NCBI GenBank assembly: GCA_037481775.1
Contig: JBBFKZ010000014.1
Location: forward strand, 1 to 45,976
Direction of reading: 5' to 3'
DNA length: 45,976 nucleotides
Source of the DNA: Candidatus Bathyarchaeia archaeon
GTDB lineage: Archaea > Thermoproteota > Bathyarchaeia > Bathyarchaeales > Bathycorpusculaceae
Shown here: positions 1-45,976 of the stretch, in pieces
Layout of the letters: each line of letters starts with the position of its first letter
Position numbering within the stretch: position 1 is the first letter of the stretch
Translations under genes and position numbers: made by a program
The notes under the pieces: generated by a model
The model's input: the letters and a program-made list of their open reading frames with translations, nothing else
Databases searched by the model: none
Told to the model about the DNA's origin: nothing

Positions 1-1
1 C

Positions 2-526
2 GACGCAGAGTACCTCAAAAACCTCCAAGAAAAACTCAAAACAAAAGAAGAAAAAGCCGCAAACATACTCTTCACCCTAAACCGCTTCATAATAATCGAC
101 AAACACCGCAACCCCATCAACGAAACCCTCGCCGACAAAGTCGAACGCATACTCGAACTCTGGAAAGAAAAAACCAAAAACTACGAAAAAATCTACAACG
201 AAGCCGCCCAAATCTACCAGCAATACCAGCAACTCCAAACCCGCCAAAAACAACTCGCCTTCACAGACCTACAATACGCCATGCTCCTAACTCTGGAAAA
301 AGCACTGCCGCCAACCGCAAACCCCACACAAGATGTAAGGGAGCTCACGGCGCTGCTACAGCCTCATATATTCAAAGGCTGGCAGACCCAACCAACAACA
401 AGAAAAGCCATAGAACGCGAAACACGCAAATACCTGAGAAAATACGTCACGCAACACGGCTTAACGCTGCAGCAACTGGATCAACTGCACCAGAAAATAA
501 TAGAAAACGTGAAAACCTATGGATAA
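2..526 (+). CDS. C-terminal part of a probable type I restriction enzyme R subunit (HsdR-like), truncated by the window edge
   Basis: Frame 2 is open from base 2 (DAEYLKNLQEKLKTKEEKAANILFTLNRF...) into the listed 281..526 ORF. The tail is helical (KGWQTQPTTRKAIERE). It overlaps a YgjP/M48 gene, the usual neighbour downstream of hsdR. The product call relies mainly on context. Confidence 0.6.
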   Translation, partial: DAEYLKNLQEKLKTKEEKAANILFTLNRFIIIDKHRNPINETLADKVERILELWKEKTKNYEKIYNEAAQIYQQYQQLQTRQKQLAFTDLQYAMLLTLEKALPPTANPTQDVRELTALLQPHIFKGWQTQPTTRKAIERETRKYLRKYVTQHGLTLQQLDQLHQKIIENVKTYG

Positions 527-1064
527 AGCGCTGGAACACGCCATAATCTACCGCGACGTAAAGCACCCGAGGCTTGAATACAAAACAGGTACTCTGCAGA
601 TAATATTGCCAAAAGGATACAGCAATCCAGAACAAATCCTCCAAAAATACCAGAAATGGATACAACGCAAGCAGAAAGCCATAAACCAGGCCTTACAGGA
701 AGCCGAAACCAAAACAATAATCCACGACAGAACCGAGGAGCAACTGAAAACCCTTGTTGACACGCTTGTCCAAGCATGCCAAAAAGAACTCAATACCACA
801 ATAAACAAAGTCTTCTATCGCAGAATGAAAACAAAATGGGCAAGCCACAGCAGCAACAGCAACCTCACCATCAACACCTTAACAAAATACCTGCCCAACG
901 ACCTAATCGAGTATATACTCTACCACGAAACAGCCCACAACATAGAAAGAAAACATAATGAAAACTTCTGGCGCCTCATAGCCAAAAAATTCCCAGACTA
1001 CCAAAACAAAGAAAAAAGCCTGCTAACCTACTGGTTCCTTACCCAACGACTACAAACCCGCTGA
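519..1064 (+). CDS. YgjP/DUF45 (M48/SprT-like) zinc metallopeptidase-family protein
   Basis: MKTKWAS and YILYHETAH...HNENFW carry the HExxH and HxxxFW motifs of the family. Confidence 0.85.
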   Translation: MDKALEHAIIYRDVKHPRLEYKTGTLQIILPKGYSNPEQILQKYQKWIQRKQKAINQALQEAETKTIIHDRTEEQLKTLVDTLVQACQKELNTTINKVFYRRMKTKWASHSSNSNLTINTLTKYLPNDLIEYILYHETAHNIERKHNENFWRLIAKKFPDYQNKEKSLLTYWFLTQRLQTR

Positions 1065-1076
1065 AACCAAAAGAAG

Positions 1077-1736
1077 ATGACAAACTTGCACGTATTTGTA
1101 GATGAATCAGGCAACCTCGGTTTCTCTGAAAAAGCCACAAAATACTTTATAGTAGCATACTTAGAATGCGAAAAACCAGAAAGACTAAGAATAGAATTAA
1201 GGCGCCTCCTCAAGCGGCTCCACCAAAAGAAACAGTACCCTCCAAGCAGAAACGAATTGAAATTCTCGAGGATGAATAGCTACTGCAGAAAAATGATCTT
1301 GGCAAAAATAGCCGAAAGCGATGTGTCCTTAGGCGTGGTAGTTCTTGAGAAAGCACGCGTAGAAAACAAGCTAAGAAAAGACCCTGCAACATTATACAAC
1401 TGGTGCGTAGTCCACAACATCATGCTTTCCCTAATCCAGCAAATAGCCACCGGCAACAAAATCCAAATAACCTTCGACAAAAGCCTACCAAAACGGCGAA
1501 TAAACGAGTTCAACTCATACGCAACAAACAAAGCAAGCTATCTATTACACGAAAAAGGCACAGCCTTACCATCCAACTGCATAACACTGAACCATATACC
1601 TTCCGAAAAAGAATTCTGTCTACAAGCCGCCGACGCAGTAGCAGGAGCATACCACCAAAAATACGAAAACAACAACCCCGAATACGCAAAGATAATCGAA
1701 CACAAAGTCAGCTTCTTCAAATACCTCTGGAAATAA
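1077..1736 (+). CDS. DUF3800 family protein (RNase H-like fold, acidic triad)
   Basis: N-terminal VFVDESG, ELKFS, central ITFDK and C-terminal LQAADAVAG motifs. Confidence 0.85.
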   Translation: MTNLHVFVDESGNLGFSEKATKYFIVAYLECEKPERLRIELRRLLKRLHQKKQYPPSRNELKFSRMNSYCRKMILAKIAESDVSLGVVVLEKARVENKLRKDPATLYNWCVVHNIMLSLIQQIATGNKIQITFDKSLPKRRINEFNSYATNKASYLLHEKGTALPSNCITLNHIPSEKEFCLQAADAVAGAYHQKYENNNPEYAKIIEHKVSFFKYLWK

Positions 1737-1744
1737 CAAGAACA

Positions 1745-1812
1745 GCGACCCCTATCCTACTACTCCCATCCCACACATGCGGGCATCATTGCCTCGGATA
1801 GGCCTTACTCGC
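1745..1812 (-). ncRNA. Candidate structured small RNA convergent with the DUF3800 gene
   Basis: Nested pairs 1745-48/1809-12 (4 bp), 1751-57/1796-1802 (7 bp) and 1770-74/1779-83 (G-U only on the minus strand). Minus-strand TATA at 1836-1843. Confidence 0.6.
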
Positions 1813-1835
1813 AATAAAATAATACATCTACAAAC

Positions 1836-1851
1836 TTATTTAAGCATTATC
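1836..1851 (-). promoter_or_regulatory. BRE/TATA-like promoter for the antisense small RNA 1
   Basis: Minus strand reads GATAATGCTTAAATAA, 24 nt upstream of the paired 5' end. It resembles the element at 2564-2579. Confidence 0.55.
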
Positions 1852-1861
1852 TAAAAACGAT

Positions 1862-2444
1862 TCAAACTCTACTATTACCCTACATAAAAACACGCAGAAC
1901 CACGCTGAATTCAAATGGATAAAACTAAATAGTGAATACAAAGCCAAAATTCTTGAAAACTTTAATCTCCTCCTGCGAGTATGCTGCAACGCTTTGCTCA
2001 TAATAGAAACAGATACCATTAATTTCTCCCGTTGGCAAGTTTGAGAACACATTCAAAAACCTTATTGAAGGCTGTTTCTCTGGCTACGAACGAGACGCCA
2101 ACAAAAGAGCAACATTGAGGAGAAGACTGTTTCAACTCGCGAATAACGTCCCAATTCACTTTGACAAGGACTTCCCACACTTGCCCTCCGGCAAAGCTGT
2201 AAAATTACTCGTTCAGACATTAGCAAAACAAAATGGCTGATACGAACAATACACCCCACTTTATGCCCCACTGGCATCGCATGAATCTCAACCTATCCAA
2301 ATTGTAGACATAATCGCAGGAGTAATCCGAACCAAAATTCAACAAAAAGAAACCTTAGAACCCTTGGCGCTGTTGCCTTTTGACAAACGCAAAATAGCTT
2401 CATGCCCAGGGAAAAGCGCAAAGGCATTTTACTGGATTGCTTAA
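1862..2444 (+). pseudogene. Decayed, 5'-truncated DUF3800 family gene
   Basis: Reads ...AEFKWIKLNSEYKAKI..., with a frameshift near 2015, then PIHFDKD, an in-frame TGA at 2238-2240, and SHESQPIQIVDIIAG...AFYWIA-stop (2442-2444). The motifs parallel the intact paralogue, but the VDESG N-terminus is missing. Confidence 0.7.
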
Positions 2445-2448
2445 AAGC

Positions 2449-2540
2449 GATTCAGGTGCCGTGTGCCGTTAAAGTCGCGGGCGACACTTCCTCTGGAAGT
2501 ATCGTTATCCGCTGGGCACAAGACCTTTTGTACCTTCATC
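2449..2540 (-). ncRNA. Candidate structured small RNA convergent with the DUF3800 pseudogene
   Basis: Pairs 2462-67/2515-20, 2477-80/2509-12, 2482-91/2495-2504 (10 bp, G-U on minus), crossing 2471-76/2522-27, and outer 2454-57/2532-35. Minus-strand TATA at 2564-2571. Confidence 0.65.
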
Positions 2541-2563
2541 AACTACTTAACTATCCAAGCCCT

Positions 2564-2579
2564 CTTATAAAGTATTATC
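2564..2579 (-). promoter_or_regulatory. BRE/TATA-like promoter for the antisense small RNA 2
   Basis: Minus strand reads GATAATACTTTATAAG, 24 nt upstream of the paired 5' end. Confidence 0.55.
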
Positions 2580-3040
2580 CGGAGATTTTCTACAGACACT
2601 TACATGAGATATTTTCTAACAACACTGTTCATAAAAAGAAGGCAATCAGACCCCATACATCTGCTTATAATGACAATAGAAAAAAAGAAGGGAGATAGCT
2701 GCGAAGAAACGAGCTTGCAGGCATAATCGCCGTTTTCACGAATGTTCAAATTCAACGATTGTGCAAAAGCGCTGGAAATTGTTGCAATCTTGTTACTCTA
2801 TTCTGTCCCATTAATCTAATTTTTGCCCAAGTTCTTTAGTCAAGTACTCAGGCTTAAACAACGCTTCCTTCGCCCGAATTATGGCAACTAGGAGACCAAA
2901 ATCGCCAATGGCTGGCTTAAGCTATTTTAAAGTCAAAAATAGCGCATCATCAACGTCAGGCTTCTGAGTCATAAGAGAAACTGCTACGGCTGTGGCTTCC
3001 TTTAGTTTAGGGTTAGTTCTTCTTTTTCTTGGTTGCATTT

Positions 3041-3460
3041 TTAAGTTGTTTTTCCTTCAAGGCAAGCAAGCATTTGCTCGACAGTGATTATCTTGATTCC
3101 TTTAAAATCCCTTAGGGCTAAGAGATGGCTATCTCCAGTAACAATTATATCAGCGTTCCCATCATAGGCTGTCTCAATAACCATGTTGTCTTTAGGATCA
3201 TCTTCAACTACCTTGAGTTTTGACGCCACATTCACAATTTCGGCAGTTTGCATCAAAGCAATAATGATCCTACTAATTTCATCTTCACTGGTTTTGAATT
3301 TTGGTCTACGAAGGACAAGCCCAAGCTCCTTCAAAATCAACTCAGAAGTAACAATGGAAAACTGCTTAGATATGCCTCTCCTTAAGAGCTCTCTTGGTTT
3401 GCCATCAGAAATAACAGCGCTCACCAAAACGTTGGTGTCAAGCACAACTCGAAGCATCAA
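3041..3460 (-). CDS. vapC: PIN-domain toxin (VapC-like)
   Basis: VVLDTNVLVS, DPKDNMVIETA and IVTGDSHLL PIN motifs. Lies directly downstream of an AbrB antitoxin. Confidence 0.9.
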   Translation of the reverse strand: MMLRVVLDTNVLVSAVISDGKPRELLRRGISKQFSIVTSELILKELGLVLRRPKFKTSEDEISRIIIALMQTAEIVNVASKLKVVEDDPKDNMVIETAYDGNADIIVTGDSHLLALRDFKGIKIITVEQMLACLEGKTT

Positions 3461-3461
3461 A

Positions 3462-3734
3462 TCATATATCTACTTTTCTGGTTTCTTCTATTTCTCTCTG
3501 GATTTCCTTATCGGAAAGCTTGAGTTCTTTTTTGTCCATCTGCTTGAAGATGTCGTCCCACTCTTTCTTTAAGTCAGGAAGCTCAAGTTTCTTCATTATC
3601 ACCGTGTCGCCTCTGCCGTAAACCAGAAATTTCGTCTTTGGCTTTATCCCAAGCTCTTTTCGTATAGACTGAGGAATAACTACTTGCCCTTTTTCGCTCA
3701 CGGTTGTTACTTCTGGTTCTGCTGTCATATTCAT
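3462..3734 (-). CDS. vapB: AbrB/MazE/SpoVT-family antitoxin
   Basis: VSEKGQVVIPQSIRKELGI swapped-hairpin motif, in an operon with the PIN toxin. Confidence 0.9.
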   Translation of the reverse strand: MNMTAEPEVTTVSEKGQVVIPQSIRKELGIKPKTKFLVYGRGDTVIMKKLELPDLKKEWDDIFKQMDKKELKLSDKEIQREIEETRKVDI

Positions 3735-3735
3735 C

Positions 3736-3760
3736 AGTAAGAATATTTTACTTTCTTACT
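3736..3760. promoter_or_regulatory. Inverted-repeat operator upstream of the TA operon
   Basis: AGTAAGAA (3736-43) and TTCTTACT (3753-60) sit immediately upstream of the antitoxin start. Confidence 0.55.
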
Positions 3761-3800
3761 ATTAAACACTTCCCATTGAAGATCCCTTTCCGAAGACTCA

Positions 3801-3937
3801 TCAGAACTCCGGCTGCTTTGAAAACCTGCGCCCGCAGCCTCGGCAATAATAACGCTGTATAACCCATGCAAGGTGTACCTTTTGGCGTCTTTGCAAGTTC
3901 TAGCGTTGCCGCATCGAGGGCACTTGACTCTCTTCAT
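3801..3937 (-). pseudogene. Frameshifted Zn-ribbon fragment (integrase/IS1 InsA-like N-terminus)
   Basis: MKRVKCPRCG...CKDAKRY continues in another frame as IQRYYCRGCGRRFS. It lies near the att-like site. Confidence 0.55.
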
Positions 3938-4094
3938 TTACTAGTTTATTGGGCAATTCTCTCCCGCAATGGGGGACATTTGGCTTCCTTTTGACTCATA
4001 TGTTTCATCTCCTGCCAAACTTGCTCTTGGAGAGAAAAAGGAGGGAAGTAGCTGCGGAGAAACACCGAGTGGGCATATCGCCTCGTTTGCGAGT

Positions 4095-4118
4095 GTTCGA
4101 GTCCCTTCCCCGGCGCCA
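4095..4118 (+). mobile_element. tRNA 3'-end fragment, att-like site (copy 1)
   Basis: GTTCGAGTCCCTTCCCCGGCG-CCA is a T-loop, acceptor 3' strand, G discriminator and CCA. No matching tRNA 5' half is present. Confidence 0.6.
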
Positions 4119-4387
4119 TACCCTACGCCCCACATTATTTTGGCTTCAAGAAGCCTAGACCAAGAAAGGGTGCTCAAAGAAGCCCACAGCATAGTAGAAA
4201 GCCTAAAAAGAATCGAGCAAATAACGAGCAAAGTAACAGCCCAAGCTTAAACTTATTCCCCCCATAAAGTAAAATTTACTAGTAAATTAGCGCTAAAATC
4301 CCACCGCCGCACTTTTCACCGAACCCCCCACACTTTTTGAGGAAGACTACTTGCTTTTTCTGTAAATCTTGCAGCCATCCCTTTCAG

Positions 4388-4508
4388 TGACATATTCGAA
4401 TCCTGCCTCGATTAGCCCGATCGCCTCCGTCTACAGTGTGGGCGACGCTGACGGTACACTCTTGGTCTTCTAAGCTAATGAGCTGTTTGCGCGAGATCAC
4501 GTATGTCA
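4388..4508 (-). ncRNA. Candidate highly structured RNA with interlocked helices
   Basis: Nested stems 4388-94/4502-08, 4407-10/4492-95 and 4411-18/4472-79, plus three crossing 5-bp helices. Minus-strand TTTTAAAA at 4546-4553. Confidence 0.5.
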
Positions 4509-4674
4509 ACTATTCACGTTAAAAATTGAAAGGCAAACTTCCAGATTTTAAAATTTCACATGAAAAACCAGCTTAACTGCACTGAAATGTGAAAAGCGCA
4601 ATTTTTCTTACTCGAGGGATCTTAATAAAAAACCTTTAATTACGGAAAAGCCTTTTATTAAGCACGGACTGCTT

Positions 4675-5940
4675 ATGGAAAAGAAGGCGCTTATAACTCT
4701 ATTTTTCATTTCGGCGCTTTTTTCAGCGGTGGCAGGAGGGCTGTTTGGTGATTTCGGAGAGGCTAATTTCACACCTCTCCCAGAACTTCCTCTGCCAATC
4801 TACATTCGAAGTGATGGAAGCATTGAACCTTCAACAGCACCCATCTGGCATGTTGGAGACACCTACACCTTAACCGCTGACATCAACAACACAATAGAAG
4901 TTCAACGCTCAAATATAGTGCTTGACGGTAACGGCTACACCTTAACAAAACCCTCAGTTGACACCCAAAACCTCATGACCCCCGCCGGCTGGCTTCCCGG
5001 CGTCAACGTGACTGGCTTAAGCAACGTAACGGTTACAAACATTGCATTTGAAGGATGCGTGACAGGTATAACAGTAGAGAATTCCAAAGACATAAACCTC
5101 TGCAACAACAGCATGAATAACTGCCAAAGCGGCATCGTAATCCTGTCTTCATCTGATATTAACATTGTCGGCAACAACATCGCTTTTCTCAAGCAATCCT
5201 TTGCTTCGGGAATCCTCCTTCTCCCTAGTAACCCCAACGGGTCAAACCCCTGCCGCCTCAAAATCGAAAAAAACGTCATAGTCGGCTCCGGCATCGAGGT
5301 TCCAGCGCCTCCCGCCCCACAACCTGAACAGTATGGCATCTGGGGTCTCTTTAGCGACTCCACAATAACCGCTAACAGCATCATCAAAATAAAAGGAATA
5401 GCCCTCTACAACATGGCCTCAAACAACCTGATCGTCGGCAACAACTTCCAAGGCAATTACGAAGGAATACTGGTTAACATAGACCAGCGCCTCTTCTTCG
5501 GCAACAACTTTTATGGCAACAACTTCATCCACAACACCGTTAACGTAGTCATCCCATACATACGAAACTACCGCCCCACCAGCAATAACTGGGATAACGG
5601 CTCACTGGGCAACTATTGGAGCGACTACGAAGGCAGCGACAGCAACGGCGACGGCATAGGCGACTCGCCCTACATCATAGAAATCACCTACACCGACTAT
5701 GAACAAAACCGAAACGTAACCATTGAGCAGGGCAGAGATAACTATCCATCCATGACCCCGTTTAACATAGCCCCGATTAGCGTGGAACTACTACAGCAAA
5801 CGCCTACGCCACCTCCTCCTTCAACTGAACCGTCAAAAGCAGAGTCGCTTCCGACAATATGGCTGGTGGCAACCGCAGCAGTCATCCTAACAGTTTGCAC
5901 AGGCCTCGTTTTTTATTTAAAAAAAGCGCAATCATGCTGA
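4675..5940 (+). CDS. Secreted/membrane-anchored right-handed beta-helix (NosD/pectin-lyase-like) protein
   Basis: Signal peptide, IYIRSDGSI and IVLDGNG motifs, Asn-rich repeats, GNYWSDY...DGIGDSPY, a Pro-rich linker and a C-terminal TM helix. Confidence 0.85.
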   Translation: MEKKALITLFFISALFSAVAGGLFGDFGEANFTPLPELPLPIYIRSDGSIEPSTAPIWHVGDTYTLTADINNTIEVQRSNIVLDGNGYTLTKPSVDTQNLMTPAGWLPGVNVTGLSNVTVTNIAFEGCVTGITVENSKDINLCNNSMNNCQSGIVILSSSDINIVGNNIAFLKQSFASGILLLPSNPNGSNPCRLKIEKNVIVGSGIEVPAPPAPQPEQYGIWGLFSDSTITANSIIKIKGIALYNMASNNLIVGNNFQGNYEGILVNIDQRLFFGNNFYGNNFIHNTVNVVIPYIRNYRPTSNNWDNGSLGNYWSDYEGSDSNGDGIGDSPYIIEITYTDYEQNRNVTIEQGRDNYPSMTPFNIAPISVELLQQTPTPPPPSTEPSKAESLPTIWLVATAAVILTVCTGLVFYLKKAQSC

Positions 5941-6087
5941 AGATCACTGTGTAATCAAAAAACCTTACTTTTGTTCCAGCGTTTCGCTGGAGCTTTTTTT
6001 CCACCTCCAATTCTAACTAAAGACGCAGGTTAGAGCCTAAAACAAAAAAAGGAGGAATTTGCGGGAGAAATCTCAGTCACTTGCTGT

Positions 6088-6110
6088 TTCGAGCCCATTC
6101 CCCGGCGCCA
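6088..6110 (+). mobile_element. tRNA 3'-end fragment, att-like site (copy 2), likely right island border
   Basis: TTCGAGCCCATTCCCCGGCGCCA shares a perfect 14-bp core (TTCCCCGGCGCCAT) with 4106-4119. Confidence 0.55.
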
Positions 6111-6121
6111 TGTTTTACATT

Positions 6122-6679
6122 TTATGGTTTTGTTGTTGTTTTTAAGACGAAAAATCCGGTGGTGGCTTGGCAGCTTGAACTTATTAGGAATAACGTTTCA
6201 AAGCCAATTTGGCTGACTATTATTGTAGATATAATCGCGGCAAGGGCTTCGGCGATGTCATAGGCTGATTCGAAAGTTCCTAAAAACAATCCACGCTTGT
6301 CTTTATCACTTGCGTCTACAATGAAAGCCAGCAGTGCAGGACGTTGAAGGGCGTAGCCAGCCGCAAAGAATAACTCCACAAGGTACAGCTGTAGTATGTT
6401 TGTCACGAAGGTGTAAGCAAGTGTGCATGTGGCGCCAAGCATGAGTCCAGTAAAGAAAATTTTTTCTTTACCATATAAGTCAACGAGTCTGCCTGCTGGC
6501 GCCTTAACAAGTGCCGCCGTCAAAAGAATAATTGTGTATAGAAGTCCTAAGTCTATGAGTGAGGCGGAGAATCGGTTAACAACAAATATGGGGTAGACTG
6601 GACCTAGCAATCCCACTCCTAAAGAGCTGAGCGTACCTACCGCAATTAATGGCAGAATTGTTTGCTTCTGCATATGCAT
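6122..6679 (-). CDS. MFS transporter, half-size (~6 TM)
   Basis: Motif A-like AGRLVDLYGKE, KRGLFLG and about six hydrophobic segments in 185 aa. Confidence 0.75.
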   Translation of the reverse strand: MHMQKQTILPLIAVGTLSSLGVGLLGPVYPIFVVNRFSASLIDLGLLYTIILLTAALVKAPAGRLVDLYGKEKIFFTGLMLGATCTLAYTFVTNILQLYLVELFFAAGYALQRPALLAFIVDASDKDKRGLFLGTFESAYDIAEALAAIISTIIVSQIGFETLFLISSSCQATTGFFVLKTTTKP

Positions 6680-6899
6680 TTCTCCTTTCAGGTAATATGC
6701 ATATGCTCCTCAGATTGCGCAGGTCCATTTTTTGGTCAGTTTGCCTCCGCAAAAAAGATAGGCAAAAGTAAAAAAATAAATTTTTCTCAGCTAACTGTAG
6801 AATTCAAGATTATTTAATGAGCGTATACTGGCGCTTTGTGTTGTTTTGTTGCCGCTTGCGTAACGGTTGTTGACTGTTGCTTACTATGCGTGTAGCGCT

Positions 6900-7202
6900 T
6901 TAAAAGCCAAATATGGTTTTTTCCTTCGTTTTGCCGTCTTGTTCATCATTTTCTTCTTCGAGTATATGGTGTGCTACGTGGATGCCTAAGCCTGTTGCTG
7001 CGCCTGCTGCCAGCCCAAGCAATGTTTCAATAAGCCAGGAATATTGGTTCAGCAATGCTACTATGACGAGTATGTCGAAAATTATGGCGATGGCCAAGTA
7101 GCCGTAGCACCATGTTTTGATGCTTGTTCCCCTTGGTTGTGTTATGCCAATGCCCGCAAGCGCTCCGAACATTATTAAAAAGCCTATAAGAGTGTAAAGC
7201 AA
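6900..7202 (-). CDS. Small hypothetical membrane protein (3 TM)
   Basis: Three hydrophobic helices, an acidic tail and a GAGGTGA RBS upstream of the TTG start. Confidence 0.7.
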   Translation of the reverse strand: MLYTLIGFLIMFGALAGIGITQPRGTSIKTWCYGYLAIAIIFDILVIVALLNQYSWLIETLLGLAAGAATGLGIHVAHHILEEENDEQDGKTKEKTIFGF

Positions 7203-7350
7203 ATTGTCACCTCATGATGTAGGCTTATGCTTTGTTTGCGCGTGCTTAATAGCTTATCTGCTCGCATGCTGCTTTTCAGTTGAAGATGTTCTTGAACCAT
7301 TAACTTTTTTACTAATATTGTAATGTTACCCTTAAAGGCTGGTTAAAGGT

Positions 7351-9420
7351 TTGACAAAATTTGATGAGAAACATTGTCACAAATGGGCTTTACTACTGCG
7401 CGAAAGGCACGAGAAACTCAAGCAAGCGCTAGCCGCCATAACCCAAGAAGATTTTGGCAGCGCACGGCGATTGTTTTCTGAGGTCTTTTATGGCGTTTCC
7501 GGAAAGCATGCGGATCCTGGCATGGCTGGCTCTCTTCTATATCATATGGCTATGGTCACAAAGATGGAGACGGAAACGCGTTTACTTTTAACTGAACTGC
7601 GGATAGCACAGCCAGATGTTTCTAATGCTTTATCGCGCTTTCTTGGCGAGTTCGTTTCTGACATGTATGAGCTTACAAAAGGCTTTGCACCCTTAAATTT
7701 TGATCCAGCTTCTGTTGCCGCCAAAGCAAGCTTGAGTAACCATGAAAAAATTGACTTATTTACCAAACTAGACAAGAAAACCAAAACGTTAGAAGCTATT
7801 CTTGCCGGCCAGCAGCCTGAAGCAAGTAAGCATCTTGAAGGCTTATTCTTGGATTGGGCGAAGCATGTTGCTGAGATGCGTTTGCGGCAAGAATATGAAA
7901 CAATTAGGGGCTTCCTAATTACTGCTGAGTTAACAAAAGCTTTGGGCATTCAGCGCCTCAAAGATGCCATGATGAGGGTTCAAGAAAGGTTTGGTGAAGA
8001 AACTGTTCGTATTGCTTTAAACGTGACGCTGAAGGTTGGCATGCGCAGAGAAAAGCTTCAATCCATCATGCTAAGCGACCACTTCATCAATTATGCAATG
8101 AACGTTGAGCAGCTGGATGGGCGCATGCAGTTTCTGAATTGCCCAATTTTCGGAGGCCACAAGCGGATTTCAGAGGAACTAGGCCTAAGCGGTGAAATTG
8201 CATCTCTCTTCTGCACTCATTTCTGCTTTGCCCATGCAAAAGCCATGCTAAACACGGTTCTACCCTTCACTTTTGAACTGTGGCAGCCGCGACTGATGGC
8301 CAAGGATGGAATGTGCGAGTTTTACCTTAAACTTGCCTACTCGCCTGCCGCATCAGCGACGGAAAAGCATGTTCCACTTGTTTTATCTTGGAACTTTACG
8401 AGGAGATGCAACTTGAAATGCGCTCATTGCTACATAAACGCCACTACGCAGGAACTTGCTGATGAACTAACTACTGAGGAGTCAAAGCGTCTGATAGATC
8501 AGATCTGCGAAGTAAGCAGGCCGCTGCTCATCTTAAGCGGTGGCGAACCGCTTTTGCGCTCTGACGTTTATGAAATAATCAGCTACGGCGCTTCTAAAGG
8601 GTTAAAAATGGGCTTAGGCAGCAATGGCAGCCTCATAGATGATGCAGCAGCAAGGCGACTTAAAGATGCAGGCATAACCACGGTCTCAATCAGTTTGGAT
8701 TCGCATATTCCTGAGCAGCATGACGAGTTCCGGGGCGTAGCGGGCGCATGGGAGAAAGCTGTAGGCGCCATCAAAGCCCTAAGAGAAAACGGTGTACTCG
8801 TCCAAGTGAACACTACGGTGACGCAGCAGAATTACGATCAAATTGATGATATCATGTCGCTTGCCGAGTCGCTTGGTGTAGAAAACTTTCATCTGTTCTT
8901 TCTAGTGCCCACGGGTAGGGGCGCAAAAATTGCTGACATATCACCTGCTAAGTATGAAAGCATGATTAAAACAGTTTTTGCTAAGGCGGCGAGGCATAAG
9001 CTTAATGTGCGCCCTTCCTGCGCGCCCCAATTTATGCGGATAGCTAAGAACATGGGTTTGGACATGCGGCAGTGGATCCGCGGCTGCATTGCCGGGCTAT
9101 ACTATTGCCGTGTTTACGCGAATGGCGACATCACGCCCTGCCCGTATCTTCCAATCAAACTTGGCAATATCCGTGAAAAATCCTTCAAGGAAATATGGTT
9201 TGGCTCAGACATGTTCAAGGCGCTGCGGGACTTCAACGCTTTGAAAGGTAAATGCGGCATTTGTGAGTATAAGCTTGTATGCGGCGGCTGCCGTGCTCGT
9301 GCGTATGGGCTTTCAAGCGACTTCATCGACTACTGCGGCGATCTGCATGAGCCCGCCGAGGTAAGAGGCGATTATCTGGCTGAAGATCCATGGTGCATTT
9401 ATCAACCAATTAAGCCTTGA
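7351..9420 (+). CDS. Radical SAM/SPASM protein (AhbD/NirJ-like) with a ~340-aa N-terminal extension
   Basis: CNLKCAHC, SGGEPL, RPSCAPQF and the SPASM motif GCIAG...PCPY...KCGICEY...CGGCRARAY...DPWC. Confidence 0.85.
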   Translation: MTKFDEKHCHKWALLLRERHEKLKQALAAITQEDFGSARRLFSEVFYGVSGKHADPGMAGSLLYHMAMVTKMETETRLLLTELRIAQPDVSNALSRFLGEFVSDMYELTKGFAPLNFDPASVAAKASLSNHEKIDLFTKLDKKTKTLEAILAGQQPEASKHLEGLFLDWAKHVAEMRLRQEYETIRGFLITAELTKALGIQRLKDAMMRVQERFGEETVRIALNVTLKVGMRREKLQSIMLSDHFINYAMNVEQLDGRMQFLNCPIFGGHKRISEELGLSGEIASLFCTHFCFAHAKAMLNTVLPFTFELWQPRLMAKDGMCEFYLKLAYSPAASATEKHVPLVLSWNFTRRCNLKCAHCYINATTQELADELTTEESKRLIDQICEVSRPLLILSGGEPLLRSDVYEIISYGASKGLKMGLGSNGSLIDDAAARRLKDAGITTVSISLDSHIPEQHDEFRGVAGAWEKAVGAIKALRENGVLVQVNTTVTQQNYDQIDDIMSLAESLGVENFHLFFLVPTGRGAKIADISPAKYESMIKTVFAKAARHKLNVRPSCAPQFMRIAKNMGLDMRQWIRGCIAGLYYCRVYANGDITPCPYLPIKLGNIREKSFKEIWFGSDMFKALRDFNALKGKCGICEYKLVCGGCRARAYGLSSDFIDYCGDLHEPAEVRGDYLAEDPWCIYQPIKP

Positions 9421-9445
9421 GAAAAACGCATACGTGCACAGCGTG

Positions 9446-9460
9446 CAGAAACTTATTTAA
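9446..9460 (+). promoter_or_regulatory. BRE/TATA promoter
   Basis: CAGAAAC-TTATTTAA, about 23 nt upstream of the end-paired element starting at 9483. Confidence 0.55.
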
Positions 9461-9482
9461 GCAGTATAAGGCACCTCAGTAA

Positions 9483-9687
9483 AAGTTAAGGAGTGCACTT
9501 TGAAGTGGATCTTGGCAGCCCGCAAGCGCTCACGCCATCGGCAGGGTGCCTGTGGATAGCCGAAAAAGGACGCCGTTTAGAAGGAGCGAAAGATGAAGTG
9601 GCCTCAATTTGCCTACTGCCAATTCGAATTTTCAGAAGCGATAGCGCTCCACAAAACTGCCATGGCTTGCCCTAATTCACTTAACTT
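9483..9687 (+). ncRNA. Candidate ~205-nt structured ncRNA or leader upstream of mgtE
   Basis: The 5' and 3' ends pair (9483-90/9680-87). Inner helices are 9522-25/9667-70, 9534-38/9662-66, 9540-44/9657-61 and 9551-56/9648-53. A T-rich tract follows. Confidence 0.6.
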
Positions 9688-9697
9688 CAAACCATGT

Positions 9698-9740
9698 AAT
9701 TTTTCAATTTTTCTTGTTCCGCCTGCTTTTTCCTTTCTTA
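9698..9740 (+). terminator. T-rich archaeal terminator-like tract
   Basis: Successive T runs directly after the end-paired element. Confidence 0.4.
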
Positions 9741-9771
9741 ATTGCGGCTTAACTTTGGGGGAGACTGGAGC

Positions 9772-10971
9772 ATGACACACGCGGGCATGTCAAAAAGTTT
9801 CTGGGGGATGTTCAAGGAGATCTCCTTAGCTTATTTTTTTGATTTAGGCGGAATATTTGCAGGTTTTATGATAGCTTCTCAACTCAGCATCTTCCAGCTT
9901 TCGCCATGGGCTATAGCCATTTATCCAGCGATTGTAAGCGCGAAAGGCGTTATCGGCGGTTTACTTAGCGGTCGATTGGGCACAGCTTTACATTTAGGAA
10001 CTGTTTATCCAAGATTTTTAAAGAATACAAAAACCTTTTATGAACTGATTCAAGCTCTAATCGTTATAACTTTGGCAACAAGCGTTGCAATGAGTTGTGT
10101 TTCTTTAATTTTTGGTTCTCTGTTTTGGGGAATAACCTTTACCGAGTTTCCATCCATCTTAGCCGTTGTCTTGGCAACCATGGCTTTGGGTTTGATTATT
10201 ACTTTGCTGACGATTAAGGTGGCTTTCATATCTTTTTCACGCGGTTTAGATCCTGACATTGTAGTTTATCCAGTAATGTCCACCACTGCAGACATTATCA
10301 TAACGCTCTTTTACATCGCAGTGCTCAACATTTTCTTCTTCGATTTTCTAGGTCCATGGATAATCACCTTGATAGCTCTCATTCACGTTTTCCTCGTGCT
10401 TTACATCTTGCCCAAGAATTTACACCAACTCGAGTTTATCAAAACCATTAAAGAATCCATGGTTACGCTGCTGTTTGTAGCCTTCATCGTCAACGTAACT
10501 GGCACTGTTCTTAAGGGCATAAGCAATTTTGTGGAAAGCCGCAAAGAGGTTTACACAGTATATCCTGCTTTGATTGACATGGTTGGCGATGTTGGCTCCG
10601 TGGTTGGTTCTACAGCCACAACAAAACTTGCCTTAGGCTTGCTTTCCCCCTCTTTCTCTTCGATCAGAAACCATGTAAAGAACATTTTCAGCGCCTGGGC
10701 CGCCTCAATTATGATGTTCATTATTTTGGCAGTTTTATCTCTTTCAATGCTTGGAATGCTCTCATTAACTTCTTTTCTAAATCTTATTATGATCCTACTC
10801 ATCACCAACGTGATCGCTGTGGCTACAATAACTCTTGTATCTTATGCAGTTTCAATATTAACTTTCAGTCGAGGTCTAGACCCCGACAACTTTGTTATTC
10901 CACTTGAGAGTTCCCTTGCCGACAGCCTAACCACAATCTCCCTACTAATAGCCCTGATTATGGTGGGGTAG
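9772..10971 (+). CDS. MgtE/SLC41-like divalent cation transporter (two MgtE membrane domains)
   Basis: RLGTALHLG and two RGLDPD...P...D motifs. ATG at 9772 follows GGAG. Confidence 0.85.
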   Translation: MTHAGMSKSFWGMFKEISLAYFFDLGGIFAGFMIASQLSIFQLSPWAIAIYPAIVSAKGVIGGLLSGRLGTALHLGTVYPRFLKNTKTFYELIQALIVITLATSVAMSCVSLIFGSLFWGITFTEFPSILAVVLATMALGLIITLLTIKVAFISFSRGLDPDIVVYPVMSTTADIIITLFYIAVLNIFFFDFLGPWIITLIALIHVFLVLYILPKNLHQLEFIKTIKESMVTLLFVAFIVNVTGTVLKGISNFVESRKEVYTVYPALIDMVGDVGSVVGSTATTKLALGLLSPSFSSIRNHVKNIFSAWAASIMMFIILAVLSLSMLGMLSLTSFLNLIMILLITNVIAVATITLVSYAVSILTFSRGLDPDNFVIPLESSLADSLTTISLLIALIMVG

Positions 10972-11035
10972 TGTCATAAAAGTATAATTAAAATATTGCA
11001 TGGTCAATATATAACATGGGGCGTCTCTCAAAAGC

Positions 11036-11650
11036 ATGCCAAAATTTGAAAAAATAGAATACAAGCCCATTCCTGTCCGTGAACTTCTACTGGAAATGAA
11101 AAACCTCTCCGAGCTCATGATTGACTTGGCTTATTCAGCTGCTTTATTTAACGACAAAGATCTCGCCGAGGATGTTCTGGAGCTGGAAAGCCGCATTGAC
11201 ACCTTGGCTTACCTCTTAGATATTGAGATTATGATTGCAGCCAGAGACGCAAAGGACGCGGAAAGCCTGATAGGTGTTTCTACGGTGGCCGCTGCAGCAG
11301 ATAAAATCTCTGATGCTGCCGCTGACATTGCGGCTATAGTAACGCGTAAAATCGGCGTGCATCCCATAGTCGGCGAGATCTTCGAAAAAGTTGAAGAGCG
11401 CCTCATGAAGGCAACAGTTAAAGAAGGCTCCGAAATAATCGGGAAACAGATAGGCGAGCTTAATTTAGCGTCAGAAATGGGTGTTGACATAATTGCTATT
11501 CGCCGAAATAAAGATTGGATAATAAATCCAAGTAAGAGGGAGCGCATCTTCCTCGGGGATGTTCTGATAACACGAGGCGCCCCACTGGGCATTAGCGAAT
11601 TTAAGTTGCTTGTTGAAGGTCACCCATCACAAGCGGAGGCTTCTGCATGA
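11036..11650 (+). CDS. PhoU + TrkA-C (RCK-C) domain protein
   Basis: MKNLSELMIDLAYSA PhoU-like helices and C-terminal GVDIIAIRR...GDVLI. Confidence 0.85.
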   Translation: MPKFEKIEYKPIPVRELLLEMKNLSELMIDLAYSAALFNDKDLAEDVLELESRIDTLAYLLDIEIMIAARDAKDAESLIGVSTVAAAADKISDAAADIAAIVTRKIGVHPIVGEIFEKVEERLMKATVKEGSEIIGKQIGELNLASEMGVDIIAIRRNKDWIINPSKRERIFLGDVLITRGAPLGISEFKLLVEGHPSQAEASA

Positions 11651-12240
11651 CTGCGCTGAAGTATTTCGAGGAAATTGTGGAGCGCTTTGTAGAGCTGAAG
11701 AATACCTCTGAGCTTATGATTGATTTGGCTTACTCCGCGCTTATGCTAAACAGTAAAGAATTAGCCGAGGAAGTGCAGCGTCTCGAAGAATATGTGGATC
11801 AGTTGCATACTGATTTTGAGCTTCTGGCTTTGAAGAGCGATTTTAAGAAAGAAGAAGCATCTGGCTTTTTAGGGCTTATCAGGCTGGGTGTGGCAACCGA
11901 AAAAATTGCAGACGCCGCCGCGGAGATGGGCGAGGTTGTTTTAAGGGGTATTGAGCCACATCCCATACTAAAATTGGCCATACGGGAAGCGGAGGAAACT
12001 GTTACTCAAGTATGCGTGACTGAGGGTTCACCTCTTATGAACCGAACTTTGAAGGAGGCACGGGTGCATGAGGAGACAGGCATGTGGGTTCTGGTCATAA
12101 GGCGCGGTGAAAAAAGCCTGCGACCTAAACCTGATACCGTTATTCAGTTGGGCGACATCTTGATAGCTTCAGGTTACGCTGAAGGTGTTGATGCCTTTAA
12201 AAAGCTTGCTTCACCAGAACGCGTCTGCGATCTTGAGTAA
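11647..12240 (+). CDS. PhoU + TrkA-C (RCK-C) domain protein, paralogue
   Basis: LKNTSELMIDLAYSA and ETGMWVLVIRRG...GDILIASG. ATGA overlap with the previous gene. Confidence 0.85.
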   Translation: MTALKYFEEIVERFVELKNTSELMIDLAYSALMLNSKELAEEVQRLEEYVDQLHTDFELLALKSDFKKEEASGFLGLIRLGVATEKIADAAAEMGEVVLRGIEPHPILKLAIREAEETVTQVCVTEGSPLMNRTLKEARVHEETGMWVLVIRRGEKSLRPKPDTVIQLGDILIASGYAEGVDAFKKLASPERVCDLE

Positions 12241-12297
12241 TTCAAATACTTATTTCAATTTCATTAATACTATAAATGTGGAAGCCGCAATTTTTCT

Positions 12298-12690
12298 GTG
12301 GGAGGGTTATCTATCTCCGAAATTGAAGCAAAAACCCGAAAGAGTAGTGTGTTTACTTGCCAGAATATTTCGTGCGGTAAAGTTTTCGCTAAACCTATTA
12401 GAGTTTTAAATCTGCAACAAGCCTCTCAGACACCGTATGATGCATGTCCATACTGCTTAACTAAAATAATGCCAATTGAAGATGAAGTGAATGTTACGTT
12501 TGATGAAGCCAAAGAAACCGCGGCGGAAGAGAAAGTGCCCACAGAAGAGCCTGTTGAAACTCGCGAAAAGCCTTCCAGCTGCAGTTATTACTTGGGTTAT
12601 TTAAGTGAGCGCTCTTCCAAGGATACGATTCCCGATGAATGCATGACGTGCAAGAATATAGTTGAATGTATGTTAAGGAAAGCAAAGTAG
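12298..12690 (+). CDS. Cys-rich hypothetical protein (two putative Zn sites)
   Basis: CxxxxC...CPYC and C...CMTC...C separated by an acidic linker. Start uncertain. Confidence 0.7.
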   Translation: MGGLSISEIEAKTRKSSVFTCQNISCGKVFAKPIRVLNLQQASQTPYDACPYCLTKIMPIEDEVNVTFDEAKETAAEEKVPTEEPVETREKPSSCSYYLGYLSERSSKDTIPDECMTCKNIVECMLRKAK

Positions 12691-12765
12691 GTTGTCTGAT
12701 CGTGATACACACACTTTCTTTTAAGTCTTTAATCGGTTTTTCTAAAAAATAGCTAGGAGAAGTTA

Positions 12766-13143
12766 TTGTTGGCTATCCCTTCACAAGAAACCGTTCCAGA
12801 CGCAGTCGTCACTTCAGCGTTACCTCAACTAAAAAAATTGAATGCTGAAGCGGTTACAACTATAGCTACTGCTTTTTTGAAGAGGCTCGGTCACAAAGGC
12901 ATCTTGAAGCCTAAGCGGGTTGCTTTGGAAGGCGAGGTTTACACGGTTGAAGTTGAAACAAAAAGATTTACTGCTGTTGTTCGCATAGATGCGTCGGCTC
13001 ATGAAATTAAAGAGTATGATGTGCAGCCTAAAGTTGAGGAAAACGTTTTTTCGTTTTCGCCTAAGCTTATTTTAACGGTGTTTGTTATATCTGCTATAGT
13101 CGATGCGGTGCTATATTTTGCTTTTAAAATGCTTGGTGTATAG
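12766..13143 (+). CDS. Hypothetical protein with C-terminal TM anchor
   Basis: AGGAG RBS, a beta-rich core and a hydrophobic C-terminus. Confidence 0.65.
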   Translation: MLAIPSQETVPDAVVTSALPQLKKLNAEAVTTIATAFLKRLGHKGILKPKRVALEGEVYTVEVETKRFTAVVRIDASAHEIKEYDVQPKVEENVFSFSPKLILTVFVISAIVDAVLYFAFKMLGV

Positions 13144-13232
13144 CGTTTTATTTAAAAAATATTGACCAAATAATTATTTTCAAAAATAAAAAAAACTAAT
13201 AAAAGGATTATTTTTATTGTTAAATTTGGGAG

Positions 13233-13550
13233 CTACGGTTTCTTCTTTTTTTCTTCAGGCGCTTCTGAAGTCTTTGTTTCCTCTGTCTTTTCTTCCATCT
13301 CAGCAGTGATTTCTTCGATGGGTTTTGGCGGCGGTGTCGTAGCCATTGTCCAGCCTATCCATGCTCCTATGAGGAGTACGGCAATGAACGCTATGAATAC
13401 AGGTATTGCGACTACCCATAATTGTGGAAATTCGTAATCAAGTCCGATCCATTGCGGCCAGTTTGGAACAAACAGCGATAGTGTATAGCCTATAGCGACA
13501 AGTAAGCAGACAACTAATATTGCTCCACCTATTGCTTGATCTTTACTCAA
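13233..13550 (-). CDS. Conserved archaeal small membrane protein
   Basis: Two TM helices followed by WIGWTMATTPPPKPIEEI, with a GGTGA RBS. Confidence 0.75.
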   Translation of the reverse strand: MSKDQAIGGAILVVCLLVAIGYTLSLFVPNWPQWIGLDYEFPQLWVVAIPVFIAFIAVLLIGAWIGWTMATTPPPKPIEEITAEMEEKTEETKTSEAPEEKKKKP

Positions 13551-13625
13551 AGCTTTTCACCACTTATAGGGCATGTTTATATTCTTAATCCATTTAAAGT
13601 TTACCATTAAGGCTGATATACTTTG

Positions 13626-14882
13626 CTATGTGGTTCCCATTTCCCATGTAGCCAAGTATTTCCTCTGTTCAGACGTGAGCTCGTCGATTTTTATTCCCAT
13701 TGCCTTCAGCTTCAGTTCAGCAACGGTTTCATCTATGTCTTTTGGGACCGTGTAAACTTTCGGCGGCATCTTCGCGTTTTTGGCGATGTACTCCACGCAT
13801 AGCGCTTGATTCGCAAAGGACATGTCCATAACCTCTGATGGATGTCCCTCAGCAGCAGCCAAGTTCACCAGTCTTCCCTCGGCTAAAAGGTAAAGTCTCC
13901 TTCCATTCTGCAGCGTATACTCCTGCAGGTTTGGTCTTACCGTCCTTTTTGCTGCCGCTAAATCTTCTAAATCTTTCAAGTTAATTTCCACGTTGAAGTG
14001 TCCGCTGTTCGCGATTATGGTCCCGTCTTTCATTTTCTGCATATGCTCTTTCCTTATCACGTTGATGTCGCCTGTGGCTGTGACGAATATATCCCCCACT
14101 TCGGCTGCCTCTGCAATTGGCATAACGCGCAGTCCGTTCATTGCTGCTTCCAAGGCTCTGAGCGGATTAGTTTCCGTTACTATCACGTTTGCACCCATTC
14201 CCTGCGCACGCATCGCTATGCCTCTTGAGCACCAGCCGTAGCCGCAAACCACAAAGGTTTTGCCTGCCAAAAGCGTGTTTGTGGCTCTTAGAATTCCGTC
14301 TATGGTGCTCTGTCCTGTTCCATATCGATTGTCAAAGAGATATTTTGTGTAGGCATCATTTACAGCTATGATCGCGTACTTGAGACTTCCAGTTTTCTCC
14401 ATTGCCCGTAGCCGCAGCACACCTGTGGTGGTCTCTTCTGTTCCGCCCTTAACATTCGCCAATTCCGCCGTTCGTTTGCTGTGCAACGTACCGACGAGGT
14501 CAGCTCCGTCGTCGAGGGTTATCACCGGCTTGTAATTTAACACCTTGTTTATGCACCAATAGTATTCTTCAGTGGTCTGTCCGCGCTGTGCAAAAACGTG
14601 GACGCCTTTCTCCGCCAATGCTGCGGCGACATCGTCTTGTGTGGAAAGCGGGTTTGAACCGCACAGGGCGACCTTCGCGCCTCCAGCCATTAAAGTGTCA
14701 ACTAAAACCGCAGTCTCCTTCGTCACATGCAAGCAGGCACCCAATGTCAAGCCTTTCAACGGTTGCTCTTTGATGAATCTCTGTTTGATCTGGTTCAGAA
14801 CAGGCATATGCGCTGAAGCCCACTCGATTTGCAAGTGACCTTGCGGCGCCAACTTTTCATCTTTAACTTGAAATTCCTTCAT
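13626..14882 (-). CDS. ahcY: Adenosylhomocysteinase
   Basis: [25 protein letters not shown] and [11 protein letters not shown] motifs. Confidence 0.97.
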
Positions 14883-15040
14883 GGCATTTTCCTTCTTTTC
14901 AGAAAAGAATTGCCGCCTAACTATTTAGCTTTGTCTTCATAATGAAGCGCTAACAGCACGTTTACGGTTTTCTCTTGCTTTTTCTCGCTGGAAAAGTTTA
15001 ATTATGTTTTCACGTCAAATCCTCTTTGAGAGGATAAAGG

Positions 15041-15646
15041 TTGAGAGAACCTTTTGCCGAATTCGTCAAGAAAGAGCTCGGCTCAAACGTTTTGCTAATC
15101 ACCTGCGGGTTGCCTGGGACCTGGAAAACCGAGACCTCCGAGGAAATCTCGAAAATCAAGGGATATCCGATTCTCAGGAGCGATTTGATCCGATTGGAAG
15201 TTCTCAAGAACGAAGACGTGTTTGACCCAAAGGTTGCAGGGAACATGAACAAGCGTTTATCTGTCTATGATGAGATGTTTCGCAGAGCCGAGGAGCTTGC
15301 GGGCAAAAGCAAGCAAGGCTTTATTTTAGACGCCACCTTCGTCACCCAGGATCTGCGGAGACGTGCTGCTGAAATCGCCGCTAAGCACGACATGACTTTC
15401 GTTATTCTTGAAACTCACTGTTCCGAAGAGGCGTCCATTAATCGGATTCTTAGACGAACAAAGGAGAATTACGAGTCAAACGCTTTGACCAAGGAAGCCT
15501 ATTACAACAACAAGAGCAAGTTTGAGCCCGTTGACGTAGATGACTTGAAGAAGCGTTTCCCACAGCTTAGCATTGTGCATTTCACCGTGGACACGGAACA
15601 TGACGCTCCAGAGGATTGGTACATCATAGATGTGGAGAAAAAGTAG
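15041..15646 (+). CDS. P-loop kinase (AAA_33/COG0645-like)
   Basis: Variant Walker A GLPGTWKT, plus LRSDLIR and ILDATF. Confidence 0.8.
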   Translation: MREPFAEFVKKELGSNVLLITCGLPGTWKTETSEEISKIKGYPILRSDLIRLEVLKNEDVFDPKVAGNMNKRLSVYDEMFRRAEELAGKSKQGFILDATFVTQDLRRRAAEIAAKHDMTFVILETHCSEEASINRILRRTKENYESNALTKEAYYNNKSKFEPVDVDDLKKRFPQLSIVHFTVDTEHDAPEDWYIIDVEKK

Positions 15647-15660
15647 CTAGGCCCTTTCAG

Positions 15661-16527
15661 ATGATAATCGATCTGCATATCCATTCCAAACATTCTGACG
15701 GCGCTTTGACCGTTGAAGAAATTGTTAAGGAAGCTAAACGACGAAATATAGGCTTTACGGCGATTACTGATCATGATTCCATCGACTGCCAGCCAGCCGC
15801 TATCGAAGCTGCCGCAAAAGCTGGGATTCGTTATGTTTCAGGCGTTGAATTAAACGTGACCTTTTCTCATCCCCTCTATCGGCAGGGCAAGCCAATATCG
15901 CTGGATTTTCTAGGCTACCAATTCAACGTAGATGACGAAGCGTTAAATGCCAAGCTTAAGCAGATGGCGCGTTACCGCGAGGAAAGAGCCGCCAAGATCC
16001 TAAGCAATCTAAACGCAGAATTTGAAAAGGAAGGCATCGCAAAACTGACCAAGTTTGATTTTGACGAGATCCAAGCCTCAGTTGACGGCGTTCTCGGACG
16101 GCCACACATTGCAGATTACCTTGTACGAAAAGGCATTGTTCAGAATAGGCAAGAAGCATTTGACCGTTACCTCGTGAAGTGCGACGTGCCAAAGTATCCA
16201 CTTTATCTCGAGGAAGCCTCCAAGCTTGTTAGAGATGCTGGCGGCAAAATCGTTCTAGCACATCCAAATGATCCACATGGAACATCACTTGTGGCGCTTA
16301 CCAAGTCACTGCATGAGCAGACACAAATAATCAAAGAGCGGATGCTGCCCTATATTGACGGCGTGGAATGCTGGCACATACGGAATGATGCAGAAACCAC
16401 TGCGCACTACCTGAGATTCGCAAAGGAACATGGATTACTTGTTACCGGCGGCAGCGACTGCCACCAGAAACCCATAGTCATGGGAACCGTAAAAATCCCA
16501 GAATACGTTGCTGAACAATTTAGTTAA
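15661..16527 (+). CDS. PHP-domain phosphoesterase (TrpH/YciV-like)
   Basis: DLHIHSKHSDG, AITDHD, GRPHIA, LAHP and TGGSDCH. The true start is likely the ATG at 15661. Confidence 0.9.
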   Translation: MIIDLHIHSKHSDGALTVEEIVKEAKRRNIGFTAITDHDSIDCQPAAIEAAAKAGIRYVSGVELNVTFSHPLYRQGKPISLDFLGYQFNVDDEALNAKLKQMARYREERAAKILSNLNAEFEKEGIAKLTKFDFDEIQASVDGVLGRPHIADYLVRKGIVQNRQEAFDRYLVKCDVPKYPLYLEEASKLVRDAGGKIVLAHPNDPHGTSLVALTKSLHEQTQIIKERMLPYIDGVECWHIRNDAETTAHYLRFAKEHGLLVTGGSDCHQKPIVMGTVKIPEYVAEQFS

Positions 16528-16536
16528 ACTCTGTGG

Positions 16537-17544
16537 CTAAAGATTTTTAGTGTATTCAGCAGCCAGTTTAAAGTACGCCGTGGCTTCACTTTTTGCTGCG
16601 GCTTTCTCTTCACCACATACATTCGGATCGTTTAGTTTGAAGCTGGCGACTTTTCCGCGCACGTAGGCCCGATAACACTTGTAGAAGGGCAGAAGCTCCG
16701 TCAATTCTCTGTCGCCCGAATAATCTAAGTATTTTTCAATAAATACGTCAGAAAGGTCTGCATGCTCTCTGAAGTCCAAGTCCATTGCTAGAAATGCTAC
16801 ATCCGCAGCGACATCAGAATACCTGAATCTGTCGTTGAATTCTATGGCGTCGAAGATGTAGATTCCATTTGTTATGAAAATGTTGCCGGAATGTATGTCG
16901 CCGTGGCAATCTTTGATCCTGCCCGCTGCAACCCGCTTCTCGAACACTGCGGCGTTGCGCTTCATGAAGTTACCGACTTTGCTGCTGATTAGTTCGTAAT
17001 CTTTCTTGGATATTGTTTCGCCTATGAACTCGCTTGTTTGATCGAAATTTTCTTTCCAATTTGCCTCTATTACCGCTAAGGCGCCGAACCTGCTTATCTG
17101 CTGGTTTGTTTCCGCTTTCTCATGGAAATCCGCAATTATCTTTGCTATCCTGTCCACGAGCTTCGCGTCCACTTTGCCCTCTTCGAGAAGTCTGCTCATT
17201 ATTTTTTCCTGCGGTAGCCGTTTCATTTTCACCGCGTACTCCACCGTTTCGCCAGCGCCCTTGATCTTGACGCCGTCTGCCTTGTTGATGGGCACGACTT
17301 CAAGGTACATATCGCTGCACAATCGCCTGTTAAGCTCCAGTTCTTTCTCGCAGAATAACCGTCTCTTCTCCAGCGTTGTGAAGTCGAGGAAGCCAAAATT
17401 CACAGCCTTCTTAACTTTATACACAAACCTTTCGGTTAGGAATACAAAGGAAATATGCGTCTGCATAAGCTCAACTTTGCCTACGTCTTCATCGTAGGCT
17501 TCCGGCTTCATTAACGCGTTCACAATCTGCTTTTGAGCCAGCAT
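16537..17544 (-). CDS. Aminoglycoside phosphotransferase-like kinase (COG2187)
   Basis: QTHISFVFL, VYKVKK, DCHGDIHSGNI, FDAIEFN and YRAYVRGKV. The likely ATG start is at 17544. Confidence 0.85.
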   Translation of the reverse strand: MLAQKQIVNALMKPEAYDEDVGKVELMQTHISFVFLTERFVYKVKKAVNFGFLDFTTLEKRRLFCEKELELNRRLCSDMYLEVVPINKADGVKIKGAGETVEYAVKMKRLPQEKIMSRLLEEGKVDAKLVDRIAKIIADFHEKAETNQQISRFGALAVIEANWKENFDQTSEFIGETISKKDYELISSKVGNFMKRNAAVFEKRVAAGRIKDCHGDIHSGNIFITNGIYIFDAIEFNDRFRYSDVAADVAFLAMDLDFREHADLSDVFIEKYLDYSGDRELTELLPFYKCYRAYVRGKVASFKLNDPNVCGEEKAAAKSEATAYFKLAAEYTKNL

Positions 17545-17782
17545 TGCCCAATTTGCCTTCCTTCGCTTTTGATGTGCGCTTTCTGATTTAAACAAAGCTT
17601 CAACCAGCAATATATAGAAATATCCTTCTACGCAAACCACGAGCGAATGGCTAAGGAATTTCATGTTTAATAATTAACGTGAGGTCCAGTTTTGAGGCGT
17701 TTGGGGTCATTTTTTGACATATTACAATTTCGGAATAAAAAGATAAATACATATTTAAAATAACTTTTTCCTGGTGCTACTA

Positions 17783-17878
17783 GTGAATATTGAAACTGCA
17801 GATGATCTGCAGAGTGCTCTTAGAGATGCAGGTTACTCTGAAAAGGCTATAGCCGAAATCATAAAGTGGTACACTTAA
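17783..17878 (+). CDS. 31-aa small protein (MNIETADDLQSALRDAGYSEKAIAEIIKWYT), not in the ORF track
   Basis: GTG start after GGTG, TATA-like ATTTAAAATAA at ~17753, and an amphipathic helix-GYS-helix pattern. Confidence 0.55.
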   Translation: MNIETADDLQSALRDAGYSEKAIAEIIKWYT

Positions 17879-18210
17879 TCGCGTACTTATCGATCTTATA
17901 GTAAATTTGTGGCTTCGCTTCTCATTTCACGCCTCGTGAAAGAGGCTCCGTCACCCCTACAAAATTTGTAGTCTCTGACGAGGGCGTTAGAGCTAGTCCA
18001 AAAAATCTTGAAAGAGCGGTTTTTGAACTTAGCTTATAATTATGCGTAGGACAAGTTGCCAAAGCAATAAGGACGTTGTGCGTCTGGCCATGGCAGGGGT
18101 AAATTGCTTCAGTTTCCCTAAATTCCCAGATTGTTTAATCTAAATCTTTAAACTATTTACCTTATATTTTGTTTTGCAATATACGTTACAGCTGAGAGAG
18201 GGAAAGAGCA

Positions 18211-18786
18211 GTGCAGTTAAAAATGAAAGATATAGATTTTTGCTTCGAAAATTTACTTGTAAAAATAATCGCTGATCGAAATCATCCAGAAATTCAACTT
18301 GCCGGGTTATCCGTGGGACCTTTCGAGGAAGGGAACGAATATGAAGTTTATTATTGGATAGCACAGGAACTTGTTAAGGCAGGAGTTGCCCATTTCCGTG
18401 AAGAAGACTGCCTAGACGCTACTAAACTATTCAAGATTCAATGGAAAGAGCGCGTTCAAGCGGCGGGGCAAATATCCGAGCTTTCAGAGGATTTTTACCC
18501 AAGGCTTCGCCGTTATTTGGCAAGTATAAAAAAGGATATAGCTAAACACCCTGAAAAGTTGCAAGAATACGAGAAGGCAAATCATTCAGCTTGGGACATC
18601 GTGAATTCTAGATTGAAAAAAATTGTTGCGTTGTCTTCTGGTCCTCCGCAAACTGATCAAATTCAAAAAAAATTAACATGCGAGGAGCGTTTCATTTATG
18701 CTCAACTTAGCAAGATAATCATTGAGTGGAAATCTCAAATACTAAACTTTGAAGGAGAGAACGGAGCAGAATGGCAAGAGAATTAG
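18211..18786 (+). CDS. GINS complex subunit (Gins23/Psf2-like)
   Basis: B-domain first (GPFEEGNEYEVYYWIA), then LSEDFY and RLKKIV. It overlaps the start of mcm. The start could instead be ATG 18223. Confidence 0.85.
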   Translation: MQLKMKDIDFCFENLLVKIIADRNHPEIQLAGLSVGPFEEGNEYEVYYWIAQELVKAGVAHFREEDCLDATKLFKIQWKERVQAAGQISELSEDFYPRLRRYLASIKKDIAKHPEKLQEYEKANHSAWDIVNSRLKKIVALSSGPPQTDQIQKKLTCEERFIYAQLSKIIIEWKSQILNFEGENGAEWQEN

Positions 18787-20807
18787 AAACGGTAGATCCG
18801 CAAAAAAGTTTTCTTGAGTTCTTCAAAAAAGAGAAGTATCGCCAGAGAATCTCGCAGATGGCAATAGCAGGAAGAGACTCAATTACTATAGATTTTGAGG
18901 ACCTCTTTGCATTTGACCAAAGCCTTGCCGAGAAACTGATGGAAAAACCCGACGCATTTTTGCAGTATGCCAGCAACGCCGCATATGAACAACTTGAAAT
19001 CGAAGATGCGGAATATGCCCAAAAAATAGACAAAGTAACCGTTAGAGTTGTGCAGCTCTTAGGAAAAGAGCAGCTTCGAAAACTCGGCTCAAAACAGCTT
19101 GGAAAACTAGTTATGATTGAGGCTATCGTGGTCCGAGCCACACCCGTTCGTCCGATGGTGATGAATGCGGCGTTCAAATGTAAGCGTTGCGGGACAATAA
19201 CAAATGTGGAACAATCAGGTCCGTTCTTAAAAGCTCCTTTTGAATGCAGCGATCCTACATGCAGACAGAAAGGTCCGTTCGAGTTTATTCAAGATGAGTC
19301 TACATTCATAGATTCGCAAGACCTTCGTCTACAAGAAAGACCCGAAGACCTGCCTCCGGGGCAGCTTCCACGCACAGTGAATGTTAAGCTCGTGGGAAGC
19401 GACATCGTTGACCTTGCCAGACCAGGCGACCATGTCTCGATAGTTGGAATAGTCCGTGCGGTTGCGCCTTCCCGTCCAGGAATAGGGAAACTTCGCACTT
19501 TTATTCTACACTTGGACGCTAACTCAATAGTGGTTTTGGGCAAGGAACCAGAAACTTCTCCGCCCACACCTGAGGAAGAAGAAAAAATTCTGGCGCTTGC
19601 AAAAGACCCTTCGGTTCACAAGAAAATAATGAACTCTATAGCGCCTTCAATCTACGGCTATGAGCACATCAAAGAGGCTATTATGTATCTCCTGTTCGGT
19701 GGTGTAGCAAAAAGCCTTCCAGACATCACTGTACGTGGCGAAATAAACACGCTTCTAATCGGAGATCCTGGCACCGCTAAATCTCAGCTTTTGCAGTATG
19801 TAGCCCGAATAGCGCCGCGTGGGTTGTACACTTCAGGTCGCGGAACAACTGCTGCTGGCTTAACTGCAGCCGTCATCCGCGAGAAAGGCGGCAGCATGAG
19901 CCTTGAAGCCGGCGCTCTGGTGCTAGCTGATAAGGGCATTGCGTGCATCGACGAAATGGATAAGATGCGCCCTGAAGACCGCGTTGCAATACACGAGGCG
20001 ATGGAGCAGCACACCGTATCAGTCGCGAAAGGCGGCATTGTCGCCACATTAAACGCCCGCACAGCAATACTTGCCGCGGCTAACCCTTCCTTGGGAAGGT
20101 ATGAACCGCACCGAACCGTAGCTGAGAACATCTCTTTACCGGTGACAATTCTGTCTAGGTTCGACTTGATTTTCGTGTTAAGAGACATCCCGAATAAGGA
20201 TTCAGATGCAAGAATGTTGGAGCACATCCTTGAGATTCACAAAAGAGGCGCAAGCCCTTTAGAAGCACAAATAGAACCTGACTTACTGCGAAAATACATA
20301 AGCTATGCTAAAACCATTAAGCCTGTGCTAAGCAGCGCCGCCGCCAGGCGTCTAGGCGATTTCTATTTGGCGATGCGCTCAGCAAGCGAAGCTGAGGGGT
20401 CGCCTGTTGCGATTACCGCACGGCAGTTGGAATCGCTTGTTCGTATAGCTGAGGCAAGGGCACGCGTAGCGTTGAGGAAGGAGGTTACTGTCGAAGACGC
20501 GGAAGCAGCGATAGCCATCATGAAGAAGTCTCTGGAGGAGGTTGGCATAGATGTGTCCTCCGAAAGGATGGACATAGATCTTATAATGACTGGGAAACCT
20601 AAAAGCGTCCGAGACAAGCTGCAAGTAGTTCTTTCGGTGCTGGTTGAAATGGAAAAAGAAACAGGTATGGTTGAAAAAGCCGCGCTCGTAAGCGAGTTAG
20701 AGTCAAAGCATCAGATTCAAAAAGCTGAAACAGAACGCATGCTTAGCCAATTGCTACGTGAGGGCACAATCTACGAGCCGAGAGAAGGTTACCTAAAGAA
20801 GACATAA
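18771..20807 (+). CDS. mcm: Replicative helicase MCM
   Basis: Zn finger CKRC...C...C, Walker A GDPGTAKS, IDEMDKM and SRFD arginine finger. No intein. Confidence 0.97.
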   Translation: MARELETVDPQKSFLEFFKKEKYRQRISQMAIAGRDSITIDFEDLFAFDQSLAEKLMEKPDAFLQYASNAAYEQLEIEDAEYAQKIDKVTVRVVQLLGKEQLRKLGSKQLGKLVMIEAIVVRATPVRPMVMNAAFKCKRCGTITNVEQSGPFLKAPFECSDPTCRQKGPFEFIQDESTFIDSQDLRLQERPEDLPPGQLPRTVNVKLVGSDIVDLARPGDHVSIVGIVRAVAPSRPGIGKLRTFILHLDANSIVVLGKEPETSPPTPEEEEKILALAKDPSVHKKIMNSIAPSIYGYEHIKEAIMYLLFGGVAKSLPDITVRGEINTLLIGDPGTAKSQLLQYVARIAPRGLYTSGRGTTAAGLTAAVIREKGGSMSLEAGALVLADKGIACIDEMDKMRPEDRVAIHEAMEQHTVSVAKGGIVATLNARTAILAAANPSLGRYEPHRTVAENISLPVTILSRFDLIFVLRDIPNKDSDARMLEHILEIHKRGASPLEAQIEPDLLRKYISYAKTIKPVLSSAAARRLGDFYLAMRSASEAEGSPVAITARQLESLVRIAEARARVALRKEVTVEDAEAAIAIMKKSLEEVGIDVSSERMDIDLIMTGKPKSVRDKLQVVLSVLVEMEKETGMVEKAALVSELESKHQIQKAETERMLSQLLREGTIYEPREGYLKKT

Positions 20808-21908
20808 GTGAGAAAAATGAAGGCAGTACTGGTTGTTGCGGGCACAAGACCTGAAATAATAAAGATGGCGCCTGTCATACGGTCTTTGCAAAGAACCGGT
20901 ATTCCCTTCAACTTCGTCCACTGCGGACAGCACTATGACTATAATATGGCGCAGCAGTTCCTAGAGGAACTTGCGCTTCCTCAACCATCCCTAACCTTCA
21001 GAATTAAGGCTACTTCACCTGCTGTGCAGACTGCGCGGATAATGATGCGTATGGCCGGGTTACTGAAGAAAACCGCGCCTGCACTGGTTTTGGTTGAAGG
21101 CGATACCAATAGTGTGCTTGCAGCAGCGCTGGCAGCAAACAAGCGTGGCGTCCCAGTGGGACATGTGGAAGCTGGTTTAAGAAGTTTTGACTTGCGTATG
21201 CCAGAGGAACATAACAGGCGCTTAACTGACCATTTGTCGGAGTATTTGTTTGCTCCAACGCTACGGGCAGAAGCTAATTTGAAAATCGAAAATGTTTGGG
21301 GCAAAATCTACGTGACGGGTAACACTGTTATCGACGCCGTGAATCAGCATCTGCCTATTGCCGAAAAGAAGTCCAGAATACTTGATGAGATATGTTTTGA
21401 AAGGTTTGCGTTGGCAACGGCGCATAGAGCGGAAAACGTGGACGATTTGGTGGTGCTAAAGAATTTCGTGGAAGCCTTCATGGAATCGCCGTTGCCTGTT
21501 GTTTACCCAATGCATCCACGCACAAGAAAGCGATTACGCAAGAGTGGATTGTACACAAAAATCAAAAAGAGCCGGAACATTCAGGTTTTACCGCCTGTTG
21601 GCTATCTGGACTTTCTTGTGCTAATGAGAAAATGCGAGTTGATTATCACTGATTCTGGGGGAGTTCAGGAAGAAGCTACTGCTCCATGCATAAGGAAACC
21701 CGTTTTGGTGATTCGTCTCTCAACTGAAAGGCCTGAAGCTGTGGAAGCAGGATTCGCCGAAGTTGTCGGAACCAAGAAGCGTGAAATTTTGGCGGCTATA
21801 GAAAAAACCTTAGCGAGACGGAAAGAACTGCCTGTGCAGTCTCCTTTTGGAGATGGTAACGCAGCAGAAAAAATCACGCAAATAATCCAAAGCAACCTCT
21901 TTCTGTAA
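20808..21908 (+). CDS. wecB: UDP-N-acetylglucosamine 2-epimerase (non-hydrolysing)
   Basis: GTRPEIIK, HVEAGLRS, PEEHNR, TDSGGVQEEA and TERPE. Confidence 0.95.
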   Translation: MRKMKAVLVVAGTRPEIIKMAPVIRSLQRTGIPFNFVHCGQHYDYNMAQQFLEELALPQPSLTFRIKATSPAVQTARIMMRMAGLLKKTAPALVLVEGDTNSVLAAALAANKRGVPVGHVEAGLRSFDLRMPEEHNRRLTDHLSEYLFAPTLRAEANLKIENVWGKIYVTGNTVIDAVNQHLPIAEKKSRILDEICFERFALATAHRAENVDDLVVLKNFVEAFMESPLPVVYPMHPRTRKRLRKSGLYTKIKKSRNIQVLPPVGYLDFLVLMRKCELIITDSGGVQEEATAPCIRKPVLVIRLSTERPEAVEAGFAEVVGTKKREILAAIEKTLARRKELPVQSPFGDGNAAEKITQIIQSNLFL

Positions 21909-22177
21909 TAGCTCTACCGTGCATAACAAGCTTTTACTAGCCGTTTATTTATTGTTTGTGTAGAACCATAGCTCAGGAAATTTGCAGTTGCTATCTAAAA
22001 ATAAGGAAGGACGTATGTAGCTTCTGCTTCTGTACTCCTGCGGTGCTTATAGCTTACATTTAAAAGAGAAAAGGGGGTCTTAACATTAAGCCCGAAATCT
22101 TTAAAACAAATGCAAAAGCAATGGTAACGTTTATTACTTTAGTTTATTATTGCTAAAAGACGCGAAGCGGGAATGCC

Positions 22178-23191
22178 ATGGGTCACCGAAAAACTCATGC
22201 TCCAAAACATGGTTCACTTGCCTATTTGCCTAGGAAACGCGCCAAACGGCCAGTTGCACGGATAAGATATTGGCCTAAAATTAGCGTTGATGTTCCCCGG
22301 CTTTTAGGTTTTGCAGGCTACAAGGCAGGAATGACTTTCGTCTTTACTATAGAAGATAGAAAACGTAGCCCGAGCTTTGGGAAAGAAGTGATGCGTGCTG
22401 CTACGGTAATAGAAACACCGCCTATGCTTATATGCGGCATTCGCACTTACACGAAAACGCCTTATGGGCTAAGGAACCTCACTGAAGCTTGGATGAAAGA
22501 TCCGCCAGCCGAACTTGACCGCGCCCTAGTTTTACCTGAAAACTTTGACACTGAACAGATGCTTCAGAAACTTGAGCAGAACCTGCCCAAAACAGCGGTT
22601 GTTCGAGTTATCGCCGCAACACAACCCAAGGAAGCTAGCCTCTCTAAGAAAAAACCCGAGATAATCGAAATTGAAATAGGTGGAGGCACCATACCTAAAC
22701 AACTTGAATATGCAAAATCACTTTTAGGTAAAACAGTGACCGCCGAAGAAGTTTTCAAGGATGGTCAGTACATTGATGTTGTTGCCGTCACGACGGGCAA
22801 AGGCTTCCAAGGTCCAGTTAAACGTTGGGGGGTCACAATACTCCAGCATAAAGGTCGAAAAACCAAACGCGGCATTGCAACCCTTGGACCATGGAACCCA
22901 CACCACATCATGTACTCTATCCCACGCGCAGGTCAAATGGGTTACCATCAAAGAACCGAGTATAACAAGCGTGTGCTCAAGATTGGCAAAGACGGCAAGG
23001 AGGTCACAGTTAAAGGCGGTTACATACGCTATGGTGTGCTTAAGGGACCCTATATACTCATAGACGGTAGTATTCCAGGCCCTGAAAAGCGCCTTATACG
23101 GCTTCGTTATCCCGCGCGACCGCCAAAAGAAGCGCCTGAAACGGCACCGCAAATTACCTACATATCGCTTGATTCACCTCAAGGAAAATAA
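22178..23191 (+). CDS. rpl3: 50S ribosomal protein L3
   Basis: GSLAYLPRKRA, GYKAGMT and GQMGYHQRTEYNK. Confidence 0.97.
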   Translation: MGHRKTHAPKHGSLAYLPRKRAKRPVARIRYWPKISVDVPRLLGFAGYKAGMTFVFTIEDRKRSPSFGKEVMRAATVIETPPMLICGIRTYTKTPYGLRNLTEAWMKDPPAELDRALVLPENFDTEQMLQKLEQNLPKTAVVRVIAATQPKEASLSKKKPEIIEIEIGGGTIPKQLEYAKSLLGKTVTAEEVFKDGQYIDVVAVTTGKGFQGPVKRWGVTILQHKGRKTKRGIATLGPWNPHHIMYSIPRAGQMGYHQRTEYNKRVLKIGKDGKEVTVKGGYIRYGVLKGPYILIDGSIPGPEKRLIRLRYPARPPKEAPETAPQITYISLDSPQGK

Positions 23192-23204
23192 TGGGGATTA
23201 AAAT

Positions 23205-23999
23205 ATGCCTGCTAAAAAAACCGTGAAAATTTTTGATCTTCAAGGAAAACCCGTAGATAAATTGGTTCTTCCAGATGTTTTTGAGACGCCAATAAGGCCT
23301 GACGTGATAAAACGTGCCGTGCTTGCAGTTCAATCCAGCAGGCTTCAACCCCAAGGGCGCGATCCGATGGCTGGAAAAAGAACCAGCGCTGAATCTCGCG
23401 GCACAGGCATGGGAATAGCACGGGTACCCCGCGTGAAAGGCGGAGGCGGCAGAGCCGCGTTTGCTCCAAGCACTGTAGGCGGCCGTCAGCCTCATCCACC
23501 GAAAGCTGAAAAGAAAATAGTGAAGCGTATTCCCAAGAAGGAAGCGCGGCTTGCTCTGTTTTCAGCCATAGCTGCTACCGCATCTAAGGAAGCTGTAGCG
23601 GCGAGAGGACATCGCATTGAGGATGTTCCCGAGATTCCTTTAATAGTTACCGATCAGATTGAGGAGCTAAATAGAACAAGCGAGTTGGAAGCAGCGATCA
23701 CGAATTTAGGTATTTTAGCAGACATTTACCGCGTGAAGGAAAGTCGAAAAATTCGCGCTGGCAAAGGCAAGCGCAGAGGCAGAAAACTGAAGCAGGCTGT
23801 GGGTCCACTTATTGTAGTGGCTGAAAACAAAGGAATAGCCGAAGCGGCAAGTAACCTGCCAGGAGTGGATGTCGCCACGATTAGCAATCTTAACGTGGAG
23901 CTTCTGGCGCCGGGCACTCATCCAGGTAGGCTGACTTTGTGGACAAGCGGCGCTATCAAGCAATTAGCTAAGCTTTACAGTGGAGGGAAAGCTGAATAA
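23205..23999 (+). CDS. rpl4: 50S ribosomal protein L4
   Basis: AGKRTSAES, RAGKGKRRGR and LAPGTHPGRL. Confidence 0.97.
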   Translation: MPAKKTVKIFDLQGKPVDKLVLPDVFETPIRPDVIKRAVLAVQSSRLQPQGRDPMAGKRTSAESRGTGMGIARVPRVKGGGGRAAFAPSTVGGRQPHPPKAEKKIVKRIPKKEARLALFSAIAATASKEAVAARGHRIEDVPEIPLIVTDQIEELNRTSELEAAITNLGILADIYRVKESRKIRAGKGKRRGRKLKQAVGPLIVVAENKGIAEAASNLPGVDVATISNLNVELLAPGTHPGRLTLWTSGAIKQLAKLYSGGKAE

Positions 24000-24259
24000 T
24001 GAATATCGATGAAGTTATTCTTCATCCGTTAATGACGGAATCTGCAAGTCTCATGGTGGAAAAAGATAACAAGCTAATCTTCATAGTTAATCTTAACGCA
24101 ACCAAGGCTGACGTGAAAAGAGCTGTTGAACACCTTTATGAGGTAAAGGTTGCCAAGGTCACTGTTCAAATAACGTCGCAGGGCGAGAAGAAAGCTTTCG
24201 TTAAGCTTAACCCAGAATATAAGGCATCAGATGTTGCTATTAAACTTGGCATATTGTAA
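23999..24259 (+). CDS. rpl23: 50S ribosomal protein L23
   Basis: NKLIFIV and GEKKAFVKL, in the expected operon position. Confidence 0.96.
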   Translation: MNIDEVILHPLMTESASLMVEKDNKLIFIVNLNATKADVKRAVEHLYEVKVAKVTVQITSQGEKKAFVKLNPEYKASDVAIKLGIL

Positions 24260-24280
24260 AATTATGTGGAGGAATAGTTA

Positions 24281-25024
24281 ATGGGTAAAAGAATTCGTGT
24301 TCAAAGACGGGGACGCGGCGGCATGCCTTTTAGGGCTGCCACTCACAAGCGAGTTGCTCCTGCAAAGTATCCTGTGTCCATATCTTCTAAGGACTATTTT
24401 GAATCTTCAATTAACGGAGTAATCGAATCTTTTGTGCATGATGCTGGACGCGGCGCACCATTAGCATTTGTGCGTTTCGAAAACGGTGAAACATGCTACA
24501 TTGCTGCTCCTGAAGGAGTCTCCGAAGGACAACAAATCAGCTTAGGCGGGAAGGCTCCATCAGAGGTAGGTAATATTCTACCCTTAGGCAAAGTTCCTGA
24601 GGGAACCTTGGTCTGTAATCTTGAGCTTCGACCAGGCGACGGCGGCAAGCTGGCTAAGTCCTCAGGTGCTTACGCTACGGTCGTTGCACACACGCCGCAA
24701 GGTACAATGATTCGTTTGCCTTCTGGACGTACACGTTATGTTGATGACTACTGTATGGCTACTGTGGGTGTGGTTTCAGGCGGTGGCAGGACCGAGAAGC
24801 CGTTCCTTAAGGCGGGAGAAAAATTCCATCTCATGCGAGCGAGGGGACGCAAGTATCCGAGAACTCGTGGAAGAGCCATGGTGGCTGCTGTTCACCCCTA
24901 CGGTAGTAGCAAGCGAAGCGCTCGCAAGGTAACCACAACTTCCCATGGTGCACCGCCAGGACAAAAAGTCGGATTGATTGCTGCGAGAGGTGCAGGGCAA
25001 AAGCGTAAACGGAAAACAACCTGA
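24281..25024 (+). CDS. rpl2: 50S ribosomal protein L2
   Basis: MGKRIRVQRRG, PGDGGKL and APPGQKVGLIAAR. Confidence 0.97.
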   Translation: MGKRIRVQRRGRGGMPFRAATHKRVAPAKYPVSISSKDYFESSINGVIESFVHDAGRGAPLAFVRFENGETCYIAAPEGVSEGQQISLGGKAPSEVGNILPLGKVPEGTLVCNLELRPGDGGKLAKSSGAYATVVAHTPQGTMIRLPSGRTRYVDDYCMATVGVVSGGGRTEKPFLKAGEKFHLMRARGRKYPRTRGRAMVAAVHPYGSSKRSARKVTTTSHGAPPGQKVGLIAARGAGQKRKRKTT

Positions 25025-25071
25025 GATAACGTTTATAGCATCTAAAACATGTAAAATTAAGGTGAGGAAAA

Positions 25072-25476
25072 ATGCCGAAAGAATTCATGTACCGCGGCCA
25101 TACGCTCAGCAGTTTGCAAGCCATGTCTATGGATGAATTCATTAATCTGCTTCCCTCAAGGCAGAGGAGAAGCCTTCAACGCGGCTTGACACCTGAGCAA
25201 CGGATACTACTGGGAAAGATACGAGAAGCGCGAGAAGCCGCCAAAAAAGGCGAGAACATTACCATAAAAACTCATGTTCGCGATTTAGTTATTCTGCCAG
25301 AAATGATCGGTGTGAAAATTCTTGTGCACAACGGCAAGGAATTCTTCCCTGTGGAAATAAAGCCGGAAATGATTGGGCATTACCTAGGCGAGTTTGCCAT
25401 AACAAACAAGCCTGTTAAGCACGGAACTCCTGGCATTGGCGCTTCACGGTCTTCAATGTATGTGCCGCTGAAGTAA
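25072..25476 (+). CDS. rps19: 30S ribosomal protein S19
   Basis: MIGHYLGEF and [18 protein letters not shown]. Confidence 0.97.
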
Positions 25477-25756
25477 ACTGCCAGCCCCATTTTTACATTT
25501 GGTCTCTGCCGCTGAGGAAAACCATAACCCTTTCTTATTTATACTGTAAATGTCCGATCCGTGGGCGAAACGGCCAAAAAAATTGCTGACGCCCCCTTCT
25601 TGGCATGTTTAGTTGCCCGTGATGGCTTTAGATGAGGGTACACTGCTAGAATGGGCTGGCTTAAATTCTTCGATTACTGGTTATGCCTATTCTCTTGGGT
25701 AAAGTATGGCGCTTCTACTACCGTTTTATGTATTTAACAATAAAAAGGAAAAGGAG

Positions 25757-26941
25757 TTAAGCTTTGATTTTTACAGTTATCTGCTGCCCTAGTTCAAAGC
25801 ACCTTTTCAAGTCCTCTTTGTCTGGAACGTACTTGACTTCGATGCTGGTGTCATTGACTTGGAAGCCTGTTTTCTGCGCCATCTCCATCATGCTCTTTAA
25901 GGCGCCACCACCCCAGCCGTAGGAGCCGAAGAAGCTCCACAGTTTACCCTTAGGCTTCAAGCCAGCTGCGTAGGTGAGGAAAGCGCTGATTGTGGGGAAC
26001 ATGCCGTTGTTAAGCGTCGGCGAGCCCACCAACACTGCCTTTGCATCTAAGATCTCGGTCATGGCTTCAGTGAGGTCTGATGCTCTTAGCTTCAAAACTT
26101 TAACTTCTGCGCCTTCGCTTGCGGCGCCTTCCGCTATGGCACGAGCCATCTTGTCGGTGCTGCCCCACATTGTGTCATAGACAATGACTATCTTGTTCTT
26201 GGCGGCGCCGGCGCTCCAAGCCGCATACGCTTTGATTATCTTCGTCGGGTCTGAACGCCAGATTATGCCGTGGCTTGGCGCGATCATCGCGATGGGGATG
26301 CCCATCTGAGTGACTTCCTCAAGTTTGCGCGTTATCAGCTGTGCCAGCGGCATGAGTATGTTAGCGTAGTAGGTTTTTGCTTCCTCCATTAGCACGTGCT
26401 CGTCAACTTCGTCGTCGAAGCGCTCTGATGTGGCAAGGTGCTGGCCAAAAGCGTCGTTAGGCATCAGGATTTTATCTTCAACCACATAGGTGAACATGCT
26501 ATCTGGCCAGTGCAGCATAGGCGCCTCTATAAACCGCAGGGTTCTCTTGCCCAGCTTCAGCTCATCGCCTGTTTTGACGACTTGTATTCGAAAGTCTGGA
26601 CCGTAATGCTCGATTATGGCGTCTTTTCCACGTTGAGAAGCGACTATAGTCGCGTTTTTCGCGTACTTGGCGATCATGGGTAAGCTACTTGAGTGGTCCA
26701 TTTCCACATGGTTTATTATTATGTAATCAATTTTCGCGGGGTCTGTGAGGGTGCATATTTTCTGGAGCAGTTCATCGGCAAACGTGTGCTTCACGGTGTC
26801 CACAAGCGCGGTTTTCTCGTCTTGGATTAGGTAAGCGTTGTACGTGGTGCCTCTTCGTGTTATGTAGCCGTGGAAATCGCGTATGTTCCAGTCGACGACG
26901 CCGACCCAGTGTATGCCTTCAGCTAAGGTTACTTCGCTCAT
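25757..26941 (-). CDS. fprA: FprA-type flavodiiron protein (O2/NO reductase)
   Basis: HVEMDHS, HWPD, DAFGQH and PSHG di-iron ligands, plus a flavodoxin domain (TMWGST, GSYGWGGG). Confidence 0.93.
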   Translation of the reverse strand: MSEVTLAEGIHWVGVVDWNIRDFHGYITRRGTTYNAYLIQDEKTALVDTVKHTFADELLQKICTLTDPAKIDYIIINHVEMDHSSSLPMIAKYAKNATIVASQRGKDAIIEHYGPDFRIQVVKTGDELKLGKRTLRFIEAPMLHWPDSMFTYVVEDKILMPNDAFGQHLATSERFDDEVDEHVLMEEAKTYYANILMPLAQLITRKLEEVTQMGIPIAMIAPSHGIIWRSDPTKIIKAYAAWSAGAAKNKIVIVYDTMWGSTDKMARAIAEGAASEGAEVKVLKLRASDLTEAMTEILDAKAVLVGSPTLNNGMFPTISAFLTYAAGLKPKGKLWSFFGSYGWGGGALKSMMEMAQKTGFQVNDTSIEVKYVPDKEDLKRCFELGQQITVKIKA

Positions 26942-27378
26942 AAGTCTTCCACTTCTCCATTATCTTTTTGCGCCTGCAGCTTATAGGTTATTTGTACACC
27001 TGCCTTCTCAAACAGGATGCCTACCGGACAGTTTTTCAGCGTTACTTCATGCAGCCTTTGGATTCTATCCTTTGGCGCGTCTATCTTGAAGAGTATGTCA
27101 AATTTTTCCTCAACTATCGTGCCTGTCTCTTCGCTTTTCCCCGCCTCAACCTTCACGTCGCAGCCCTTGAGTGGCAACCGCATTTTCCGCGCCGTGATAG
27201 CTGCAATAGTGGCGTAGCAGCCTGCATGGCTCATTACGCAGAGTTCTAGCGGTGTCGGTCCAAGCCCTAGAGACGTTTGTGTGGGCTGATCCACTATTGT
27301 GCCGTGTGCTCTGCCGTTGTCTAACGCGATCTCGTAGCCCTGAATTATTCTGGCTCTTGCGTAAAGTTTACCGGCCAA
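26938..27378 (-). CDS. OsmC-family protein
   Basis: GPTPLEL...AGC and NCPV with two conserved Cys. Confidence 0.85.
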   Translation of the reverse strand: MAGKLYARARIIQGYEIALDNGRAHGTIVDQPTQTSLGLGPTPLELCVMSHAGCYATIAAITARKMRLPLKGCDVKVEAGKSEETGTIVEEKFDILFKIDAPKDRIQRLHEVTLKNCPVGILFEKAGVQITYKLQAQKDNGEVEDL

Positions 27379-27581
27379 GTTTTCATATCCCTTCTACACC
27401 ATATTTTTTCAGCTAAAATTAGCAGGAAAATTTCAATGCGCTATTGCTTATATTAGTTTCGACGCTGGGCATCTGCACGGCGGAATTGCGGGTAGAGACC
27501 AGTAAAGATAATATGCATGAGCGACGCGTTTATCATTTAACTGTGCATGTTGTTGATGGCTGCTTGTTGGAGAGGTAATCT

Positions 27582-28223
27582 TTGAGTCTTATACCTGATG
27601 ATAAGAAGGATTTTCTCCGTGTTGAGTTCAAGGAGAAGCTTGTTAATCCCGTGAAAATTTTGGTTTTCACCCAGGAAGTTGAGTGCGATTTCTGCGCTAA
27701 TACGCGGCAACTGGTGCAAGAACTCGCAGCCTTAAGCGACAAAATCACAGTTGAAGTTTACGATTTTGTTGCTGACGCCGAAGCCAAGGAATATGGCATA
27801 GACAAGATTCCCGCGTTGGCTATCATCGGTGAGAAAGATTATGGCGTACGCATCTATGGCATACCTTACGGCTATGAATTTCAAACTTTAGTTAACGCTG
27901 TCATCAACGTTTCAAAGGGTAAAACCGACCTTTCAGAAAAGACCAAGGCTATTCTCGGCGAAGTCAAATCTCCAGTGCACATTCAAGTCTTTGTCAGTTT
28001 AACCTGCCCGCACTGCCCAGCAGCAGCGTCAATAGCGCATAAGCTAGCCATAGAAAGCGACCTAATACGCGCAGACGTCATAGACGGAGGCGAGTTTCCA
28101 CATTTAGTTCAAAAGTACGCGGTCATCAGCGTACCCAAAGTAGTTATAAACGATAAAATCGAGTTTGTCGGAGCCTTCAGCGAAGACTTGTTCGCTGAGC
28201 ATGCACTTCTCAGCGCATTTTAG
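27582..28223 (+). CDS. Protein disulfide oxidoreductase (archaeal glutaredoxin-like, two thioredoxin folds)
   Basis: CDFC and CPHC motifs, plus GIPYGYEF. Confidence 0.92.
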   Translation: MSLIPDDKKDFLRVEFKEKLVNPVKILVFTQEVECDFCANTRQLVQELAALSDKITVEVYDFVADAEAKEYGIDKIPALAIIGEKDYGVRIYGIPYGYEFQTLVNAVINVSKGKTDLSEKTKAILGEVKSPVHIQVFVSLTCPHCPAAASIAHKLAIESDLIRADVIDGGEFPHLVQKYAVISVPKVVINDKIEFVGAFSEDLFAEHALLSAF

Positions 28224-28234
28224 GAGCTGCAACC

Positions 28235-29068
28235 ATGAGCCAACCAACCAAAGAGGGTATATCTTTAGTCTTTGTCTACAGCAAAGACTTCATGGAGCGC
28301 GTAATACGCAACCTCATAAACGACCCCTGCTTCTGCCAATCCTGTGGGCTGTACTGCGAATCCTGCAAGTACAACGCCTACAGTTTCGTGCGCAACATCC
28401 GCGCTGCCGTTCAGCTGCCAAATCCCGCTGAGCTGCCCGCCTTCATTGACAATCCTGAAGATTATATGCCCAAGAAACTACCGGAAGCGGATGTTTGCCT
28501 TGCTTCTGGGCTTCATAAGGACTTGCTGCTGGAACTGCCTAATCACATAAGCAAGACCGGCATCAAAGCGTTAATAGTTCCAATAGAGGATTGGCAGGAG
28601 GTTCCCTCGGGCGTAAGAAAGCAGGTGGAAGAAAAATGCATGGAACTTGGGCTTGAATGTGCGTTTCCGAAGCCTTTCTGCACGTTGGAACCTGAAAAAG
28701 ACAAGCCTGTCATCGCCCGTTTCGTTGAAGAAACAAAAGTGGGGCGTCCACTGCTGGAGATTTCCACCACAAAAATCGGCAAAGATGAAATAATCGAGTA
28801 CGCCGCTGTCATTCGCAGTGCTCCATGCGGCTCAACATGGTACATCGCGCGGAAGCTTGCAGGTGTCTCCACGCGGAAAGATGTGCTGTACGATGCCATT
28901 GCAAAAGCGCATCATAGTTATCCCTGCACCGCCACGATGGTAACTGATCCTGAGACAAAGGAGCCTATACTGCACATTGGCGGCTTCACCATACGCGAAG
29001 AAGTTGAAAAAGCATTAGAAAAGGACAAAGAACGAAAATTAAAGGAGAAAAAGCTTTCTAACCGCTGA
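28235..29068 (+). CDS. DUF166-family protein with an extra Cys cluster
   Basis: PKPFCTL, RSAPCGSTW and HHSYPCTA motifs, with N-terminal CFCQSCGLYCESC. Confidence 0.75.
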   Translation: MSQPTKEGISLVFVYSKDFMERVIRNLINDPCFCQSCGLYCESCKYNAYSFVRNIRAAVQLPNPAELPAFIDNPEDYMPKKLPEADVCLASGLHKDLLLELPNHISKTGIKALIVPIEDWQEVPSGVRKQVEEKCMELGLECAFPKPFCTLEPEKDKPVIARFVEETKVGRPLLEISTTKIGKDEIIEYAAVIRSAPCGSTWYIARKLAGVSTRKDVLYDAIAKAHHSYPCTATMVTDPETKEPILHIGGFTIREEVEKALEKDKERKLKEKKLSNR

Positions 29069-29091
29069 GAGCAACGGCTGCTGTTGCCATT

Positions 29092-29250
29092 CTAACGCTT
29101 GGCTGAGCCGCCAACATATTTTTCTGGATTCTCCTCGAACATTTTCTTGCAGCCCGGCGCGCAGAAGTAATAGGTTTTCCCCTTGTACGTAGTTTTGTAC
29201 TTCGCCGTTTTCTCATCAACATCCATCCCGCAGACAAGATCCTTCGCCAC
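29092..29250 (-). CDS. YHS/TRASH-domain metal chaperone, 52 aa (not in the ORF track)
   Basis: MAKDLVCGMDVDE...YYFCAPGCKKMFEENPEKY, with a GGAGGTGA RBS, directly downstream of copA. Confidence 0.9.
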   Translation of the reverse strand: MAKDLVCGMDVDEKTAKYKTTYKGKTYYFCAPGCKKMFEENPEKYVGGSAKR

Positions 29251-29268
29251 AATTTCACCTCCACTTTT

Positions 29269-31752
29269 TTACTTTTTTCTCTGGTAATTAGGCTGTATAT
29301 TCACACGCCGTAGGAGATTAGCGTTTGTAACCACCGTTACCGAGCTAAACGCCATAGCTGCCTCGGCTATAACTGGATGCGCAAGGCCCAGCATGGCGAA
29401 TGGAATCATAATCATGTTGTAGAAGAAAGCCCAGAACAGGTTCTGCTTTATCTTCTGGAAAGTAGCCCGTGAAAGCTTAACAGCCTTAACAACATCTGAC
29501 AAGTTGCCTCTCACGAGCACTATGTCTCCGGCTTCAATGGCGATGTCTGTTCCTGTGCCTATTGCGATTCCGACGTTCGCCTGCGTAAGCGCCGGCGCGT
29601 CGTTTATGCCGTCGCCAACCATCGCCACAAGCCCTGCTTCTTCCTGTAGCATGCGGATTTCAGCTACTTTCTTGTCGGGAAGCACTTCTGCAAGCACATT
29701 TGATATGCCGACTTTCCGTGCGATGGCTTCCGCGGTTCGCCTGTTATCGCCTGTAAGTATCACCGTCTGGAGCCCAAGTCTTTCCAGTTCCTCAATAGCT
29801 TGTGCCGCATCCTCCTTAGGCGTGTCAGCTTCCGCAATTATGCCGACGCACTGGTCGTCTTTGGCCACGAGCACTATGGTTTTCGCCTCCGCCTCTAAAC
29901 GCTGAAGCGCCGGCTCCAAGCTGCCATAATCGATTTTTTCCTCTTCCATGAACGTTCTGCTGCCGAGCAGTATCGTGCCTTTCCCTTTAAGCTGAGCCTT
30001 TATCCCTCTGCCTGCTACCGCCTCAAATTGCTCAAGCGCGTAAAGTTCAAGTCCCTTCTCTTCCGCCTTCCTAATTATGGCTTCAGCAAGCGGGTGTTCT
30101 GAGCCTTTCTCGACGCTGGCCGCAAGCCGCAGCACTTCTTTCTCGTTGAATTCTTCAGCTGGGATTATATCAGTCACTTCAGGCTGCCCCCTCGTTATGG
30201 TGCCTGTCTTGTCAAAAACTATCACTTTAACGTCCTTGAGCGTCTGTATCGCTTCGCCGCGTCTAATCAGGATGCCGTTTTCGGCGCCCATTCCGCTTCC
30301 AACCATGAGCACCGTAGGCGTTGCTAACCCGAGGGCGCAAGGGCAAGCGATAACAAGTGTCGCTACTGTAGCGAATATGGCAAGTGATACCACGCTTAAG
30401 TTTGGGTTAACCCATGGCAGGAACTGGCTTGCCCAGATACTAACGCTGCCTATGACCTGAGGGAACGCCAGCCATAGCACCAGCGTCAACAGCGCTAGAC
30501 TCAAAACAGTAGGGACGAAGTAGCTGGTCACGCGATCAGCTAACTCTTGAATGGGCACCTTAGAGCCCTGTGCTTCCTCAACCATCCTTATAACCTGCGC
30601 CAGGAAAGTATCTTCCCCCACCCGTGTCGCTTTGACTCTGAGGAGCCCACGCTGATTAATAGTGGCGCCTATCACGGCGTCGCCGGGCTTCTTCAGCACA
30701 GGCATCGACTCGCCTGTAGCCATAGACTCGTCAACGCTGCTTTCGCCCTCCACGACAATCCCGTCCGTGGGGATCTTCTCACCTGGGCGCACAACCATCA
30801 AATCACCCGCTTCTACCTCGTCTATGGAAACCTCCACTTCCTCGCCGTTTCTGATGACCCGCGCGGTTTTTGCCTCAAGTTCCAGAAGGCGTCTTATGGT
30901 CTGTGAGGCTCTGCCCTTTGCTTTTGCTTCCACGTATCTGCCTGTCAAGTGGAATGCCATTATCATGGCGCTTACGCCAGCGTAGTTGGCTAATGGCGTA
31001 AAAAACGAGGCTGGCCCAGTTAGGAAAGACACAACCGTGCCCAGCATGATAAGCACGTCCATGTTGGCGTTCCGATGCCAGACGGCCTTAGCAGCAGACC
31101 TATACGTGGCAAATCCGGCGATAAAGATGACAGGCGCCGCAAGAACAACCATGCCTATATTGAAAACTTCTTGGCTTGGCCATGTGACGCCGAGGAACAT
31201 GTCTGGAATCATCCATGCTATTATGGGCAGAGTCAGCGCCCATGCGATGTATGCTCTTCTTTTCGCCGCCTGCAGAGTCTGCTGCTCTCTTGCCACTTCC
31301 TCCTCAAACCGTGCTTTCTTGTCTTCTCTGCCGAGGACTTGATAACCCGTATCCTCTATGACCTTCTTGATTTTTGCGTAGCTCGTCACAGCTGGGTCAA
31401 AGCTTACCGTTGCCTTCTCAGTGGCTAAGTTAACGTTTGCAGCCTTCACGCCTTTTGTGTTTTTCAGCTCTCTGGCGATAATCTGCGCACAGGCTGCACA
31501 TGTCATTCCGCCAATCCGCAATGTGACTGTCTCAAGCTCCTCCATCACATCATAGCCGCTACTTCTGATGACTTCCTTCAGCTTCTCCTCGTTAATGCGG
31601 GCGTCGTCATATTCAATGTAAGCGGTTTCCGTCGTCAAATTCACGCGCGCTTTCAAAACGCCATCCGCCTTCAAAAGCGCCTTCTCAATTGCTTGAGCGC
31701 AGGCGGCGCAATGCATTCCGCTTATCCTGATTTGAATTTTCTGTTCAGTCAT
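29269..31752 (-). CDS. copA: Cu(I)-translocating P1B ATPase
   Basis: Two HMA domains (MxCAAC), TGES, CPC, DKTGT, SEHP, GDGIND, YN and MAFSS. Confidence 0.95.
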
Positions 31753-31853
31753 CTACCAAGCCTTCAATCACAAATCACATTTTATCAAGAACACGCTTCG
31801 CTGCTTCTAATTTATTATTAAGCGCCAGATATAAACGTGAAAGTCACTGAAGC

Positions 31854-32129
31854 CTACTCTAACCTTTTGATAATGTGGTAACCGAACTGCGTCTTAACAA
31901 TACCTGAAATCTCGCCCTTCTTAAGCGCAAAAGCCGCATTCTCAAACTCCTTAACCATCTTACCCCGCGTGAACGTGCCAAGGTCTCCGCCGCGCTTCTT
32001 GGACGAGCAAAGCGAAACCTGCTGCGCTATGACGCTGAACTTCTCGCCCTTCTTTAGACGCTCCAACACCGCTTTGGCTTCGCTCTCAGTCCTAACAAGA
32101 ATATGCGCGCAGTGAACTTTGTCGGGCAT
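31854..32129 (-). CDS. ppiC: Parvulin-type peptidyl-prolyl isomerase
   Basis: HILV, GGDLG and TQFGYHII. Confidence 0.92.
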   Translation of the reverse strand: MPDKVHCAHILVRTESEAKAVLERLKKGEKFSVIAQQVSLCSSKKRGGDLGTFTRGKMVKEFENAAFALKKGEISGIVKTQFGYHIIKRLE

Positions 32130-32462
32130 AGCCTAATCTAAACCAATTCTTAGTTAATAACTCTTACCTGCAAATATGCTAAAGCAATCAGAAGCACCGT
32201 CATATTTGCCGCATATTAGCAATTCAATGCAGAAACCTATAGAGGGGGCTATCAGCGGCAGTAGCAGAAAATCTGCTGGATCTTGCTACTTGCTTCCACA
32301 AAATAGAAGAAGATCTAACACATCCACCGTCATTTTTAATTTGCTAGTGCGCTCCGCTTTCTGAAGTTAGCAGCAGATTTGAGGGAAAAATTCGCAGTTG
32401 ACGGGTTATTCTATAATTTTACTTATCATTTTTCGAAGAAAACTGGAAAAGAGAATGGGAAA

Positions 32463-33449
32463 TTAGGTTTTTGCTGTTATTCCGCATTTTGCGAGGAGAC
32501 GTTGCCAGCGTTCATCTGTAACGCGTTGAAATTCTTCCAGCAAGCTCTTGTTCTTTGGCGCAAACAAGTGCCTAAACCTGCCTTGGCCCTGCAGATAATC
32601 GGTTACGGGCCGCTTCTTTTGAGGTGCAAGCGCGATAAGCTTGCTCGGCACGGACAACTGATACTGCCCGTTTACTGCTTCCCACAACGGGAACACGCAG
32701 GTTTCTACCGCTAACTTTGAATACTCAATAGATTTCGCTTGGTCGCTACGCCAACCACGTGGACAGGGCGCAAGCACATGCAGAAACGCTGGACCTTCCA
32801 CTTCTAAGCCCTTCCGCACTTTCTCCAGCAAGTCACGCCAGTAATACGGCGTTGCAGTCGCCACGTAGGGTATTTCATGCGCCACCATTATATCTGCAAT
32901 AGGCTTCTTATACTCCAGCTTACCTGGAATCGAGGTGCCAGCTGGCGAAGTAGTTGTTGCCGCGCCTTTCGGTGTGCCGCCGCTTCTCTGGATGCCCGTG
33001 TTCATGTAAGCCTCGTTATCATACAGCACAAAGAGGAAGTCATGTCCACGCTCAACTGCTCCTGAAAGCGCTTGGAAGCCGATGTCGTATGTGCCGCCGT
33101 CGCCTGCAATCGCAATAACATCCACGTGCTCATGCTTCAACTGGCCCTTCCTTTTCAGCGCCTTCAAAGCCGCTTCGATGCCAGAAGCATTTGCGGCAGC
33201 GGTTTCAAAGGCCGTGTGCAACCACGGTACAGCCCAAGATGTGTAGGGATAAATCGATGAAACTACTTCCATGCAGCCTGTAGCCTGCGTTACAATGGTA
33301 GGTCCACGCGTAGCCTTCATTATCAGTCGCAGCACTGTTGTGGGCGCGCAGCCTGCGCACGCGCGGTGTCCTGAAAGAAACAGGTCTGGTTTTTCAGCGA
33401 TGTCTTTCGTGGTGAATTTCCATTCCTGCTTTGTCATTGTTTCATTCAC
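32463..33449 (-). CDS. porB: Pyruvate:ferredoxin oxidoreductase beta subunit
   Basis: GHRACAGC, GDGG TPP motif and YMNTGIQRS. Confidence 0.92.
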   Translation of the reverse strand: MNETMTKQEWKFTTKDIAEKPDLFLSGHRACAGCAPTTVLRLIMKATRGPTIVTQATGCMEVVSSIYPYTSWAVPWLHTAFETAAANASGIEAALKALKRKGQLKHEHVDVIAIAGDGGTYDIGFQALSGAVERGHDFLFVLYDNEAYMNTGIQRSGGTPKGAATTTSPAGTSIPGKLEYKKPIADIMVAHEIPYVATATPYYWRDLLEKVRKGLEVEGPAFLHVLAPCPRGWRSDQAKSIEYSKLAVETCVFPLWEAVNGQYQLSVPSKLIALAPQKKRPVTDYLQGQGRFRHLFAPKNKSLLEEFQRVTDERWQRLLAKCGITAKT

Positions 33450-33456
33450 TCCTCCA

Positions 33457-34689
33457 TTATTCCCTTAATCCCAAATATTGAATTGGCGTCTCAACACGTT
33501 TTTTCGCCATTATGTGCTGCAGATCCGAGTAGATGCTTCGCAGCTCACGCGGGCTTGTGTCTCTCCCGCCTAAGCCGTAGATGTAGTTGACAACGTAAGG
33601 CCGAATATCCGCGTCGTATAGTACATGGCGAATTTCATGGAACACTGGGCCGCCGTTACCGCCGAAACTCATGCACTTATCCATGACTGCCACAGCTTTC
33701 ACATTACAGAGCGCACTTCGAAGGTCTTCGACGGGCAAAGGTCTGAACGTGCGAAGCCGAAGCAAGCCTGCTTTAACGCCTTCCGCTCTGAGTTCATCAA
33801 CAATTGTCTTCATTGTGCCTGCTGTTGAGCCCAAACAGACAGCTGCAAATTCAGCGTCTTCAAGGCAATATGGCTCAATTAAGCCGTTTCCGTAGCTTCG
33901 CCCGCTTATTTTCGCATATTCATTGTTAACTTGCTTAATTACGGAAAGCGCATTTTTCATAGCTTCTTCCTGCTGACGCTTAAACTCGAAATAGTAATTC
34001 GGCAACGCTATCGGCCCCATAGTCATTGGGTTATCGGGATCAAGCTTGAAAGGCGCCATTTTCCCTTCATGAGTAAGCACGTTCGGAATTTTGCGGGGGC
34101 CGATAAACTGCTTCACAACATCATCAGGCAAAGTATCCACATTCTCAAGCGTGTGGCTCAATGTAAAACCGTCCAAGCCGACCATCACGGGCAGAAGCAC
34201 ATTAGTGTCCTCCGCTATTCGGAACGCCTGTATTATCGAGTCATAAACTTCCTGGGCATTCTCGGCGTACAACTGTATCCAGCCGCTGTCTCGCTGTGCC
34301 ATGCTATCAGAGTGGTCGCCATGAATGTTAAGCGGAGCCGACAAAGCGCGGTTGGCAATAGCCATAACGACTGGTGCGCGGCAGCCTGACGTAACGAAAA
34401 GCATCTCGTGCATAAGGGCTAAGCCAGCAGACGCAGTTGCAGTAAAAGCGCGTGCACCCGTAACAGACGCTGCGAGACATGCAGTTAACGCGCTGTGCTC
34501 AGATTCGGTGCAGACAAATTCGGTCGGCACCTCGCCGTTGGCAACGTACTCGCTAAAGCGCTCCACAATAATAGTTTGCGGAGTGATAGGATAGGCAGCC
34601 ACCACATCCACATCTGATTGCTTAACAGCATAAGCTACAGCTTCGTCACCGGACAAAGCCATTCTCACTTGCTTAACTACATTTTCCAA
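33457..34689 (-). CDS. porA: Pyruvate:ferredoxin oxidoreductase alpha subunit
   Basis: YPITPQT, ESEHSA, NRALSAP and GLGGRD. Confidence 0.92.
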   Translation of the reverse strand: MENVVKQVRMALSGDEAVAYAVKQSDVDVVAAYPITPQTIIVERFSEYVANGEVPTEFVCTESEHSALTACLAASVTGARAFTATASAGLALMHEMLFVTSGCRAPVVMAIANRALSAPLNIHGDHSDSMAQRDSGWIQLYAENAQEVYDSIIQAFRIAEDTNVLLPVMVGLDGFTLSHTLENVDTLPDDVVKQFIGPRKIPNVLTHEGKMAPFKLDPDNPMTMGPIALPNYYFEFKRQQEEAMKNALSVIKQVNNEYAKISGRSYGNGLIEPYCLEDAEFAAVCLGSTAGTMKTIVDELRAEGVKAGLLRLRTFRPLPVEDLRSALCNVKAVAVMDKCMSFGGNGGPVFHEIRHVLYDADIRPYVVNYIYGLGGRDTSPRELRSIYSDLQHIMAKKRVETPIQYLGLRE

Positions 34690-34703
34690 GCCACAACCGC
34701 CTC

Positions 34704-34982
34704 CTATTCAACCTTCATCTCTATAGCCTTAGTGGGGCATTCATTCGCGCAGATTCCGCAGCCCTTACAGAAGTTATAATCGAATTCAATGTCAGACTTC
34801 TCTGGTTTCCAATGGATGGCGCCGTCAGGGCAGAAAAGCACGCACAATAGACAGCGTGTGCATTTTTCCAAGTCTCTAACGGGCGTATATGTTTTCCAAT
34901 CGCCTGTTAGGAAAGTGGTGCTTGACTTGGAGCAGACTGCCGCCGGCGCAATTTCTTTCCAGCCTTTTTCACGGGCACTCAT
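34704..34982 (-). CDS. porD: Pyruvate:ferredoxin oxidoreductase delta subunit
   Basis: TGDW and two CxxCxxCxxxCP motifs. Confidence 0.92.
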   Translation of the reverse strand: MSAREKGWKEIAPAAVCSKSSTTFLTGDWKTYTPVRDLEKCTRCLLCVLFCPDGAIHWKPEKSDIEFDYNFCKGCGICANECPTKAIEMKVE

Positions 34983-35539
34983 TCCTGTTTTGCCTCCTTG
35001 TAAGCCTCTTTTATCACCTCAAAGTTTTTCGCCGCAACATCCGATCTGAAGCGTTCCTTGACAGTTTTCTCTATACTCTCCAAGGAAACTATTGACGTTG
35101 CACGAGCAGCGGCGCCAAGCATGGCCGTGTTCATTATGGGCATTCCCAAAATTTTTAAAGCAATCTCCGTCGCCGGTACAGTCCAAACTTGCCCTTTTTC
35201 AACTTTAAGAGTCTTCTTAACTTTTGCTGGTTGGTCTCCCGAGTTTACTATAACTATTCCGTCCTCTTTTAGCCCAGCAACAACTGGTACAGTCCGTAGC
35301 AATGTAGGATCAAGCACAGCGACCACGTCGGGCTCGTAAATTGAGCAATGTAACCTAATAGGCTCGGTGCTTATCCGCGTAAAAGCCGTTACCGGCGCAC
35401 CCATCCGTTCAGGCCCAAACTCTGGAAACGATTGAATATACTTGCCCTCATAGATTGCCGCGCGCGCAAGCAACTCGCTCGCCGTCCATGCACCTTGACC
35501 GCCTCTGCCATGCCATCTGAACTCCAACATCTTCTTCAA
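34979..35539 (-). CDS. porG: Pyruvate:ferredoxin oxidoreductase gamma subunit
   Basis: HGRGGQG and FGPERMGAPV. Confidence 0.92.
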   Translation of the reverse strand: MKKMLEFRWHGRGGQGAWTASELLARAAIYEGKYIQSFPEFGPERMGAPVTAFTRISTEPIRLHCSIYEPDVVAVLDPTLLRTVPVVAGLKEDGIVIVNSGDQPAKVKKTLKVEKGQVWTVPATEIALKILGMPIMNTAMLGAAARATSIVSLESIEKTVKERFRSDVAAKNFEVIKEAYKEAKQE

Positions 35540-35959
35540 TTAACCCTTCTACTCCCCAAGTATAGTTTCCCATTTAATTGTAGAACATCCACATATACAT
35601 TTTTCTCTTTAAACGCAAAATACAGCATAACAATGTAAAATGGCAATCGAAAAATATTGACCTACTCACGCGGAAAGTTTCCTATAAAAACTGTAAACTA
35701 TGCGAGACAAATCAGCGCTACCGGCGAATTAGCGCAATAAAGTTTTACATGAAAGGGTTAATTCATCATAAGCAAAACTCAAATCCGAGAATAGAATGAA
35801 AAACACCTCAAGAGCGAGGAATACGCGGCAGAGAAACGAGGACGATGCTCATCGATTTTATTTTTGGTGTTAGTGAAAACCAAACATGATAACAGCGGAT
35901 ATTTTGACGTAGATAACTTGAATTTTGCTAGAAGGCTTTTCACGAGCTAAATTTAGAAT

Positions 35960-36004
35960 TGTTCGATGTTTTTGTACATCTGTTCAAAAATGTTGGTTTA
36001 AATA
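35960..36004 (+). promoter_or_regulatory. TGTWC-N8-TGTAC-N3-TGTWC operator plus TATA (copy 1)
   Basis: Same motif and spacing as 36782-36825. TTTAAATA at 35997. Confidence 0.55.
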
Positions 36005-36039
36005 TTTGGTAAATCTTGATCTTGCAGGGTGATGAAAAG

Positions 36040-36258
36040 TTGTTTCACAAAGTAAAGAAACAACGAAACACTTCCTTCGCGATCACCGCAATAGCGATCT
36101 TTGTCGGATCTTTGTTCCTACCAGCAGTTTATGCAAGTCAAGAGATAGTAGCCTCTGATTATCATTATGGAACGCAACTGGGAATAAGTGTAGTACTTTA
36201 CAAAGAAACAGGCGAGCAGGACCCAAATTATGACTATTATGCGATCATTTGTGACTAA
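36040..36258 (+). pseudogene. Truncated secreted protein (signal peptide plus ~40 aa)
   Basis: GGTGA RBS before TTG 36040, a signal peptide ending PAVYA, then an early stop. Confidence 0.45.
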
Positions 36259-36325
36259 AACAATTGTTCAGCTTAAAAGAACCCTGCGTTGGTTACATAT
36301 TTACAGTTGATAAGAAGGTTAAGCT

Positions 36326-36778
36326 TTGAGCAAAGAAGATGAGTTGAAGGCTTTCAGCGAGTTAAGGGGCAACACTTTACTCGTTTACCTTTGTATCCTT
36401 AAGAGTTCTCAACCAATAGGGATAAGAGAGATTCAGAAAAAACTCGAGTTTTCAAGCCCAGCCCTTGCCGCGTATCACTTGAGCAAACTTGAAGATTTGC
36501 ACCTGATCGAAAAAACAAATAAAGGCTATGTTTTAACGAAGGAAGTTAAGATAGGTGCTCTTGCACAAATAGTTAAGTTTGGCTCTTTACTTTTACCTCG
36601 ATATGCTTTTTACATAGCGCTTATTTCAACGCTGTTTATTCTGTATATTGCTTCTGCATTGTTCGAAGGCTCACTGAAATTTGACATAAGCGGAGTTTCC
36701 GCTATTCTCCTTGGCTTAACTGCTCTTTTGATAACGACCTATGAATGTGTTCGAATATGGAGACAAAGACTGATTTAG
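36326..36778 (+). CDS. Winged-HTH transcriptional regulator with two C-terminal TM helices
   Basis: GIREIQKKLEFSSPALAAYHLSKL, followed by LPRY and hydrophobic helices. Confidence 0.8.
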   Translation: MSKEDELKAFSELRGNTLLVYLCILKSSQPIGIREIQKKLEFSSPALAAYHLSKLEDLHLIEKTNKGYVLTKEVKIGALAQIVKFGSLLLPRYAFYIALISTLFILYIASALFEGSLKFDISGVSAILLGLTALLITTYECVRIWRQRLI

Positions 36779-36781
36779 GGA

Positions 36782-36825
36782 TGTTCAAACTTGTTGTACG
36801 TTTGTACAAAAGAATTGCATTATAT
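36782..36825 (+). promoter_or_regulatory. TGTWC-N8-TGTAC-N3-TGTWC operator plus TATA (copy 2)
   Basis: Motifs at 36782, 36795 and 36803, with TTATAT at 36820. Confidence 0.55.
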
Positions 36826-36860
36826 CAGACGCCAAAATCAAACTACAGAGAGAAGAGTGG

Positions 36861-37715
36861 ATGAGAATGGCATCGAATGATAAAAACGCGATCATTAAGA
36901 ACATACTTGCAGGAATCTTGATGGCAACAGGCTTGTTTTCAGCTACAGTATTTCTTAGCAATTCTTGGATAAAACTTGCAATAGTTGGCTTACTTGTTAC
37001 CAATGGAATACTCTGGTTGATATTTCAGGGCATCTTGAGAAAAACCATCAAGTACGTGGTACTAGGAATAATGATTTTCACGGTAAGTTTTTCAATATTT
37101 GAGAAATACACATTTTGGAATGCTGGTTCTCCTCCAGCTTTTGCACCTTTCCAACCTGGCGTCACAGTATCATACGCAAATATTCTGAACGTTTCCTTGA
37201 CAGAGATAGTACAAAGTGTCAAGAATTCGCCGGCGTTTGGTCTAATAGGTTTAGAATATCCGGGCATAATCACTTTTGAATCGATGAAGTTGGATACGAC
37301 TTTTGGAGGCGGAAGCATAGAAGTTTTGTTTTATCAGAAAGCGTCTAATATGGGTTTCAGGTTTGTGTCTAGTAGCGGCCAACCTTATCGATTGTCGATT
37401 TTCTTTTGGAATGGTCAGCCTTTTTCAAGTATGTTTCCCCAAAAGCAGACTCCTGAAGAAACACTTGAACGTATTGACAGTTTAGGCTTAAGGTGGTTCT
37501 ATAATCGTGCTGCAGAAGCCTACCAGAATACGACTGGAAAAATCCCACAGGTAAACGCCTTGCAGATTTCTATTCAATGGGAAAATTACGGTAACTACCA
37601 AGGAATAACATTGTTGCTTATAGGATTATATCATAGCACTTTTGTTAACCAAAGTGTTTTCTTTGCTGATTTTCAGCCAGATGGAACCTTACTTTATCTA
37701 AACGTTGCCCCTTAA
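36861..37715 (+). CDS. Hypothetical membrane protein (3 N-terminal TM plus extracytoplasmic domain)
   Basis: Hydrophobic N-terminus in a long ORF with its own promoter. Confidence 0.7.
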   Translation: MRMASNDKNAIIKNILAGILMATGLFSATVFLSNSWIKLAIVGLLVTNGILWLIFQGILRKTIKYVVLGIMIFTVSFSIFEKYTFWNAGSPPAFAPFQPGVTVSYANILNVSLTEIVQSVKNSPAFGLIGLEYPGIITFESMKLDTTFGGGSIEVLFYQKASNMGFRFVSSSGQPYRLSIFFWNGQPFSSMFPQKQTPEETLERIDSLGLRWFYNRAAEAYQNTTGKIPQVNALQISIQWENYGNYQGITLLLIGLYHSTFVNQSVFFADFQPDGTLLYLNVAP

Positions 37716-37823
37716 ACTACGTCAATTGAATTAGTGCAATAAAGTTTTATATGGAAGTTCAACTTTCCCTAGAAAAGTTAGTCGGCAGGATTCCCGACCA
37801 GAACAAAGTTGTGAGGGAGAAAA

Positions 37824-39311
37824 ATGGCGGATATACTTTTAACGGCTGATAGAACCCTCATGAGCAATTATCACAATAACGAGTTCCTGGGGTTTGGAAC
37901 ATGCGCTCCTCCAAACTTCCTGCCCGAATGGTTCTACAGCTTCCTATTTTTCCCACCAATAAAAGAAAGCAAAGGAATCCCGGCGGCAGCACCCTACGGC
38001 TTAAGAAAAATTGAAGCCCAACTGCTAAAGGAAGGCTTTGACGTAGCAACAGTAAGCCCTGATCACATAGAAGACTACATCACCAGCGCAAAGGTATTAG
38101 GCGTCCATACGATGGACCCCTTCGGCTTAGGTCCAGCTTCCACGACGCTTGCAGCCATTTTTAAAAAAGAACCATACTTAGCAAAGTACTTCCAAATTTT
38201 ACTCAGCAATCCCGCAGTTAAGAAAGCGAAGAAGCGTGGGTTGAAAATTATAATTGGAGGTCCAGGCGCCTGGCAGTTCCGATACAGGCAGAAATTTGTT
38301 GAAAAGCACGAAATAGACTGCATAGTCGAAGGAGAAGCTGAAAAGGTTATCGGCAAATTCTTCAGAGACGCCCTTGAAAGCAAGGATTTACCAAAATATT
38401 ATGAAGTTAGCGTCAGCGAAGCACCTGCCTTGGCAGAAATCCCAGACATAGTTAATCCTTCAATCAATGGTTTAGTCGAGATTGGCAGGGGCTGCTGCAG
38501 GGGCTGCGAATTCTGCAATGTAACTTTGAGGCCTCTGCGTTGGTATCCACTTGAGAAGATAAAGCGGGAAATAACACTTAACGTTACGTCTGGAAAAGTA
38601 GGTGGATGCTGTCTTCACGCGGAAGACGTAATGCTGTATGGCTCAAGAAACACGAAGCCAAACGAGGAGAAGCTTATAAAACTTCACGAGTTCGTAGTGA
38701 AAAGCAATAACGGCGGAATAAGCTGGAGCCACTGTTCCCTGGCTGCAGTGGCTTCAAACCCGAAGCTTTTCGCAAAACTCTCTGAAATCATACTGCAAAA
38801 GCAGGCATGGTGGGGCGCGGAAATAGGCATTGAAACAGGTTCCCGGGAACTAGCCAAAAAGATCATGCCAGCCAAAGCGCACCCGTTCAAGGCGGAAAAG
38901 TGGCCAGAAGTTGTTAAAACCGGTATGGAGCTTATGCATGACAACAGGCTGGTTCCAGCATGCACATTAATCGTAGGGCTCCCGGAAGAAACAGAGGACG
39001 ACATCATCAGAACAATAGAGCTGATGGATGATCTTAAGAATGTTCGAAGCTTGATTGTGCCCTTATTTTTTGTTCCTTTGGGCCGACTAAAGCAGAGAGA
39101 CTGGTTCAAGCGCGCGGAATTAACCGACTTGCATAAGCAACTGCTGTTTCAATGCGTAGAGCATGATTTCCGCTGGGTGGATGACCTGCTGGAGTTATCG
39201 TTCAGAGACAAATGGTACGGGCGTTTCTTGCGAGAATTCTATAGAGGCTTTGCAGGAATCGCCAAACGCAAAGTAAGGCAAATAGAGCAACCGCTCGTTT
39301 TAAATGGCTAA
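37824..39311 (+). CDS. Archaeal B12-binding-domain radical SAM protein
   Basis: APYGLRKIEA, GGPGAWQ, EIGRGCCRGCEFC (CxxxCxxC) and GIETGS. Confidence 0.85.
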   Translation: MADILLTADRTLMSNYHNNEFLGFGTCAPPNFLPEWFYSFLFFPPIKESKGIPAAAPYGLRKIEAQLLKEGFDVATVSPDHIEDYITSAKVLGVHTMDPFGLGPASTTLAAIFKKEPYLAKYFQILLSNPAVKKAKKRGLKIIIGGPGAWQFRYRQKFVEKHEIDCIVEGEAEKVIGKFFRDALESKDLPKYYEVSVSEAPALAEIPDIVNPSINGLVEIGRGCCRGCEFCNVTLRPLRWYPLEKIKREITLNVTSGKVGGCCLHAEDVMLYGSRNTKPNEEKLIKLHEFVVKSNNGGISWSHCSLAAVASNPKLFAKLSEIILQKQAWWGAEIGIETGSRELAKKIMPAKAHPFKAEKWPEVVKTGMELMHDNRLVPACTLIVGLPEETEDDIIRTIELMDDLKNVRSLIVPLFFVPLGRLKQRDWFKRAELTDLHKQLLFQCVEHDFRWVDDLLELSFRDKWYGRFLREFYRGFAGIAKRKVRQIEQPLVLNG

Positions 39312-39353
39312 CCTTAAATACTTTTGTGGAACTCTGCATTAATGCTCTGGTGT

Positions 39354-39430
39354 GCCGCCGTAGCTCAGCTAGGTAGAGCGGCTGGCTGTTAACCAGTCGG
39401 TCATAGGTTCAAGTCCTATCGGCGGCGCCA
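39354..39430 (+). tRNA. tRNA-Asn (GTT), intronless, CCA encoded
   Basis: Acceptor GCCGCCG/CGGCGGC, D-arm, anticodon loop CTGTTAA, GGTTCAAGTCC and an upstream TTAAATA. Confidence 0.96.
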
Positions 39431-39612
39431 AAACCCTTCTCTACTGGATTACTATTTTTCTAAGAGACTTTCTGCTGCCTGAAAAACACTACAACTGCCC
39501 TGAGGGTTAACTGAATTTGACTGCGGTGAATAACGCTTTTTTAAGCGATCACCCCTTTCCGAAACCTTAATTCAGTAGACGACGCAATTAAATTATAGCA
39601 GAGGCGAATTGC

Positions 39613-39753
39613 TTGGTAAAAGAAGAAGTTGAATTGCCTCGCTGTGACAGATGCAGAGAATTCATCGACAACTGCAAGTGTGCATGTCCATACTGCGGCG
39701 AAACTTCTGGTTGCGAATGCTGCATTGGCTACGGCAAAGCGACAGGCGGCTAA
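39613..39753 (+). CDS. 46-aa Cys-rich metal-binding protein (not in the ORF track)
   Basis: MVKEEVELPRCDRCREFIDNCKCACPYCGETSGCECCIGYGKATGG (9 Cys), with a GAGG RBS before TTG. Confidence 0.75.
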   Translation: MVKEEVELPRCDRCREFIDNCKCACPYCGETSGCECCIGYGKATGG

Positions 39754-39793
39754 AACACGTTTCTTCGCCTTATGTTATTCAGGTTGTGGAACG

Positions 39794-42674
<2,881 letters not shown>

Positions 42675-42735
42675 GCAACGCTGCACCGTAGAAAAATATT
42701 ATATTTTTAAATTTTATGCTAACTATAGAGTAGTC

Positions 42736-43176
42736 ATGAGTTTGGATGAGTATAGGCGCAAGCGAAATTTTCAGAAAACAACAGAGCCGAAAGGCGAGGA
42801 AGCCGGGATGGAAGGCAAGATATACGTGATTCAGAGACACGCTGCCACCCACTTGCACTTTGACCTGCGACTGGAAATGGACGGAGTGCTAAAAAGCTGG
42901 GCAGTTCCCAAAGAGCCACCCGTAGAGACAGGTGTAAAGCGGCTAGCAGTCCAAGTAGAAGATCATCCAATTGAGTATGCAAATTTTGAGGGCACCATAC
43001 CTGAAGGCGAATATGGTGCTGGAACAGTGGAAATCTGGGACAAAGGAACCTACACGCTAATTGATAGAAAAGAAGACAAACTAATAGTTGACATCGAAGG
43101 CAATAGACTACGTGGCACTTACGTGCTTATAAGGCTTAAGGACAAGAAAAACTGGCTCTTTTTCAAAAAGAAATAA
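42736..43176 (+). CDS. Stand-alone LigD 3'-phosphoesterase domain protein
   Basis: [35 protein letters not shown] and YGAG. Confidence 0.92.
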
Positions 43177-43270
43177 AACCAACCAACTTAACAAACGAGC
43201 CGAAAAGCGATTATTGACTTGTTATTGTAGAACCTCTCGAGGCAGAAAAAGGCAGCTGACCTTGAGGCTT

Positions 43271-43561
43271 TTACAGAACGGTTAATGTTCCGAATTTTCC
43301 AACGTTAAGCTGGATTTCACCCTTGAAGCTTGTAACGTAGCCATTTTCGATTCTTATTGTATCATTGACGTTTACTTGGTCGATCTGCTCGTTCCAAAGG
43401 GTCAGTTTTATGCTTCCCGTGTCATCAGCGATAACCGCGTCAGCTACAGTGTAAGTTTCATCCTTGTATCTGGACATAACTTGGCGGGGTATACCTTTCT
43501 CCACAACTTTGGCTTCAACATTAACGCGCTTCATCCCATTTTTCAATTCGCTAATTTTCAT
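43271..43561 (-). CDS. Single OB-fold ssDNA-binding protein (SSB/RPA-like)
   Basis: DDTGSIKLTLW, IENGYV and LNVGKFG. Confidence 0.88.
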   Translation of the reverse strand: MKISELKNGMKRVNVEAKVVEKGIPRQVMSRYKDETYTVADAVIADDTGSIKLTLWNEQIDQVNVNDTIRIENGYVTSFKGEIQLNVGKFGTLTVL

Positions 43562-43750
43562 TTTCTATCACCGCATTTTTCTAACGTGAACGCCTAGAAA
43601 GCCTTTTGCAAGGTTTCAGGCAAGTTTACTTGCAAAAAGTTCCCTTTAAACCATATAAATCTTGCTAGCTAACGCAGAAAGAGCCATAGAAATGTTGAAG
43701 CGCCGTTAAAAGGGGGGAGGCGCAATTTTTAATTTGGCATTTCAGTGCTG

Positions 43751-44995
43751 TTAAATTCCTAATAGGAAGCCCAGAATTATAACGGTCAAAAACAGGCTTA
43801 TACCTGATACAAAAAGGCACTTCATCCAGCTAAACGCTGCTGCACGGGTAACGCTTGCGTCAGGCGCGGTTTTCCCAAGTTGCTCCGCAATTTTCTCGTC
43901 GCCCGTTACGGCGCGAATGATGAAAGTGCCTAAAGCAATTATCCATAAGTAAAAGATGATTTGAACTACGCCTCCCACAGAGGAGACAAAGGAAATTGAG
44001 TTCAAAAGCACTTGGCGCGCCGCTTCATATTCTTCAGGAGGACCAGCTAGCACTTCAAGTGGGTAGTAAAGGTTGGGCAAGGTGGTGTAGACTACCGCGA
44101 TTATAAAGGCTTGTATAACCAAAACAACCAATGCGAAGCCAACAGCAATCATTAATGGCCGCCAAATTACATTACCGTTTAGCCCTTTAATCAGCACGTA
44201 CATCAGCCCAGTTAATAAGAGCCATTCAAAAAGGAACGGCGCAATCCCGGTTAGCGCCGCATTTGCGAAGTAAGAGACCCCATAAAGGTCCAGAAGTAGT
44301 TTGTAATCGCCTTTGAAAAACAGCTGATCAACTAACAAGTCAACATCCACGTGACTTGACCAAAGGAATTCCAGCTTCAACCCTGTTATGTTTTCCCACT
44401 TCGCTGTTGCATCGCTGGCTATCCAACCATAAGCGTCAGGGCCTAAGGGAAGGGTTATGTTGCTCCAGGCATCAGCAGCGCTGCTCTGGATCGCGCCAGT
44501 TAAGTCATAGCAAAAGCTTGAATCGCCGAGAGAATATAAACATAGAGAAGCTTTTGTAGGCTTTATGCCGCTTGGCGCCAGCTGCTTAACTCGGAAGGAG
44601 ACGTTGTGGAAGCCGCTGGAATCGCAGTTAATTGAGCCGTTGAAGCGTATTTCCATCCAGACATTACTAACGTTATGGGCTGTAAACTCTATGCTTGCCG
44701 CTGCATAAGTGCTGTTTATGTAGTCGACTGTGTTATTGCTGGCTGTGACGCCTTCGCTTACCTTCCAAAACGCGGCATTCTCAGTCCATAAATCTCCCTG
44801 CGCCATTAACGGTGCAGTTTGAGGCGTAGACAACTCAACATAGGAGCGCGATGCAGCCACGTAAGAACTGCCGACTTGTGCTAAAACGAAGAGCGCCAAT
44901 AGTAGAATAGGCCCGTAATAGCTGGTTTTTCCCAAGATTTCTTTAAATGCCTTATGAGGCGCGTATAGAATCTTTAGTATTTCTTTGATTGGCAC
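43751..44995 (-). CDS. Yip1-like membrane protein with a large extracytoplasmic insertion
   Basis: ILYAPHKAFKEI N-terminus, TM1, a ~190-aa soluble insert and then several TM helices. Confidence 0.6.
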   Translation of the reverse strand: MPIKEILKILYAPHKAFKEILGKTSYYGPILLLALFVLAQVGSSYVAASRSYVELSTPQTAPLMAQGDLWTENAAFWKVSEGVTASNNTVDYINSTYAAASIEFTAHNVSNVWMEIRFNGSINCDSSGFHNVSFRVKQLAPSGIKPTKASLCLYSLGDSSFCYDLTGAIQSSAADAWSNITLPLGPDAYGWIASDATAKWENITGLKLEFLWSSHVDVDLLVDQLFFKGDYKLLLDLYGVSYFANAALTGIAPFLFEWLLLTGLMYVLIKGLNGNVIWRPLMIAVGFALVVLVIQAFIIAVVYTTLPNLYYPLEVLAGPPEEYEAARQVLLNSISFVSSVGGVVQIIFYLWIIALGTFIIRAVTGDEKIAEQLGKTAPDASVTRAAAFSWMKCLFVSGISLFLTVIILGFLLGI

Positions 44996-45046
44996 GGGGG
45001 TTAAGCTCCGTTTATCACATCAACACACGCAGTTATTAACTGTTCG

Positions 45047-45976
45047 TTACAATCCAAGCTTCAGCCGCCGATAAGTTGGGTAGTCCACGTACTTCACAAA
45101 CGGGTTAGCAGCTTGTGCTTTGACAGTGAGCTCTTGGCGTCGTCTTTTATCAACAATTTGGCTTGTCGTCCTTAGGAGGTAAGCGTCACTTCCTGCTCCT
45201 GAACCGTAACTGGTGATTAGTACGAGTTCGTCAGGTTTGGCAATATCCAATATCGACGCCAAGCCTATGGGTGAGCAACCGGAGTAAGTGTTGCCGAACT
45301 TATTGATTTGAAGTGAAGCAGTGTATTGCTCGTCTTTGAAGCCAAGTTCCTTTGCTATTCTGACTGGAAACTGAGGATTAGGCTGATGCGTAACGAAATA
45401 GTTAATGTCGCTTGCTTTCAAATTGAGCTTTTCCATCAGCTTCACAGTTGCCTTTCGAACATGCTTAAAGTATGCGGGATCTCCTGTGAACCTCCCACCA
45501 TGCATTGGGAAAGGTTCTCCGTCCCTGCGCCAAAAGTCAGGCGTGTCGGAAGTGCATGAGTACCAACCTTCAATTTCAGCGATAACGTCATACTTACCAA
45601 AAATGAAGGCAGCGCCGCCGTAACCAACGAAGAGATCTAATTCTCCGCCGGGGCAGCCTCTAGGCGCAGCTTGAGAGTTATCCGCGCCAATAACCATAGT
45701 GTACTTTACACCTGCTCTTTCATAATTAACAAGAGAAACAGCGTCTTTGAACATGCTTGAGGCAGCTTTACATGCGAACTCGGTGTCTACCGCGTCAACT
45801 CCTTGCATATCTCCTTCTTCTTCTCCGAGCTTCAAGACTTGTGCAACCTTCGACGCGATAGGCTTAACAGCGTATGGATTGGACTCTGAGCCAACGTAGA
45901 TTTTGCCAACTAATGTGCTGTCGACGCCAGAATGGATTAGCGCTAGCTTTCCAGCTTCAACCGCGGCAGTCACAGC
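45047..45976 (-). CDS. Hydroxymethylglutaryl-CoA synthase (archaeal), 5' end outside the window
   Basis: VGSES, catalytic EFACK, DTPDFWRR, HQPN, GNTYSG and SYGSGAGSD. Confidence 0.95.
   Translation of the reverse strand, partial: AVTAAVEAGKLALIHSGVDSTLVGKIYVGSESNPYAVKPIASKVAQVLKLGEEEGDMQGVDAVDTEFACKAASSMFKDAVSLVNYERAGVKYTMVIGADNSQAAPRGCPGGELDLFVGYGGAAFIFGKYDVIAEIEGWYSCTSDTPDFWRRDGEPFPMHGGRFTGDPAYFKHVRKATVKLMEKLNLKASDINYFVTHQPNPQFPVRIAKELGFKDEQYTASLQINKFGNTYSGCSPIGLASILDIAKPDELVLITSYGSGAGSDAYLLRTTSQIVDKRRRQELTVKAQAANPFVKYVDYPTYRRLKLGL

Follow-up and report, generated by a model that had tools for sequence, protein, structure and literature searches.

A probable translated 5′ leader upstream of an MgtE-type transporter operon in Bathyarchaeia

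The control of Mg2+ transporters by bacterial leaders, through riboswitches as well as leader peptides, is well studied. The M-box (ykoK) Mg2+ riboswitch (RF00380) is a cis-acting leader present ahead of bacterial mgtE-type genes. The mgtL peptide, encoded in the mgtA leader of E. coli and Salmonella, is described as containing an acidic/proline motif, and its translation is reported to abort more readily at low Mg2+ (bioRxiv 10.1101/2021.02.02.429294). The mgtQ ORF, which contains 8 codons and precedes Salmonella mgtB, is reported to promote mgtB translation, its own translation freeing the mgtB ribosome-binding site (PMC8092293). The NTGA sequence was reported as the commonest coupling motif in bacteria and archaea, coupling in Haloferax was reported to work below about 30 nt spacing and to fade beyond it, and archaeal polarity was attributed to FttA (PMC12548453). 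In ribosome profiling of Methanosarcina mazei, about 10% of the unannotated small ORFs were reported to lie within 5′ UTRs, where they were put forward as candidate uORFs (PMC11456600). No archaeal counterpart of the leader control of Mg2+ transporters was found in a limited literature search.

The window analysed here is the whole 45,976-nt Bathyarchaeia contig JBBFKZ010000014.1, and all coordinates refer to its forward strand. On balance, positions 9447-9775 appear to contain the promoter and the translated 5′ leader of an MgtE-type transporter operon and no free-standing structured RNA. A cis-acting translated leader or attenuator is the most likely identity of the region, and its hairpin and short upstream reading frames probably set the amount of transporter made. 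Much of the conservation of the region was better explained by the promoter, the ribosome-binding sites and the short reading frames (Table 1), the last of which had been passed over in the original prediction. The leader offers a concrete and widely conserved candidate with mutable parts, namely the hairpin, three start sites, two ATGA junctions and the T-tract cluster.

Table 1. Features located in and downstream of the leader (window coordinates)
Feature	Position	Strand	Remarks
BRE/TATA promoter block AGAAACTTATTTAAGC	9447-9462	+	TATA at 9453-9460; nearly invariant in all homologous leaders read
SD-like site AAGGAGTG at the leader 5′ end	9488-9495	+	AGGAG conserved in alignments
Small ORF A	9505-9675	+	GTG start, 56 codons, TAA at 9673-9675
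Hairpin	9512-9563	+	10 bp; conserved stems, hypervariable loop
Hairpin, outer helix	9512-9516 with 9559-9563	+	TTGGC with GCCGA
Hairpin, inner helix	9520-9524 with 9551-9555	+	CCGCA with TGTGG; plus C9527-G9548 and G9528-T9547 in the window clade
Most conserved motif GGGTGCCTGTGGATAG	9544-9559	+	Family consensus GRGGTGYCT-RTG-GATGG
Mini-ORF C (putative)	9552-9596	+	GTG start, 14 codons; TGA overlaps the uORF B ATG (ATGA, 9593-9596)
SD of uORF B	9581-9586	+	AAGGAG, 6 nt ahead of ATG 9593; SD and ATG conserved in the alignment
uORF B	9593-9775	+	SD and ATG, 60 codons; stop TGA 9773-9775 overlaps the MgtE ATG 9772-9774 (ATGA)
TCCACA	9648-9653	+	Complement of TGTGGA (9551-9556); candidate alternative partner of the hairpin 3′ arm
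Three T5 tracts	9700-9731	+	9700-9704, 9708-9712 and 9727-9731; within uORF B, 40-70 nt ahead of the MgtE start
SD of the MgtE gene	9757-9763	+	GGGGGAG; GGAGG-type motif ahead of the MgtE start in most homologues
MgtE-type divalent-cation transporter gene	9772-10971	+	399 aa from ATG 9772; Pfam PF01769, E 2e-23
Two PhoU + TrkA_C genes	11036-11650, 11647-12240	+	Pfam; downstream of MgtE

The locus resembles the mgtL system in the presence of a short ORF in the leader of a Mg2+ transporter gene, the translation of which would set downstream expression, and in the typical ORF A peptides, which were found to contain an acidic, Pro-containing stretch, GE(S/N)EGSPEGGQDE, from residue 22, after CLWMGE. 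Unlike mgtL, to which it shows no sequence relation, ORF A belongs to another domain of life and precedes another type of transporter gene, contains 56-64 codons instead of 17, and starts its acidic stretch only about 22 residues in; the window copy, with AEKGRRLEGAKDE at that place, is less acidic than the typical peptides. A filled exit tunnel at such a late position is reported to counteract the mgtL-type effect (bioRxiv 10.1101/2021.02.02.429294), and an mgtL-like ribosome-destabilising stretch in ORF A would be speculation by analogy. With mgtQ the locus would share the proposed relay from C through B to MgtE and a hairpin over a start site, whereas mgtQ is bacterial, very short and intergenic within its operon, in contrast to the nested or overlapping frames with ATGA overlaps found here. 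The short resemblance to an M-box that had been suggested for this region was not upheld, as RF00380 gave no match even at E ≤ 10, the multi-helix core of the M-box is absent, and just a 10-bp hairpin is conserved.

The ATGA sequences at 9593-9596 (C/B) and 9772-9775 (B/MgtE) are of the kind found in termination-reinitiation coupling. The known cases join full-length genes, often those of subunits of the same complex, whereas a fast-evolving uORF apparently derived from the gene's own N-terminus would be joined here. The M. mazei uORFs are catalogue entries from another phylum, and none in the accessible part of that report is tied to MgtE.

The 5′ block of the leader (about 9446-9597) was found by blastn in 23 of 332 genomes of the GTDB family. 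A covariance model matched 12 of the 151 genomes of an order sample, all in family f1 (11/35), and none of the 115 genomes of other families in that sample. The ORF A profile matched 34 of the 401 genomes of a class sample, 33 of them among the 103 of f1, and 0 of the 297 of other families. The leader is spread over at least 18 genera, all within a single GTDB family of Bathyarchaeia, and an MgtE-type gene was present 3′ of it in 47 of the 48 non-window loci, at least three of the 48 being the same place fetched twice. A PhoU + TrkA_C gene was also present 3′ of MgtE in the loci that reached far enough. The element is thus conserved, its predicted place directly upstream of the MgtE and PhoU-TrkA_C genes was borne out, and the second option of the original prediction, a regulatory leader, fits the data. 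Beyond the genus, nucleotide alignment was possible only for the 5′ part (about 9446-9597), and the 3′ half was alignable solely as a reading frame. No second copy was found in the same genome, where the next best DNA match had E 0.27. Locus L046 was left out of the leader alignment, and L031, L009, L044 and L045 were left out of alignment A5.

The distance from the TATA box to the transcription start is roughly fixed in archaea and was used to place the start site. Because of this usual spacing, transcription is predicted to start at about 9480-9486, some 25 nt past the strongly conserved TATA box. The 16S rRNA of the same genome was found to end in GGAUCACCUCCU, which contains the anti-SD sequence. 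A scan with sigma-70 promoter and bacterial terminator models, which are bacterial and not applicable to archaea, gave no match.

In the proposed mechanism, the transcript would contain the SD-like site followed by ORF A, the hairpin inside A, and uORF B with its SD and ATG, and the 3′ arm of the hairpin would present an SD-like motif and a start codon. MgtE would be made mainly by ribosomes that finish uORF B and reinitiate at the overlapping stop/start, and the translation of B would keep transcription from ending early at the oligo-T tracts. How readily ribosomes enter B may be set further upstream, through the hairpin, through ribosomes on ORF A, or through both, and the 3′ arm UGUGG(A) could form a helix with CCGCA or, alternatively, with UCCACA in B. 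Conservation, synteny, open frames, stop/start overlaps and conserved stems were observed, and from these we infer translation, coupling, attenuation and a signal. Mg2+ is plausible as that signal only because of the regulated gene.

A further-reaching form of this proposal, tentative and rather improbable, would make the leader the first archaeal cation-responsive attenuator, in which a UGUGGA switch between CCGCA and UCCACA gates the relay from A/C through B to MgtE and the synthesis of MgtE tracks intracellular Mg2+. Translation of the relay would then both lead ribosomes to reinitiate on MgtE and prevent termination within the internal oligo-T cluster, and the Mg2+ input would come from the behaviour of the ribosome or nascent peptide on ORF A, or from a Mg2+-dependent stability of the hairpin. 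The other explanations of the region are given below in order of decreasing probability.

The hairpin was present in the MFE and centroid folds and in the RNAalifold consensus (-7.4 kcal/mol). Across 48 sequences, 95.4% of its cells were paired against 93.3 ± 0.3% in column shuffles, and its covariation score was 0.207 against 0.179 (0/500 shuffles as high in both cases), with the caveat that related sequences may exceed shuffles without any structure. Changes on both sides of a pair were found in just 4 cells, the support coming mostly from one-sided G-U changes; controls with the hairpin slid along the alignment were 25-43% paired, and the window clade alone showed no excess (128/500 shuffles as high). 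The loop contained 26 nt in the window and 14-19 nt in the genus g17, whose leaders were read from the flanks of 33 loci, with no leader match in L104, L109 and L111. The loop lengths of g17 differ by non-multiples of 3, so that this genus keeps no ORF across the hairpin.

The most conserved motif was found to contain an SD-like stretch followed by a start codon, both within the 3′ arm of the hairpin. In 14 typical sequences its codons TTG, AAG, GGG and CTA showed no synonymous variation, whereas the flanking codons varied, and this difference points to a constraint on the motif at the nucleotide level. The candidate alternative partner TCCACA was invariant in all five sequences of the genus and was found at +91 in five of five g1 sequences, at +46 in two g14/g88 sequences (with TCTACA in four more), and, in exact form, 34-44 nt past the arm in 19 of the 21 g17 sequences keeping the arm; sequences without a TGTGGA-like arm were left out of this partner count.

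These observations bear on an explanation in which the hairpin and the motif form a riboswitch-like RNA that senses a ligand or an ion such as Mg2+, toggling between CCGCA:UGUGG and UGUGGA:UCCACA, with the reading frames secondary. The conserved stems around a hypervariable loop (14-26 nt), the length changes in g17 that are not multiples of three, the nucleotide-level constraint, the recurrence of the complement in g1, g14/g88 and g17, and the cation-transporter identity of the downstream gene are consistent with it. The conserved structure is nevertheless a 10-bp hairpin with a variable loop, of low consensus energy, and contains no conserved pocket-like core. By our own estimate, chance alone would supply about 1.5 partner sites per 200 nt when G-U is allowed, and the alternative pairing is broken in L087 and L091, where arm and downstream partner have changed with no compensation. 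The typical loci keep the motif and have no hairpin, and no Rfam match was found; such a switch was considered unlikely.

The preferred reading, a translated leader, draws on the small reading frames, of which ORF A is the window's diverged copy of the Bathyarchaeia 'MKVELE..LLKGCLWMGE' small-ORF family. The family was found to contain 65 predicted "hypothetical proteins" in the database search, mostly of 56-64 aa, which can be accounted for as upstream ORFs of MgtE in metagenome annotations. A profile built from database proteins only, with no window-clade sequence (A3), matched the window at 9505-9603 (+) with E 8.9e-4 over profile positions 3-35, with no stop. The starts of A and B were 73 to 91 nt apart, and this spacing was 1 mod 3 in 28 of 30 sequences. 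The pN/pS of frame A was 0.55-0.56, the lowest of the three frames (the other frames 0.74-0.91). In a BLOSUM column-shuffle test, which is partly circular because the representatives were picked among intact frames, frame A scored 468 against -1669 and -584, with 1 of 300 shuffles as high.

In the typical loci ORF A was found to have a canonical start, with AGGAG 6 nt ahead of the ATG. The window copy has no canonical SD and ATG, the AGGAG being followed by 11 nt and a GTG, and its ancestral A start position reads TTG, out of frame through a 1-nt loss. Frame A was broken early in L044, L053 and L057, which were left out of the codon table, and was unconserved in L009 and L046. A third-position excess was absent from ORF A in the window clade, and codon periodicity of the substitutions was absent in A and B within clades and present in the MgtE body; the A and B peptides appear barely constrained because they have no such periodicity. 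Translation of ORF A in the window clade is uncertain.

ORF A could also be an ordinary first gene of the operon, whose product of about 56-64 aa would act in trans, perhaps by partnering MgtE or the PhoU-TrkA_C proteins, with the conservation of the region arising from coding and the promoter. It is predicted by gene callers in many metagenomes, it has a canonical SD and ATG in the typical loci, its N-terminal 37 residues are conserved with synonymous codons (TGC/TGT and CTA/CTG/TTG), and it terminates about 25 nt before the first T5 tract. The C-terminal half, however, is unconserved and simply shares its DNA with B or MgtE, read in a different frame, and the frame is lost in the groups g3, g54, g31 and g17 although the leader persists. 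The pN/pS of about 0.55 also denotes a weak constraint, with several core codons showing no synonymous variation. No confident fold can be assigned to the peptide because the AlphaFold model of a typical member gave a mean pLDDT of 60 and a pTM of 0.16, and no Pfam or NCBIfam match was found. A first gene of this kind was judged decidedly unlikely.

For a translated leader coupled to MgtE, uORF B is the central frame. It showed 0 stops in 22 of 22 homologues, against 90 and 55 stops in the other two frames; T-richness reduces the chance of stops, and the shuffle P for an open frame was 0.03-0.16 per sequence. In these 22 sequences the stop of B was located at the MgtE start or a few nt from it, mostly within 8 nt, with one gap of 25 nt and one overlap of 19 nt as the exceptions. 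As in a coupled uORF, a conserved SD and start codon precede a frame that is kept open and stops on or next to the main start. The B-position ATG was found to start MgtE itself in L011, L054-L056, L058, L062-L065 and L073, and the MgtE N-termini aligned from M-[TS]-H-A-G. By comparison with the sister genera, where it is in frame with MgtE, uORF B is homologous to the N-terminal extension of MgtE and appears to be its split-off form, and the locus would be a case of a gene's own N-terminus turned into a coupling uORF.

Archaeal RNA polymerase terminates at oligo-T. The three T5 runs within 183 nt compare with 0.82 per kb in the 26 long ORFs of the window (about 20-fold denser), and a run of T5 or longer was found in 20 of 22 homologues, mostly 100-135 nt past the B start. 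The cluster is a candidate archaeal termination or attenuation site.

The motif was located in 41 sequences, and about 25 of these showed the RTG-to-NTGA arrangement of mini-ORF C. Mini-ORF C may be real or a by-product of T-poor composition. As a universal element it was rejected: of the 10 g88/g14 sequences scored, 9 have it shortened to 3 codons, and where it stays open the scarcity of T in the stretch is largely responsible.

The fusion of B to MgtE in the sister genera and the lack of codon periodicity in B would also suit a relic with no regulatory function, in which B is a decayed MgtE N-terminus, kept open because ribosomes have to reach the new start, and A and C are chance frames in purine-rich, stop-poor sequence; the composition of mini-ORF C and its shortening in g88 agree with this. 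The promoter, SD sites, motif and stems, however, show far higher conservation than their surroundings across at least 18 genera, and many genera have retained the split form, in which B stops at the MgtE start, even though substitutions are saturated and indels have accumulated. A mere relic was held to be quite improbable.

The original prediction described a discrete structured RNA of about 205 nt with paired ends, its own promoter and a terminator. All of the strings on which it was built were located in the sequence. The TATA TTATTTAA is present at 9453-9460, and AAGTTAAG (9483-9490) and CTTAACTT (9680-9687) are exact reverse complements of each other, giving a closing stem of 8 bp. These were followed by the presence of the small hairpin CACT-TTGA-AGTG (9496-9507), the helix strings GCAA/TTGC (9522-9525/9667-9670), GCCAT/ATGGC (9534-9538/9662-9666), GGCAG/CTGCC (9540-9544/9657-9661) and TGTGGA/TCCACA (9551-9556/9648-9653), AGCG-ATAG-CGCT (9637-9648), TTGGCAG/CTGCCAA (9512-9518/9616-9622) and the three T5 tracts. 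The claim that no known RNA family is present also held, as an Rfam check of 9446-9740 gave nothing at gathering score. At E ≤ 10 the sole row on both strands of 9380-9800 was DLEU2_2 (E 3.5, minus strand; 20 bits against a cut-off of 45), a chance match.

The MFE of 9480-9690 was -62.4 kcal/mol against -57.9 ± 4.3 in shuffles (z -1.04), 33 of 200 shuffles folding as well, and the minus strand gave z -0.28. The 42 pairs of the predicted fold showed 84.8% paired cells in five same-genus sequences against 84.0 ± 0.6% in shuffles (95/500 as high), with 2 cells changed on both sides. The closing stem was specific to the window, its three inner pairs being unpaired in 1 to 4 of the 5 same-genus sequences, and the GCAA/TTGC and GCCAT-GGCAG helices were just 65-74% paired within the genus. 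Of the helices, TGTGGA/TCCACA was found again in other genera, though at different positions, and most of the long-range ones decay within the genus. TGTGGA/TCCACA and the small AGCG hairpin are uninformative within the genus because they are invariant there. A free-standing, end-paired non-coding RNA of about 205 nt is highly improbable: the TATA box, the exact 8-bp complement, the downstream T tracts and the absence of an Rfam match accord with it, but no stability beyond shuffles was found, other species of the genus have the closing stem and two of the long helices disrupted and show no covariation in them, the 3′ half cannot be aligned beyond the genus except as a reading frame, and the element is attached to MgtE throughout (47/48 non-window loci).

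The AGCG-ATAG-CGCT hairpin was rejected as a by-product, since other genera were found to contain Ala-x-Ala codons (GCN nnn GCN) at this place and the pairing register shifts. The crossing helix TTGGCAG/CTGCCAA showed 91% pairing within the genus, where its variation was uninformative, and it competes for TTGGC with the conserved hairpin.

The leader at 9447-9775 was found to be best read, from its sequence, as a translated regulatory leader of the MgtE gene, a reading regarded as somewhat probable. The original prediction had proposed here an end-paired RNA of ~205 nt with its own promoter and terminator, which could be either a free-standing structured RNA or a regulatory leader. The observation was partly confirmed and its interpretation was partly supported, the regulatory leader being retained and the free-standing RNA being unsupported by fold stability and pair counts. 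The strings on which it was built (TATA, 8-bp complement, small hairpins, four long-helix segments, crossing 7-mer and T tracts) were each found in place, and no Rfam family was found in the region at gathering thresholds, in keeping with the RNA having been called unrecognised. The only permissive-mode row in 9380-9800 was a chance match to DLEU2_2 (E 3.5, 20 bits vs a cut-off of 45). The suggested short M-box resemblance was not supported, the leader being no M-box nor any other Rfam family in gathering and permissive modes.

The end-paired architecture was not supported by fold stability, the MFE being -62.4 kcal/mol vs -57.9 +/- 4.3 in dinucleotide shuffles (z -1.04; 33/200 shuffles equally stable); the minus strand gave z -0.28. 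The 42 proposed pairs, counted in an alignment of five species of the window's genus, were 84.8% paired vs 84.0 +/- 0.6 in shuffles, with 95/500 shuffles as high. The three inner pairs of the closing stem were broken in 1 to 4 of the 5 sequences. Pairing in the GCAA/TTGC and GCCAT-GGCAG helices reached only 65-74%, and the TGTGGA/TCCACA and AGCG helices contained no variation at all among the five species. The architecture is therefore taken to be window-specific.

Features of the leader and its neighbours (window positions)
Feature	Position	Strand	Basis or remark
Radical SAM + SPASM gene, 689 aa	7351-9420	+	Pfam; upstream neighbour
TATA-like TTATTTAA	9453-60	+	sequence read
8-bp complement, exact	9483-90/9680-87		sequence read
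ORF A	GTG 9505 to TAA 9675	+	frame open in most genera
Hairpin outer helix, TTGGC with GCCGA	9512-16 with 9559-63		MFE, centroid, RNAalifold
Hairpin inner helix, CCGCA with TGTGG	9520-24 with 9551-55		MFE, centroid, RNAalifold
Core motif, family consensus GRGGTGYCT-RTG-GATGG	9544-59	+	SD-like stretch and start codon
Mini-ORF C, 14 codons	9552-9596	+	starts in core motif
T5 runs	9700, 9708, 9727	+	sequence
MgtE-domain transporter	start ATG 9772	+	Pfam; downstream neighbour
Two PhoU+TrkA_C genes	after MgtE gene		Pfam

The upstream frame uORF B (9593-9775) was found to contain a conserved SD AAGGAG at 6 nt spacing followed by a conserved ATG in the alignment, the anti-SD being taken from the 3' end, GGAUCACCUCCU, of this genome's 16S. 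Frame B contained 0 stops in 22 homologues and the other two frames contained 90 and 55; shuffled uORF B bodies had a probability of 0.03-0.16 of staying open. The frame was 49-66 codons long among homologues, and in the 22 its stop lay downstream of the MgtE SD and at, overlapping or a few nt from the MgtE start; two outliers had a gap of 25 nt and an overlap of 19 nt, respectively. The window junction was ATGA (9772-75). Substitutions in frame B were found without codon periodicity and those in the MgtE body were periodic. As judged from these comparisons, uORF B is a maintained open frame with an unconserved peptide sequence. In loci L011, L054-L056, L058, L062-L065 and L073, the ATG of B was MgtE's own start, the transporter then bearing an in-frame extension, short or long, at its N-terminus, and uORF B is therefore read as a split-off MgtE N-terminus. 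In genera g88 and g14 (e.g. L033, L034), CUUCCC/CCUCCC was noted by eye 13-20 nt into uORF B; it was complementary to B's SD (GGGGAA), and the two might pair into a small hairpin enclosing the start codon of B.

The predicted T tracts were confirmed, and 20 of the 22 homologues had a T5+ run within B, mostly 100-135 nt past its ATG. The window's own uORF B contained 3 runs in 183 nt, compared with a density of 0.82 per kb over 26 long window ORFs, and the first T5 run lay ~25 nt downstream of the ORF A end. The core-motif codons TTG, AAG, GGG and CTA had zero synonymous variation in 14 typical sequences (relatives with a canonical SD and ATG start of ORF A) and adjacent codons varied, which therefore points to constraint at the nucleotide level too. 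Frame C closed in ATGA over the B start in ~25/41 sequences and was shortened to 3 codons in 9/10 scored g88/g14 sequences.

One hairpin (9512-9563) was shared by the MFE and centroid folds and the RNAalifold consensus. The genus g17, without a blastn match, was found to contain an orthologous MgtE whose diverged leader kept the hairpin stems, with a loop of 14-19 nt vs 26 nt in the window; these loop-length differences were not multiples of 3 and therefore no ORF is conserved across the g17 hairpin. In 48 sequences, 95.4% of the cells were paired vs 93.3 +/- 0.3 in shuffles (0/500 as high) and the covariation score was 0.207 vs 0.179 (0/500 as high), both subject to the caveat that related sequences may surpass shuffles even where no structure exists. 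Slid controls gave 25-43%, only 4 cells had both sides changed, no pairing excess over shuffles was found on the window clade alone, and the typical loci were without the hairpin. A moderate case is thus made for a real hairpin. The TGTGGA of its 3' arm (9551-56) had its exact complement TCCACA at +91 in 5/5 sequences of the window's genus, which is the originally predicted helix. In g14/g88, TCCACA was found at +46 in 2 sequences and TCTACA in 4 more, and of the 21 g17 sequences retaining the arm, 19 had TCCACA at +34 to +44. Two alternative pairings of the arm, each excluding the other, are suggested by these sites; in L087 and L091, changes disrupted the alternative pairing with no compensation. 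The g17 loci L081 and L084-L112 also contained an extra conserved TCTTTCAAAAACTTTAATCGGCAGTTAAAA, ~25-45 nt 3' of the TATA and 5' of the hairpin, in which CGGCAG of the hairpin 5' arm was repeated; L093 and L096 contained unrelated sequence in place of the hairpin.

A profile from 19 ORF A peptides retrieved 65 predicted proteins, mostly of 56-64 aa, all unnamed or "hypothetical" and without a Pfam domain. The typical peptide contained MKVELEGSLRKALLKGCLWMGESEGSPEGGQDEASQQ followed by a variable tail, and in 18 further MAG loci the start was AGGAGCGAAC-ATG, ~45 nt 3' of the TATA box. The A-start to B-start distances were 73, 76, 82, 85, 88 and 91 nt, being 1 mod 3 in 28/30 sequences. The BLOSUM score on differing codons was 468 in frame A and -1669 and -584 in the others, with 1/300 column shuffles reaching 468, in a partly circular test, its representatives being picked among intact frames; pN/pS was 0.55-0.56 in frame A and 0.65-0.91 in other frames. 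Against a plain protein gene, however, no third-position excess was found within clades, the AlphaFold model had pLDDT 60 and pTM 0.16, and the C-terminal half was unconserved and overlapped B or MgtE out of frame. Frame A was also disrupted in L009, L044, L046, L053 and L057, and the window clade had the ancestral ATG site out of frame, the start being a GTG 11 nt past the SD.

In the proposed translated leader, transcription would begin near 9484 and ribosomes would load at the 5' SD (ORF A), the core motif (C) and SD-B. Ribosomes leaving B would reinitiate on the overlapping MgtE start, their passage over the T tracts would counter premature termination, and the frequency of B entry would be governed by the hairpin or ORF A. 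According to an excerpt of PMC12548453, NTGA overlaps are the commonest coupling motif, Haloferax coupling weakens past ~30 nt and FttA is credited with archaeal polarity. The proposed step from uORF B to MgtE resembles NTGA coupling, and the proposed working of the leader, known here from sequence, resembles bacterial leader-peptide/uORF control of Mg2+ transporters; unlike these systems, the leader is archaeal, with nested frames and a uORF putatively from the gene's own N-terminus. Mg2+ is no more than a candidate signal, suggested by the regulated gene and the bacterial precedents mgtL and mgtQ. No Pfam or NCBIfam family was found for the leader's encoded products, and no published description of the leader was found in the literature searched.

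The predicted placing upstream of an Mg2+ transporter operon was borne out by Pfam. In the N-terminal part of the 7351-9420 protein, DUF520 matched weakly and below threshold (E 0.0037). In a search of 61 related genomes, the whole intergenic region had DNA matches in 4/5 congeners, and the match was limited to ~9446-9597 in the remaining genera of this GTDB family where it was found; no second copy was found in the window's own genome by DNA search. Family-wide blastn found the leader in 23/332 genomes and 8/70 genera. The covariance model found it in 12/151 genomes of an order sample, every one in the family f1, and in 0/115 across 11 other families; the ORF A profile matched 34/401 genomes of a class sample (33/103 in f1, 0/297 in other families). 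The source names and titles of the matching records were Bathyarchaeia or Bathyarchaeota. An MgtE-type gene lay within a few hundred bases downstream in 47/48 non-window loci, a count in which three places appear under two handles (L071/L008, L062/L055, L073/L056). The exception, L076 (1110-1500), kept the promoter and ORF A followed by a TrkA_C-like frame, with no tblastn match to the MgtE query. Genome G314 contained two leader copies (L045/L052 and L059), each preceding its own MgtE paralogue. A further conserved block (...GAATATGGATTTTTGTTAAG...) was found 15-45 nt 5' of the TATA in typical L060-L065, L067, L069 and L073 and may be a candidate transcription-factor site; the window, in which the upstream gene runs to 9420, had no such block. 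Elsewhere in the window, a DUF3800-X RNA at 1743-1814 (-; 69.3 bits) and a tRNA at 39354-39427 (+; 71.1 bits) were found at Rfam gathering level.
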